A stretch of DNA of 64,000 nt from Syncephalis fuscata S228 (lineage: Eukaryota; Fungi; Zoopagomycota): NCBI GenBank assembly GCA_025786725.1, contig JAHLTZ010000011.1, positions 620,001-684,000 of the forward strand. Reading direction: 5' to 3'. Position 1 is the first letter of the stretch. Each line of letters opens with the position of its first letter. Of this stretch, positions 1-64,000 are shown piece by piece. The translations under genes were made by a program, and so were the position numbers. The notes under the pieces are model-generated. The model saw only the letters and a list, made by a program, of their open reading frames with translations, had not been told where the DNA came from and did not search any database.

Positions 1-230
1 TTCTTTGGCTATATATATCCTACCATTCTACATTTTAACATACATCGTTTTCAATATGTGTAAGTAACTATTAATACATTTATTTAATTATGTGTGTATT
101 TTATAATAACAGTGCATCATACAATAAGCTGTAAATGTTTATCACTATTCATATTATTTTAATTAACTCACAACAACATGAAATAAGCTTTATATGATTA
201 ATGTCGTAGCACTAAATTGGATTGACCACA

Positions 231-284
231 ATAATGATTATTTGATTACTGATGTCACTCATCATCCAACTTCATGTTTAATAG
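231..284 (+). repeat. Dispersed repeat copy 1 (inverted partner at 63689-63742)
   Basis: ATAATGATTATTTGATTACTGATGTCACTCATCATCCAACTTCATGTTTAATAG matches the reverse complement of 63689-63742 at 46/54 positions without gaps (hand count). Confidence 0.75.
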
Positions 285-892
285 AGCGAATACGATGGAA
301 TCTGGTCATTCATCACCAAATCACACTAAATAATTACTAAATTGTTTATAAAACAAAACGTATAATAATCATACCAACTTTTATTAAAAGCTTATTATAA
401 ACATAGGTTATGATTGCGTATTTTATAATAAAGTACTAACCTTCAAAACTATTAATATTTATCATGACAATATAATTCCGCAAATAAAATAATACCGTTA
501 TTGTGTAATATAATATATTAGCTAAACCTTTTCTTTACAATGGGCTGCCCACAGGTTCTATATCATATAAATTACTTATTTGAATGTCTAACACAAAGCA
601 ATGTGAAGTCCAATTCACAGTGTAACAACGATGATTAGATGAATCACTGTGACATTTTTATATTTACTATCTTTTATTCATTCACAGCCCAGTCTGACAT
701 TCAAAGTTATTCTGTCATATTGCACTCTGTTCGTTGTTCTGTTGAATATAACTGTAAAGACTCGGCCTATTTGAGATCACATAAGCTTGCACCACTGCCA
801 AACACTTTTAAAAATTGCTGTTAAGTAGTGTAAAGGTACTAGAAGCAATTGCAACACCTGCGCATTTGTTTTATTGCAACTAAGCTATAGAA

Positions 893-3441
893 ATGACAAT
901 ATTCTCTCGACGGGTAAGTACAATGATGTATAATAACGATCAGTATTGCTAAGGTATAGTTATTAGAAAGCGGGGATGTTAAAGTGTTTTGCCAGTGCTG
1001 AGTGCTGTCTAAACGTTTACACCATTTATGAAGGCCGTAATCTTGTTGGCACTCTTTCAAAGAAAAACGGAAATCCGTATTTCCTAGTCCCAGTGAAGGA
1101 GCATGGCGAGAAGAGTATCCGCCGGTACTTGACAACGATTTGAACGGATATCTTGTGGACGATGCCCCTTACCACAACCTCAATTTTCCTAATTTTCCTT
1201 TTCTTTATGCGGAAATAGGCAAGTAATTAGAGCATTGATAGAATGGCAAATAACATTATTTTATAGATATAAAAGATGGTAGATGTTTTATCAAATCATT
1301 ATCGAAATCTCCCGGTATTAGCTGGGAAAAAGATAAGGAAGAACTGGTACCAGGTGTTGTTTATGAGGTTCAGCGCGGCACTGTAATAAGATTTGCCTAT
1401 TTCAATTGTGAATTTATTCATGTGGAAGATGAAGTGGTAAATATAAGGACACTAGCAGATATTGCAGTAAGTTACAATATAATAATATAGGTAATGTTAT
1501 CTGATAGTCGAATTAGCGCACAAGATATACAGATTATGCCACAACCGATGAAAATCAAGACTCTCTTACATCTACATTAATTATTCCATTAACCAATGAT
1601 GTATATGATGGTAATGATGACGGCTATGCAACAGAGACGATTGGTATTCGACCACGTTTAGATAGCAGCCAGACTGATGATAAAGCGGCTTCATATCAGC
1701 CTGAAGAACCACAAGGTTCTATAAATAAAAGGCCCATATCTATGAATGAATGGAAGTTGGAAATAGACGAGAGTCCACTTATGCAACTACCTATCGATAT
1801 TCTATTGTCCAAGCACAAAGATCCATTACCAAAGAAAATACCAATACGCAGAATTGGTAGCCAGAAGTCTTATACAAATACTGGTAATGCATCACAAAAT
1901 AGACTGTCAGATGAAGCATCGCTGGCCTCTACCATGGTCATTGAAGAGTCAAATGAAGGCTCTTCTTTAGAGGGAGAGGGTCTTTTGTGGCTACAACAAT
2001 TTGAATCAAAAGTAGCATCGATGGATGAATATACATCACCTATACTATCTCGTATATCATGCAATGAGAGTCAATCAGGTATGTTGATGCCAAATGATGA
2101 TGGACAATTAGTAGTGATTAATAATGAATTGCAAATGTAAACAGATGATTTAGAAATAGGTACACAGTTAATAGCGAATTTTAGTGATTCACAAGATCAT
2201 GTCACAGCTACTGCTACAAGACCATCTACCAACACGGTTCAGAAATGTATAATGCTTATAATTTATTCTCTTGGCGTAAGTCTAGGGGTTAATAGAGCTG
2301 ATCATATTTCAACTTTCACTCCATGTAAGTTTAATGCCTTGTGTTGTATATAAGCTAATAGAAAATCAGTCGAACATTTCATTAAAGGAAAATAGCGTTA
2401 ATGAAATGGCTGCATCTAACACACTATCTAACAATATGATAAATCGAAACGCCACTTCCAAATCGGCCAGTATACCACCAAAGAATTCTATATTAAATTC
2501 TGGTTTATTAAAAGTATTTAATAATACACATGCTCAGAGAGATGCTGGACATCAGATTTTTCAATGACTCAATGGCCTAATAATACTAGAATGAACCTCG
2601 ATAGAGATAGCCAAGCCGATATAATATTTAATTCGGCACCGACAAGATTACAACAACAGTTATCACAGTACGAACCAAGACAAACGTCAAATGCTGTTAG
2701 TTGAGTTCTGATGAAGATGAAAGAGATGAGCTAGAACTTTGTCGGAAATATCGGAAAGCCATTTCGAGTTTCAAGGGACCGAAGCACCTCCAAGTATGAT
2801 TGCAGTTAATTTGTTGGCAAACAAACGGAAAGCAAAACTAAATCGCTATGTAGAAAAACGCAAGCAAAGTTATACAAAAGAAGTTGATGAATTGCTATCT
2901 GCTGATGAATCTGATAGTGCCACAACGATGTCAGCGCCAATAGACAAAGGCAAGAGTGAGCAAAATGAGGAAAAACAGCAAAAAAAACATAAACGTCGTT
3001 TACATGATCCAGAAATATTACGCAATCTTATATCTAAAGCATCGTTAAATTGTGTAGAGCCCAAATTGGGTAATAGTATATTTAAGAATACGCGTGGTAA
3101 AGGTAAGTGCTAAATAGCTATAAAAAAGTATATAACTATGCATGATTAATTATTGAAACTTATAAATAGGCAATTTGACTCGAAGCACGCCAATATCGTC
3201 TAATCATCGACATGTTAAGCCCGTAGAGACGGCTGCCGATTATGATAGAATTAGCGACGATGAAGAAGATAGCAATGCACCAGGTACTAGTTCATCGGTC
3301 ATACAATCACGATCTCTACGGCCTAATGCCATTCCCTCGTTGACACAATATGCTCGTCGAAAGAAACGGCTTTCATCGCATTCAACTAGACCTGGAGGCC
3401 AATCATCATATCGTTCTACTATTGGTAAACGACGTCTATAA
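893..3441 (+). CDS. Multi-exon protein with N-terminal degenerate FHA-like (MDC1-like) domain and long low-complexity SQ/TQ-containing tail
   Basis: Spliced translation GMLKCFASAECCLNVYTIYEGRNLVGT...YAEIDIKDGRCFIKSLSKSPGISW..LVPGVVYEVQRGTVIRFAYFNCEF resembles the MDC1 FHA. Introns include GC-AG 1219-1266. Probable 1-nt indel near 1065. Downstream ORFs 1742-3441 are on the same strand and separated by intron-like gaps. Confidence 0.55.
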
Positions 3442-3849
3442 CGATAACGGTAACGATATCATGGATAATTAACACATTTATACGTGCTATTTGTTGCATC
3501 TACCTCTCTCTCTTGCTATATTTGATTTAAACAGTGCTTATATTTGTTATGTAAATTATATTATTCGTTATTATAGTTGCGCAGATTCAATTGACTATGT
3601 AATATAATTTATTCTTGTGTAATTATATATCAATTACTTGTATATTTTAATTGCCCCTTATCTTTAAATAGCCAATATAATAATCTCAGGGGGTTGTGTT
3701 TATTTATTTCTATGCATTTATTTATTGTCCTGAATAAGTCACTACTATCGTTAAATAATAAATATCCATTGTTAGTATAGCTATATCATTCTGTCTCTTT
3801 TAATCTATTATTCTTCTACTCAATTCAATTAAAGATTACAAATACAACA

Positions 3850-4064
3850 ATGATACTCAACCAAAGATTTGCTGTTGTCATTGCTACCGTTGTAGCTGGT
3901 TTGGTAATAAGCATCATACAGTAATGGCCCAAGCAACTTTGCCGATTTATTGGCAAACCGTGCGCAAATAACAGCGAATGCGGTCCCACTATGACTTGTT
4001 ATAAAGTGGTCTCTGGCTCAGCAACATCTGTATTCCCAAGTCGATTGATGGCATCATAATTTAA
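3850..4064 (+). CDS. Putative small secreted cysteine-rich peptide (frame-disrupted as assembled)
   Basis: ATG followed by a signal-peptide-like MILNQRFAVVIATVVAGLVIS. In shifted frames it continues CRFIGKPCANNSECGPTMTCYK and NICIPKSIDGIII*. Two to three indel corrections are needed. Confidence 0.4.
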
Positions 4065-5169
4065 AGAAGCATAATTATAATAAATAACTAATGTTTCCCA
4101 CCCATTTGAATAAAGTACAAATGAGTATAATTGTATTACGTTGTTTTAAACTTCATTTCATATTGTAACTAATTATGGTAACTGGTTTCCATTTTAATTA
4201 TAAATATCTATTTATAACGTCCAATAGATTTCAAGTCTCTAATTATTACATTTAGTGTATACAGGTTTATTTTATTGCTGTAACACGCCATAGAGCAGGT
4301 TTATGCAGTTTATATATATAGTTTATAAATTATTTAATTGATTTGGGGGCAAATGGCTACAAGTGATCCACTTATGCATTTGAGCTATATATTAGTTCTA
4401 TTGAAGCTAAAAATTGAATAGTAATTAACTATGCTGCTCTATGTTGTATTGTGATTTATTAATACAAATTGTTCCTTCATTTCATTATTCTTTATAGACC
4501 TATTTACATGGTACGCTTTCTTTATTATCACTACTATAGATGTATACTCAATCCACTTGAATACACACGCATATGAATGTCTATATCATACTTGGATTGT
4601 CAATATCCACCTACCTTGGCTATTCATTTAAGTTTTTATCACTCTATATTTTAGCAAAGTAAAAGTATTTACTTTACTTTTCAACTTACAGCTAATTTTT
4701 AGTGTTAATAGGAAGTAAACCACCCAAAGAGCATCAAGTCAAGTGCACATTCCACTTGAATTAAATCCCCAATAATGACCATACTACAGCTTTATTCAGA
4801 ATACAATCGTTTGTATGATTTTAACATTTTTATTTATGTTTCTTATGTAGTGATATGTCAATATATACTAGTTACTGCTGGGCTGGCTGTATATACAGTC
4901 AATGCATATACCGCGGCACCAGTCAAATAACTATTGGATTTCTTGCTTGAATCGCTTTTAAATTATGTATATTGGTAAAGACGAAACAATCAATAAATAA
5001 TATTTAGATGAAAATTAAAAAAAATAAATGATATAGTATAAAGGTATATGTTTTTTTTGTGTGTAGGTGTTATCTACGTTTGCGGCATGTGCTTTCGGTA
5101 CAAGGTAGCGTTGAAATAGTGCAGGATCATGCAGATTCTACAAAGCTACCAACCAAGGCAGCAAGCAGA

Positions 5170-5480
5170 TCATTGGCGATTGGTGGTGTCTGGAACTATC
5201 GCGGTGCCAGCATTATTTGTATTAAAGCCTTCCCTATTCATGTTTAGACTTGACATAATCACAGCATCATTATCATTCGTATTAGAGTCTTCGCTATTCG
5301 CGTATAAGCTTGGTACAATCGCCGGGGATGGTGGGGATGACTTGGGTGGAGATGCACTTCCGTAGTTGTCTTACACATAGCGCATAAGTGGTCACTCAAT
5401 AGACGGTCAATTTACTTACCTGGATTAACTGCTGTCTCTGCTGTCGTCCATGAGGATTCTAGCACAGAATATGCGTCCAT
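5170..5480 (-). CDS. Small two-exon hypothetical Ser/Pro/Asn-rich protein
   Basis: ATG at 5480, GTAAGT donor near 5419, AAG acceptor near 5372, open frame NYGSASPPKSSPPSPAIVPSLYANSEDSNTND...NRQ*. TATA-like tract near 5567-5580. Confidence 0.3.
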
Positions 5481-5939
5481 AATATGAATAAATGGCTGTA
5501 GAATGAAAAATTGGCTGTAGTGGATTGCGTTGTGGCTTTTATGTTCTTGTGAGTGGGCAGTACCCGTTTATATATAAAAATATTTTCTAATGAGTAAGGG
5601 TATTTAATCATATTTCCCTGGTTGGTTTTATAAAAAAGTATATATGTTGTAATATAGTCTATTATTCATGGTATACATGCACAGGTCAAACATGTGCAAG
5701 TAGTAACACAAAAGAAAACCATTCTGTTTATCAGCTAGTATCGATTTATTGTAGTATATTGCTATATACGAAGCAGCATTATAGCTATAGAACAAGACAA
5801 ACAACATTAAAGAGTACTAAATACATATACACGATTTATAAAGTGACTGTGTTCATATAAAACAACTGATTTAGTAATATGCATAAATATGTTTTTTTAT
5901 TTGTTAAACTGTAGTTTGCAGTTATTAATGCAATGTCTA

Positions 5940-7230
5940 TTAGCTAGAGCCACGAGTGCTATTCCTAGTCTTTTTAAAAATCAAGGCGCGACGTCTTGCT
6001 GCAATGACTTCCTCCGAAGGCGCAACAATCCTTCGCTGCCCTTTCACCTGCTTGTTCGTTTCATCTTTCCGCTTTTGTTTGACTAGTTGTTGTGTTACAT
6101 GCGGCATTTTTAGTACATCTTCCATAGCATCAGTGTCATCGGCACTTCGTTTCCGCTTTTTATCTTCTTCTTCTCCTTCTTCTTCTCCTTCATCTTGATC
6201 CTCAACTGCTGCTGTTGCTTCTGCTGCTAATCGTTTTTTCTCTTCTTTCTTATCCAAGAATTTAGCATCAATTCGTTGATCATCTAACACACGTAAACGT
6301 GGAAACCATGCTCGAATCTAGTGGGTTGTAACAGATATGAGACAATGCTTTTAAGTTTAAATATACATTGTTACCGTTTCCGTATAATTGTCCATCTTCG
6401 CAATTGGATTTCCCTTTAGATTAAGATTATTAAGCCACTTTAGTTTACGAATGGCTTCAATATTACTACATGACTAATTAGTACTATAATTCGATTATAG
6501 AGCAAACACACTTACTCCCAAGATGTGAATAGATTATCGCCCAAATCCAATACTTTAATATTAGCTGGCAGTAACTCGGCATTAATATTACTAATTTTAT
6601 TGCCTGATAAACGTAATTCACGCAATTTAATCAATTGTCGCATATCTGGCACTTCTCGCAGCATATTGTGTGCCGCACTTAATTTTACTAATTCTGGCAA
6701 ACGATCAAGCATAGGCAGACTTTCAATTTGATTATGTGATACCACTAATGGTGTAAAAGCTATGTTAATAGACTATTTTGTAATTACTTTACTATCTACA
6801 CCCGTAACTTACCAAGTGTATTTAATTCTGGTAAATTGACCAGTATATCGACTCGTTTCAACTTATTATGATTAAGCATAAGTGCACGCAATCCATGGCA
6901 GTCATTGATGCATTCAGGCAGTAGCTTGATCTCATTTCGGCTTACATTAAGTACATGTAGCTCTTTTGGCAACCAACTAATCCAATCTAGCTCTGTCAGC
7001 TGATTCCCCTGCAGAACAAGCTGAGTCACACCGATACATTTGCGCAAACCTGATAGTGCATCTGGATGACGGAGTGCATTACCTGTCAGGTCAACTCGTT
7101 TCAAGGCCGGCAATAGGCGAGATAGATCTTCAATATGTGAGATCTCTCGATTGCGCAATGACAAGCACGTCAGACGACTCAACGGCTCATCCGGCAGTAA
7201 ATCAACTAAAGTAGTTGGTGTTAACTTCAT
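5940..7230 (-). CDS. Leucine-rich repeat protein (SDS22-like repeats plus LRRcap) with acidic/basic C-terminal tail
   Basis: Repeated LxxLxLxxNxI motifs in ORFs 6796-7230 and 6512-6745. LRRcap LNLKGNPIA..NY...IRAWFPRLRVLDDQRI. Three GT-AG introns. E/K-rich tail; the extreme C-terminus is uncertain. Confidence 0.8.
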
Positions 7231-8050
7231 CGCAATTACAATGTAACAAAAAAAAGAAATAATTAATTTTATTAATCTAATAATTGTGGTGTCTATAAAA
7301 GGAATGTTACAGTTATTAATGTTACTACAATAACTGTTACTATTATGCCCTGCTTCTTTTATTCAATCTCTTTTTTTCTTCTTTCTTTCTTTCTCTCCTT
7401 TATTCTTTCTTTTTTGTTTTTTCTTTTACAATGCTTGGATCTATTAGTTGATGTTAAAAGGTACGTATCTTTAGTAATTAATGGTTGTTATTGTACTGCA
7501 AATTGGTGTATCACTTTACAAACTTTTGGTGTTGTTACTGTGGTATGTCGAATGGATCTTGTATCTGTTCCTCCTTGTCGAGGATCGTTTGCTATATCAA
7601 AATATGCTGCTGTTTGAGGCGCCAACTCTAGTTTATACAATCTTGCGAGTTGGCGTTATAGGTGTGCCGCAAACATTAATAGTTATTCTACTAAAACATA
7701 TACTAATATATTTTACTATTTAGATCATTTACACAAGTTTGTCCTGTATTGCTTTGTATTTATCATAATTAAAATAAACGTTACAATTAAATCTAATACT
7801 TAATGCTACTGTATAATAATAATAACACATGATAAACAATATATTTATAAATGTTACTATATTAATGATACAATAAAGTGATAGGATCCATCCATGATAT
7901 GTAAATGAATACATGTCATTATATATATTCTTGTATGATCGACACCTTGTATTAAACTACAATACATGACACTGTCTATAATTGATACATATTCTATAGT
8001 ACTGTAGATAATAATTACCTAATGATTATGCCACAATAACGTTATAATAG

Positions 8051-10201
8051 CTACTTGGTAATTCTTGGTCGTTTATAAATACTATTGTTGCTAGATAGTG
8101 CCACTTTTACATAGTTTTCACCTTTCATAGTCGATGATTGTTGATTACTATACAAGTTTTGTATGGTACTTGTAAAGTTTTCCTTGTCATCTTCACAATC
8201 TGATATAAAATCACTATCATATAATAAATCCGATGATAATGGATCAGAAAAGTCCATATTAACATCATTATTAACTAGCATTGGTGAAGATGGTTCTATA
8301 TAAAAATCAAAATCATCATCATTCTTCCATGATATTCTTCTAGAAGCGCTTTATATCAATTAGTATCAATTAGTATATAACATTGATATTCAACACTTAC
8401 CGGCCATTGATCGACCGTAATACAGTTGAATATTGCTCTGATGATATCAATTCTAATATCTTTGACCGAAGCATATCCATGCTACTATAATCCATTTCTG
8501 TCATTGTTCTACCAGTCTTCTTGCTTCTAATACTTTAATTGCTTGTTCATATAAATTCACTGCCAATAGATGATGATTCTCTTGATGAAAATGAGCTCCA
8601 ATTTTAAATATTAATCCTGAATGATTAATTAATATAGCAGCTGTAGTAAGGCTGGTTTGTTGTAAACGCCAAAAATCAGCAACTTTATCAGCTAATGTTG
8701 TGTCGAATTTAACCGCCATTAAACATGGCACCATACAAATCTCTCTTGGTAACAATGGTTGGTTATTATCAAGAATAAGCAAGGTTAAGCTAATCATATC
8801 TTGACGCCAAAGTAAACTATCTTGTTCATCATCGATATTACTATCTATAATAGACTTCTCTTGATTAACCGAATAGGTAGCTATCAATCGAAGTAGAACA
8901 CAGAGTCGATACGGAGTAGTGGCATGTTCCCAACAAGTAGTATCGGACAAGATGGCCGTTATCGCAACCAATGCTAATGGATAAGCACTAGAAAGTGGTA
9001 ACTTTTGACAAAATTCAACTAAAGTTGCACTACAAGCACGCAATGGTGTCAATGTAGCAATGATGACGTCAATAAAAGTGTTTTCTTTCTTAAGAATTGC
9101 TGCCAAACAGTATAACTGTTCCATATCCTCTCGAGATGCAGGAAAATTGTATGTTATACGTGATTTAATAAACGAGAATGCCTTTATATATATATATCAA
9201 TTATTAGATATATTTATATTTATATCAATGTTATTTAATTACCTGTATATCAAGTCGATAACTTAAACATACAATAATTAATGGATCCAAAAATTGTGGT
9301 AGAAAAATGGCATATTGATTACACATTTCTAACATATGTCCCACCAACACATAACTATAGAATAGAATATTAGTAATTATTTAATAATATTAACTATTAT
9401 TATAATTATTGTTTACCTTTTTAAATGATCTGGTACATTTTCATATACATTCTCAATTTCACACCGTATTTCATCTAATATCATTGGTTAGTTGGTTGGT
9501 TATTAGTATATATATATATAATAGTATATATAATAATTCACCTTGTTCGTCTGTATCTTTAACCATAAATTCTAATCGTGAAAGATATTCTCCAATGGAA
9601 AATGCTGATAGAATACTCAATAGTATAATATGACTGCTTTTAAATGACCTATCCGTGCCATTCTGGTTATTATTAAGTGTCAATTCTTTAGATGGTATAT
9701 TGTCCCAAGGTGCAAATGGTTCAGTGCATGACCATTCAGTACGTCTGCCAAAGTGTTTAATCCAAACACCTTTACACCATGTCTTTCGTAGAACATCGAC
9801 GACTGATCACGTAACCGTATAGAATTAGCATGTATATGTTGCAATTCAGCTATGCTCTGTGGTGCTATCGATCGTTGGCTATTAATTTGAGCATAGTTGC
9901 CAATACCATTGTTATTACTACAGTTATTGCCGCGTGATTGTCGTCCATAAGTAGCAATAGTACTGCCACTACTACCATTGCTATTTGATCGCTTCTTTAC
10001 AAATGAAGTATTGTTTAAAGTAGTATATGTGCATTTTTCTGTCAATTCACGTATATTGTCGTTTGAATTCTCCCGAATAATAATGACAGCTGGCTTGAAA
10101 ATACTGAACGAGGCCAGCTTCGCTTTAACCGGTCTTAACATTCGTAGTAGACGCAGTGTATCGACCGTCTCTATAGATCCACATACACTTAGGGAATCCA
10201 T
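8051..10201 (-). CDS. Multi-exon hypothetical protein (helical core, acidic C-terminus)
   Basis: Co-linear minus-strand ORFs 9680-10201, 9471-9683, 8501-9124 and 8051-8281 are linked by short introns and a probable frameshift near 9700. A possible extra 3' exon lies at about 7490-7690. No family recognised. Confidence 0.6.
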
Positions 10202-10527
10202 GACGTATCTCTTTTTACTAATAAAATAAATTGGTATATTAATAAAGATAAAGACAAATAAAAAACAAAGCGAAAATGTTGAGTAAAGACGCGTAAATCA
10301 CTGCCATAACAGATAAACAAACGAAAGACTTGTATCAACTCAGATTTATTTAAATCGATTTCATCTCAGATTCCCAGCTGTCTATCAAATATTAGTGTTG
10401 TAGCGATTCGTCTCGCCTTCACCATCTCTCCTTCAGTCGTTGTTATCGCTCCTATTGCCAATACTATAGCCGCCTATTCCATCCCTATTGTTTGTCAAAA
10501 CTAGCTATAACTATTGGAAGTAGCGCG

Positions 10528-12248
10528 ATGAGTGATAATGCTAAATTGCCGTTTCTACGGCGTAAACGAAGTCTGTTGGTAGTACTACTCCTACTCGGTC
10601 TACTGCTTTGTCAAACATTGCTTGTCGCGGCCTCCGACAAAGACTATTACGCGATACTTGGTGTTGATCGGGACGCGTCAACGGCCCAGATTAAGAAGAG
10701 CTATCGTCGTTTATCGAAGCGCTACCATCCCGACAAGAATTCAGGCGATAAAGCAGCTGAACAAAAGTTTATAGAATTATCCAATGGTAAGCTTATATAT
10801 TTATGGGGAAAGGCTTATTAAATCGATTTACAATACAATAATTGGCAACAACAATCTAGCATATGAAGTACTATCCGATACTGAAAAGCGTCGTCGATAT
10901 GATTTGTATGGTGCTGATGGCGTTGAAGGCAATGGCGGTAATGGTGGTGGCTTTAATTTTCACGACCCATTTGATATTTTCTCCCAGTAAGTCATTATAT
11001 AATTGATTAATTCATCGCTTATGTATGGCTAGATTCTTTGGTGGTGGTCGTGGTGGTGGCAATGATGGTGGTAAGTGTTTTATTACATTTAATAAATAAA
11101 ATGCCAATTATAACTATTTATTAGGCTTTTTCCAAAAATCTGAACGTAAAGGACCCAAAACACTTGTTGGCTTGACGGTCACACTTGAAGAACTATATAC
11201 AGGCACAGACATTGAGGTATTATTATATTGAGTTAGCGTATCTGCTTAAACTTACTATTGCTTTCACTATTAATAGGTTGATGTTGCTCGACAAGAGATC
11301 TGCGGCCACTGTGAAGGCAGTGGTGCACGTAGCAGTGAGCATATCCATAACTGTGAAGCCTGTGGTGGACATGGTGTACGTCTAGTACGTCAAATGCTTG
11401 CGCCTGGCATGTACACTGAAATGCAATCAACGTAAGTACATGGTATATATAGTATACAGTATACTACATCTACTTACATGTATATATACATTTATCTTTT
11501 AGATGTGATGTCTGTGGCGGCAAAGGTACCACTATCAAGGAACACTGTCCTGTTTGCAGCGGTAAAAAGGTGGTTCGTGGCAGTGAACAGATTACAGTTG
11601 CTGTTGAACCTGGTATGCAACATGATGAAGCATTGGTAAGTCTTTAATAGAACATGACGTTTTGCATGTCATTCATTCTGGTCATTCGTCTATACTCATG
11701 TTGGTATATATCCATAGACATTTGAAGGAGAAGGAGATGCGTCATCTGAATATGCAGCAGGCGATGTCGTGTTTGTTATTCGTCAACAGCCTCATGCCAT
11801 ATTTACACGTGATGGCGCCCATTTACATATGGAACGCAACATTACTTTACTAGAAGTAGGCCACATAGACAGTTGCTCGGCATGTTAGCTAACCATTAAT
11901 ACTATACTAGGCATTAACTGGATTTAAACATGAAATAAAACATCTGGATGGTCATGCGGTAGCACTAGAACGCGAGCAGGTCACTCCTTCAGGCAAGTGA
12001 TACCTAAATGATTATTATTGCTTTAATTGACCATTCTTCCAGGCTATACACAAGTCATTTCGGGTCAAGGCATGCCCATTGCATCCTCGGAGGAATACGG
12101 GGATCTTCATATCAAATACAGTGTTATTTATCCGGAAAAGATAGATGAACATCAGAAATCAGGTAGGTGTTGACTAGTACACTATAACAATAATGATAGA
12201 ACGCAACATTAATACAAATATATAGAATTGAAAAAGATTTTGGTATAA
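10528..12248 (+). CDS. SCJ1: ER-luminal type I DnaJ/Hsp40 (Scj1-like)
   Basis: Signal peptide [21 protein letters not shown]-domain KDYYAILGV...YHPDKN. G/F-rich region. CxxCxGxG zinc-finger repeats ([32 protein letters not shown]). About 9 short introns; ends ELKKILV*. Confidence 0.88.
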
Positions 12249-15200
12249 ATTATAATAATTATGATTATAATTATCAATAGCAACATTATAAGTGTTATTA
12301 CTAGTACAAGTGTATAAATGTATTAGTGTATTAGTGTATATCTGCATCAATGTTATTATGATGGCTATCAATATGATTATTTCCATATGTGTTTGTTATA
12401 CGTATCTTTTCTGTATACCAGTGTATTAATAGAATGACCAAGGGTCAACCACAAATTTAGATGGATAAGATTGAAATATCAACCATTGTGACTTTGTTAT
12501 CACTATAATAGTCAATGGATTCACGCAACTGCTACACGCCATGAATACAAAAATGGCAGTATCTATTTTCAACAAACATCAAGGTTCTTTTTTTTATTCT
12601 TGTCCATATTCAGACCAAAAAGTAAAAAAAGTTTCTCGCCCATAGTGATGACGGACAATATTATTACCGAACAACAATGATTCAATCGATATGCAACGGT
12701 AAAACTATTAATAAATACACTATTTTACTATACAATAATTACCACTGTATCTCATGACCATGTCGGTCCTTTGTAACGCATAATAGGTAAGCAGAATATT
12801 AATTATAGAGATAAAACGACTGGATACCAGTGATCGTTGGTCATTAGGGCTTACCAATGGTGCATCCACCAATGCTTTATTTGTATCACACTCGTTTCAG
12901 CAGTAACACGATACACGCGTGCGTTGCCAACCTACCTTTATATGTACACTCGCATACATCTGCTACCTGTACACAACAACAGCATTCTACCTGTAGTAGC
13001 CATAATGGCAGTAGAATGGCAATGGCATGGTCCATTGCCGATAATAAACAGTCACGCCGCCTTTTTTATCGTTGCTGTTCGATAGCACTACACTTTTATG
13101 CCATGTCGACTACTATGGCCTATATTACACAATAGCTGTGACAGCATATCAATTCTGACGCACATATTAGCACTTGTATTCGTATTTTGTAAAACACCGA
13201 CTACAAAGGCAGCGTCTAGCATTTCCCTTTTTCCTACCTTTTCTATTCAAAATAATCACACCTTTACTCATATCTATTCGCGTCCATAAATCACGACCTT
13301 AAAGATGATCCTCTGCGTATGCTGATTAATTGATTTGGTGTGGATGGTTGGTTATAGAATAGAACAGAATAAAAATAGTAGAGCAAAGTTAATAATATCT
13401 ACTTGCAGAATTACCGACGCCGAATTGACCTCCACGTGAATCGCCGCCATATTCAATGGGCATAGTATAATGAGCACACGTGTCTTCAATTCGACTCACA
13501 TGAACCATGTGATGTCCACACCCTGGCATCCATAAAAATAAATAAAATCTCTATTATAATGTATTAGTTAACAACAATGACGCATATCCAAAAAGTCAAA
13601 AGAATGAAATAATAAACGGAAATAGATGTAAAAATAAAAATGATAGAAAACAGACTACCACAAAGGAACGGCACGCATGACGTTGAGTTCGATAGACTTT
13701 GGCATGAACCTGCTCGACCGTGCAGCATCAAGCACTCCTTCCTACATATCGCCGACCGAGATATGAGTAATTGGTGCCATGAATTCCACGCATGTACCCC
13801 TATCGCACCGGCAAATAGCCATAATGCAGGCCATCCGTAGGAGGTCAAACAGCCATAGGCAGGCAAGTAGGCAGGCAGGCAAGCAAGCAAGCCGACCGGT
13901 AAATGGAGAGATAGATGGATAGATGACCACACGGTCTATTACTATCCAATAGCCGTCCATAGTGGGGCCAAGAAACATAGGCATCCTTGTTATCATAGTA
14001 ATAATCAGAATTAGTCCATTTATGGTAATTGCTGGCATCTTCCAAATAGACCACACACCCACACACACAAGCTACCAATCAATCACACGCAATACAAGGT
14101 GATACGGAGAGCGCGGGGAAACGACGCTTGTCCATTAACAAACGAAATATATGTAGGAATGTATGTAGGTACGTATGTGTCTATGTGTGTGTCTATGTGT
14201 GTGTATATGTATATATATGTGTGTGTAGCAGCTGCAAATGCATCCATCACTACGAATAGCAATATGACAGCAATAGTCCTGGTAGCATCGTCATTTAGCA
14301 TCATGCTCTTAATGGACTGTTGTTTTGGCTGTTGCAGCTACGCTCTGTAATGCTCAATCTGACCTCAGTTCCTTTTTTTTTGTTAAATACTAGACCTGTA
14401 CCTTGGATTTCTTACTCGAGTCTACTCGCCACTGCCTTCTCGCTCACTTTTTTTTCTTGTTACTTGGACGTTTAACAACAACACGATATCCATCTTTTTT
14501 TTATTAACCACTTGCTGGCTATTATTTTTCAGTGCTATTATACCTACTGCTATTACTACTGCTACTGCTACTACCGCTACTTCTACTTCCACAGTTACTA
14601 GTTAGTTAGCTATAGTCAGTTTGGGTGGTTTTGCTTTGAACGAATATCTATATTTCTTTTGCTTTTCAGTTTTTTCATTATAATTGTTTTACTGCCATTA
14701 TTTCATTTTAACTACAAATAGTTTGACTCGCTATTGGTGTATTTGTTTAAATAATCAATACGTGTTTACTGTGTAGTGTTAGAGAAGCTACTTTTCGTCC
14801 ATTGATTCTATCTACATCTCTTTCTTTCCATCTCAATCTATTCATATCTACACATAGGTATCGTTGATTTACACTGTCGCCATTCGTCATCAATACGCTA
14901 TTGTCATTGACGATTGGTAGTGGTACTGATATTGATATTCTTTAGCAATTTGACTCTATCCGCTAGCATATATACACGCACGTACGCCTACATTTATCTA
15001 CGCACGCGTCTGTATTTGTCTATCTGTACCTGTCATTCTATTCACATTACAGTATCTATTAATATTTAGTATTAATCTAATTGGCCCTCTTTCTCACCAC
15101 TTACCTTTTCTACTCTTCTCTTTTTTTCATTAGCGGCCAATCGATTATATCAAATTCTATTTGCTGTTACATTTTCATACACAGCCCATTGCCTTCTCCC

Positions 15201-16060
15201 ACGATATTCCATATTAGCGTTTCATACTGGTAGTGGTGGTCCGTCCATTGCCGAGCATCCGATAGCAACACAGCCACACCATTAACGCTCGTTCGTTTGT
15301 TCTTCGTTTATTCTTTTTTTAGTCATTGCTGCCATTGCTGCTGTTGTTGTTACTACATTTACTTTTACTTTCACCTTTACCAACTATAATATTACTACTA
15401 CTGGTATTAGTATTAATAGCTTTGTTATTGTAAAGTAACTACTTTTCCTTTATCTCAACGCTTCCTTCTACTCCATCTATCTGCTTCTTGCGGTTTCGTG
15501 GCAATTGTCTGTATCAGAGTGCAATTGTACTCCTTGACTTTTGCTATCCTTTGTACGTACAGTGTGCGTGTTTCTCATTCTCATTAGCATTGTATCAAGC
15601 ATATACTGAGCATTGAGTAACAACTCTGCCAAGCAAGCTCGCTAGCACGAAATAGGCGATAACCACCAACCAACCAACCAATCTCTCTTCTCTCCTTTTC
15701 TTTCCTTTACGTATCGTGCGTGCACGAACTCGAAACAACATTGCACAGTAGAGAACAACAGCCGCAGCACGTTCTCTTAAATACTACACTGGTCTGTCGG
15801 TACATTGCCACGCCGCGCCTTTTCCTTTCCTCTATTTCTCTTTGTCTTATTTTGCAACTGTTTTATTTAGTGTATTGCCTCACTGTCGCGTTATTGTAAC
15901 TATCTACTATCCTTTCTTCTAGTCTTCTATTCTACCTGTGACTGGCATTGATATCAAAACAAGTCTATTGACTTTTAGCAACCATCGCAGCAACTGTCGT
16001 CTTTAACAACAACATCGTCATAACTAGCACAGCAATTCAATTATCATTTCTATTGCCATC

Positions 16061-18544
16061 ATGCCACAGCCATTAAAATCACGGCCTAAAAATATTATTA
16101 CACAAATGCAACCACTCGACACGTCGTCCCATGCTCCAATGGAAGGCTCGTCCGTCCTACCGGGATTGCCGACACCGACCTTCACTGGATCGTCGTCACG
16201 ACATCGACATGCTGAGAAATCCGACGCAGCTTTACAGCTATTAATGTCGCTGTTTGCCGATGATCCTAGTAATTCGGACAGTCACTGGCGACCAGCCGGT
16301 GAACGCAGCGGTGTACGTATTAGTGCACACGACACACTAATGGGATCAGCCGGTACATTGCCAGTCATTCGTGGTGATGGCATTATCGAAGGTGGATTTG
16401 CACCCAGAGAAGTCATGGCGGTTATTAATAGTTTAGGTGCCCGTAAAATATGTAAGATAATAATGATAATTATAGATGAATAGGTCAATGGCTATTTATA
16501 TAATAATGAAACAAATAATTCATTTATACTAATTTGTTTTGTTAACACACCATTTAGGGGATACTCGATTTGACGGTGGTAAACTAGTTCAAATATTCAA
16601 TCCAACTGAATGGCTGGCCCATATTGCACTTAAAGGCACCTTTCCCATGATGAATCGCGATGTTGTTGTTATGACACAGTTTTATCGCGATGAACGCAAT
16701 GGCTTTCTATGTTATTGCTCTACATCAGTGGAGGATTCGCTTGTGCCAATTGACCCGCAAAAAGTACGAGGTCATTTAGGTCTAGCTGGCTGGGTAATCC
16801 GGCCTGATCCCACCTGTATGTATGGTGACCGACTTAAGGTTACCTACATTGTACAGATGGATGTAGGCGGCCAAATGCCTCAATCAATTGCCAAAATGCT
16901 TCAACGTGAATTACCTACGTGTATTAGTGGCATATCGCGCTATTTGCGGCGCTTTTCATTCCCGCCCCACTTTATTCCACAGCTATCGCCACCGAGACGC
17001 CATGCCTTGGCAAAGCCATTGCCAAGTAAGTCACCAAGACGGCCTAGTCGTCGTCCTCGTGGTGGTATACGTATCATTCACGATACATTTGAACATCGAT
17101 TGGCTACCTACGATCTTGCCTATCGTGTTGAATTGAATCCATTTGCTGCAGCTGTTGCAGCTCATGCTGCAGCCATGGGCTCTTCATCATCGATTAATTC
17201 AGTTATGTCGCAACAGCCATCACCACCTTCATCTTCACGTTCATCATTTAGCATAGGATGTGGTAATAACACGTCCTCCAGTACTGAAGTAGTAACTGTT
17301 GAAGTACGTATACCACAGCCACTTTTCCCTCATGGTGTTCAGGTCGATGTACGGCCAGCTGAACGTGTTGCTTGGCAATTGATCGACGAGCGTACCGGAA
17401 AAGTAATTGATGAAGGCGGTGAAGCAAGTGAGGCAGTAGTGGCGGCAGCATGCGAACGACTGGCCCAATTGCCCTTGTTGTCGATGAAGACGACGACGAT
17501 AACGATAAGGGACTTGAAAATGGATTGAAGAATATGTCACTTGATCGTGATAGCCATAGCATTAGAAATGATTGCAGTGAAGAGGATGACTGTTTTGCAT
17601 CATTGCCATCACCAGTACTGCCTGGCCGACTTGTTCCACTCACCACGAGTGACAATATGACAACCGTGCCTACTTGTGCATTTGGCCGCGTTGTGCGACG
17701 ACGACGTGTTTCTAACTCGAGCGAGGATAGCGATGATATTACTGGCGGGCCAAGTCATGGTCTAATGCCACGACGGGCCGGTGTATTTGCCGCTTTACCA
17801 GCTGGTCTACAAACACCTATACTGTCTTATCAGCAGCCGCAAGGATTGCCACGATATCCGCTTTCGTCTAGTCGGTCCTACACCACTGACTCTCCTCTAC
17901 CGCCACCGTTATCAACGACATCATCGGCATCATCTATGGCCAATGGCGCGTCACTAATGCCGTGGGTTGGTCTGTGTGCTACACAGAGTACACCTGCTAC
18001 CATGCAAACACCGGCCACCAATCATCATCACCACCACCAACAACAACAGCAGCAACATTATTCGGCATTGATGCCTGGTACGACAATAAATTCAAATATG
18101 ACAACAGGCCATGGGCCTTATATCTCACAAATGGCTGGTACTTTCCGTCGATCAACGTCGGCCCTTTCGACACCTAGCTCGAATTCACCATTATTGCCAC
18201 CAGCCACGCTGCCACCCATCTACAGTACAGGCAATACTGGTACAGGTGTGGTAGGACAGATTGGTGTACGTGGACTATCACGTAGCAATAGCACTTCGTC
18301 GGCCTGTTCTGTAGCCACTAACGCGAGTGCTTTTAATCACCGCCGATGCATTTCACCGATGCCTGTCGCTGACTGGCAACATGGATACGAAACACGTCAT
18401 CCAGGCCACCGACTTGTCATCTATAACGATGCACGCATCGATGGACGAGCCGTGCAAGTATGTGTGAAGAAACGACCTTCACCTCACAAGCAGCAACGAC
18501 TATTTGGTACGAGTACATCATTAAGCTGGATCCACCGGGATTAA
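16061..18544 (+). CDS. START/Bet v1-like lipid-binding domain protein with long low-complexity region
   Basis: LPVIRGDGIIEG..ARKIWDTRFDGG..FPMMNRDVVV..VRGHLGLAGWVIRP..VTYIVQMDVGGQMP is a START signature. One intron at about 16452-16558 and a frameshift near 17470 joining ORF 17450-18544. Confidence 0.82.
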
Positions 18545-18780
18545 GTGCCGCGCGTTTCCTATTCCTTTCCTTTCATTTCATTTGTGTGTGTTTTCTAACT
18601 ACAGCTGCTACAACAAAACAATACTTGGTATTAAAATTGTGTTTACTTTATTACTTATTAGCATTAATGCCATTAGTATTATTAAATTTTATTTGTGTTT
18701 TAAATAGAATATCAAACTTATTTGCTGTTAAACAAACTTTATTGCAGCAATGATTGGCAAACATTGACAAAATATGAGGA

Positions 18781-19937
18781 TTAAAGACTAACGTCAGTAT
18801 CTTTTTCAGGTGCGCCAATATGTAGGAAACCATTACCGGGGGCCCAGGCCTTACAGTTTGCTGAACTGTCCATACCAATGCCAAAGTAATGGTTATGACG
18901 AGCAATATCGGGCAATGGAATAATTGAAGCAGAGCAAGTTGGGTCACCTCGATGCTGGCCTTGCTCACAGATGGTGACCTTCATACCATCGGCCGAGTAG
19001 ATCCAAGCCTCAGTATCGTGGAAGTAATAGTTAAGCACTCTTAATGGCAGTCGCGGGATAATATCGTTGTAGTTAATGACGTGTAGCGGTGATGGGAGAT
19101 AGTCGTTGGCTGATTGATCCATTGGCTTGTAAAGTCGCTTGTTAATTAATTTGGAGAAAGCGGCGTTGCCAGATTGTGGTTCACCAAACGTGTAAAGTTC
19201 AAGTTGAACCGATGATATTTCAAGTATATCAAAGTGAAGAGCAGCCAAAGTAACAATTGCTATTAAAGTTTGTTAGTGATTGTTGTTAATAAACTATTGT
19301 TTACAATAATAATGTATATTATTATCCACCTCGTCCCTTTTTTCAACTTACCACCACCCATTGAATGGCCGATAAAAGTAGGTGTGTAGCGTGGATATTG
19401 CCGTACGATATCACGTAGTGCATCAATCAATTCACCCTTAAGACCGTGGTAGCAGTTAACGAAACCAGCGTGGATGCGAACACTTTGATCTTCAATCCAC
19501 TTGACCGGTCGTTGAATTAGAAGCATGTTCTGTGTCCATGACTCAATACTGACGGCACCACGAGAACCAATAATAATACGTCTATCGCGGTCATTTACAG
19601 CAAGGTAGGCATAGGCATTTGTGCGAGAATCGAAGAAATGACGGATGTATCGAGTACCGGCCGTCGCACCTTCACAGTTCTCGCCGCAATCCCATTCACT
19701 AACATCACAGGCGGCAGCAGCAGCGTAACGAACAAATAAGTTCAGCTTATTCATCACTGGCTCCGACACCGACTGGTGATTTCTTTGTGGCTGCAATGGG
19801 TTAGGAACACCCGGCATAGGTACCAGCGAGGCAAGCGATGGGGCAACGAGCCCAGCCAAACAAAAGAAAGAAAGGCTTTTAAGCTTTATACAAATATTAA
19901 ATTAGTTATTAATAAATTACATTTAACTTACCATCAT
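18781..19937 (-). CDS. Secreted class 3 (fungal triacylglycerol) lipase
   Basis: Signal peptide; RIHAGF; nucleophile GHSMGG; YTFGEP; NYNDIIPRLP; HNHYFG. Micro first exon (ATG ATG) and an intron directly after GHSMGG. Confidence 0.92.
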
Positions 19938-21314
19938 TTGGTGTATTAAAAAGTGTATCAGACAGTGTATTAACAACAAATGGCTATTAGTATATAGAAG
20001 AAAGATAGTCTAGTGTATTAATTAAAAGAGAAATGAGTGATAAAGTGTAGGAATAACAAGTAGCCGTACAATTAGAGCACTTTTATACTGATCGGCTAAG
20101 TATCATAGATCAAATGCCACGCCTTAAAATATTGGTTATATAGAGCATAATGATGTATAACGGCGATAAGCATGCTGATCTTTGCTTAAATGAATGATAG
20201 GCGTCGTCTACAGCATGCAGCAATAGGTTTAGCGTGATGAATAAAGGTAGAGAGTACAGAAATGCACGCTGTTGCACAGCATATTCTCTATAACAGTTAG
20301 TATGAAAATATTTAGCTAAACATTGCACTAGTATAATTTAGTTAATTATAGTCATAATTAATAATTAAATAGTATAGACACTATTCAATGCTATACCAAG
20401 TAGTTTAATAATCGGTGACACTATCCATAATTATAAGAAACTTATGTACTACACAATAGATCTTACATTGGACAGAATAAAGAGCCAATAAAAAAGACAC
20501 ATACTAATCAATGATACAACAATGGTAATGTCGAAAATGGAGCAAAGGCGACCAATAGATCCCATAGACACATTGATTTGTTCCTATTGTCGGCTATAAG
20601 CATGCATGGTTGACTTTGTTGAAGCTACGTATATAGAACAATGCGCACTGCATGTGGGATGTCACCCACGGTCATGCCCACTTCTACAGTACGTATTGTT
20701 AACCCGCCCACTATCCACCTTTTAACTGAGTCTAGTACGAATTAGTTGAGTCGATTTATTTGTAGATGAACTATTAGATTGTAGATAATAAAAGTTGCAA
20801 CCTATTTAGGTGATACACATTTTTACAACTATTTAACTTTTACAACTATTATTTCAATGATGTCATAATGAACAAATAGTAATTACAACTAATTTATAAT
20901 AATTTATAATAATTTATATTGCACGATTTAATTGAATTTATTAATATGATGTTTTAACCAACCAAGTTTAGAAATAATTAAATTATCAATCTACATATCC
21001 ATAATCATTAAACAACTATTTATTGACATGATCAAAAGACACGATAAACCGTATTATAGACATTGATGCTAAAGTAGTGATTGTATAATTGCTCATAGAT
21101 AAGCGGATCATGTGGTAATGGCGCCTTATTACAATATGTCATAGTCCCTGAGTGCGTCATCGTTTTATCTATTGTCGTGCAGGTTCTTTCTTTTCTTTTC
21201 GTCTTTCTATGAAGCTGCCCTTTTATTGCCATCATATAACGCCAAACTAGCGGTTAGCCGGCCTTTAGTGATCTTTAAATTGGCAATTGTTTTTGTTTAT
21301 ACTAAAAAGCAACA

Positions 21315-24096
21315 ATGCCTACTCATCAAAACTGGTCCACTAACAATAGTATATTTCGCCAGATGGAGCAGATTTGCAATAGTAACACCAACTACATGGA
21401 ACGTATATTACAAGTAGAAGATGACACTATTGGCGTTAACTATCGTCAAGAAGATGCAATGGAGGATACACGACGCGGTCCTAATCCTTCGACATCTTTT
21501 TCAGCTCGCTTAGATCCTAATCAGCAGCGACAATCACGAATGGAAGGCAATGCACCAGCAGACTATGGCCATCCACATAGCCATAACAACAGTGATAGCC
21601 AAGATAATGAAGAAGAAATACACGATAAAAGAAGCGTACATGGTACATCTACCGGTAAACAAACCGGCAATGATGTTCTATTATTAGTGACGGCCTTTAC
21701 AGAAATGTGTAGAACCATTCGATTTCTACGTCAGTCCATGCCACATCAATCGTTAGAGCCACCACCACATTTCTATTACACTGAGAATGAAGCGGCTCGC
21801 CATGTCAATCGACACTCAAATAATGAGATGACATCACCACGTGATGAGTCTACTGCTAATCAGCACCAAAACCATTCAAGCTGGAATGGTAATGAACAAA
21901 GAATCGATCCGATATTAAATAGACGTGCTATTCATTGTGATACTGCTACAGTAGAAGAGGCAGATGTAACTATCCCAAGGAGCCAGCAAGGATCAGATAC
22001 GTCATCGACTTATAAAAGGTCATCAAATAGGTAATGTTAAATGAATGGTAATTAATAAAGAATGCTAATGATAAACATAGCGAAGTGAAGACAGCATTGA
22101 AAGCCTATGATAATACACAAAATACTTCTACACCACATAATTACTATAAGCAACAACAAGATGAAGAAGAAATAGATCTATTTAAAGCAAATAAGGAACA
22201 AGATCCACCAGTCGTGTCATGGAATGCAGATCGGCAAAACGTCCAGCCAATAGTCAATCGAGCAACAAGTGCCACATATAGCATTACTAGTCCTAAAGAT
22301 AGATCTTCGCTTTCGTTATTTACAAGCTATCCAGAACAGCCTACTGACCAAGAGAACAATGAAAATAGATATGAAACAAAGAACGATAATGAAATGTCAA
22401 GCAATTAGACAACGTAACAAGAGATAGACGATCGTCGTTATTAAATGGACGCAATTTATCTACAGGCAGTTTGAAGCAAAAACCAGCCTTTTCTAAGCAA
22501 AACAAACAAGATCGTGTTAATACTGTTGTGGCCCAACCTCATGTATTTAGTGGTACAGCAATTTCAACCAGTTTATTATCTAAAAGCCATTTAGAAAAAG
22601 ACATGAAAGCCAATGCATTAATATTGGCTCGTTTTAAAGGTACTCATTTACCAGGCGATGCAGCTCCTTCGCCAACAATGACTGGAACGGTTAACATGGC
22701 AAATGAGACGGCTCGAGTAGAAGATGAACTACAGGCCGATGCATCTTATTGCGGAACAGATGACTGCAATTACTGTCCACCGAATGAGATGGCGTCTATG
22801 AATTCTGCCTCTGCAACACCAAATATAAATCATCCACCACCATTGCCGGAATTTTTCCAGTCAGCCAGTATGGATTTGAATACATATTTATCGTTAGAGG
22901 AGGAAGGAGAAAGACAAGATGATGAATATGTCGATGAAGACGATGGGACGAGTCAGAACGAAAGAGATGAAAATAGTGTAGAATTGAGCCATCCATCGTT
23001 TTTTGAAGGCAACATAGAGAATCGTCTATCTAGCACTCATCGAAGCTTCCATATGTCCAGTCCCATTATGTCCAGTGTCAATGAGTTGCTAACTATTGTG
23101 TCGCCCAAGCAAACGGCAACCACATTGGTAGACGAAGGGATTGATGATATGATGGCTATGTCGCCTCCTTCGCAGTCAGTATTAATGTCATCACCACGAA
23201 CAAGTGGTATTTATCCTAAAGCTTTCCCGATACTATCAAATGTGTCAGCATTACCCGATAAAGTAGCCTATAATGACCATTATAATGATCATGATGATTA
23301 TAATGATGGACTACGTATCAGTAATTCAATGGCACCGCCAGCCGAAGTGTCTTCACTTATTAGTCTACCAGCAGATATTGCCAATATTTATCATCAGTTA
23401 GGATTCTCAGAAACTTTGGATCCACCGCCTATCACACCACGTATCTTAAGAGCGATACGGACTACTTTGAATCCAGAGCAGAACAACAATGATGCGCGGT
23501 TTTGGGGAATTTGTTTATTGGGCTTCTATGGCATGTTTAGCGTTGATGAACTACCGGATCCAATATTTAGAGATGCTATAGGCAGTCCTTTGCCGATTAG
23601 ATTCAGAAAGAATATAGCTACACTGAATAAGCCAGTGATTGACAATCCAGATTGCAATGAATTGTCGCTGTATTTGGTGTCTTTGCCCGTCAATAAAACA
23701 TCAAAACCGGGCAGTGATCATAATGCATCAGTTCTCTGTCCAAACAAGGCTATTCACGAGTGGCTAAGTATCGAGGAGTGTGGTCCACCTCGACAATTGG
23801 CCCAATACTTATTGGCTGGTGCGATATCGCCCACCAGTAAACAATGGATGGAACAGCGACTACAACAAGCGCTTGAAGAAACTGACCTGGATGAATTCCA
23901 TGATTTTCATTATCGCGAAAATTATCAGCTTGATAGTCTGCGATTTGGCGGTGCCGTTTGTGCCTATGAGGCTGGCGTAAAAGTAGATAATATTCGATTA
24001 GTCGGTGGCTGGAATAATTATAACACTATAGCTAAGTTTGAACTTGACTCGCTGGCCAATAATTTGGCATCGCATGTTAATCGATGCTGCCTATAA
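21315..24096 (+). CDS. Large low-complexity protein with C-terminal inactive tyrosine recombinase (DIRS/Cre-like) domain
   Basis: Three co-linear ORFs joined by a GT-AG intron (about 22032-22080) and a probable 1-nt indel near 22395. The C-terminal ~220 aa carry PITPRILRAI..FWGICLLGFYGMFSVDEL..LCPNKAI..YQLDSLRFGGA..AGV..GGW..KF. Confidence 0.78.
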
Positions 24097-24341
24097 GCTA
24101 GAATATAGCAATTGATTAATTATAATAAAATTGCGTATAACGAATAATCACTTGGCCATTTAATGTCTATAATAACATGCCAATTATTTTGTTTAAATAT
24201 CATAGTGTACTTGCTTTAATTGATGTGTACTAATTAACAGCAACAAAATACTAATTACTAATAACAATATTACTAGAAAAGATATTGGCAAAATTGGACT
24301 ATTTATTATTTAATCACTAAATGATTGTAGATTATTACAAC

Positions 24342-25024
24342 TTAAGCGGCAAGCATTGCTACAAATGCCGCAATAGAAGTTGCAAAAATAAAAAGATTAG
24401 AGTTCTTCAATTCCTTGTTAGCATCGTTGTTAGAACCGGCGGAATTTGAGTTACTTTGGGTATTAGACGGGGAGGATTGAACGGTAACGTTACATGTTGC
24501 TGTATCTTCTTTAATCATTTTCATCATATCGATATAAGGCTTGCTGTTGGTTAGAACAGGTCGCGGTGAAGTCCATGAAGCTCGTGCTTTAATGACATCA
24601 ATCATACAGCCGCTACAATACTCGGCTGGATTACTTTTATTTTTCTTATTGCCGGCTAAGCAGTATTTTCCATCGACCGATTTGGTACAAATGGTCTTTG
24701 GGTGCATCAAGTAGAGTAGCCAGATGCTATACGCTGTTTGTGCAGCATTATCCGGCCCCTGAAGTTCAGGCTTGCAGTCACGCTCCACCAGATCAAGTGC
24801 TTTGTTAATTTGGGCATCGGAGCAGAAATGGCCAAATGCTCCATCGGCAGGTGCGCTACACGTTTGAGTTATACTTTCACCGGCCAGAACGGCGAAAAGC
24901 GTAATTAGGCACTGATGCTCAAGATCAGGACTTTTTAAAGTCTTGCTGCAAGTTGGGATACATCTGCTGCAGCACACAGACCAACAGCGGCAAACAAAAG
25001 AGCAATGCTAGTAAAGCGTACCAT
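24342..25024 (-). CDS. Secreted cysteine-rich, probably GPI-anchored surface protein
   Basis: Signal peptide MVRFTSIALLFAAVGLCAA from ATG 25024, with a 1-nt shift near 24957. About 10 Cys, an S/N-rich stalk and a hydrophobic C-terminus LFIFATSIAAFVAMLAA. Confidence 0.72.
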
Positions 25025-25607
25025 GTTCGTTAAATAGCTTAAAGCGTAGCAGGTAAAATAAAGAATAGTGTTTATTCCTGGCTATTGCCAGAAAATAAGC
25101 CAGTATTTAAAGATAATTAGCGCTAGTAGTTTATTCTAGACAAGAAACGTGATAGAACATGCTAATGGAACCAGATGCACTTGAAAGGCCTTACTTACAT
25201 TTGCGTACACGCAGTTTTGGTAATTAGATATACAGCTCATTAAAAATGATTGTTAAACTTAATAAAGGCCTGGTCATTGGCAGCTTTAGGGGTTGAAAAC
25301 GACACGTTTCCTCAGTAGTTGACACATGTGGGCCGTGTGCCCGTGATATTTGTTTCAATTTGTTACAAGCGTTAGTTGTTTAATTCTATAGTTATTTACA
25401 TTTTAACTAATAATGCATTATAATAGCCATGCTAAACTAAACTAATTAATAATATATTATGCATTTTTACTAATTAACTAAACAATATTGTATAAAGTAA
25501 CTTGGTATTACTTTCAGCTATCTTTATAAGTGGTAAATGAGGCTAACACATGAGTATTGTTTTACATCAAAACACGACCTACTTATAACACTAAGGTACC
25601 TATTTAC

Positions 25608-25648
<41 letters not shown>

Positions 25649-25680
25649 GATGTTATTGTTATTATTGATGTTATTATTAT
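25608..25680. repeat. (TTA)n/(TTG)n microsatellite
   Basis: Direct reading of a long ttattatta tract. Confidence 0.9.
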
Positions 25681-26154
25681 CCAATGTTTTGAATAGGTCA
25701 TTAGATAACGATAAAACTGACGCTATTATTTAAATAATAACATAGCTGTAAGCATGTCCTTGCTTCTACCATTAGTCGAATGCCAGTTACACGAAAAAAG
25801 GGGTGCTCATTATGACGTCGTCTTTTGAGTTTTTTTCCTATCATCCATATAGATTTGTGTGTATGAATGAGCGAGCGAGTGTCTATATACGTACAGATAG
25901 AGGATAGATGTTCTTGTGACGACCACCGCCTTTTCCTCTCTTTAACACCACTCATCTCATCTTTGTTGTTATTATTGTTGTTGCTGCTGCTGCTGCTGCT
26001 GTTGTTGTTATTTGTTAATATCAATAACACCTTTCTCTTTTATCAATTGTTCTGATAACACGGCTGCCGGCCACAGTTATTAGCAAATCTGCCATTTTTA
26101 GCTAAATCTACTGCTAATTAAGCAGCAGACTTGAATAATAAGCCACTAGCGATC

Positions 26155-27097
26155 ATGGCCACCGACAATGAAAAAAGTCGTAAAATTGTAGTGCTTGGTT
26201 TTCGTGCTGTTGGTAAGTTGCTTTGAAGCCGATGGTTTATAGATTAGCAGCTGCAAACCAGACTCATCCGATACTAATATGACTTGTTTATATCGGTGTT
26301 TATATAGGCAAGTCTACTTTAACAGTACAGTTTGTTGAAAATCATTTTGTCGACTCGTATTATCCAACGATTGAGAATACATTTAGCAAAGCAATTAAAT
26401 ACAACGGTCAAGAATATCAATGCGAGATTATTGATACAGCGGGTCAGGTAAATAGTTGTTGTTATAAATAGTTAATAAAACACTAGAATATACATACTAA
26501 TATACTAATATACCAATGTATATTAATACAAATATATCCGCTGATTATAGGATGAGTTTTCGATTCTTAATTCACGACATGCCGTTGGTATTCATGGCTA
26601 TGTACTTGTTTACTCAATTACCTCAAAGAGTAGTTTAGAAATGGTAAAGATTATCCGCGATAAGATTGTAAACTATACTGGTTCTGAATGGGTACCCATG
26701 GTGCTGGTGGGCAATAAAAGCGATTTACATCTACAACGGTAAGTACTTTTTAATAAATGGCAATAAAACAAGCCATTTACTTGAGTATTGGCGATGGTAA
26801 ACTAATTGACATTTTATCATTAATAAACATATTAAATTATCATCATTGATATATAACAGACAAGTCTCTGAGGAAGAAGGCAGAGAATTGGCAAGCCAAT
26901 GGTCCTGTCAATGGACAGAGGCATCGGCCAAGCATAATGAGAATATTAGTAAGTTGCAATATGATTGTAATGTATAGCAAAAGAACGTGCATACTAAATA
27001 AGCATAAATAGATTTGATATTTGAAATGCTTTTGGCAGAAAGTGAGAAATTGGCAGGAACAGATGCTGCACCCAAAGGTGGCTGTATCATCAGTTAG
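26155..27097 (+). CDS. RHB1: Rheb small GTPase (absent from ORF track because of short exons)
   Basis: Five exons give RKIVVLGFRAVGKS (Rheb-specific Arg in G1), FVDSYYPTIENTF, DTAGQDE, GNKSD, EASAK and CAAX CIIS*. Confidence 0.95.
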
Positions 27098-28129
27098 TTA
27101 TTCGAGTGGTTTTTGGTGAAATAGGACCTTTACATCAATATCAAAAAGGACAAACTAACTACAGACACTTATATATATTTCTATACATACCAAGCATACT
27201 ACACACGCACACGCACAAATACATATATATATATCATGTATATTGCGATTTATACATTTGGCGCTTTAAAAGATTGATACGAATGATTGTTTTATTTCGT
27301 TGATGTTTATCCGTTGTCCTACTACTGTGTCTTTTTGTATTTTCCCGTCAATGAGTACATAGACATGTGCCATTACACTTTCGTAATAAAAAACATGTTT
27401 TATAATACTCTACATGTGCCATTACTATTCGTATCCATATCGTATAAACAGCTAGATACTGTGTTGTTTACCAATATAAATAACAACAATGTAAATGATG
27501 TAGATGATAGTGAACAAGGAAGAAATAGGAGAACATGTAGAAACGTTAATAGGCATAATAATGTTTATACGAATCCTTGTACATGCAAACACACATACAC
27601 ACGCGTAACGTGGTTGACGACAGCAGTATGACAAGAATAAACAAGCGAATATACCACATCATCTAGACGTGCCATAAAGCCGTCTAAAGGAAAAGAAAGA
27701 GTGTGAGATGGGAGAATAAGAAAGCAGGAAACATAGCAAAGCAACGAAAAAATATAATTGGAAAAGCAAACGCGTACATACGCGCAAAACATAGTGGCTA
27801 ATCATATAGCCCACATAGCTTCACAATAACAACACGCACACACACACACACACACAATAGAGAGAGATAGATATACGAAAAAACCGTTATAAAGAAAATG
27901 TCATTGGTGTCATGGCGATCGAAAAGGCATGCACATACACGTCCATATAATGGTAAGTTATATGGATAGACATGCATGAGACAGCAACGACAACAGTAGG
28001 CCATATATGATAAAGAACAAATTCACATTGGATAGTCAAGACTGTAGAAGTATAAGAGAGCAATTACACATAATGGGCCTTGCACGGCACCACACGACAC
28101 CATCCATGTCCAAAAAGATAAGCCATATT

Positions 28130-29906
28130 TTACTGAGCAGCTGTGGCTGTGGCCATCTCGGCTACATCCGCAAACATAACAGAGTTGGCAAATCCAGTGA
28201 CCATGGAGGCAGCACCCATGCCAGACAATGACATAGCATTGTTATTGTCAGTCTGCATAGCATTGTGATTGTCATGCATGTCAGAGTTGACTGCAGAGGC
28301 AGCAGCGGCAATGATGGCAGCAGCAGCAGGTGTACCTGGCTTAATGCCATGGACACGCAGGTGCATAGCTAGATTGTCGCTACGTGCAAAGCCTTTGTTG
28401 CAGCCATCGACAGTGCACACATAGGGCCGTTCGCCGGTGTGGGTACGTTGGTGGCGCTTCAAGTGCTCGTGGCGCTTAAAGCTCTTGCCGCAGCCCGGTT
28501 CTGGGCAGTCAAAGCGGCGTTGCGATCCGGATTTGTTGTTAGCATCGCCGTTAAACGAGTCGCACATCGATGGCGACATAGATGAGCGGCGCATACGTCC
28601 AAAGTTGCCGCCGGCAGCAGCAGCAGCCATTGAACCTGGCATGGTCATTGAAATGGACCGATTGTGACGTACAACGTGGGCGGGTGCGTGCACAAAGGCT
28701 GGTGAACCATTCGACGACATTGAAGTGGCGGTGGTCATTGAGCCAGCGGCGAATAAGGCCAAATCGTTGACACTTGGTTCCATTTGCGATGAAAGTGGCA
28801 CTGGAGCTGGGAAGGCATTGGAAACGGATGCAGCAGTAACGGCCATCAAGTCAAGGTAGGCTTGATCAAAGGCAACTGATGCGGCTGGATTGCCATTAGC
28901 TGGGATAGTGGCCAATTTGCCGGCGCGTGGAAATGGATCGTTACCAATGGGATGCATAGCGGCGGCAGCTTGGTTAGAGTCCATCATTTGGTTGTAGTTC
29001 AACGAGGCAGCATTCATACCAGGCATGCCCATGTCAACAGAGACGGCGGCCATTGGATCAACATCGCCGTATGCGTGCGAATCAAAGGCGTTGTGGGCAA
29101 ATGCCTCTGGCTGACGTTGAGCTTCAGCCATTGATACTGGCATCTCCCAGCCGGCATGTGAAGCGCTAATAGCAGCGCCGGATGCATCAATCATTGCATT
29201 GGTGCCAGGCATGAACAACTGGTTGTAGTTGTTAGCTTGGTGTGGCTCTGGTGCACCTGGCATACTAAGCTCATATGGGTGCATAGAGGCAGCACGCATA
29301 TCTTGACCATGAGCATTGTACATAGCAGCATGCTGTTGTTGCATGTTAGGAACAAAGCTGTAGCCGGCAGCGGCGGCGGCAGCTACAGCAGCAGCATTGG
29401 GTGCTACATTGTATAGGTTCGATGGCAAGCCAGGTACAGCGCGCTCAGATCCAGAAACGGCCATAGTGCATGGCTCAATGCCAAGTGCTTCACGCTTAAG
29501 GTCACGATCGTATGCATCTTGGAATAGACGGTCGTGTGGAACAGAGAACCAATAGAAGACCTTTTGCTTCTTTTGCGTGCGAACGCAGTTGTGCTTGTAA
29601 AGCAATTCAAGGAACTCACTACGTGGCTCTTCCAACGATGCATCGACACCAGGTTTCAAGTTGCGTAGGTCGCTGAACACACCTTCTTCAAACTTTTTTA
29701 CATTACGAACTGGACGACCAGCCGCTTGGAAGCGGAAGGTAAGGACACGTACAATATCCGTACCAGTAATGTGGAAAAGATCGCGCCAAAGGACGCAGGA
29801 GATGTATTCGCCAGTAGGCAACAAGAAACGCTTAATAGTTTGCTCGGGGTCCCAGTCATTGGGGCAGTGACAAGAAGTAGCGGAGCTGTTCGACGGTAGA
29901 TTCCAT
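28130..29906 (-). CDS. STE12: Ste12-like transcription factor (STE domain plus two C2H2 zinc fingers)
   Basis: [56 protein letters not shown]; [31 protein letters not shown]. The start at 29906 requires an indel correction near 29865. Confidence 0.93.
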
Positions 29907-32900
29907 AATGATGTAAAAGTGCTAGTACCGTAAAGATAGACGTAAACAATGGCAGCACACTAATAGTAGGTGTCTAGGTGCAGGTAAAACGGTATAATGC
30001 AGACCAAGAGTCAATCCCGGTTTAGTAAATCGTATGAGGAGTGTGTGGTACGTATAGAGTGTGATCGTACGAATGCCGTGCTATGTTTAAGCAAGTCAAT
30101 AGGCAGACAGAATGCACTTGCAATTCGTGGCAAAAACCGTTATGAATGCAACTGTGTGCTATAAGAATAAACGTCGGGCGAGATAATAGTTCGTTGATGC
30201 TATTAGCGGGGGCGGTTAAGCGTCAATAGCTGTCAGAGAACACGGTGAACGACTGGCCGGCAGACGGTCTCAAGTACTTTACTATAATGTTGATAGATGC
30301 TGGCGACTAACTGTCAAAAGAATATGTAGAGCTAAAATAAAATATTTGTAGCAAAACGTACGCAAATAGTGTTAACAATAGAGTCACAATATGATGAAAA
30401 GTCAATAGATAACTATAGGCGTATACAACACACGTTCAACGCAATGTTGCCAGGCAAAAACCAATAAAGAATAGTAGAGTATGCAGGGATAAAGTAAAAA
30501 TTGGAACAATGGCGCAGCCAATGTTGAATAGAGTGCTGATAGTAGTTAGAAGTAGAAGTAGAAGTAAAGGTAAGTGTGGTGGAGTAAGTCGGCGATAATA
30601 AAAGGGATGAGCGAGTGTGATAATGAGAGAGTTAAGATGGTGCAAAAGGCAGACAATAAAATGCGGTTAATAAAAAGTTGCAATAAAAAACACACACCAC
30701 CAGCGCAATAGTGCGGTAGATCAGAGTTAGAGATGACAGTGCAGGGCAAGTTAGGCAAAAAGACGGAAAAGGCGAGTACAATAGTGGTATAAAAGCTTTT
30801 GTATATGCTAGTCAGTGTTTAGAATGAGCCAGAGAAAGGAGTGGTAGACAAACGGGTAAACGGAAGAGGCGACAACAGGAATGGATCAGAAAGGAAAAAG
30901 GGCAAAGGAAGGGAACTTGTACGTCTCAGTTGTGCATCGAAGCACACAGACAAGGAGTAGAAGAGCCTAGGCGAAGATGAGACACAATCCTGTACATACC
31001 TTTCAATAATGGTCGGCGAGCGGGCAACAACCGGTGGTGCGTACGCGCGGACAAATGGTCACGATGGCTGCGTGGTGACAGCAGCAGCGGCGGCAATGGC
31101 AATAATATCAAATTAGTACGGGACAAGAGAATAGACGACAAGTATCGGCGATACGGTGTCGTGCAGAGAGAGCAAGTTATAACTGACGAGCAACAGACTT
31201 GGGCGAGGAATAAAGACTAGACGAGGCCAGCAAGCAAGGAAACGATAAACTGAATCTGTTATAGTAAAACAGATCAAGAATGCGGTATAGATGATATGAT
31301 GATGATGATGCTGTGGTAGTAATAGTAGCAGCAGTAGTAGTAGTAGTAGTAAGTAGTAGTAGTAGCAACAATACTAACTAGTATATTAGTATTTGATATG
31401 CGTGCACGATGGTGAATTTGTCTACAATGAATGAATATATCCACGCAACCAGCAAGCAGTGAGTGGTGAAAATCGAGGAGAAGACTGGCAACAACGGAGA
31501 TCTGGCAACTGAAACGATAAACGGTCAGTTGAGTTATGTTATTGAAATTGTGTGGAGTGTGTTGTGTAAAGAAGGAAGGAGGGGGTAAAGAAAAGTGTGG
31601 TTATAATAGAAAGGTTTTATGGCAATAAAAGCAGGACAACCTAAGTGGTAAGAGATCAAAGTAAAGAGCACAAATAGCGGAAAGCGGAGTTGAAAACGGT
31701 GACTTTTATGAGTATGAATGAACCGATGGGCATGTGTTAGATTGTCCGTACACGCAGCCACACATAATGAAATTACCCGCACATAGGCCTAATAGCCACG
31801 ACAATAGCAGCAGCGGCACTATGGCTTGTTGATAACTTGTATAGTGAATGAGTGTGGCAGTGTGCTAATAACAACAACAACAACAGCCGCAATGGCGGAG
31901 GAGGTCAGCGACGAGCACGTACCTTCACGTCGCATGAGTATCAGTTTGTCTGCTGGTTGGTTAGCTCGTTAGTTCGTCTTTCTACACGGCAGAATGGTCG
32001 CTACAGCATGAAAGAATTGGTCAATACCGGCGCGCCTATGGTAGACTCGTTGCAAATGCTCTATGACGCTTCAGGTCGTCGTTGTTGTGTCTGGTGCTGC
32101 TGTCTATCCGCGTGTATCGGTAGAGAAAAAACGAGCATTGCAAAATAGCAGTAGCATCGAATGACGGTCGAGAACGATGACGATAACGACCTAGTGACCG
32201 ATCCATGTGTTTAGCATCTTCATTATGGCATGGCCTCGTGCCCGCTCATTGTGCCATCCTCTTTCTTTTCTCACAAATCGATACCGGTTCGCTGCAGATG
32301 GGAACACGCCTCGTCGAAGTTCTTTCTGCCTTTACTCGGCACCAATGCGGAGAATGCCGACTACCCAAAATGGCAGTGTGACATGAATGGATAAAGACTC
32401 GTTTTCATTCTCCTTTCCTTGTCCAACCAAAGGAAAATGGCGATTGTTGTTAATTGCAATGTTCTTTATTATTGTAATTAATAAAATCTATTATTGTAAA
32501 ACACGCCTATATGTTTATAAATAGTGAGATAGATTAGTTGTTCTTTGTTTATTAATAAACAGCCATTCTCTAGCCATCTGGGAGTACCATTTGAAATAGT
32601 GGCTAAAGCGCCAATAATTTGTGCTAAATAGGTGAAAGGCCAAGATAATTCGCATTACTATATTTAGTAATGGCAATAATGTTGATACCCATTATTTTGT
32701 ATTATTTGTGTCGCATTAACAAAGTGGAGCAACAAATCAAGTAATGTCACCGTCACGATAGCAAGTTATTTGCCAACACTTTAAGCGGTACGAGGAAGGC
32801 TCGGGTCAACGTTTGTAACTCGGCAGTTGACGTAGCTTTGTTTTACACTTGCCTATCATCAAACCTGCCTTATCCATGGCGTGGTGGAGACAGCTGTCGC

Positions 32901-33679
32901 CTCTGGCTATGTCATTGTCATTGTGGCTATTGGTGCTACCGTGCAAGTACATACTGAAATTAATACAAATATAGTTCATACATTTTTAGAAATTAATTAT
33001 AGTTTATCATTGTGCGTAAAACGCTGCTTTATTTGTGGCAATCGTTTTTTGAAAATACGCTGAAACAAACAAATCATGCCTGCAGATTGAACGAAACAAT
33101 ACACATACCTGTCCGCACGCACGCGCAGGCACACGCATACGCACACGGTTCATTGGTTTTGTAGCAAGAACTGTCAGGTGATATGGAATATTCGTTTGTT
33201 GACAAACAGGAAACATGAGGCATAAAAAGCACATCAGGAATGTTCATACAAAGGACAACCAAGGTTGCATTGTGTACTCTAGTATGAAACAACAACGGCC
33301 GCAATAGGTTTAATTATACAGCGCAATGCTACAGACAAATGACCAATAAAGCAGTTGTTGTTTTTAATAAACGGCTTTGTAGTAGCCATTTTTGTTCTTT
33401 AAGCAGTAGCAGAATATTGTATATAGAAACTGGCCGCATAATGTTTCATCTGCCTGAACATTTTCACAAAATAATGACTGCAGAAACATGCGCTGATTGG
33501 TGTAAAGTCCGAAACGAAACGTTTCATCTAAATAACTTGGTTAGGAAATGGAACTAATAGAACTAATATAATGATACATTTGAAACAATGGTAGAGTAAA
33601 TAACGACGATTACATTATTATTATTATTATTAGCAGTGGTATTGTAGTGTTGTAAACGAAATAAAAATGATTTAAACAA

Positions 33680-34840
33680 TTAAAAAGTAGGTGCTGTTGC
33701 GTTGAACTGCTTGTAAGTTGATTTCAACATAAAATCTTTGCCTTTAAGCATGGCAGGTAATGTACGTCCAACGACGCCAAATACAGGCAACTGGGCGGCA
33801 CCTTCGTGTGCTCCAATCGTGACAAGACATACGTTTGGCGCTTTGAATTCAGTCAGTTTCACCGAATTCGAGGAAGAGTTCCCCGCGCCCTTGGCTTCAA
33901 CAAGTTTAATGATGTTTTTGGAGGCGACATCGGCTTGGAGGCGTGCGGCATAGGCAGTTTTATGGCCATCGTCGTTGCAATCGCCAATGGCAAAAATATT
34001 GCTGTGTGCAAGTAGCTGGGTGGTAGGTCGAATGCGAATTTCCTCCGTCTCCAAATTAACAACATCATCGCCAAGTGAGCGAGCAAGTGTCGTGTTAAGA
34101 CCTGTATGGGCCGTACAGGCAAACATAAGATCTGCTTCAATCGTTTCGCCATTGGATAGCTTCCATCCACGCGTTTCGGCAACGTAGCCAATCTCACGTT
34201 CCTCAGCCGTAACGGTGACACGTTGTTGGTCAATAACTTTAATGTCGCGGGCCTTCATTTTGCTAGATAATTTATGACGCAGTTTATCGGAAACTGCTGG
34301 CATGCCGCTAAGTAGGCCATTACTGACGAGGGTGACCTCTTTGTTTGGCAAGTCTTTAATTTCGCCTGCAAGTTCGATACCAACTGGACCGCCACCAACA
34401 ATAAGAATGCGACGGGCTTTTTCGACAGCTTCGCGTGCCGCCGTTAGCTTTTGCGTAACTTCCTCAACACTATCACCAGCTGGTCGTCCAGGCACGCCAA
34501 ATCGACTGCCAGTTGCCAAAACAAGATAGTCAAAAGCAATCTCACGACCGTCATCTAGCACCACACGGTCGCTAAGTGCTTTACTAACGCGTGCACGCTC
34601 ATGCTTAACAGTGCCATCCTTGAAGAATGCGGCATTTTCCATAGGAACAAAGCACTTTTCTGCAAAACCTTTTTGCGTTGCAGCACGTACAAACGCCATG
34701 TTTTGGTGGAAATGGTCACGCGGCTCGACGAGCGTAAGTTTGAGATTTAATTTTTTGCTCGTATTGGCAAGTGCCGAAAGAACGGCAATACCGGCATACG
34801 CGCCTCCCACAACAACAATGCGCGTTTTAGTGTTAGCCAT
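33680..34840 (-). CDS. FAD/NAD(P)H oxidoreductase, AMID/AIFM2/FSP1-like
   Basis: IVVVGGAYAG, DYLVLATGS, ILIVGGGPVGIELAGEI, NIFAIGD. Intronless; likely start MANTK at 34840. Confidence 0.9.
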   Translation of the reverse strand: MANTKTRIVVVGGAYAGIAVLSALANTSKKLNLKLTLVEPRDHFHQNMAFVRAATQKGFAEKCFVPMENAAFFKDGTVKHERARVSKALSDRVVLDDGREIAFDYLVLATGSRFGVPGRPAGDSVEEVTQKLTAAREAVEKARRILIVGGGPVGIELAGEIKDLPNKEVTLVSNGLLSGMPAVSDKLRHKLSSKMKARDIKVIDQQRVTVTAEEREIGYVAETRGWKLSNGETIEADLMFACTAHTGLNTTLARSLGDDVVNLETEEIRIRPTTQLLAHSNIFAIGDCNDDGHKTAYAARLQADVASKNIIKLVEAKGAGNSSSNSVKLTEFKAPNVCLVTIGAHEGAAQLPVFGVVGRTLPAMLKGKDFMLKSTYKQFNATAPTF

Positions 34841-35538
34841 AGCTGGACGAAAGAACGAGAGAATATAATCGACAAGCCAAAAGGGCATGCTACGAGTAGA
34901 ATATAATTTATTTTAGCTTTAATGGCGCACATCGCCATCCTTATATCTAATTTTGATATGCCTTGGCAAACGCAAAGATAGGCACATGCAATTGGTTTCG
35001 GTTGAATTTTTCCGGCACAACCGGATAATCTGACAAATACAATAAAATGGATTACTAAGACACCACGAAGATCAATTACCATTTCTGCTATCTCAGCGAT
35101 ATTACATATTTTCTCAACAGACTGGGCACGGTAATCAACATCTCCGCAATTTAATAAAAATGCAGTCTATTGTTTTATTTTTTTGTTTTACGATCTCCCA
35201 GACTTAGCTGATAGATCTATACCATTGGTTCACAAATGGGTCATCGGCACATTTCGGCCCGTGCATCGAATATCAAAAGATAAACCGTAAACAGCTCTTA
35301 ATTTTCTCATTTATATGTTAGCTATTTTCAGTTTGTTTATAAAATATTGCTAGTATGATTTACACTGTTTTTAGCTTGTAGCAACAATTGACTATATTGT
35401 ATAATTAGTTTGTATAAACACAACAGTAAATATTAAATACTATATACTGCAAATGTATGTGTGTGTATATTAAAGCAGCTGTTTATTTATGATATTTAGA
35501 TTCTCGTTGCATTATCATTATCGAAAGTTGAGTGTGTT

Positions 35539-35650
35539 GTAAAAGGTAATAAAAACAATTCTCGTTAAAGCAAAAGTAAAATGATTGTAAAAGTAATAAA
35601 AACGAATTCTCGTTAAAACAAAAGTAAAATGGTCGTAAAATAATAAAACA
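35539..35650. repeat. ~48-bp tandem repeat, about 2.3 copies
   Basis: gtaaaaggtaataaaaacaattctcgttaaagcaaaagtaaaatgatt followed by gtaaaagtaataaaaacgaattctcgttaaaacaaaagtaaaatggtc and a partial third unit. Confidence 0.85.
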
Positions 35651-36836
35651 ACAGATTTATGGCTAGCCGCACTGATTATTAAATGTATGGGCAATTAGAT
35701 GACAGTCCTGATATAACAGTGTAGCTTATATACGGCCAATCCAAATTCCAAGGTTCGGTCTAACGCGTGTTAATGTTTGGAGCGGCTACATCATCAACGC
35801 CCCTTAACGCTTCTAACTCTATATGTTGCAGATCCGGCACCTCAAGGCTTGACACGCGAACTTGACATGGGTCACGTTCTTCACTAACTAAAGCAAACAT
35901 GTTAGACCAATAGATTAAACCATTTGGTTACCTCTATATTCTATATAAACAATTCGGTATGCCATTCATCCATTGTTGGAAATGATAGAGCTCAATAAAC
36001 AACAAAAAACTAAAAGACAAAAAGGCACAGAAACTACAGTACTAAATAAAAATATATGTAAAGGTTCACAAACAATGCTAGTTGACGAATAAATGTATAC
36101 TGAATAAGTGTGGGCAGTACCAAAATACAGTGGCTTTAAATAGAGCGGCAATTCATGTGTGTATAGTTAAGCAAGTTTACTTCGAGCTTCAATGCCATTG
36201 TTGAGTCTACAGAGGGAAGCAAAGAAAATCGATAAAAGAACACATTGATGTATCAACAATACTCACTAGTATGATAAAGCGTGCAAGGCAAGTGAACGAT
36301 ACAATGGTATGTGTACTGTCGTAATGGTATCTATGTTGTACCATTGCAAGTCACAGCGCTGCTGCCATCGAAGGAAGGAAGGAAGGAAGAAGGCGGCGAG
36401 CAAAGGAATAAGGGGGTAATAACAATATGAATTGACTTCATGGTGCACCATGTGATGGAGTGGCCGTGTGTCATGCGAATGGCAAAGCAATTAATATGCA
36501 CCGCCTCATACGCTATGCACAAGGATAAACATCTTGGACCTCTTACCTCTATTAAACACCAACAAATACACTCGCTACACAGCTGGCTGGTACATAGCAC
36601 TTTTTGGCATTGCGTTTTTTCCTAGAGCCTCACTGCCATCGTAATCCGGCTACTGTTCGTTTAGAGCGCAACATCATGTGGCATGCAGTGTATAGGAACA
36701 TTAACGTTGATCATGCACAGAAGACATCTACTTTCTAGATCAACAATAATATTTTTAACATCTTTATATTTATAACTGGATTATTTTTATAATGTTGTAA
36801 CTTCCATATTTATTAATTTGCACATTTATTATTTAA

Positions 36837-37623
36837 TTACCCACTTTTTACTGCACTCTCTATAGCATGAGCCAGTTGTGCCTGAATATCCTGCGAATGC
36901 AAAACAGCATTGGGTGCAGAACTTGGCACATCAAATACAACGCTCATTACGTTGCCAGTATAAGCCTTGATCCCGTTAAATGTTTGATGGAAGTTGTCGA
37001 GTGCATTAGCATCCGAACACAACTGGAGTGCAATAACTTTCTAAGTAGTTGCATTAAATCACGAGAGAATTTATTGCTTGGCAAGATATTATGCTTAACA
37101 TCTGCAATGATCCATTTAAAACTTGTTCCAATTTTTTGGTAATGGTTGCTTGAATTTTAAAACTTGGTTCTTTCTTGCAAATCGACTGCACAGTTAGTGT
37201 AACGATATCGATGGGAGCTGTGGCAAAATACTTGACCATTTTCTGATTAATAAAAATGGGCGCATCGGTAGCCAAGTTTAGTGCAGCATTAACCGTTGCT
37301 TGAGCAATAGACAAACGATTCTGGTCGCTTGAATCCCTTAGTCGTTTGGCAACATCCGAATATTGCTGTTCCAATTCTTTAGGAATGTCTTCTTTTAAAT
37401 CTTTGCCGATATGGTCGATCAGCGATGTTCTCAGTCCTTTCCATGAGGCTTCGTGTACTTGTGTAATCACTTTTTGTTTAATACTATTTAGTACAGTATC
37501 AAACTTGTTGATTGTAGTGTCCCAAAGTGGCCTACTCTGCCCACTGGGCCGTGGGAGCACCGTCTGCTCGCTAGCAACTACCAGGCTAGAAGTGAATATT
37601 AGTAGAATAGCAATAACACGCAT
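36837..37623 (-). CDS. Secreted hypothetical alpha-helical protein (frame-disrupted)
   Basis: Signal peptide MRVIAILLIFTSSLVVASEQ. ORFs 37054-37653 and 36837-37022 are co-linear and joinable by indels near 37135 and 37040. Confidence 0.55.
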
Positions 37624-38208
37624 GATGGGAACAGAAATGGATAGACAAGTCATAAGCCATTCAATGCGTAAGCGGCAGCCATTCTGTATTTATTGTGCAT
37701 CGTTTTTTATTCTGCATTCGAACTTTCCAAGTATTCTGTTGTACACTCAATGAACGCTGCAAGAACCACGTGTTGCTGTCTTATTGACGCAAGTCAACTG
37801 GATTTTAATCGGTGTAATTTAAATGCTATATTATTAACTTTTAAATTATTAGTACATGGTTTACTAATTATCATTTATTATAAAATAGTAACCAGCTGTC
37901 CAAATCTATTTAATTAACAATGTTATAACATCTTGACATAAATAGCTACTTAAAATAACAAATAATAAACTACATATTAAGTGTATAAACATTGTTTTTG
38001 ATAATAAACCGAAATAATGCTAGTTGAAGCATTATTTTTATCAAATGTTGCTATTAACAGCACTTGAATAAACAACATTTAACAATCGAGTTTGCCTTTT
38101 AATCATAACACTAAGATTAAACAACAATAAAACTATAATTATTCAAAGATCAAGTATACTAGTCACTCTTAGTGATAAGTAACCAGTAAATTGATTTTAT
38201 TTAGTAAT

Positions 38209-39281
38209 CTACCAGCCACGTTTGGAGTAGATTTGCTCTTCCGGTAGTTCGCTAATATTGATGCCAACCATTGCTTCACCAAGATCCTCGCTAACCTTGG
38301 CGATTGTGGCAGCATCGTTATAATGGGCAACCGCTTGAACAATGGCGCGAGCACGCTTTGCTGGGTCACCCGACTTGAAGATACCCGAGCCAACAAAGAC
38401 ACCGTCGCAGCCAAGTTGCATCATTAGGGCAGCATCGGCCGGGGTAGCGACACCACCGGCGGCAAAGTTAACTACAGGCAAGCGGCCAGCACGTGCTGTT
38501 TGCTTGACCAGCTCGTAGGGCGCGCGAATCTCCTTGGCAAAGGTGTAGAGTTCGTCGTCGGACATCGCGGCGGCCCGACGGATTTCGGCATTAACCGTAC
38601 GGGCGTGACGTACTGCTTCAACCACGTTACCAGTGCCGGCCTCGCCCTTGGTACGAATCATTGCTGCGCCTTCGGCAATACGACGCAATGCTTCGCCCAA
38701 GTTACGGCAGCCACATACGAAAGGTGCGCGGTACTTATGTTTATTAATGTGGTGTTCCTCATCAGCGGGGGTCAGCACTTCACTTTCATCGATATAATCG
38801 ATGCCGAGTGTATCAAGCACCTAATGATGATCAAAATGACGCAATAATTCATTAACATTAGCAAACATCCATCTGTACACGCCACCGCACTTACTTGAGC
38901 CTCAACAAAGTGGCCAATACGACATTTAGCCATTACAGGAATGCTTACAGCTTGCTTGATCTCTTTGATCATCTTGGGATCCGACATACGAGCCACACCA
39001 CCTATAATACATTAATAATAAACACTTTTTTTTACTAACTAACTAACCATTCTTGCGAATGTCGGCCGGAACACGCTCGAGGGCCATAACAGCACAGGCA
39101 CCTGCCTCTTCGGCAATACGTGCTTGCTCAGCATCAATAACATCCATAATTACACCGCCCTATTCATAATTGTTAGCATTTATTTTTTAACAAACGCATA
39201 ACTCACCTTTAACATCTGGGCTAGACCAGCTTTGACCGTAAAAGTGGCCGTTTCCACACCGTTCGTAGAGTTGGACGACAT
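38209..39281 (-). CDS. SNZ1: Pyridoxal 5'-phosphate synthase subunit PDX1/SNZ
   Basis: [86 protein letters not shown]. Three introns. Confidence 0.96.
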
Positions 39282-39753
39282 AGTAGCTGTGGTAGTAGTG
39301 GTATTGCTAGTGGTTTCCGTGCTGGGGATTAGATTTTGAGGTGCATGAAACATTATACTTGAGAATTGAAAAACAAATAAGCAACCAACTAGCTATAGTA
39401 GGCAAGTATAGCACTTTTGAAACAATGACGTGGTGTGATACCGAAAAAAAGCAAATCAGTACGAACCTGATTCGCTATTTAAGATTCTTTTCCAATTAGT
39501 AGAATGCAACAACACACTGATTGATCATCAACATAACTCAGCGCGCACGAGTGCCATTGCCATTTAGAGCATTTTTATTGCAGCCGTGATTACAAGTGAT
39601 GGAAACACACGGAGGAAACCGGCTCTGTTATTAAGGCCTTTGACAATTAATTTAACGAATAAGCGAGTCGTTTGTTTATTGTAACAATAGTATCGCTAGA
39701 GGATAAGCAATAAACTAATTCAACAAAGAGTATACACGGGTAAATTAGGAAGT

Positions 39754-42352
39754 CTAGAAATGTACGAATTTTCGGCAGTGATGCGAGCCACACAAGCACG
39801 GATATTCACCAGCACGAGGCTTTTTACCGGCTGACACGGCTTCCATGTTATTATCGCGTGATAATGGACCTTGTCCCAACACACTGGGTGGCTTACTTGC
39901 TTGTCGATCTTGATAATCATCATCGCCGCTATCGTCATCTTTGGCCTCATCTTCATCGGCATCTTCATCATCATTATCGATAGGAACACCGCCCATGTAG
40001 TCAAAGGTTAGTTCTTCAAATTTACTAATGGATCGCCGAGTAAAAAACGCCAACTGATGCAATGTTGCTTCCCATGTGTTAATAAATACGGGAATGACCA
40101 TTAAATTGGGATCACAGCTGTGATTGAAAAAGCGTGTGAAATTACCGCATGGATAAGCATCTACTACGTATTTGCAAGTGTCGTGTCCATGCCAGTCCAG
40201 ATCAAATAAATAGGTACGACCAGCATCGTCATAGTCGTGCCCACGTCGTTCAGCCTCTTCATTCGTGATGACTTCACCGAGGTATCGTTCGATATAGGTA
40301 CCGGCCGGTAAGTCTTCCATCGTACGAATACCCCAGCCTCGATTCGATGTTTTAAATAGCTGTAGTTCAACTGTTCTACCACGTTGCACAACTCGATTTG
40401 GACAATAGATGCTACAGCCACATTTAACACTGCATTCATAGATGGCAGATCCTTGATCGATGCGCAATTTTCCATTGTTGAGATAGGCAAACATGTTGTC
40501 TGAGCTACGTAGACAGTCACAGGTCGATTTTTCGGATGAACTGCATTTACCATAACAGCTACAGCCGATCATGAAATCTGAACCAGACAATTCTATCAAA
40601 TAATCATTGGTGCGTAGATCGTTAATATACTGAAATGTAACTAGCAGGCCTTCATCGTCGACATTATTAACTACTGTCAAACGTGGTCCCAAATCAGAGG
40701 CTAGTAATTCTTCAATCTTTCTCAAATTATGTTGATGCTTCTCATTACGGTAACAATATGGTTCGCACACCTTAAACACGCCAGGTCCTTTGATAGAATC
40801 TATTACACGCTGTTCTTTAAATAATAACTGCCTATAGTCCGCTATAGTTGTTAGTGGTAGTGACGAGGATGAAGATGCAACTGGCGTTTTACTTGAAGAC
40901 CTTGCTTTCTTCTTATCGTTTACGCTCTTAATACGCTTATTATTCATATTTGTTGACTATTTATATTATGGATTAGTAATAAATACAAGTAATATTATTT
41001 ACATACCTTCACTTGATCATGCCATTCACGCATTAAATAATGCTCAGGAAATGTTGGTAATGTTCTTACCAAGCTTCCATTTTTTAATGCCTTTTTCACC
41101 TTTTCTTTCTTCATCAATTCATCATTAAACGCTTTGACTAGATGTTGACAGTTAAGATTTTTATAAGGCTCCCATGTATTGTTATCATGCGAGTATCCTT
41201 TCCATTTTACAAGATAGAATCGTTTTGACTATTATGATATAATGTTATATATATTGTGATATGACATAATGTTATATATTGTGATATGACATAATTATGA
41301 TGTTACTTACTTTAACTGTACGTTTAGCCAAAATCTTTTCTACCTACATATTCATTAAATATTAATTAATTAATCAATCATATAATTACTTACTTCGAAT
41401 TCTTCATTGTCACTTTCTTTCTTTCTGCTGACGTCATTAGTATTAACGCCATTAGTATTAATAACATTATTATTCTGTTGCTTCTTGGCACTATCTTGTT
41501 CCATTTCTTCTTCTTCTTCTTCTTCTTCTCCACTTTCATCAATAACAATTCGCTGTTTTCTTTGACAACTAGTTGATTCATCTGATGTTTCATCTGAAGA
41601 GTCCAAGTGAATTGCATTAAGTGTATCCACCTTATAATTTACACTATTATTTGGTCGTTTTCTTAATCGTCTATATATTATAATGGATTCATCACTGTTA
41701 CTTGTATCGCTTGACTCGATAGGCTTAGAGTTGTATATTATATCTGGCTTATTTAAATTGAAAGCATGTGATTTAGATGTAGATGTCTTTTTAGGACTAT
41801 TGTTTGTATGTAGCATAGAATCATTAGACACTGCTACTAGGGGACTTGTTTGCTTTTGAGCTGTTGTTAATGCCACTGGCGGTGTATATCCTAGGGATAT
41901 AGATGACTGAGTTGGCTCTTTTATCGTTGCCTCTTCATCTGAAGATGATTCTGATGAAGATATTTTAATGACATGGCTACTTGTCACTGTTGGTTTTAAT
42001 TGTTTAGACGTGTTTACCGATGGATGCAGCTGTCTATCAGAAGTATAAACACTAGATGCAGTGCCATTTAACGATGACTGTAATATTGATGGTGCTGTTG
42101 TTCTCGGGCTAAACGAATGGCGCTTTGGTATAGTATAATTATCAAGATGGAACTCTTTAGGCTGATAGTTGTTGGCATAGTAATGCTTAGAAAGAGTAGT
42201 ATTGGCGCTATCTGTATTCTTTACTATGCTTAATGGAGTACCAAATCTACTTGTTTACATGAATGTTAGTAATATGTACTATTTATATTGGCCACTACGA
42301 ATAGACCAATATATTTACTAGTGTTATATAAGCCTGTCGTATTAATAGGCAT
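39754..42352 (-). CDS. clr4: Chromodomain plus pre-SET/SET/post-SET histone H3K9 methyltransferase (Clr4/SUV39H family)
   Basis: Chromodomain EFEVEKIL..FYLVKWKGYSHDNNTWEP split over small exons. Pre-SET GCSC..C..CDC..IYECSVKCGC..CPNRVVQ. RGWGI, YLFDLD, RFFNHSCDPN, ELTFDY, post-SET CLCGSHHC. The 5' start is approximate. Confidence 0.9.
41241..41295. repeat. ~27-bp direct duplication inside a clr4 intron
   Basis: aatgttatat(at)attgtgatatgacat occurs twice in tandem. Confidence 0.75.
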
Positions 42353-42850
42353 TGCTACTTACAACAAAGGTTTTCGTATGCGCTTATGCGCAAACCTTTT
42401 TTGATTAGTATTGTTACTATTGTTATTATTGTTATTATTCATCGTCTTTCGACGTAAGCAGCAATAACAACAATAGCAATGACAATGATAAGAACCAAAG
42501 TAGTTAACAATGAATCAAATTGTATGCTAAGTGTAAGTGTTTGTGTAAGTGTAAGTGTGTGAGCGAGTAAGTGTTTAAGCGCGTTATTTGGTTAAATTAC
42601 AATAATTTAAATTCCGTTTTTTGCTTCATTTTTATTATTGATATAGCTCGTGTACAGATATTGTGTGTATCTGTGTGTGTATCTGTGTGTGTATACGTGT
42701 GTGTGTATTTACACCACCACAAATAAGCTGACGTATATTCAATACTAATGAGCAATAAGAACAACGATCCAGCTGAAGTAGACACTAGTCACTCCAGTAA
42801 GTATTTACTTTTGGTATGGATATTTGTAACAAACCTTAAAACTAGCGACT

Positions 42851-44600
42851 ATGAATGTCGACGAAGAGACCAAGTGGACACCGGCTGTCACTAGTCAATG
42901 GGATGCTTATCACGGCCATAACCATGGACATGATAGCGAGGACAAGGGCCGTGCTGAAGAGGACGATACTGTGGCGGAACAACGAGTATTCCGTCGTACA
43001 TTAATGGCTATGGTGGGCTACCGACGACATAGTATGAATGTTAATCAACGTCGTCGACGAGAATGGCACCTGCTGCCAGAGAGACATCGATCATTGATGC
43101 CCAGTTATGAGGAGAAGTTAAATCGTATCGATACTACTATTGAGGCGAATGCACAATTTCTTCGGCTTGTCGCTTCGCATGCGTGTCAGTTTTCAGATGG
43201 TGACTCGCAGGTAGATACTGATGCTAAGTGTTAGTACATCTACTTATCTATCTATAGATCATCAATATACTTCGATCAGATGAAAAAACACCATCGGTTA
43301 TTGTGGCAGAATCAGATATTGATAAAGTACGCAGTACACTGAAACAAGTGGTACGCGACTGGACAGTAGAGGTAAGTCGTTGATGGCTTAATACTTTTAA
43401 ATAAACCATGCTCGATTATTAGGGAGAAATGGAGCGAACGGCAACCTATAGTCCTATTATGAAAGCACTCGAGGATATCTATGGAGCCTATTCTATGGAT
43501 GAACGGTCGGTTGATTTACCGTCTAATCGTTAATTAAATAGCTAAACTTGTTGAATATAGAGCAAAGCTTCGTGTTTTAGTACCAGGTGCAGGATTGGGC
43601 CGACTTGCTTATGATATTGCTAAGCAAGGTACGTAACTATAATTTGCAATAGTAACTCGTCTAATTTATCTAATCCATTGATATATATATATATATATAT
43701 AGGCTATAGCTGTCAAGGTAAGTAAAATAGATGACATTGATAATTAATGTATAGATGGATTAACTAGCAACTCAAAGGAAATGAATTTTCATTCCATATG
43801 GTAAATAGCTATGTTTATTAATTAGTATAATAGTGTTTAATAGAGTAAAAGCTTTTTATGTCAAATTATCTATTAAATAGGTATTTACAGCTATTAAAGA
43901 GTAGAATGCTAATTAAAATGCTATACAATAGTGTAGAGCGAGTGGGTCAACATGAAATTTATCCATTTGTCCACGTATTTTCCAATATTCGTGACAGCCA
44001 AGATATGCTTAAGTCGATAGCGGTACCCGATGTACTGCCCTCTAATCTTCCACCAAATGTTGACTTTTCTATGGTAGCCGGTGAATTCATTGAAGTTTAT
44101 GATATTCCTGAACAATATGGTGTGTAAAAGTAACTATCGCTAGTTCATAGCAATGCTAATAGCTGTTATTTAGGCTCTTGGGACTGTATTGTAACGTGCT
44201 ATTTCATCGATACTGCACACAATATTATAGAGTATTTGGAAACCATTCGCAAACTGTTGAAGCCCAATGGATGTTGGATCAATTATGGTAAGTGATTCGG
44301 CGAATGGCCAACCAATCCGCATAGAAGGAAGCAATACTCACCGTTGACAGGCCCGTTACTTTATCATTGGGAGGGTGTTCCTGGTGAACGATCAGTGGAA
44401 TTGAGTCTTGACGAATTGATGCAGGTGATACGAACCATGGGTTTTACTATCAAGGTACATGTTCTTTAATCTACAGTATAGAACTGGCATTAATTACAGT
44501 CATTTAGGATGAAACGATGTGTACGGCAACGTATGCAGCCAATCCAGATTCCATGCTTAAATACACTTATAACAATGCTTTCTTTATTGCTCGTCCTTAA
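42851..44600 (+). CDS. N2227/CARNMT1-family (carnosine/histidine) N-methyltransferase
   Basis: [21 protein letters not shown]; [16 protein letters not shown]; QGNEFSFHM; [12 protein letters not shown]; [16 protein letters not shown]; WINYGPLLYHW. About 10 introns including micro-exons. Confidence 0.9.
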
Positions 44601-45965
44601 TAAAATGCTATGCATTAACTATAATTACACACATATGTGCATGTTATTTATTAAGATCAATAGTGTTGCTGGCTAGTCTTTATGTGCTCCTAAATTCACG
44701 TGTAACTTCTATTTAGAAGATATGTTCGGTAGTCCAGACTATTAATTGCCGTTGCTGCATCAATTTAGCGTATTTGTATGGTAAATCCCTATGGACATCC
44801 ATTAGATAATACTTTATTTTGCATCAAGAGCTGCATACTCTACTGTATATACTAAACCGGTAAATAGTGTGACTGCGCGGTTTTAGTCGGATGTTCTACG
44901 TATACTTTGTTGCTGTTGACGAACAAGTAAAGGCGACTCTGACGACAACACTTTTGTTGTTAACGATTGCCCCGCCAGTAGCACACACACATGACATCAC
45001 TGCTCGCCTATTGTGGCAACTTGAGCGAAGCAGCTGCCATTTCCTCGCCTTAATAGGATCATTTTAGTGGATTTTTGTTTTTGTAGAATTGTGACGGTCT
45101 TGCCGATATGCCAGTTATGTCGACTACTCGGAAATAGACACACAGATCTCTGTCTCCCGTCCTCTTTCCTTCTATGAATAGCAAGGACAGATCTAGCCTA
45201 ATGGTAGCGACTATAGCAGTGCATTAACGAGAAAAGTCGACTTCATTTAAGGATGATGGTGATACAAGCCTGGCATGAATGTGGTATGAATAGTAATTAA
45301 TTAATAATTCAGCGTGTTTTATTATTATTATTGTAAATTATGCATGGCAAAACATGCGTCCCCTATTGACTACTAGAGATAATACGCTGCATAGACAAGT
45401 TTTTTGTACACGGACAGATTGGAGCGCGTGAATTCGACGCCACTCCTTGACTCACACCTGTACGACGAAGGTCGCGCGATGCCGCGTGATCAAGCACTCG
45501 TCCCACAGGCTAGCCAGTGGTTAGGATAATGGCTGGCGGATTCACTTTACCATGATGGCAATGGATGAATAGATGTTCGGCTTTTGCGTTATTGTCATGT
45601 GGGGTAGACTAGCAAATTTATCTTTAAATACAACACCATAGAACGGTTGATTTTAATTTTGTCAACAACTTTCACCGACTTCTAGCAACCCCAACAACAA
45701 CAGTAACGCCTGTTTTTCCTTATCCCCAACAGTTATCTTTGCCATTCACGTTATTGTACCTGTCTATTGAACGTGTACCTGCTACGTTTTTTCTTTTATT
45801 TATCGCGATATTGCCCTGTTACGTGCTCGATCGATTGTTTATACCCAACTGTTCACACATTATTGAATTGTCTTTGTTGTTCTAGCGTTTCATTAACTTG
45901 CTGTTTCTTTTTAACGAATTATTTCAATTACCATTTTTCCACATTACCCCACATCTTTGATCAAT

Positions 45966-47200
45966 ATGGTAAGTAGTAATTATAGTTAATTTCCATTTTA
46001 ATAACACGAATTACTAAATTAATTAATATTATTTATTTATTAGTTGCGTTCATCAATTTTACTTTTATTGACCGCATTTGCCGCGTCTTCACTTGCTGCC
46101 TCAGTCAACGATGCTCATCCTGCCGCCGCCGATACTGCTGCCACCGCCGATGCATCAGCTAACAAGTCCAATACAATCTCCCCCAACGCTAGCGTGACCG
46201 GTAAAAAACCGTTGGTCTCACTGCCCCAACCGGCAATTCAGTCAGTGCAAGTGTTTGCGACTTTCGCCGCCGTGGCTACTTGTAACGCCAAGGGATGGAA
46301 CTGTGGTCCACGATGCGAAGGTCTAACGGCTGGCACCAATTTTGTCCGCGACTTCTACGACCAAGGCACCAATACCTATGCCTATATTGCTACAAACGAC
46401 AAGTACCAGCGTATTATCGTTTCATTCCGTGGATCGGTCGATGTGTCCTCCTGGATTCAAAATCTTAATTTCGGCAAAACACAAGTAGGCTGGCTCAAGA
46501 ATAACGATGCCTGGGTGCACGCCGGCTTCCTTAACTGCTACGAAGCCATTCGCAATGATTTGAAGAGTGAAATCGCCAGCCTCGTGAAACTTTATCCCAA
46601 ATATACAGTCACATTCACTGGCCACTCATTGGGTGCAGGTATGTTTTATATTTGTTCATTACTATTTGATTAACACTTACTTTATTTTATTTAGCACTTG
46701 CTGTACTTGCCTCAGTTGATGCACGTATCTCAACACCATCTGTTTATCAACAAACAGTTACGTTTGGTGAACCACGCGTTGGCAATCCTGCTTTTGCCAA
46801 TATGGCCTCAGCTCTTTTGAAGCAAGCAGTCAGCTCAAGAACAGGCGGTTATATTCCATCGCCAGTACGTGTGGTCAACTACGACGATATCGTGCCACGT
46901 TTGCCACCCACCATGTTCGACTACCAACACCATGACACCGAGCTATGGATCAGCACCGACAAGGGTGATCAAGCATCTCTTTGCGAGTCTGGCAAACAGC
47001 AAGAGGATCCTAACTGTGCCAGATCAAAGTCTGCCTCTATTAATGTCGATCGCCATAACAACTACTTTGGTGTACTTATGGGCCGCTCTGGTCCATGTAC
47101 CGTTTCTGCACCCACTTTTGGCAGCTCGGTGAACAAGAGCGCGGCCCCTCAAACTGCAGAAAACCGTGCCGCTCTTGTCGCTGCCACTAATAACCAGTAA
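45966..47200 (+). CDS. Secreted class 3 lipase (paralog of 18781-19937)
   Basis: ATG-only first exon; signal peptide; SFRGS, VHAGF, GHSLGA, TFGEPRVGN, NYDDIVPRLP, HNNYFG. Confidence 0.93.
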
Positions 47201-47220
47201 TAACCAGTAATAACCAGTGA
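47188..47220 (+). repeat. 10-bp tandem repeat (TAATAACCAG)x3 spanning the lipase stop codon
   Basis: taataaccagtaataaccagtaataaccagtga read directly. Confidence 0.85.
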
Positions 47221-47383
47221 TGGATGGAGAATTAATAGTAATTTTTATTATTATTATTGTTAATGCTATTATTAATGTTGCTATGATAACGAAAGCTATT
47301 GCTATGAAATAAATAAGTAAATAATGCTATGAATAAATGATAGTCAATATGCACGTAATAATCAATGAATGTAGTAAATATCA

Positions 47384-48801
47384 TTACAATCTTGTTTCTT
47401 TGTCTAATTTACTCTGTACCATTTGGACGAGTAAGTCCGAGTATTGTACTAGCAATTGCTGCATTGGATCAATGGTTGTTGGATTAGCTGAATTGCGTGT
47501 TGGGCCATTATTAATCGGTGCCACTAATGGATCGGAAACCTGTTCTACCATCACATTTGGCAGCGACACTTTACCACTTGTATTAGGCGTCTTATTGGCC
47601 GGTGGGGACTCGTGTAAACCAGTCGGGTCATTAGCCTCGTTTTCGTGTCTGCCTTTACCGTCCAATGGATCATCGGGCAAAGTAATGAGCTGTTCAACAA
47701 GTTCATTTTGTGTTTGTGTCAATGTGTCACGTATTTGATAAATGGTATCCGACTCGGTAGCTGATATCTTTTCGCTTTCCACTGCTTCAATTAATTGACG
47801 GTAATTTGCTAATGCCGTATTTAATTTATCACGGGCTGATAATACAAGTTCTAGTAATTGATTAACATTGGGTAGTTGATTCTCTTTAGCTATAATAATA
47901 AATACAATTAGTATTCAATCATTCTAATATAATTGTCTATTACCTAGTGACTCGGTTAGTGTAGAATCACGTTTTAATGTAGTACATTGATTAGAACCGG
48001 AATCTTGAAGTGGACGTTCGCTTGAAGGTTCTGTTTGTGACTTTTTCATAGTAGTAGATACGACACGTGTCGTAGCCGGAATAGCAGCACGATTTGTCGT
48101 TGCTTCTTTAGGTTTAGAACCGGATTCCACAACTATATCCAATGGTTCATTGCGTCGTCGTTGACCACTCGCTACTTCTAAATCACCAGTCATCTCTTGA
48201 CGTCGTCGCTGTGTGCCATGGCCAAAATCATCAACTGACGTGGATGACCTATGACGTACATGCATACTAGCCTTGCCTTTAACACTAGACAAGCCATTCT
48301 TTCGTGTTCCCAATCCTTCTGTTATACGTTTGGTAATGCTGGTGGTGCTAATGGCCGTTGGTGACATGGCTATGGGTGATATTTCCGATGCTGATACTGT
48401 GCCCATAATAGTCGATACAGTTAAGCCTCGATGTGTTTTCTGTGCTCTTGTTCCATTGACAGGTGCAATAGTAGGTGATCTAGATCCAGCTGATAGTGTC
48501 GGTGAACGTAAACCAATATTGGGTTGTTGACTTGAAGTCAATGGTATTATTAATGCTGCTTCGTTAGTATCAAAAATATCAATAGATCGTGCCATAGTTG
48601 GTGGCGCACTTAATGGTGAAAAGAAATCCTGGTTTGTAATACTCGGCATTGCCGATAAATCAAGACTACGGCCATTTCGACGCCCAATAGTTTGTAAATA
48701 ACTATTGCTGATACTATTACGCATAGCATGAGTTGCTATTGGTATTGGTCCTAGTAGATATTCATCAAATGAAACGGTACTCTTGTTATTTGTATCGCCG
48801 T

Positions 48802-48832
<31 letters not shown>

Positions 48833-51800
48833 ATCATCTTCTTCGTCTAATTCGTCGCAATCATCAAATTGTATTGATATTTCTTCAGAATCTGAAATAT
48901 TTTTATCATCAGAATCAATTGATGGCGATGGTGTAAGACAGGCTGATTGTGATGTACATGTAACCTGGAATAGTCCTGGTGCTGTGCCAGTCAGTTCAGT
49001 TAATAAAAACTCTGGATCTGACTCGCCGCCTGAATGGTCTTCTCCAATTGAACCATGTATGCCAAACAAATTCTCTTCGGTATCTTCGCCAGAACTGGTA
49101 TTACTTTGTAGATCTGTGCTTGATAAACTGCCTTTAGCCAATTTACCTAAACTACTTTTCAATGGACTTGTATGACCACCGCTGGCTAAAGATGAATTTC
49201 GACCACCTGTAAAGTAATTATTTGTAGTATTTGCAAATTTAGAACCACTACTATGGCGCCGGTTATCGCGTAACGTATCAGCCGAGGATTGTCGCCGCAT
49301 TGGTGCATCTGACACCTCCCCTTCCGGTATAGGTTCAGCTGGGCGTGATGATCGGCTAGTTTCTCGCACAGTTGATAGAATAACGCCACGTTTAATAGCG
49401 CGCGAGCGCATATGTGACACAACTGGTCGATCAATTCGCCATACAAAAATACAGCCATCTCCTGAAGTAGATATAACGCGGGCACAGTCGCGTGTAATTC
49501 TTACACCAGTTATCAGCTCTGAATGGCCACCCACACAAGCAACGGTTGCACCGGTGCCCAGATCGTGTAAACGAACACGCTTATCGGTACCGGCAGTTAC
49601 GGCATATGATCCAGATGGATCTAGCGCAATGCGAATCAAATTGCCTTCTGCTGATGACAAATCATCTGTACGATTATCTGGCCGTACAGAATTGATAATT
49701 TTACCACTTGAAATATCCAATACATTAACAAGGCGATTTTGAGTAGCCACTGTCATTTGATTCTGTATGTCATCAACATCCATATCATAAATAGTGACAC
49801 GGCCAGCATGCAAATGATATGTAGAGAATGTTGCATCCTAATAGTCATATAATAACAGTAATAATAATACAATTAATAAAATATTATAGCTGGTGTAATG
49901 ATTTACCTCGTGTTTTGAGCGAAAGACAATACTTTTATCAGCACCACAGCTAATAAGACGACGTCCTCGATCGGCAAATTTTACACCTGTAATAGACGAT
50001 GAATGTTCGTCAAGTGTTTGTTGTAGTCGAAATGTATCTCGTACATCGAATATATGTACTAATCGATCACGGCCAGCCGAGGCTAGTAAATATTCATCTT
50101 TAACTAGTATTGATCAATACAGTTAGCTAGAACGTTACACTATTTATCTATATCTTTAATTACCACGCATCGGTTTTGAAAAGTCTATAGTAAGAATCTC
50201 GGCATCATGTGCCTCATGATAGGCTATCAAATCAAAGGTTGAAAGATCATGAACACTAATAGCACTGTATTAGTACAGTATTCTATCTAAACCATTTATA
50301 TGTGTATTTAATTACCGTAAATTACCGGCTCGGTCACCTGTTGCTAAGTACCGCGCATCCGGACTAATATCAATGGCCCTTACGCCAACTACCGTACCAT
50401 CAATGGCATCACTTGTACTGAACGACTGTCTAGGTACTATATTATTCACCAATTAATACTTATTTATGACATGGGCACTGTTATTTACATGGATCACGTC
50501 GGCGTACACTTTGTTTCCAGGTAGGATCAACGTAAAATTGGTGTAACAGTTCTTTTCCCCCAATATTACGTGTGCCAATCGGTCGATTTGGGTGTAAATT
50601 CCAAAATCTTACACTGCCATCCGATGAATAAGTAACAAACGTGTTGGATGGAAATGCTGCATTGGCTGTTTTTTTAATAGGTAACATCTAAAAGCAATTA
50701 ATCAAATCGGCTAACTAGCTATTAATACTAATTGCTAACAACTACTTACCTCAACTCCCCATACACTTGCACTATGGTAGAGAATACTGCGACAGCGACC
50801 AATACGATATATTTCTGTTATATCCCATACGTAGATACTATGGTCGCTATAGATGCAGGTTACTTTGCGGCCACAGTGATTAATCTTTAAAGCAATACAG
50901 TCTGGATAGTTTTCGGCACTATCTGATGGAACTTGCCTATTGTATATTAGTATACTAAATGACTAATCAATCGTGGCCACTTACTCGTTAGCCTTATTAA
51001 ATTCAATGCCTAAAGGATGCGGTTTAGGCAAAGAGCCTATGTAGGTCAGTGTTACGGGTTCGAATAGTCTTTAGATGTACAATAATTTGCCATTAGTTTA
51101 TAATTATAATTTGTCAAATTAACCTACCGTACAATACCATCAGATCCGCCACATACAACAAAGTCACTGCTTACATCAACACACTTGGCCGACTTAACCT
51201 TTATCGCTATCATAAGTATAACCGATACTTTTTATTTATCCTACGGCGCCTTACCTGTAAATCAACCCAACGATCTAATACTCTGTCCTTGACAAATAGA
51301 CAAAGAAGTCCTGTACTGGCAACAAGATAGGTGTATTCGGCTCCATTGGGGCCAGTGCCACATGCTGCGTCAAGAAATGTATTATTACAAAGATCGGCCA
51401 GAATCCCCGAACGGCCCTGAAGTATCCGAACTGTACGTGGACTTTGACTATCTTTTGTCGATGTCTATAATACACTTTGTTGTTACAATTACTGCTAAAC
51501 CTTTATTTGTTACTCAATTTACCTTGCATGAAGGCAGGTTGCCATTGGTATCCAGATACCAATATTTAACAAACCGTTGGCCAGATGTGACGCAAAAACT
51601 ACCATTCTTAGAGAATACTATACTTTGAGTCTACATATTGGTATTAGCACATAATAGAAAATAAGCCAATTTTACTTGCTTTATTGACTATTTTGTTGGA
51701 TGTCAGTTTAATGCCTTGTCGCCACTGCCAAATGTAAAGAAATCCATCATGCTAGCAAAAAAGTATGAATAATCCGTTGCCATTATAATAAATATAATAA

Positions 51801-52645
51801 TTACCTGTAGACCACAAGAAACTAGAAATTTATTATTTGGTGAAAATGATATAGAAAGCACACCAAAACGATGACCACGTAATTGTGCCACCAAATTGTA
51901 TGTTTTTAAATCCCATATAAGAATACGCGGTCGGTGTCCAATCTAAATATAACCGATGATTATTAAGTTTATGATTCCTATTACCGCCTAATTGTATTAC
52001 CTCGCCAGCTGCTAAATAATTACCATCGGCCGAGATAGCAAGACAAATAAGCGTTTTGAGCGGTGCATGTGCATGCTTTTTCATAGCCATTCGTGTACTG
52101 GCCAGATTGGGATTACCGGCCGTGTTACTACCATTCAATGAACTACTATTACCACTACTAGACCCGTAACCAATTGAAGAGTAACTAACGGCATTTGCAC
52201 TGACACTCATACCATTGCCACCTGTGCCATTACTTGGGCTTAATCCCACTGTGGCATCACTACTGGATAGCGGTGTATATGGTGAATTGGCCGTTAAAAA
52301 GCCTATTTGTTTGTTACGACGATGATCGTAAAGCACAACAACCGAACCAGCTAAATAGGCAATGATATCCTGGGTAGGATGTGCAGCCAAGGCAGTGTTG
52401 TTACCTGTAGTTAAGCCAAAAATATGCTCCAACTCCATCTATTGCAAATAAAACGCTATTTAATCAACAACCTTTACTACCTCTAAGTGTCTTACCCGTG
52501 GTTTTGGAGTAAGGTCACGTTTCTTGCGGCGTACCATCATACCACTACTTGCACCTGTCGATGTGGTATTCGCGGTACTCAAGTCGGCTGCACTTGCCAC
52601 ATATCGTCGATTAGTGGCATTTTGATGCCGCGACATACTAGACAT
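47384..52645 (-). CDS. WDR62/MAPKBP1-family WD40 protein
   Basis: N-terminal [15 protein letters not shown]...[17 protein letters not shown]; multiple WD repeats ([25 protein letters not shown]); disordered middle; C-terminal [17 protein letters not shown] resembling the WDR62/MAPKBP1 dimerisation helix. About 12 introns. Confidence 0.85.
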
Positions 52646-53329
52646 TTAAACTAGTTTGCACCAGCGCCTTCTTTACTACTGATGAATGGCCGGTTATTAC
52701 TGTTCAAATACACAGACTAGATTACATGAGAGTTGCAAAAGCTATGACAACGTTCAAAATGACAAGAAGACCAAGATGTCGTTATTTTCGTCTACGCTAA
52801 TGTTAAGCAAAGCCTTGGGATTCTTGTAGGAATCAGAGAAACAAACTATCGAAGAAACTGCAAAATATGCAAATGAAGAGTCGGTCAAGTGTTATGCGCC
52901 AACAATGTCAAAGCAGTATTGCTGTTAATGGTCTGCAGGCCGTCAAATAGGCCAGCTGCGTGGCAATGACACGCGTAGACTGCTTAGGTGCCTATACCAG
53001 CGTATGTACTACACGGGTACACGTGTCTCTATCAATAATAGTTGACGAGTCACTACTACCACTACCACCACCACAAAAACAATTGGAACGTGAAAGTAAA
53101 AAATGATAATATGAAAAGAAGAAATAATCAAAATTCGGTAGTATTGGTTGTAGATTGCTGTTTAAAGATGGAAAGAATTGATCAAAGATACTGAATTGGC
53201 ATTATTAAAGCGTTTAGTTACAAGGTCAGCTGACTGAAGCTGCTTTTATTGCTGCTTTGTACGTTACTGCAGTAAATCCCCCAGGCCGTCTGAGTGCCAT
53301 CCTTGCCAAGGGACACTGCTTATTCCCTT

Positions 53330-53334
<5 letters not shown>

Positions 53335-53361
<27 letters not shown>
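53335..53361. repeat. (CTG)n microsatellite
   Basis: gctgctgctgctgctgctgctgctgct read directly. Confidence 0.85.
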
Positions 53362-54647
53362 AAACCAAATGAAAAGACCAGGAGATATTAAAACACTGCT
53401 CAGTACGTACGCTAATTATATGCAGTAAACTCAGCTTTGATTTACGTCGTCTAGAGTGAAATAGCTTTGATGTAAGCCAAGCACAGAGATGCGCGGTTAC
53501 TTCGCATGCAAGGAGTACATAAATATGTAGAGTTGTCAGGGGTAATAGGTACATAATTAACGGTGGGGATTATAGACAATAAGTTAGTTAGTTAGTGTTA
53601 ATAATAGCACGTATATATCCATAAATACAATGGCAATTCATATGCAAAATCAAACTAAAGCGTGCGTTATACACAAATCATCACAATTGAAATAAACAAT
53701 TTATATTCATGTTGCACAAAATTGTGATATTGATTGTAACAATAGTTACATTAATATTATGATTTTACCATTTCTATATATATTCCCATTTACAAAAAAA
53801 GATAAGTTTAATCGTTTTAAATACTATAAATAAAATAATAATTGTCGATCGCTTTATAATGTACTTGGAATGCAAAAGTAAAACATCATATGCAGATGTA
53901 ATGCTAACTGTACATAAAATAAAATGTAGTATTTCTTATCATTTGTTCGTAAAATGGTATAAAAATATAATGCACTCGATATTATTAGAATTATTTATTT
54001 TTATTCTCATTAAGCAATATATATATTTGATCATTCACATTATATTTATATCCCTCCTTCCATACAATCATACTATATATATGTATTAATAATTTCTGTA
54101 TTCTATTCAAACTTCTGATACATTTACTTGAATTTAGTTAATTGTGCTTTTATTAATTTTTAAGTAAAAAATGCATATCAGCTTGACATTAATCGAATTA
54201 AATTAAATACATATTTTATTTGCACTGATCGAACAGTATTTATATTTATTAATAAATAAATATCTTCTTGATAAAAAAGCCAATATGTATATATAAAATA
54301 AGCAACTGCGCCATTGTCGATATTACACTCCTTTTTATTATCATTTTACAACTATTTTCATCAATGTCAGTATCAGTATCAGTATCAGTATCTATATAGA
54401 TCATTTCCCCTTGGCTTTTAATATAGTCTCTCTCTTTCTATATATCCCCTTTACTGTGCTGCACTAAAGCTATGCATAGTCATAGCAACAAACGGTAAAA
54501 AAGTACCGCTAGTTTATTATTTTGTTTTTCATAAAATATTTCTGCTTTCTTTCTTCTTTTCTTTCGACTGTAGCTATTTTGATTTGTCTATTTAACAACA
54601 GCGGCAGCTCTACTATCACACCTGACTTGTTCAAACCCGTATTAAAT

Positions 54648-54661
54648 CACGTGGCCACGTG
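54648..54661. promoter_or_regulatory. Palindromic tandem E-boxes CACGTG-GC-CACGTG
   Basis: Perfect 14-bp palindrome in the divergent WDR62/kinesin intergenic region. Function is inferred only. Confidence 0.35.
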
Positions 54662-56499
54662 GTGGTAAGTAACAATACAGAGCGTGTTCTAAGCCAGCGA
54701 CAACGTCATTGTTATTGCTATTATTTCTGTATACAAATGGTCGTTTGCCGAGGGTGTTGCCCAAAATGGCAGCGTCTCATCCTTTGCACCGAGCTGAATA
54801 GCCTATTTTGTAGGATCCACCTTGACCCAAGCATTTGTGGTCGTACAAGCTATTCAGTGTGCCGAGTCCTATTTCGCCTCTGCTTGATCGCTCTAAACAA
54901 TGACAACAGCAGCGATATTAGTAGCTTAATACTTGTATCTGTACTGATGTGCGTGCGTGCGTGTGTGTGTGTGTGCAAGGGCAACGTGCATCAAAGCCTC
55001 CTTGCGCTTAAAGAATACTTTATCGTTTTTACGAGTAATTGGTGAAAATATGTTTAATTATTAGTAATTACGCTATAATTTGTATTTAGTTTTATTAAGT
55101 TGGCGTTGCTTCACAGTGTTTTAACGACAATCTGTGTAAATTTCTCCGTTTTCCTTACCGCTTCTATTAATTGGTGCTCGGCGACGCATAAGCGTAAAGA
55201 AATATCCGCTCTTTAATAGGGCGGAGAAAGCATGGCAACTCCGCACGTTCTACACGCGATCCATTGTGCGTGCGTGTGTGCCTGGAAGCGTGTGTGTGTG
55301 CATGCGTGACTTCAAGCCACTAACATCCATTCTTTCTTCTCATTCACTCGCTCTATCAACTTATTCTCTCTATTTTCGTTCTTCTTTACACAGCATGCAC
55401 TTGCTGCCTACAGCTGTTGCCTTGTTCTAAACGCTGTATCTTTGACCTTTTCGTTTTATTTACTTGCGTGGAACGGTATTTTGCCGTTTCTATAATATTT
55501 CCTATTTCTTTCCCTCTCTCTCTCTCTCTCTTTGTCTCTCTATTCCACTTATTTACCTTCTAGTGGTGTTAACTGGACGTGGCTTGATTGCTCGCCTAGT
55601 TTTTATAAAGTTATTATTGAGTCGCCATCTCAATTGTTCGTTTTTATTTGTAGTGCTAGTTTGTTGGACTAGCTAATAGGCAACGCTACATACATTTGAC
55701 TCGGTGGTCTACCACTATAATTATTCAAGAAATCGTAGAGTAAGTTCTAATATACCATTATATTTAATATTGCCTTGCGACAAAGTTTAAGTATACGGCG
55801 TATTGCTGTAGGCGCTGTACTTTAGTAATATTTATATTTACTCATTGCGGTACTTACTTTCGTTGTTCTGCGCATCTTATGCATTTGAACCTTTAAATAT
55901 CTATTTGTATGATGCTTTTATCTGTGCATCCTTTCTATTGATATTGCTGCCACTTTTCATACAATATTGGTTCTGGCCTTTGATGCTAACCAATCAATTG
56001 ACCAGTGAGCGAGTGAGTGCATCAATACTGTCGGCGATACTGTCTATTAGTATAGGCACCTTTTGTACGAAAGGCCCTCTTTCCTCCGACAGTATAAGAC
56101 TGCCCTTGCTTTGTTCCCTTCCGTATTTATTCGTTCAAGTTTGTAACTGCGTTCGGTAATAGCCGTGGTGCTTTGTGATTCCTATTTTACTCGTTTTATT
56201 TACGCTCTACAGAGCTCATCTTTTCTTTATTACAACACTCACTAACCAGCCAACTCTATATTATGCACTTATACATATATTACGACGTAGTATAGGTTTG
56301 TTGATCAACTTTTTTAGCAACCAAGTATTATCTGGTCCTTATATCCAATAGTACACATACGTGCGATATCTTTACAGTATCGTAATTACTCTCATTCACT
56401 TGCGACGACTCTATTTTCGTTACTTTCATCTTATTACCATCACCACTATTGCTACTATTGCACGACATCTCTACAATAGTCAACTAAATATCTTCCAAG

Positions 56500-59400
56500 A
56501 TGCCAACCAATACTGAGGGGACCGATGTGTCAGTCCAAGTCGGTAAGTATTATTGATTATTACTAGCAATAGTACAACATAGTTTAAGCTAACAATTATA
56601 TATTAATGTGTATTTACAGCACTTCGTATTCGTCCACTCAATGATTCGGAGCTGGGCCAACGTGCCCCGTCTATGCGTAATTTGCCAGCCGAAGTACTTA
56701 GTCTTTCCCCAAATCTACCCAGAGTTACTGTCGTGCCATATCAGCGTCATTTCACCTATGATCATATATTTGGCCCAGATACTTCACAGCAAGATGTATT
56801 CAACGATTGTGTATCTCGTTTAATGGACAAATTCCTCGATGGCTACAATGCAACTATTCTTGCTTATGGACAAACATCTTCGGGTAAAACATTCACTATG
56901 GGCACTGGTCTTGGCGAAGGTTATGCCGATAGTGAGAATACACGTGGTATTGTGCCACGTGCAGCAGCGTTTTTATTTAATTATTTGCACAAAATGCCAT
57001 CTAATGCATTTAAATATCAAGTTCAAGTATCATTCCTCGAAATTTATAATGAGGATTTGATTGATTTACTGTCAATTACTTCACGTGATGGACCACGTAA
57101 CACTGTTACTATTCGAGAAGACACACGTGGTAACATTATATGGACAGGTATACGTGAAAGACGTGTTAATAGTATGGAGGAATTACTAGAGTAAGTTATT
57201 TATGGCTATTAATACGCCTATCTTTGATATTAACACTTGTCAATTAGCTGTCTAGAAAGCGGATCTGCTCTTCGCCAAACTGGCTCAACAGACATGAATG
57301 AAGCATCATCTAGATCTCATGCTATTTTCAGTGTATCACTTAAACAAGAGAAATGGGTCCCTAACGAGCCAGATGCCAATGCAGTCGATGCTAACGAACA
57401 AGCTAATGGCGCTGGTGGCAGCCGTCTTCCAACTCGTGCTGGTACACCAAGTTTAGGTGATCGACGTGCCGGTACACCGACAGGTCGTCGTAGTGCACTT
57501 GGTGGCCGTGCTACACCTTCCGGATTACCACGACCTGGCTCGATGTATAGTCGTGGGCCAACAGCTGCACCTGAACCTACGCCAAATGGACCCGAGACAG
57601 GTAATGGTCAATGGGTAGTTATGCAAAGCAAATTTCACTTTGTCGATCTGGCCGGTTCTGAGCGTGTAAGTAATATTTAGCATTACTGTTAATATATTTA
57701 ATCTTACTGTAAATAATAACAATAGCTTAAACGCACAAATGCTGTTGGTGATCGGGCCAGAGAAGGTATTAGCATTAACGCTGGCCTTTCTGCATTAGGC
57801 AATGTTATTAGTGCACTGGGCGACACAACAAAGAAGTCGGTTCATATTCCATATCGCGATTCTAAACTTACTCGTTTACTACAAGACTCATTGGGCGGCA
57901 ACAGTCAGACACTCATGATTGCTTGTGCATCACCAGCGGCCAGTAATCTTACTGAGACGATTAATACACTCAAGTATGCAAATCGTGCGCGTAATATTAA
58001 AAATCAAGTGACACAGAACCAAGAAATGTCACTAGATGTCGACTATTTACAAGCACAAATAGCCAAACTTAAGGGTGAAATCCGCCAGCTTAAATCAATG
58101 AGCATGGCATCAGATGATACCGACTATATGCAGCAAGCAGTTAATCACGAGTCTAGCTTTTTGCGTAAACGCAATGAATCGCTTGAACAAGAGCTGGAAA
58201 AAGTTAATATTAGTTATACACAGCTAGAAGCGCATTTTGAAACAGTTTCAATTGAATTGACGCAACTACAAGAGCAGCAAGAACTTTGGCGACAACAACA
58301 AACGGCCGCACTTGTTCGTTCTACAACAGGCTCATCGGTTGAATCGCAAGATCAACGTGCAGCTCGTGGATCTAATTTGGCCAATATACGCACTATGACC
58401 GAATCTGGATCGTCAAACTTTCAACGTGAAGTCGAACCAGTTATTGAAGAGTACGAAAAGGTCGTATCAGCACTTGAAGAGCAGCTTAATGAAGCACGTG
58501 AAGCAATTGCTGCCGCTGAAGCACAAGCACAAATTACTGCTGCTAAATTGCGCTTTGAAGAGACAGTACGTGAAAGCAACGCCATTGTTATTGCTGAGCT
58601 TAAATCGCGTGTTGGTGAACTGCATGAACGTGAATCTGGCTCTGTTGCGTACATCCGTGAACTTGAAACCAAAGTACGCGGCGGAATTGTTGAAGAACTA
58701 AACGAAGATACAGATCAGTTGCGACGTGAACTTGCCAAAGAGCGTGGTGAAGTAAACCGACTTCGTCAAGAGCTGCAAACTCACAACGATCCAGATGTTC
58801 TAGCATTGGTTGAAACAGTAACCGAGCTAGAGGAGAAAATTCAGCTATTGCAGAAAGGTGCCGAATCACGTCAACGCCGTCGTCGTATTCCGCAAGCTAA
58901 TGGAATTGCTCGTCCGCAAACGGAAATATTCTTAATGGTGAAGGGCCAACACTGACTGAACATACGGCCACTTCTAATGAGAATGGCAATAATGCGGATA
59001 CAGTCGACGATAGTGCAGCCAATGCAACGACACGTCATCGTCGCGGTAGCAGCTTTACTGATCTATCGCCAGAAAGATTAGCATTGGATGCTATTAGCAA
59101 CAATCCACAGGCTACTCTTGACAAATTGACAACACTTGAAGAAGAAGTTGCTACATTACAAAGCCGTAATGAAGCACTTATCAAGGAGCATGAAGAACGT
59201 GTTAAAGAACTTCGTGGACAAGAAACAGCCGAAAGTGAAGCACGTCGCCGTGAACGTGAAGCAGCCGAAAACGATATGGCTCAACTGCGTGCACGTTTAG
59301 CGGCGGCTGAGGCTGAACTTGCCGCTGCTCGTGCCCAACTCGATCCAGATAACGCTGAAAGAGTGGTTGAAATCGAATTACGCATTCGTGAAGTACAAGA

Positions 59401-62400
59401 AGAGTCGGAACGTACCCATAATGAAGAAATACAACGGCACGAAGCTGAACTTGTTGAACTTGAAAGCAAAATGGCCGATTTACAAGCAGAAGCCAATTCA
59501 TTACGTGATGAAGAACGTGAACGGCATCGTTTAAATGTACGCAAACTAGAGGCAGAGATTGCTGAACTCCGTACACAGGCGGAAAAGGCCGGTAAACTTC
59601 GTGGCATGGACACTAAGATCATTTCAACACTTCGTGATAAGATTGCCATGCTTGATGGTGAACTAAAACGTACAGAAAACCAATTGGCTGAAGAACGTGA
59701 CCGGGTACTGGCTGCTAAACGTGCTGCTTTGGATGAAGCTGCATTAATGGCATCACCATCATCGCCATCAAGTCGTGAATATGAGCTATCAAATCTAGTT
59801 GAAGAACTTGAACAAAAAGCCGAAGCACTTAAGCAAGCACGTTTAGCAGCAGTTGAACAGGCTGAAACTGAACAAAGTGCACAAGCTGAACAGATCTCAG
59901 AACTAGAGGCCCGTATCATTGGCTTGGTTAAGGATTTGGAAAAGACACGTTATGCCGATCGTACACAGCATGCACATCAAGTATCTGCCATGTTAACTAA
60001 GATTGCTCAATTGGAAAACGAAGTACTAGAAGCGCGTGAACGATATGAAGCCGCTGCCTCAGCTGATGCTGATGAAATAGCTCTACTTCGTGAACAGGTA
60101 GAAGCTAAGTCACAGCGTATACAAGAGCTGGAAGAGCTTTTAGATGATCACGACGAAGAGATAGCCATTTATACAGCGGCCAAGACTGAAAGTGAAAACC
60201 AAGTACAGGCACTTGAAGAACAGATTGCTGCATTAAAGGCTGCAAGTAATCGTGTTGTATCCGATCTTGAACAACTTGATGGTCATGATGCTGACGCCAA
60301 TACCGATCAGCGTATTCGTTTATTGACTGCAGAGGCCACTGATTTACGTCGTGCCAATGAACGTATGAGTACTCAACTACAGCGTCTTGAAAGTGCATCT
60401 CTTTTCACTGCCGATACAAGTCAAGTTCAGTCGTTGCAAACAGAGATTCAGCAACTTGAAGCGACAAACTATCGTCTACTTGAACAACTTGAAAAGGTTA
60501 CATGTGGCGATGAATCGGCTATGCAATTCCTTTCACTCGAAGAAGAAATTCAACGTTTAGAATCGACCAATACTCGCATGTTGGATCAAGTTAAGCTGCT
60601 AGAAACACGTATGCGTGAATTAGATGCGCAAAAACAAGCTGAAGCACAACGTGCTAGCCAGGTAGAAGCTGAATTGCAAAATGTTCATTCTAAATATCGT
60701 GATACGGTCACCAATCAAGTTGAGGTCAATACACGCGAATTACCAAATGGTGCTATTAATGCTAATAGCGAATCGTTGAACGAATTAAACGATCAACTAG
60801 CGGCATTAGCCAAGGCCAAGGACGACTGTGCAAGAGAACTTGATGATGTACGCGCCCAATTAGCTGCATCTAAAGAGACGGCCAGTGAACAGGCACAGCG
60901 TGACGAGGAACGTGTTCGTGTCTTCGTGAACAGCTCAGTACTTTGCAAACAAGCCATACATCTGAGTTGGAGCGTATTAAGGCCGAACGTGATGCATTAG
61001 AAGTAGCACGTGCAGCAGCTGATACACGTGCTGCTAAACTTGATACTCAACTACAATCACAGGATGCATCGCGATTAGATGAAGACTCTGCACTCGATTC
61101 ATTGCGTAATGTAGTTCGTGAACTAGAGGCAACAAGCGATGCATCACTTCAGCAATTGAGTGATTTGCAAAAACAGCTATTGGCCCTTGAAGCTGAAAAC
61201 GGCGAATATAAAGAACTTGTGGCCGAACTTGAAGCGTCACTTTCGCGTGCACAGGATGGTGCTGATACAAATTTGGTTCAGCTTGAAGAGCAACTACGTG
61301 ATGTACAGCAACGCCATCGCGAAGATATGCGTACAACACAAGAACAGCTTGATGAAGCACGTAATACAACATCAACTTTACAGCAACGATTAGCCGAGCT
61401 AGAGACGACAGCCACTACAGCCAAGGCCGACAAAGAAGCCACTGAGGAAATATTAGTTGCACTAGAGGCTACACATAATGAACAAGCTGATCGTATTATT
61501 AACTTAGAACAAGAACTAAAGACGGCACAAGATGCATTGGCTGCATCCAATAATGCTACTAAATCGGTCGATGGTCCTACAGCTGAAATGTTTGCTTTAT
61601 TACAAAAGGAATTGGCCACGCTTGAAGGCACATTGGATGTAAAGCGATCACTAGAAACAGAAAGTGATAGCACACAAGATGCCAATGTTGTTGCTGTACG
61701 CTCACTTTTACATCGTGTTCGTCAGGTTGAAGAGACACGAACAGTGCTCGATAAACGGTCGCAAGGCTATGAAGCCGATGTTAAAGAGTTAGAAGCGTTG
61801 GTAGAAGAACTAACTGATAATAATAAGCAACTTTCTGATCAATTAACTCATAAAGGCGATAATAATACTAATGGCAATCTATCTGAACGAGTCACCCAGC
61901 TTGAAGAAGAACGTACGCAATTGGTTAAAGAGAAGGAGAAGTACGCATTAGAAGTACGCCAACTTGAAGAAGAAATGGCTCAAGTAGGAGAAATTAACCA
62001 AGAGCTAGAGAATGAAGTGGCACGTATGCTTGATGCATTGCAACGAACTGAAAATGCAAAGAACCAACAAGCATCGAATGGTAGCAATGGAGATGCCGAT
62101 CGTCTACGTGAAAAGCTTTCAAGCCAAGAAACAAATATTGTTCAACAGACTAAGTTGATTAAGACGCAAGAGGAACGTATTGTAGAACTTGAATTAACCA
62201 TTGAGGCTATGCATCGCCAACAACTCAATACACCAGTCCGCCGTCCATCTAAACTATCAGATGATTCGGGCAGTCTTCATAAGCACCGATTAACAGCTAA
62301 TGGATCATTAAGCAACATTGAAGTCAGCCCACCACCGACTCCACCACCACGTGTCCCTCCACCACCTACACCGGCAGCGAGCTCAAGTCCACCATCGCCG

Positions 62401-62796
62401 ATGCCGTCGCGTTCACCATCGCCGCCATCCCAAACGGGTGGATTAAGTAAAGCTGAAGAGATGGAACTTCGCAATCAAGTAAACCAGCTTGAAGGCGATT
62501 TACGTGGCCATGTGGCACTTATCGAAACATTGGAAAAGTCACTTGGCGATATGGAAATTGTCCAGCGAGACCTTGAACATAATGGAGAACATGCACGTAA
62601 ACAAGTGGATGTACAACGAGCAGAGAATCAAAAGATGGTCGAAGCAATGGAAACGCTACAGCGTAAAATGGATGAAATGCGTGGCATGTTTGAAGGTGAA
62701 CGCGTTAAAAGTGCTCAGCTCTTGGAAAAGAACCGAGCTCTTGAACGCCAAATGCTTGAATTGAAAGCAAAGAAAAGCAAACTACTTTGCTTCTAA
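56500..62796 (+). CDS. Kinesin-4 (KIF4/KIF21-like) motor with very long coiled-coil tail
   Basis: [95 protein letters not shown]. Coiled coils, PPPTPPP, ends [10 protein letters not shown]. Three introns and frameshifts near 58918 and 60920. Confidence 0.92.
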
Positions 62797-63688
62797 GCGT
62801 TTACATCTTTTCGCTGTATTCATTTCTTATTCGCATTTTACATGACATCTCTTCTCCTCATTCTTGTATTCCGCGTTATCTTTACTGGCAAGTACAGTTT
62901 TTATTATTGTATCATTGGTCGTCCTTTTTGTCGAGTGCCTTATGAAACACTAATTTTGCACTTTGATCCTTGTTTTTATGGTGTTTTTTTTTTGTATGGC
63001 AATGTATTATTATTACTTTTAGTCTGGTCACTAATAAGTAGCAATAATACACTGGTGTTACATTAATACCTGTACTTTCTTTCTCTCGCTTTAGAAAGAG
63101 ATGTTCTTTTCATCTTTTAACTATTGTATGAAGATTGGTGATAACTACTACTACTACTCGCACTGTCTCTTGTGTTCATTCTTTCCTTTTTTCATTCTTT
63201 TAGTCTAACTCTCCTACTCTATATATACTTATCCTTTCCGTCCTTTGCACGGATATACACGATTGAATAATAAACAGTTTCTGTTTTATTTAATGAGTCT
63301 TATTATGTTCATTTTAATAATTAATATAAGTATTATTAGCATGGCTAATTAGAATTAACAAGTCCCTTGTAAAAGACAGGGAGCATTAGTGCTAGCATTA
63401 GATGATTGTGCTAGTTGCTAAAAGTAAGTAAGACTGGACATTGTACCGCTTGATTGGTGATAAATAGATAATACTGCTTTTTATTAAAACGTTGTTAATA
63501 AATCGATTTAAATAAATAATGTAGCATATTGTTTAATTTTTCTAGTATAATTTGTAATTAGAATGGTTTTATTTAATAATATTTGTTCTATTAAACATGG
63601 GACAAGTGGTGAGTTTTATTTAATCGTCACATCATCACACTTATTGCTTTTTTGGTGGTCAAATGACTAATATTTAATAACGCCCAAT

Positions 63689-63742
63689 CTATTGAACATG
63701 ATGATGGGTGGTGAGTGACATCAGTCATCAAATACTCATCAT
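63689..63742 (-). repeat. Dispersed repeat copy 2 (inverted relative to 231-284), internally hairpin-forming
   Basis: The reverse complement matches 231-284 at 46/54. ATGATGATG...CATCATCAT arms surround TGAC-ATCA-GTCA. Confidence 0.75.
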
Positions 63743-64000
63743 CATAGATTCGTTATCCAATATGTATATATTCAGTACACATATATCCTCTATTCACCTA
63801 TATCATTCACATTCTATTCTATACTACTATATAGCATTATACAATATACTAGACTCATTTTATTGTTTATATGTCCCAATGTACTTTACTCATTCCACTC
63901 ATTGCGCTATATACACTATAGTTTTAACATCGGTCTATACGCTTTCTTACCGTACATTTATCATTTATGTATCATTCTATGATCGCCTGTTCTTTCTCTA

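Follow-up and report, generated by a model that had tools for sequence, protein, structure and literature searches.

All published domesticated eukaryotic tyrosine recombinases (YRs), i.e. ZMYM/QRICH1/KCTD1 and Ndc10, Gcr1 and Msn1/Hot1, have been ascribed to Crypton DNA transposons (PMC3212892), and according to a 2026 survey YR domestications in fungi are still little explored (PMC13465315). The animal DUF3504 genes (ZMYM2/3/4, QRICH1, KCTD1, KIAA1958 and WOC) encode long regulatory host proteins with a C-terminal YR domain, the catalytic tetrad of which is incomplete through loss of the Tyr and the second Arg (PMC3212892). The CryptonF-derived yeast genes Cbf2/Ndc10, Gcr1, Msn1/Hot1 and Cdg1 also encode host proteins with a YR-derived fold and no catalytic site, and Ndc10 binds centromere DNA through its YR-derived fold (PMC3212892); the defining domain of these yeast proteins is GCR1_C, and they occur only in Saccharomycotina. 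Among the retrotransposons that carry a YR, those of the Ngaro type carry ORF1, RT/RNase H, YR and often an SGNH/GDSL hydrolase, and lack a methyltransferase (PMC9210276, PMC4157794). Such elements are also marked by split direct repeats and by multiple copies.

The gene described here is located in a stretch of 64,000 nucleotides from Syncephalis fuscata S228 (the window), and is probably a Zoopagales host gene with a dead YR domain that was captured from a Ngaro-like retrotransposon and serves as a non-enzymatic binding module. In common with the animal DUF3504 genes it has a C-terminal YR domain with an incomplete tetrad in a long protein, but it keeps the second Arg and lost the first, and it differs from them in donor lineage (no PF12012 match), host kingdom and partner domains. 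Similar to the yeast genes it encodes a fungal protein with a YR-derived fold and no catalytic site, whereas GCR1_C is absent. The best solved structural match is Cre of phage P1, with equivalents of R292 and W315 present in the window domain; however, the identity is 15%, Cre R173, H289 and Y324 are replaced by Ser, Asp and Lys/Phe, and the N-terminal core-binding domain of Cre has no detectable counterpart in the window protein.

Gene structure and reading frame

The features of the gene are listed in Table 1, and its pieces were used separately in the searches, not as a joined spliced protein. Exon 1 aligned with residues 75-186 of the Syncephalis plumigaleata ortholog (P0002). The conserved N-terminal block was found in P0002 too, and showed 65% identity over 29 aa with residues 58-86 of the Thamnocephalis sphaerospora ortholog (P0003; E 2e-8). 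The earlier note had the predicted intron start at 22032; removal of 22031-22080 joins the exons in frame, with the split codon AG/C encoding Ser, and the gene for P0002 is likewise interrupted by an intron at the matching place. Exon 2 was 44% identical to P0002 residues 252-328 over 77 aa.

Table 1. Coordinates and supporting evidence for the features of the gene in the window
Feature	Position	Strand	Description	Basis
Exon 1	21315..22030	+	Starts at ATG; largely low-complexity, disordered; one conserved block	Open reading frame
Conserved N-terminal block	21672..21737	+	DVLLLVTAF.EMCRTIRF.R; predicted helical	
Predicted spliceosomal intron, 50 nt	22031..22080	+	GTAATG donor, CTAAT branch-like site, CATAG acceptor	Read from sequence
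Exon 2	22081..22405	+	Conserved acidic block, then DLFK.NKEQDP.VVS; in-frame TAG at 22406-22408	
Frame break	22393..22417	+	-1 shift	Three-frame translation
Long linker	22418..23373	+	Predicted disordered, short conserved motifs	AF2 pLDDT <50, alignment
Three-Cys motif	22741..22782	+	S.C...DC..C..P	Columns invariant in the window protein, P0002 and P0003
PPPLP motif	22834..22857	+	Proline-rich, ligand-like site	PPPLP invariant in all three orthologs
YR catalytic domain, 240 aa	23374..24093	+	Catalytically inactive	AF2, Foldseek, phmmer
Arg-I position (Cre R173 equivalent)	23539..23541	+	Ser	Aligns with an Arg that never varies in active relatives
Beta-hairpin Lys (Cre K201 equivalent)	23629..23631	+	Kept	Aligned with invariant Lys of KT.QF motif
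H-x-x-R box	23932..23943	+	D-S-L-R; His-II replaced by Asp, Arg-II kept	Alignments
Trp (Cre W315 equivalent) and nucleophile positions	24010..24039	+	Trp kept at 24010; nucleophile positions not Tyr	Alignments
Stop codon	24094..24096	+	TAA, end of C-terminal frame	

Three-frame translation revealed a second discontinuity that the earlier note had overlooked. The C-terminal frame of 567 codons is the -1 frame relative to exon 2 and is open from 22393, and the S. plumigaleata ortholog has a single continuous frame across the corresponding point. All 45 possible GT/GC-AG joins across the break either lacked a canonical donor or deleted conserved residues, and because no good donor was available without such a loss, an intron at 22393-22417 was rejected as unlikely. 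As read from the sequence, the break would reflect either an indel of 1 nt (an assembly error or a real one) or unconventional splicing. If it is real, this strain could make only a truncated product or a C-terminal product of 497 aa (P0001). The pieces of 239, 108 and 567 codons are all stop-free in DNA of about 39% GC.

With an alignment of 3 sequences only, AF2 modelled the whole 567-residue C-terminal piece at pLDDT 37 and its residues 1-333 at pLDDT <50, which gives weak support for disorder. In the same 333 residues no core-binding (SAM-like) domain was visible upstream of the recombinase, and homology with YRs begins at the linker helix in the alignment with active relatives.

The recombinase fold and its active site

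The four motifs from which a YR had been proposed were all found in one frame that ends at the TAA, and the proposal was confirmed by both structure and sequence searches. The AF2 model of the domain had a pLDDT of 77 and a pTM of 0.80, and with this model all 50 best Foldseek matches in the PDB were YRs. By VIA-align, Z was at least 8 in 78 of 168 chains, and among the best 50 of these 168 the first 43 were YRs. The Cre catalytic domain (residues 131-318) aligned at Z 12.8 and rmsd 3.2 over 159 residues; topoisomerase IB and Ndc10 ranked below the YRs, at Z about 6. An exhaustive phmmer search of 1.84e9 proteins gave YRs carrying PF00589 at E 5.7e-8 to 6.5e-4, and orthologs aside all matches were YRs. 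By these searches and the AF2 model, the likeness to YRs far exceeds what chance would give. A gap-free match to Cre had also been claimed, and phmmer against the PDB reproduced it: residues 245-283 of the query aligned with Cre 287-325, with Asp at H289 and Phe at Y324, though at an E of only 1.3. The family profile detected Cre at E 0.0045. In hhalign the domain matched the genome's own DIRS YR with a probability of 96%. The ESM Atlas gave only weak leads when searched by features (0.89-0.90), and when searched by shape it gave clusters of eukaryotic hypothetical, retroelement and Xer-like proteins (TM 0.58-0.71). Pfam yielded nothing useful for the three window pieces or the orthologs, with no family, PF00589 included, for the C-terminal ORF at E up to 10 and none for P0002, P0003 and the T. 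sphaerospora paralog (P0006) at E up to 1.

Read against the catalytic set R-K-H-R-(H/W)-Y, the window domain has Ser, Lys, Asp, Arg and Trp, and no Tyr. The codons AGC (Ser, 23539), GAT (Asp, 23932) and TTT (Phe, 24037) had been read correctly in the earlier note. Its choice of Phe 24037 as the nucleophile position agrees with the spacing of Cre (Trp+9), but in the family alignment active relatives have their nucleophile Tyr one residue earlier, at Trp+8, where the window protein has Lys (24034); neither position is Tyr in the window gene. P0002, P0003 and the two domains of P0006 have likewise lost the Arg-I, His-II and Tyr residues. Arg-II and the Trp are invariant throughout this alignment, and the beta-hairpin Lys is invariant in the three orthologs. 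The expectation that the orthologs would have the same Ser, Asp and Phe did not hold, since the Phe is Ser in S. plumigaleata and other residues occur in Thamnocephalis.

Because Arg-I, His-II and the Tyr nucleophile are lost, the domain is predicted to be unable to cut or rejoin DNA. Retained are the fold and, as a part of the phosphate-binding pocket, the hairpin Lys, Arg-II and the Trp. The alignment with active relatives, AF2 and Foldseek agree with the broken active site on a YR fold that had been proposed, and by model and alignment 23374-24093 is classified as a structural member of the YR superfamily that is not an enzyme.

Copy number, orthologs and probable donor element

The window gene is present in one copy in the 29.4 Mb assembly by protein, profile and DNA searches. 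At the locus no RT, RNase H, gag-like or hydrolase ORFs and no terminal repeats were found, and the neighbours are conserved host genes. A scan for repeats of at least 20 nt gave only a short near-repeat within the gene and a short imperfect AT-rich inverted pair upstream. Genome searches and repeat scan are in line with a single-copy gene, and with the earlier note, which had seen no RT, RNase H, gag or terminal repeats nearby. The order START gene, lipase, window gene, Cys-rich gene and Arf GTPase is collinear with S. plumigaleata, in which the ortholog has 867 aa and 60% identity in the domain. Over 223 codons, pN between the two was 0.271 against a saturated pS of 0.755; the neighbouring START gene has a dS of about 2, so that omega of the window gene would be roughly 0.17 or less. 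These results bear out the suggestion that syntenic orthologs under purifying selection would exist. The gene shows these marks of domestication: a single copy, syntenic orthologs, loss of the element hallmarks and purifying selection.

The T. sphaerospora ortholog belongs to a different family and has the same N-terminal motifs and 39% identity in the domain; its paralog P0006 carries two dead domains. As the N-terminal motifs are conserved along with the domain, the whole architecture appears to be old. The ortholog alignment also shows conservation of a C-terminal helix that carries the motif HV..C. In the databases searched, the family consists of four members from three species only. A profile search of 90% clusters with A1 matched only P0012 (long proteins were outside the length filter), and a search with the P0003 domain matched nothing besides P0003.

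The closest active sequence relatives of the window domain are Ngaro-like YR ORFs (order DIRS), with 24-27% identity and the shared motifs PITP..L, FW..CL, LCP..A, R.GGA and G.W. Their loci, sought with a four-sequence alignment, have the order gag-like ORF1, RT/RNase H, YR and GDSL hydrolase, without a methyltransferase; split direct repeats were not seen in the contigs of three of these relatives, which are probably truncated. In contrast to Ngaro elements, the window gene is without RT/RNase H, gag-like and hydrolase ORFs and repeats, and is single-copy and syntenic. In contrast to Ngaro YRs its domain lost Arg-I, His-II and Tyr, has no detectable core-binding domain, and follows a disordered stretch of host type, about 690 aa long and encoded with introns, to which it is fused. 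Since the nearest active relatives have the Ngaro layout and the locus is without it, the window gene is not such an element itself and appears to be derived from one.

All Zoopagales copies (the dead domains) formed one clade in the tree (support 97/94), which was set among Ngaro-like YRs, with a weak position beside one particular YR (88/48). The genome holds at least 6 intact DIRS copies with RT/RNase H/methyltransferase (RVT_1, RNase_H, Dam) and YR ORFs, and no YR elements of another kind were found there; a search with the family profile detected no Ngaro-like YR. The YRs of the resident DIRS elements are about 17% identical to the window domain and have branches of more than 5 substitutions per site. 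The donor, given earlier as DIRS or Ngaro, can be narrowed to Ngaro-like on account of the elements that hold the nearest active relatives, with RT/RH, YR and GDSL hydrolase and no methyltransferase.

The donor could instead have been a Crypton-type DNA transposon, as for all eukaryotic YR domestications described previously (PMC3212892). Cryptons are present in zygomycete fungi (PMC3212892, PMC13465315), the tree was built without Crypton, PAT or VIPER reference sequences, and the exact placement of the clade is weak. However, neither DUF3504 (PF12012) nor GCR1_C (PF12550) matched the C-terminal ORF in Pfam at E up to 10, or P0002, P0003 and P0006 at E up to 1. In addition, the best non-orthologous matches of the exhaustive search are related to YRs that have RT/RH and GDSL hydrolase ORFs on their flanks, and Ndc10 (PDB 3sqi) is a far poorer structural match to the AF2 model than Cre (Z 6.1 against 12.8). 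We consider a Crypton donor unlikely; the lack of Pfam matches and the low Z of Ndc10 also support the independence from Ndc10, Gcr1 and DUF3504 genes that had been assumed.

Proposed function and significance

We propose that the YR catalytic domain of a Ngaro-like retrotransposon was captured as the C-terminal 240 residues of a Zoopagales host gene before Piptocephalidaceae and Sigmoideomycetaceae split. The domain would no longer serve the element; placed last in a mostly disordered protein of roughly 900 residues, which also has an N-terminal helix, the three-Cys motif and PPPLP as short conserved motifs, it would act as a non-enzymatic binding module. Most likely the protein would be a scaffold or regulator in the nucleus whose dead domain may bind a protein partner, DNA or chromatin, comparable to ZMYM/QRICH1 and Ndc10. 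DNA binding is less obvious than was assumed earlier and is doubtful for the Syncephalis copies, because their domains are acidic and no core-binding domain is visible upstream. The Syncephalis domains have a pI of 5.2 and 5.8 and a net charge of -8 and -5, in comparison to a pI of 9.7-10.2 and a charge of +12 to +15 in active relatives. A homodimer prediction for the domain scored 0.00, which counts neither for nor against self-association.

In principle a YR tetramer can be poisoned by a dead subunit, as with Cre Y324F. The protein might thus repress active YR retrotransposons, either as a dominant-negative that poisons recombinase tetramers or by occupying and masking recombination sites. 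The resident DIRS copies with YR ORFs and the conserved C-terminal helix with HV..C would suit this role. However, the identity to the resident DIRS recombinases is low, the family profile detected no Ngaro-like YR in the genome, and the core-binding domain required for site recognition was not detected. Because DIRS are the only YR elements found, a dominant-negative protein would have no partner here, and we regard such a function as very improbable.

Least probable is that a YR element is decaying here and has left a pseudogene with frames open by chance and without host function: the frame break with no canonical intron across it, the lost catalytic residues and the missing Pfam match would fit, but there is a single copy, with a collinear ortholog in a second species, pN is far under the saturated pS, both the domain and the N-terminal motifs can still be recognised in a different fungal family, the three pieces are stop-free, and RT, RNase H and repeats were not found nearby.

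The window gene is single-copy, and its domain, although the catalytic residues are lost, is conserved across two Zoopagales families; here an enzyme of a mobile element has probably been domesticated anew. Of the reading in the earlier note, the domesticated dead YR is supported, with the donor narrowed to Ngaro-like, whereas the proposed functions and the shared Ser, Asp and Phe find no support. Tentatively, and with clearly less confidence, it may be the first documented case in which the recombinase of a YR retrotransposon (Ngaro/DIRS order) became a regulator that is specific to Zoopagales and binds chromatin or DNA, in convergence with Ndc10/ZMYM, predating the split of Syncephalis and Thamnocephalis and later duplicated to a two-domain paralog.

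Domesticated tyrosine recombinases are few, and with the window gene an independent one would be added from a mycoparasitic order of fungi that diverged early. New in comparison to the Crypton cases would be the donor, a Ngaro-like retroelement, and the pattern of loss, which spared Arg-II, Lys and Trp and removed Arg-I, His and Tyr. The gene may serve as a natural comparison for what dead recombinase folds get reused for, and the four related proteins form a small defined family for binding and structural work.

Recombinase fold and active site

All of the motifs quoted in the earlier note for the C-terminal domain, together with the codons that it named for Ser (23539), Asp (23932) and Phe (24037), were present in the window. 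Its ungapped alignment to Cre was reproduced by phmmer against the PDB (Cre residues 287-325) with an E-value of only 1.3, and a profile of the family against Cre gave an E-value of 0.0045. When 1.84e9 representative proteins were searched exhaustively with phmmer, only 12 matches came back: the product of the window gene itself, three further proteins from Zoopagales, and eight more, six of which match Pfam PF00589. We built an AF2 model of the domain on A1, the alignment of the Zoopagales domains with active relatives (pLDDT 77, pTM 0.80). The best 50 rows of the Foldseek comparison proposed earlier were all tyrosine recombinases. The model matched Cre residues 131-318 with a Z of 12.8 and an rmsd of 3.2 over 159 residues, followed by topoisomerase IB and Ndc10 at a Z of about 6.

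The active relatives in A1 carry the box I Arg, the Lys of KT.QF, HS.RRGGA, and G.W followed by Tyr. Judged by the corresponding residues, no family member has kept a functional active site.

Active-site positions in the dead domains of the Zoopagales family
Domain	Arg-I	Lys	His-II	Arg-II	Trp	Tyr
Window	Ser	kept	Asp	kept	kept	Lys/Phe
S. plumigaleata P0002	Ser	kept	Asp	kept	kept	Lys/Ser (Trp+8/+9)
Thamnocephalis P0003	lost	kept	lost	kept	kept	lost
Thamnocephalis P0006, both domains	lost		lost	kept		
Thamnocephalis P0006, C-terminal copy					kept	lost

The expectation that orthologs share the Ser, Asp and Phe substitutions held in P0002 for the first two but not for Phe, and the Thamnocephalis replacements differ. 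Since the replacing residues differ between genera, nothing in the family alignment hints that another catalytic centre has arisen, and the domain cannot act as a recombinase. The Thamnocephalis sphaerospora paralog P0006 (RKP05028.1, 1153 aa) has two tandem dead recombinase domains, at residues about 584-720 and 940-1122.

A probable host gene in Zoopagales

Translation of the window at 21315-24096 (+) gave three open pieces, each in its own frame.

Features of the window gene
Feature	Position	Strand	Remark
Piece A	21315-22030	+	open frame
Intron joining A to B	22031-22080 (50 nt)	+	GTAATG donor, CTAAT, CATAG acceptor (predicted from sequence)
Piece B	22081-22405	+	ends at in-frame TAG 22406-22408
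Piece C	22393 to TAA at 24094-24096	+	-1 frame relative to B
N-terminal block	21672-21737	+	common with Thamnocephalis ortholog
Three-Cys motif	22741-22782	+	common with Thamnocephalis ortholog
PPPLP motif	22834-22857	+	common with Thamnocephalis ortholog

The A-B join creates the split codon AG/C (Ser), and places the intron start one base before the 22032 of the earlier note. For B to C, every GT/GC-AG intron of 35-200 nt giving a stop-free link was enumerated; none had a canonical donor, and the better joins remove residues conserved in the ortholog. Because of this, and because the frame of the S. plumigaleata gene continues uninterrupted past the matching point, the break would most simply be a 1-nt indel within 22393-22417, which may be a true lesion or an error of the assembly. 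Each piece is stop-free and matches the S. plumigaleata ortholog, so the three are parts of one gene. A 21-nt near-repeat (86% identical) lies within it at 21600-21620 and 22154-22174, both copies encoding an acidic D/N-E-E-E-I patch, the second just before a conserved DLFK motif.

Protein, profile and DNA searches of the 29.4 Mb assembly recovered a single copy of the gene, and no repeats were found flanking it. It is collinear with S. plumigaleata contig JAIXMF010000002.1 (START-domain gene, lipase, window gene, small minus-strand Cys-rich gene, Arf-type GTPase), where the syntenic ortholog sought by the earlier note occupies the corresponding position. Over 223 codons of the domain, pN was 0.271 and pS 0.755 between the two species; as pS is saturated, we used the dS of about 2 of the neighbouring START gene and obtained an omega of roughly 0.17 or lower, in agreement with the predicted dN/dS below 1. 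The Thamnocephalis ortholog, from another family, is 39% identical in the domain. As it also has the N-terminal block and the three-Cys and PPPLP motifs, the fusion architecture is older than the divergence of these families. The five dead domains formed one clade (97/94) in a maximum-likelihood tree, with the window domain and P0002 joined at 100/99 and P0003 added at 98/97; this single clade argues for a single domestication event and a later duplication in Thamnocephalis. We regard the window gene as a host gene.

Just downstream, 24342-24977 (-) encodes the small Cys-rich protein, probably secreted or GPI-type, which is 33% identical to its syntenic S. plumigaleata counterpart, compared to 76-84% for START and 94-100% for Arf; this gene appears to be fast-evolving. 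The Cys-rich-to-Arf interval is ~7 kb without called genes in the S. plumigaleata locus (L002:13741-20642) and ~1.3 kb in the window (25007-26283), and may reflect an insertion in S. plumigaleata. Lipase_3 is represented by one gene in the window, 18784-19901 (-), and by two in tandem in S. plumigaleata (L002:6329-9334).

Donor element

With the nearest active relatives as queries, 80 metagenomic loci were fetched. In the longer contigs the order was constant: ORF1 was followed by an ORF of 560-730 aa and then by the recombinase ORF, behind which there was often a fourth; Pfam identified the second as RVT_1 (with RT_RNaseH in two) and the fourth as a GDSL hydrolase, and detected no methyltransferase in these loci. 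The order ORF1, RT/RNase H, recombinase, hydrolase without methyltransferase is a Ngaro-like organisation (PMC9210276; PMC4157794). Split direct repeats were looked for in three contigs of the relatives, which are probably truncated, and none was seen. The window's genome has intact DIRS elements, with an RVT_1/RNase_H/Dam ORF overlapping the recombinase ORF, but their recombinases share only some 17% identity with the window domain and have very long branches in the tree. Pfam gave no DUF3504 or GCR1_C signal in the window gene or family members. The layout of the relatives, the distance of the resident DIRS and the lack of these Crypton-type Pfam signals together make a Ngaro-like retroelement the most likely donor. 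A sister relation of the dead clade to one particular relative was weak (88/48, in a tree without Crypton, PAT and VIPER references).

At least six DIRS-type copies in two families were found in the genome, at G000:C90:123206-126139 (L012:5206-8139) and on C312, C314, C34, C201 and C344. Each has an intact 958-991 aa frame ending in the recombinase, except for one copy, whose frame is 540 aa. The copy examined was L012 (family C90/C312/C314), and there the recombinase frame overlaps an RT/RNase H/Dam-methyltransferase ORF. Identical scores within each family suggest recent activity.

Possible function and known domesticated recombinases

Short motifs of a long and probably disordered protein have been conserved along with the dead domain, which would serve as a binding module. 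Binding of nucleic acid or chromatin and binding of protein have roughly equal odds. DNA binding would fit the recombinase fold, the Lys, Arg-II and Trp that have been kept, and the known examples of Ndc10 and the ZMYM proteins. However, the domains of the two Syncephalis species are acidic (pI 5.2 and 5.8, compared to 9.7-10.2 in the active relatives) and no core-binding domain is visible; the Thamnocephalis copies have a pI of 8.3 and 9.5. A dominant-negative role against resident elements, as raised in the earlier note, is unlikely, since the only recombinases found in the window's genome are the distant DIRS ones.

In literature searches we found neither a host gene derived from Ngaro or DIRS nor the Zoopagales dead-recombinase family described. 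Published domesticated eukaryotic recombinases have all been ascribed to Cryptons (PMC3212892), and the 2026 Glomhopper paper describes fungal cases as little explored (PMC13465315). The Zoopagales gene resembles the Crypton-derived genes in the principle of reuse, but differs from them in donor, host lineage, partner sequence and pattern of residue loss.
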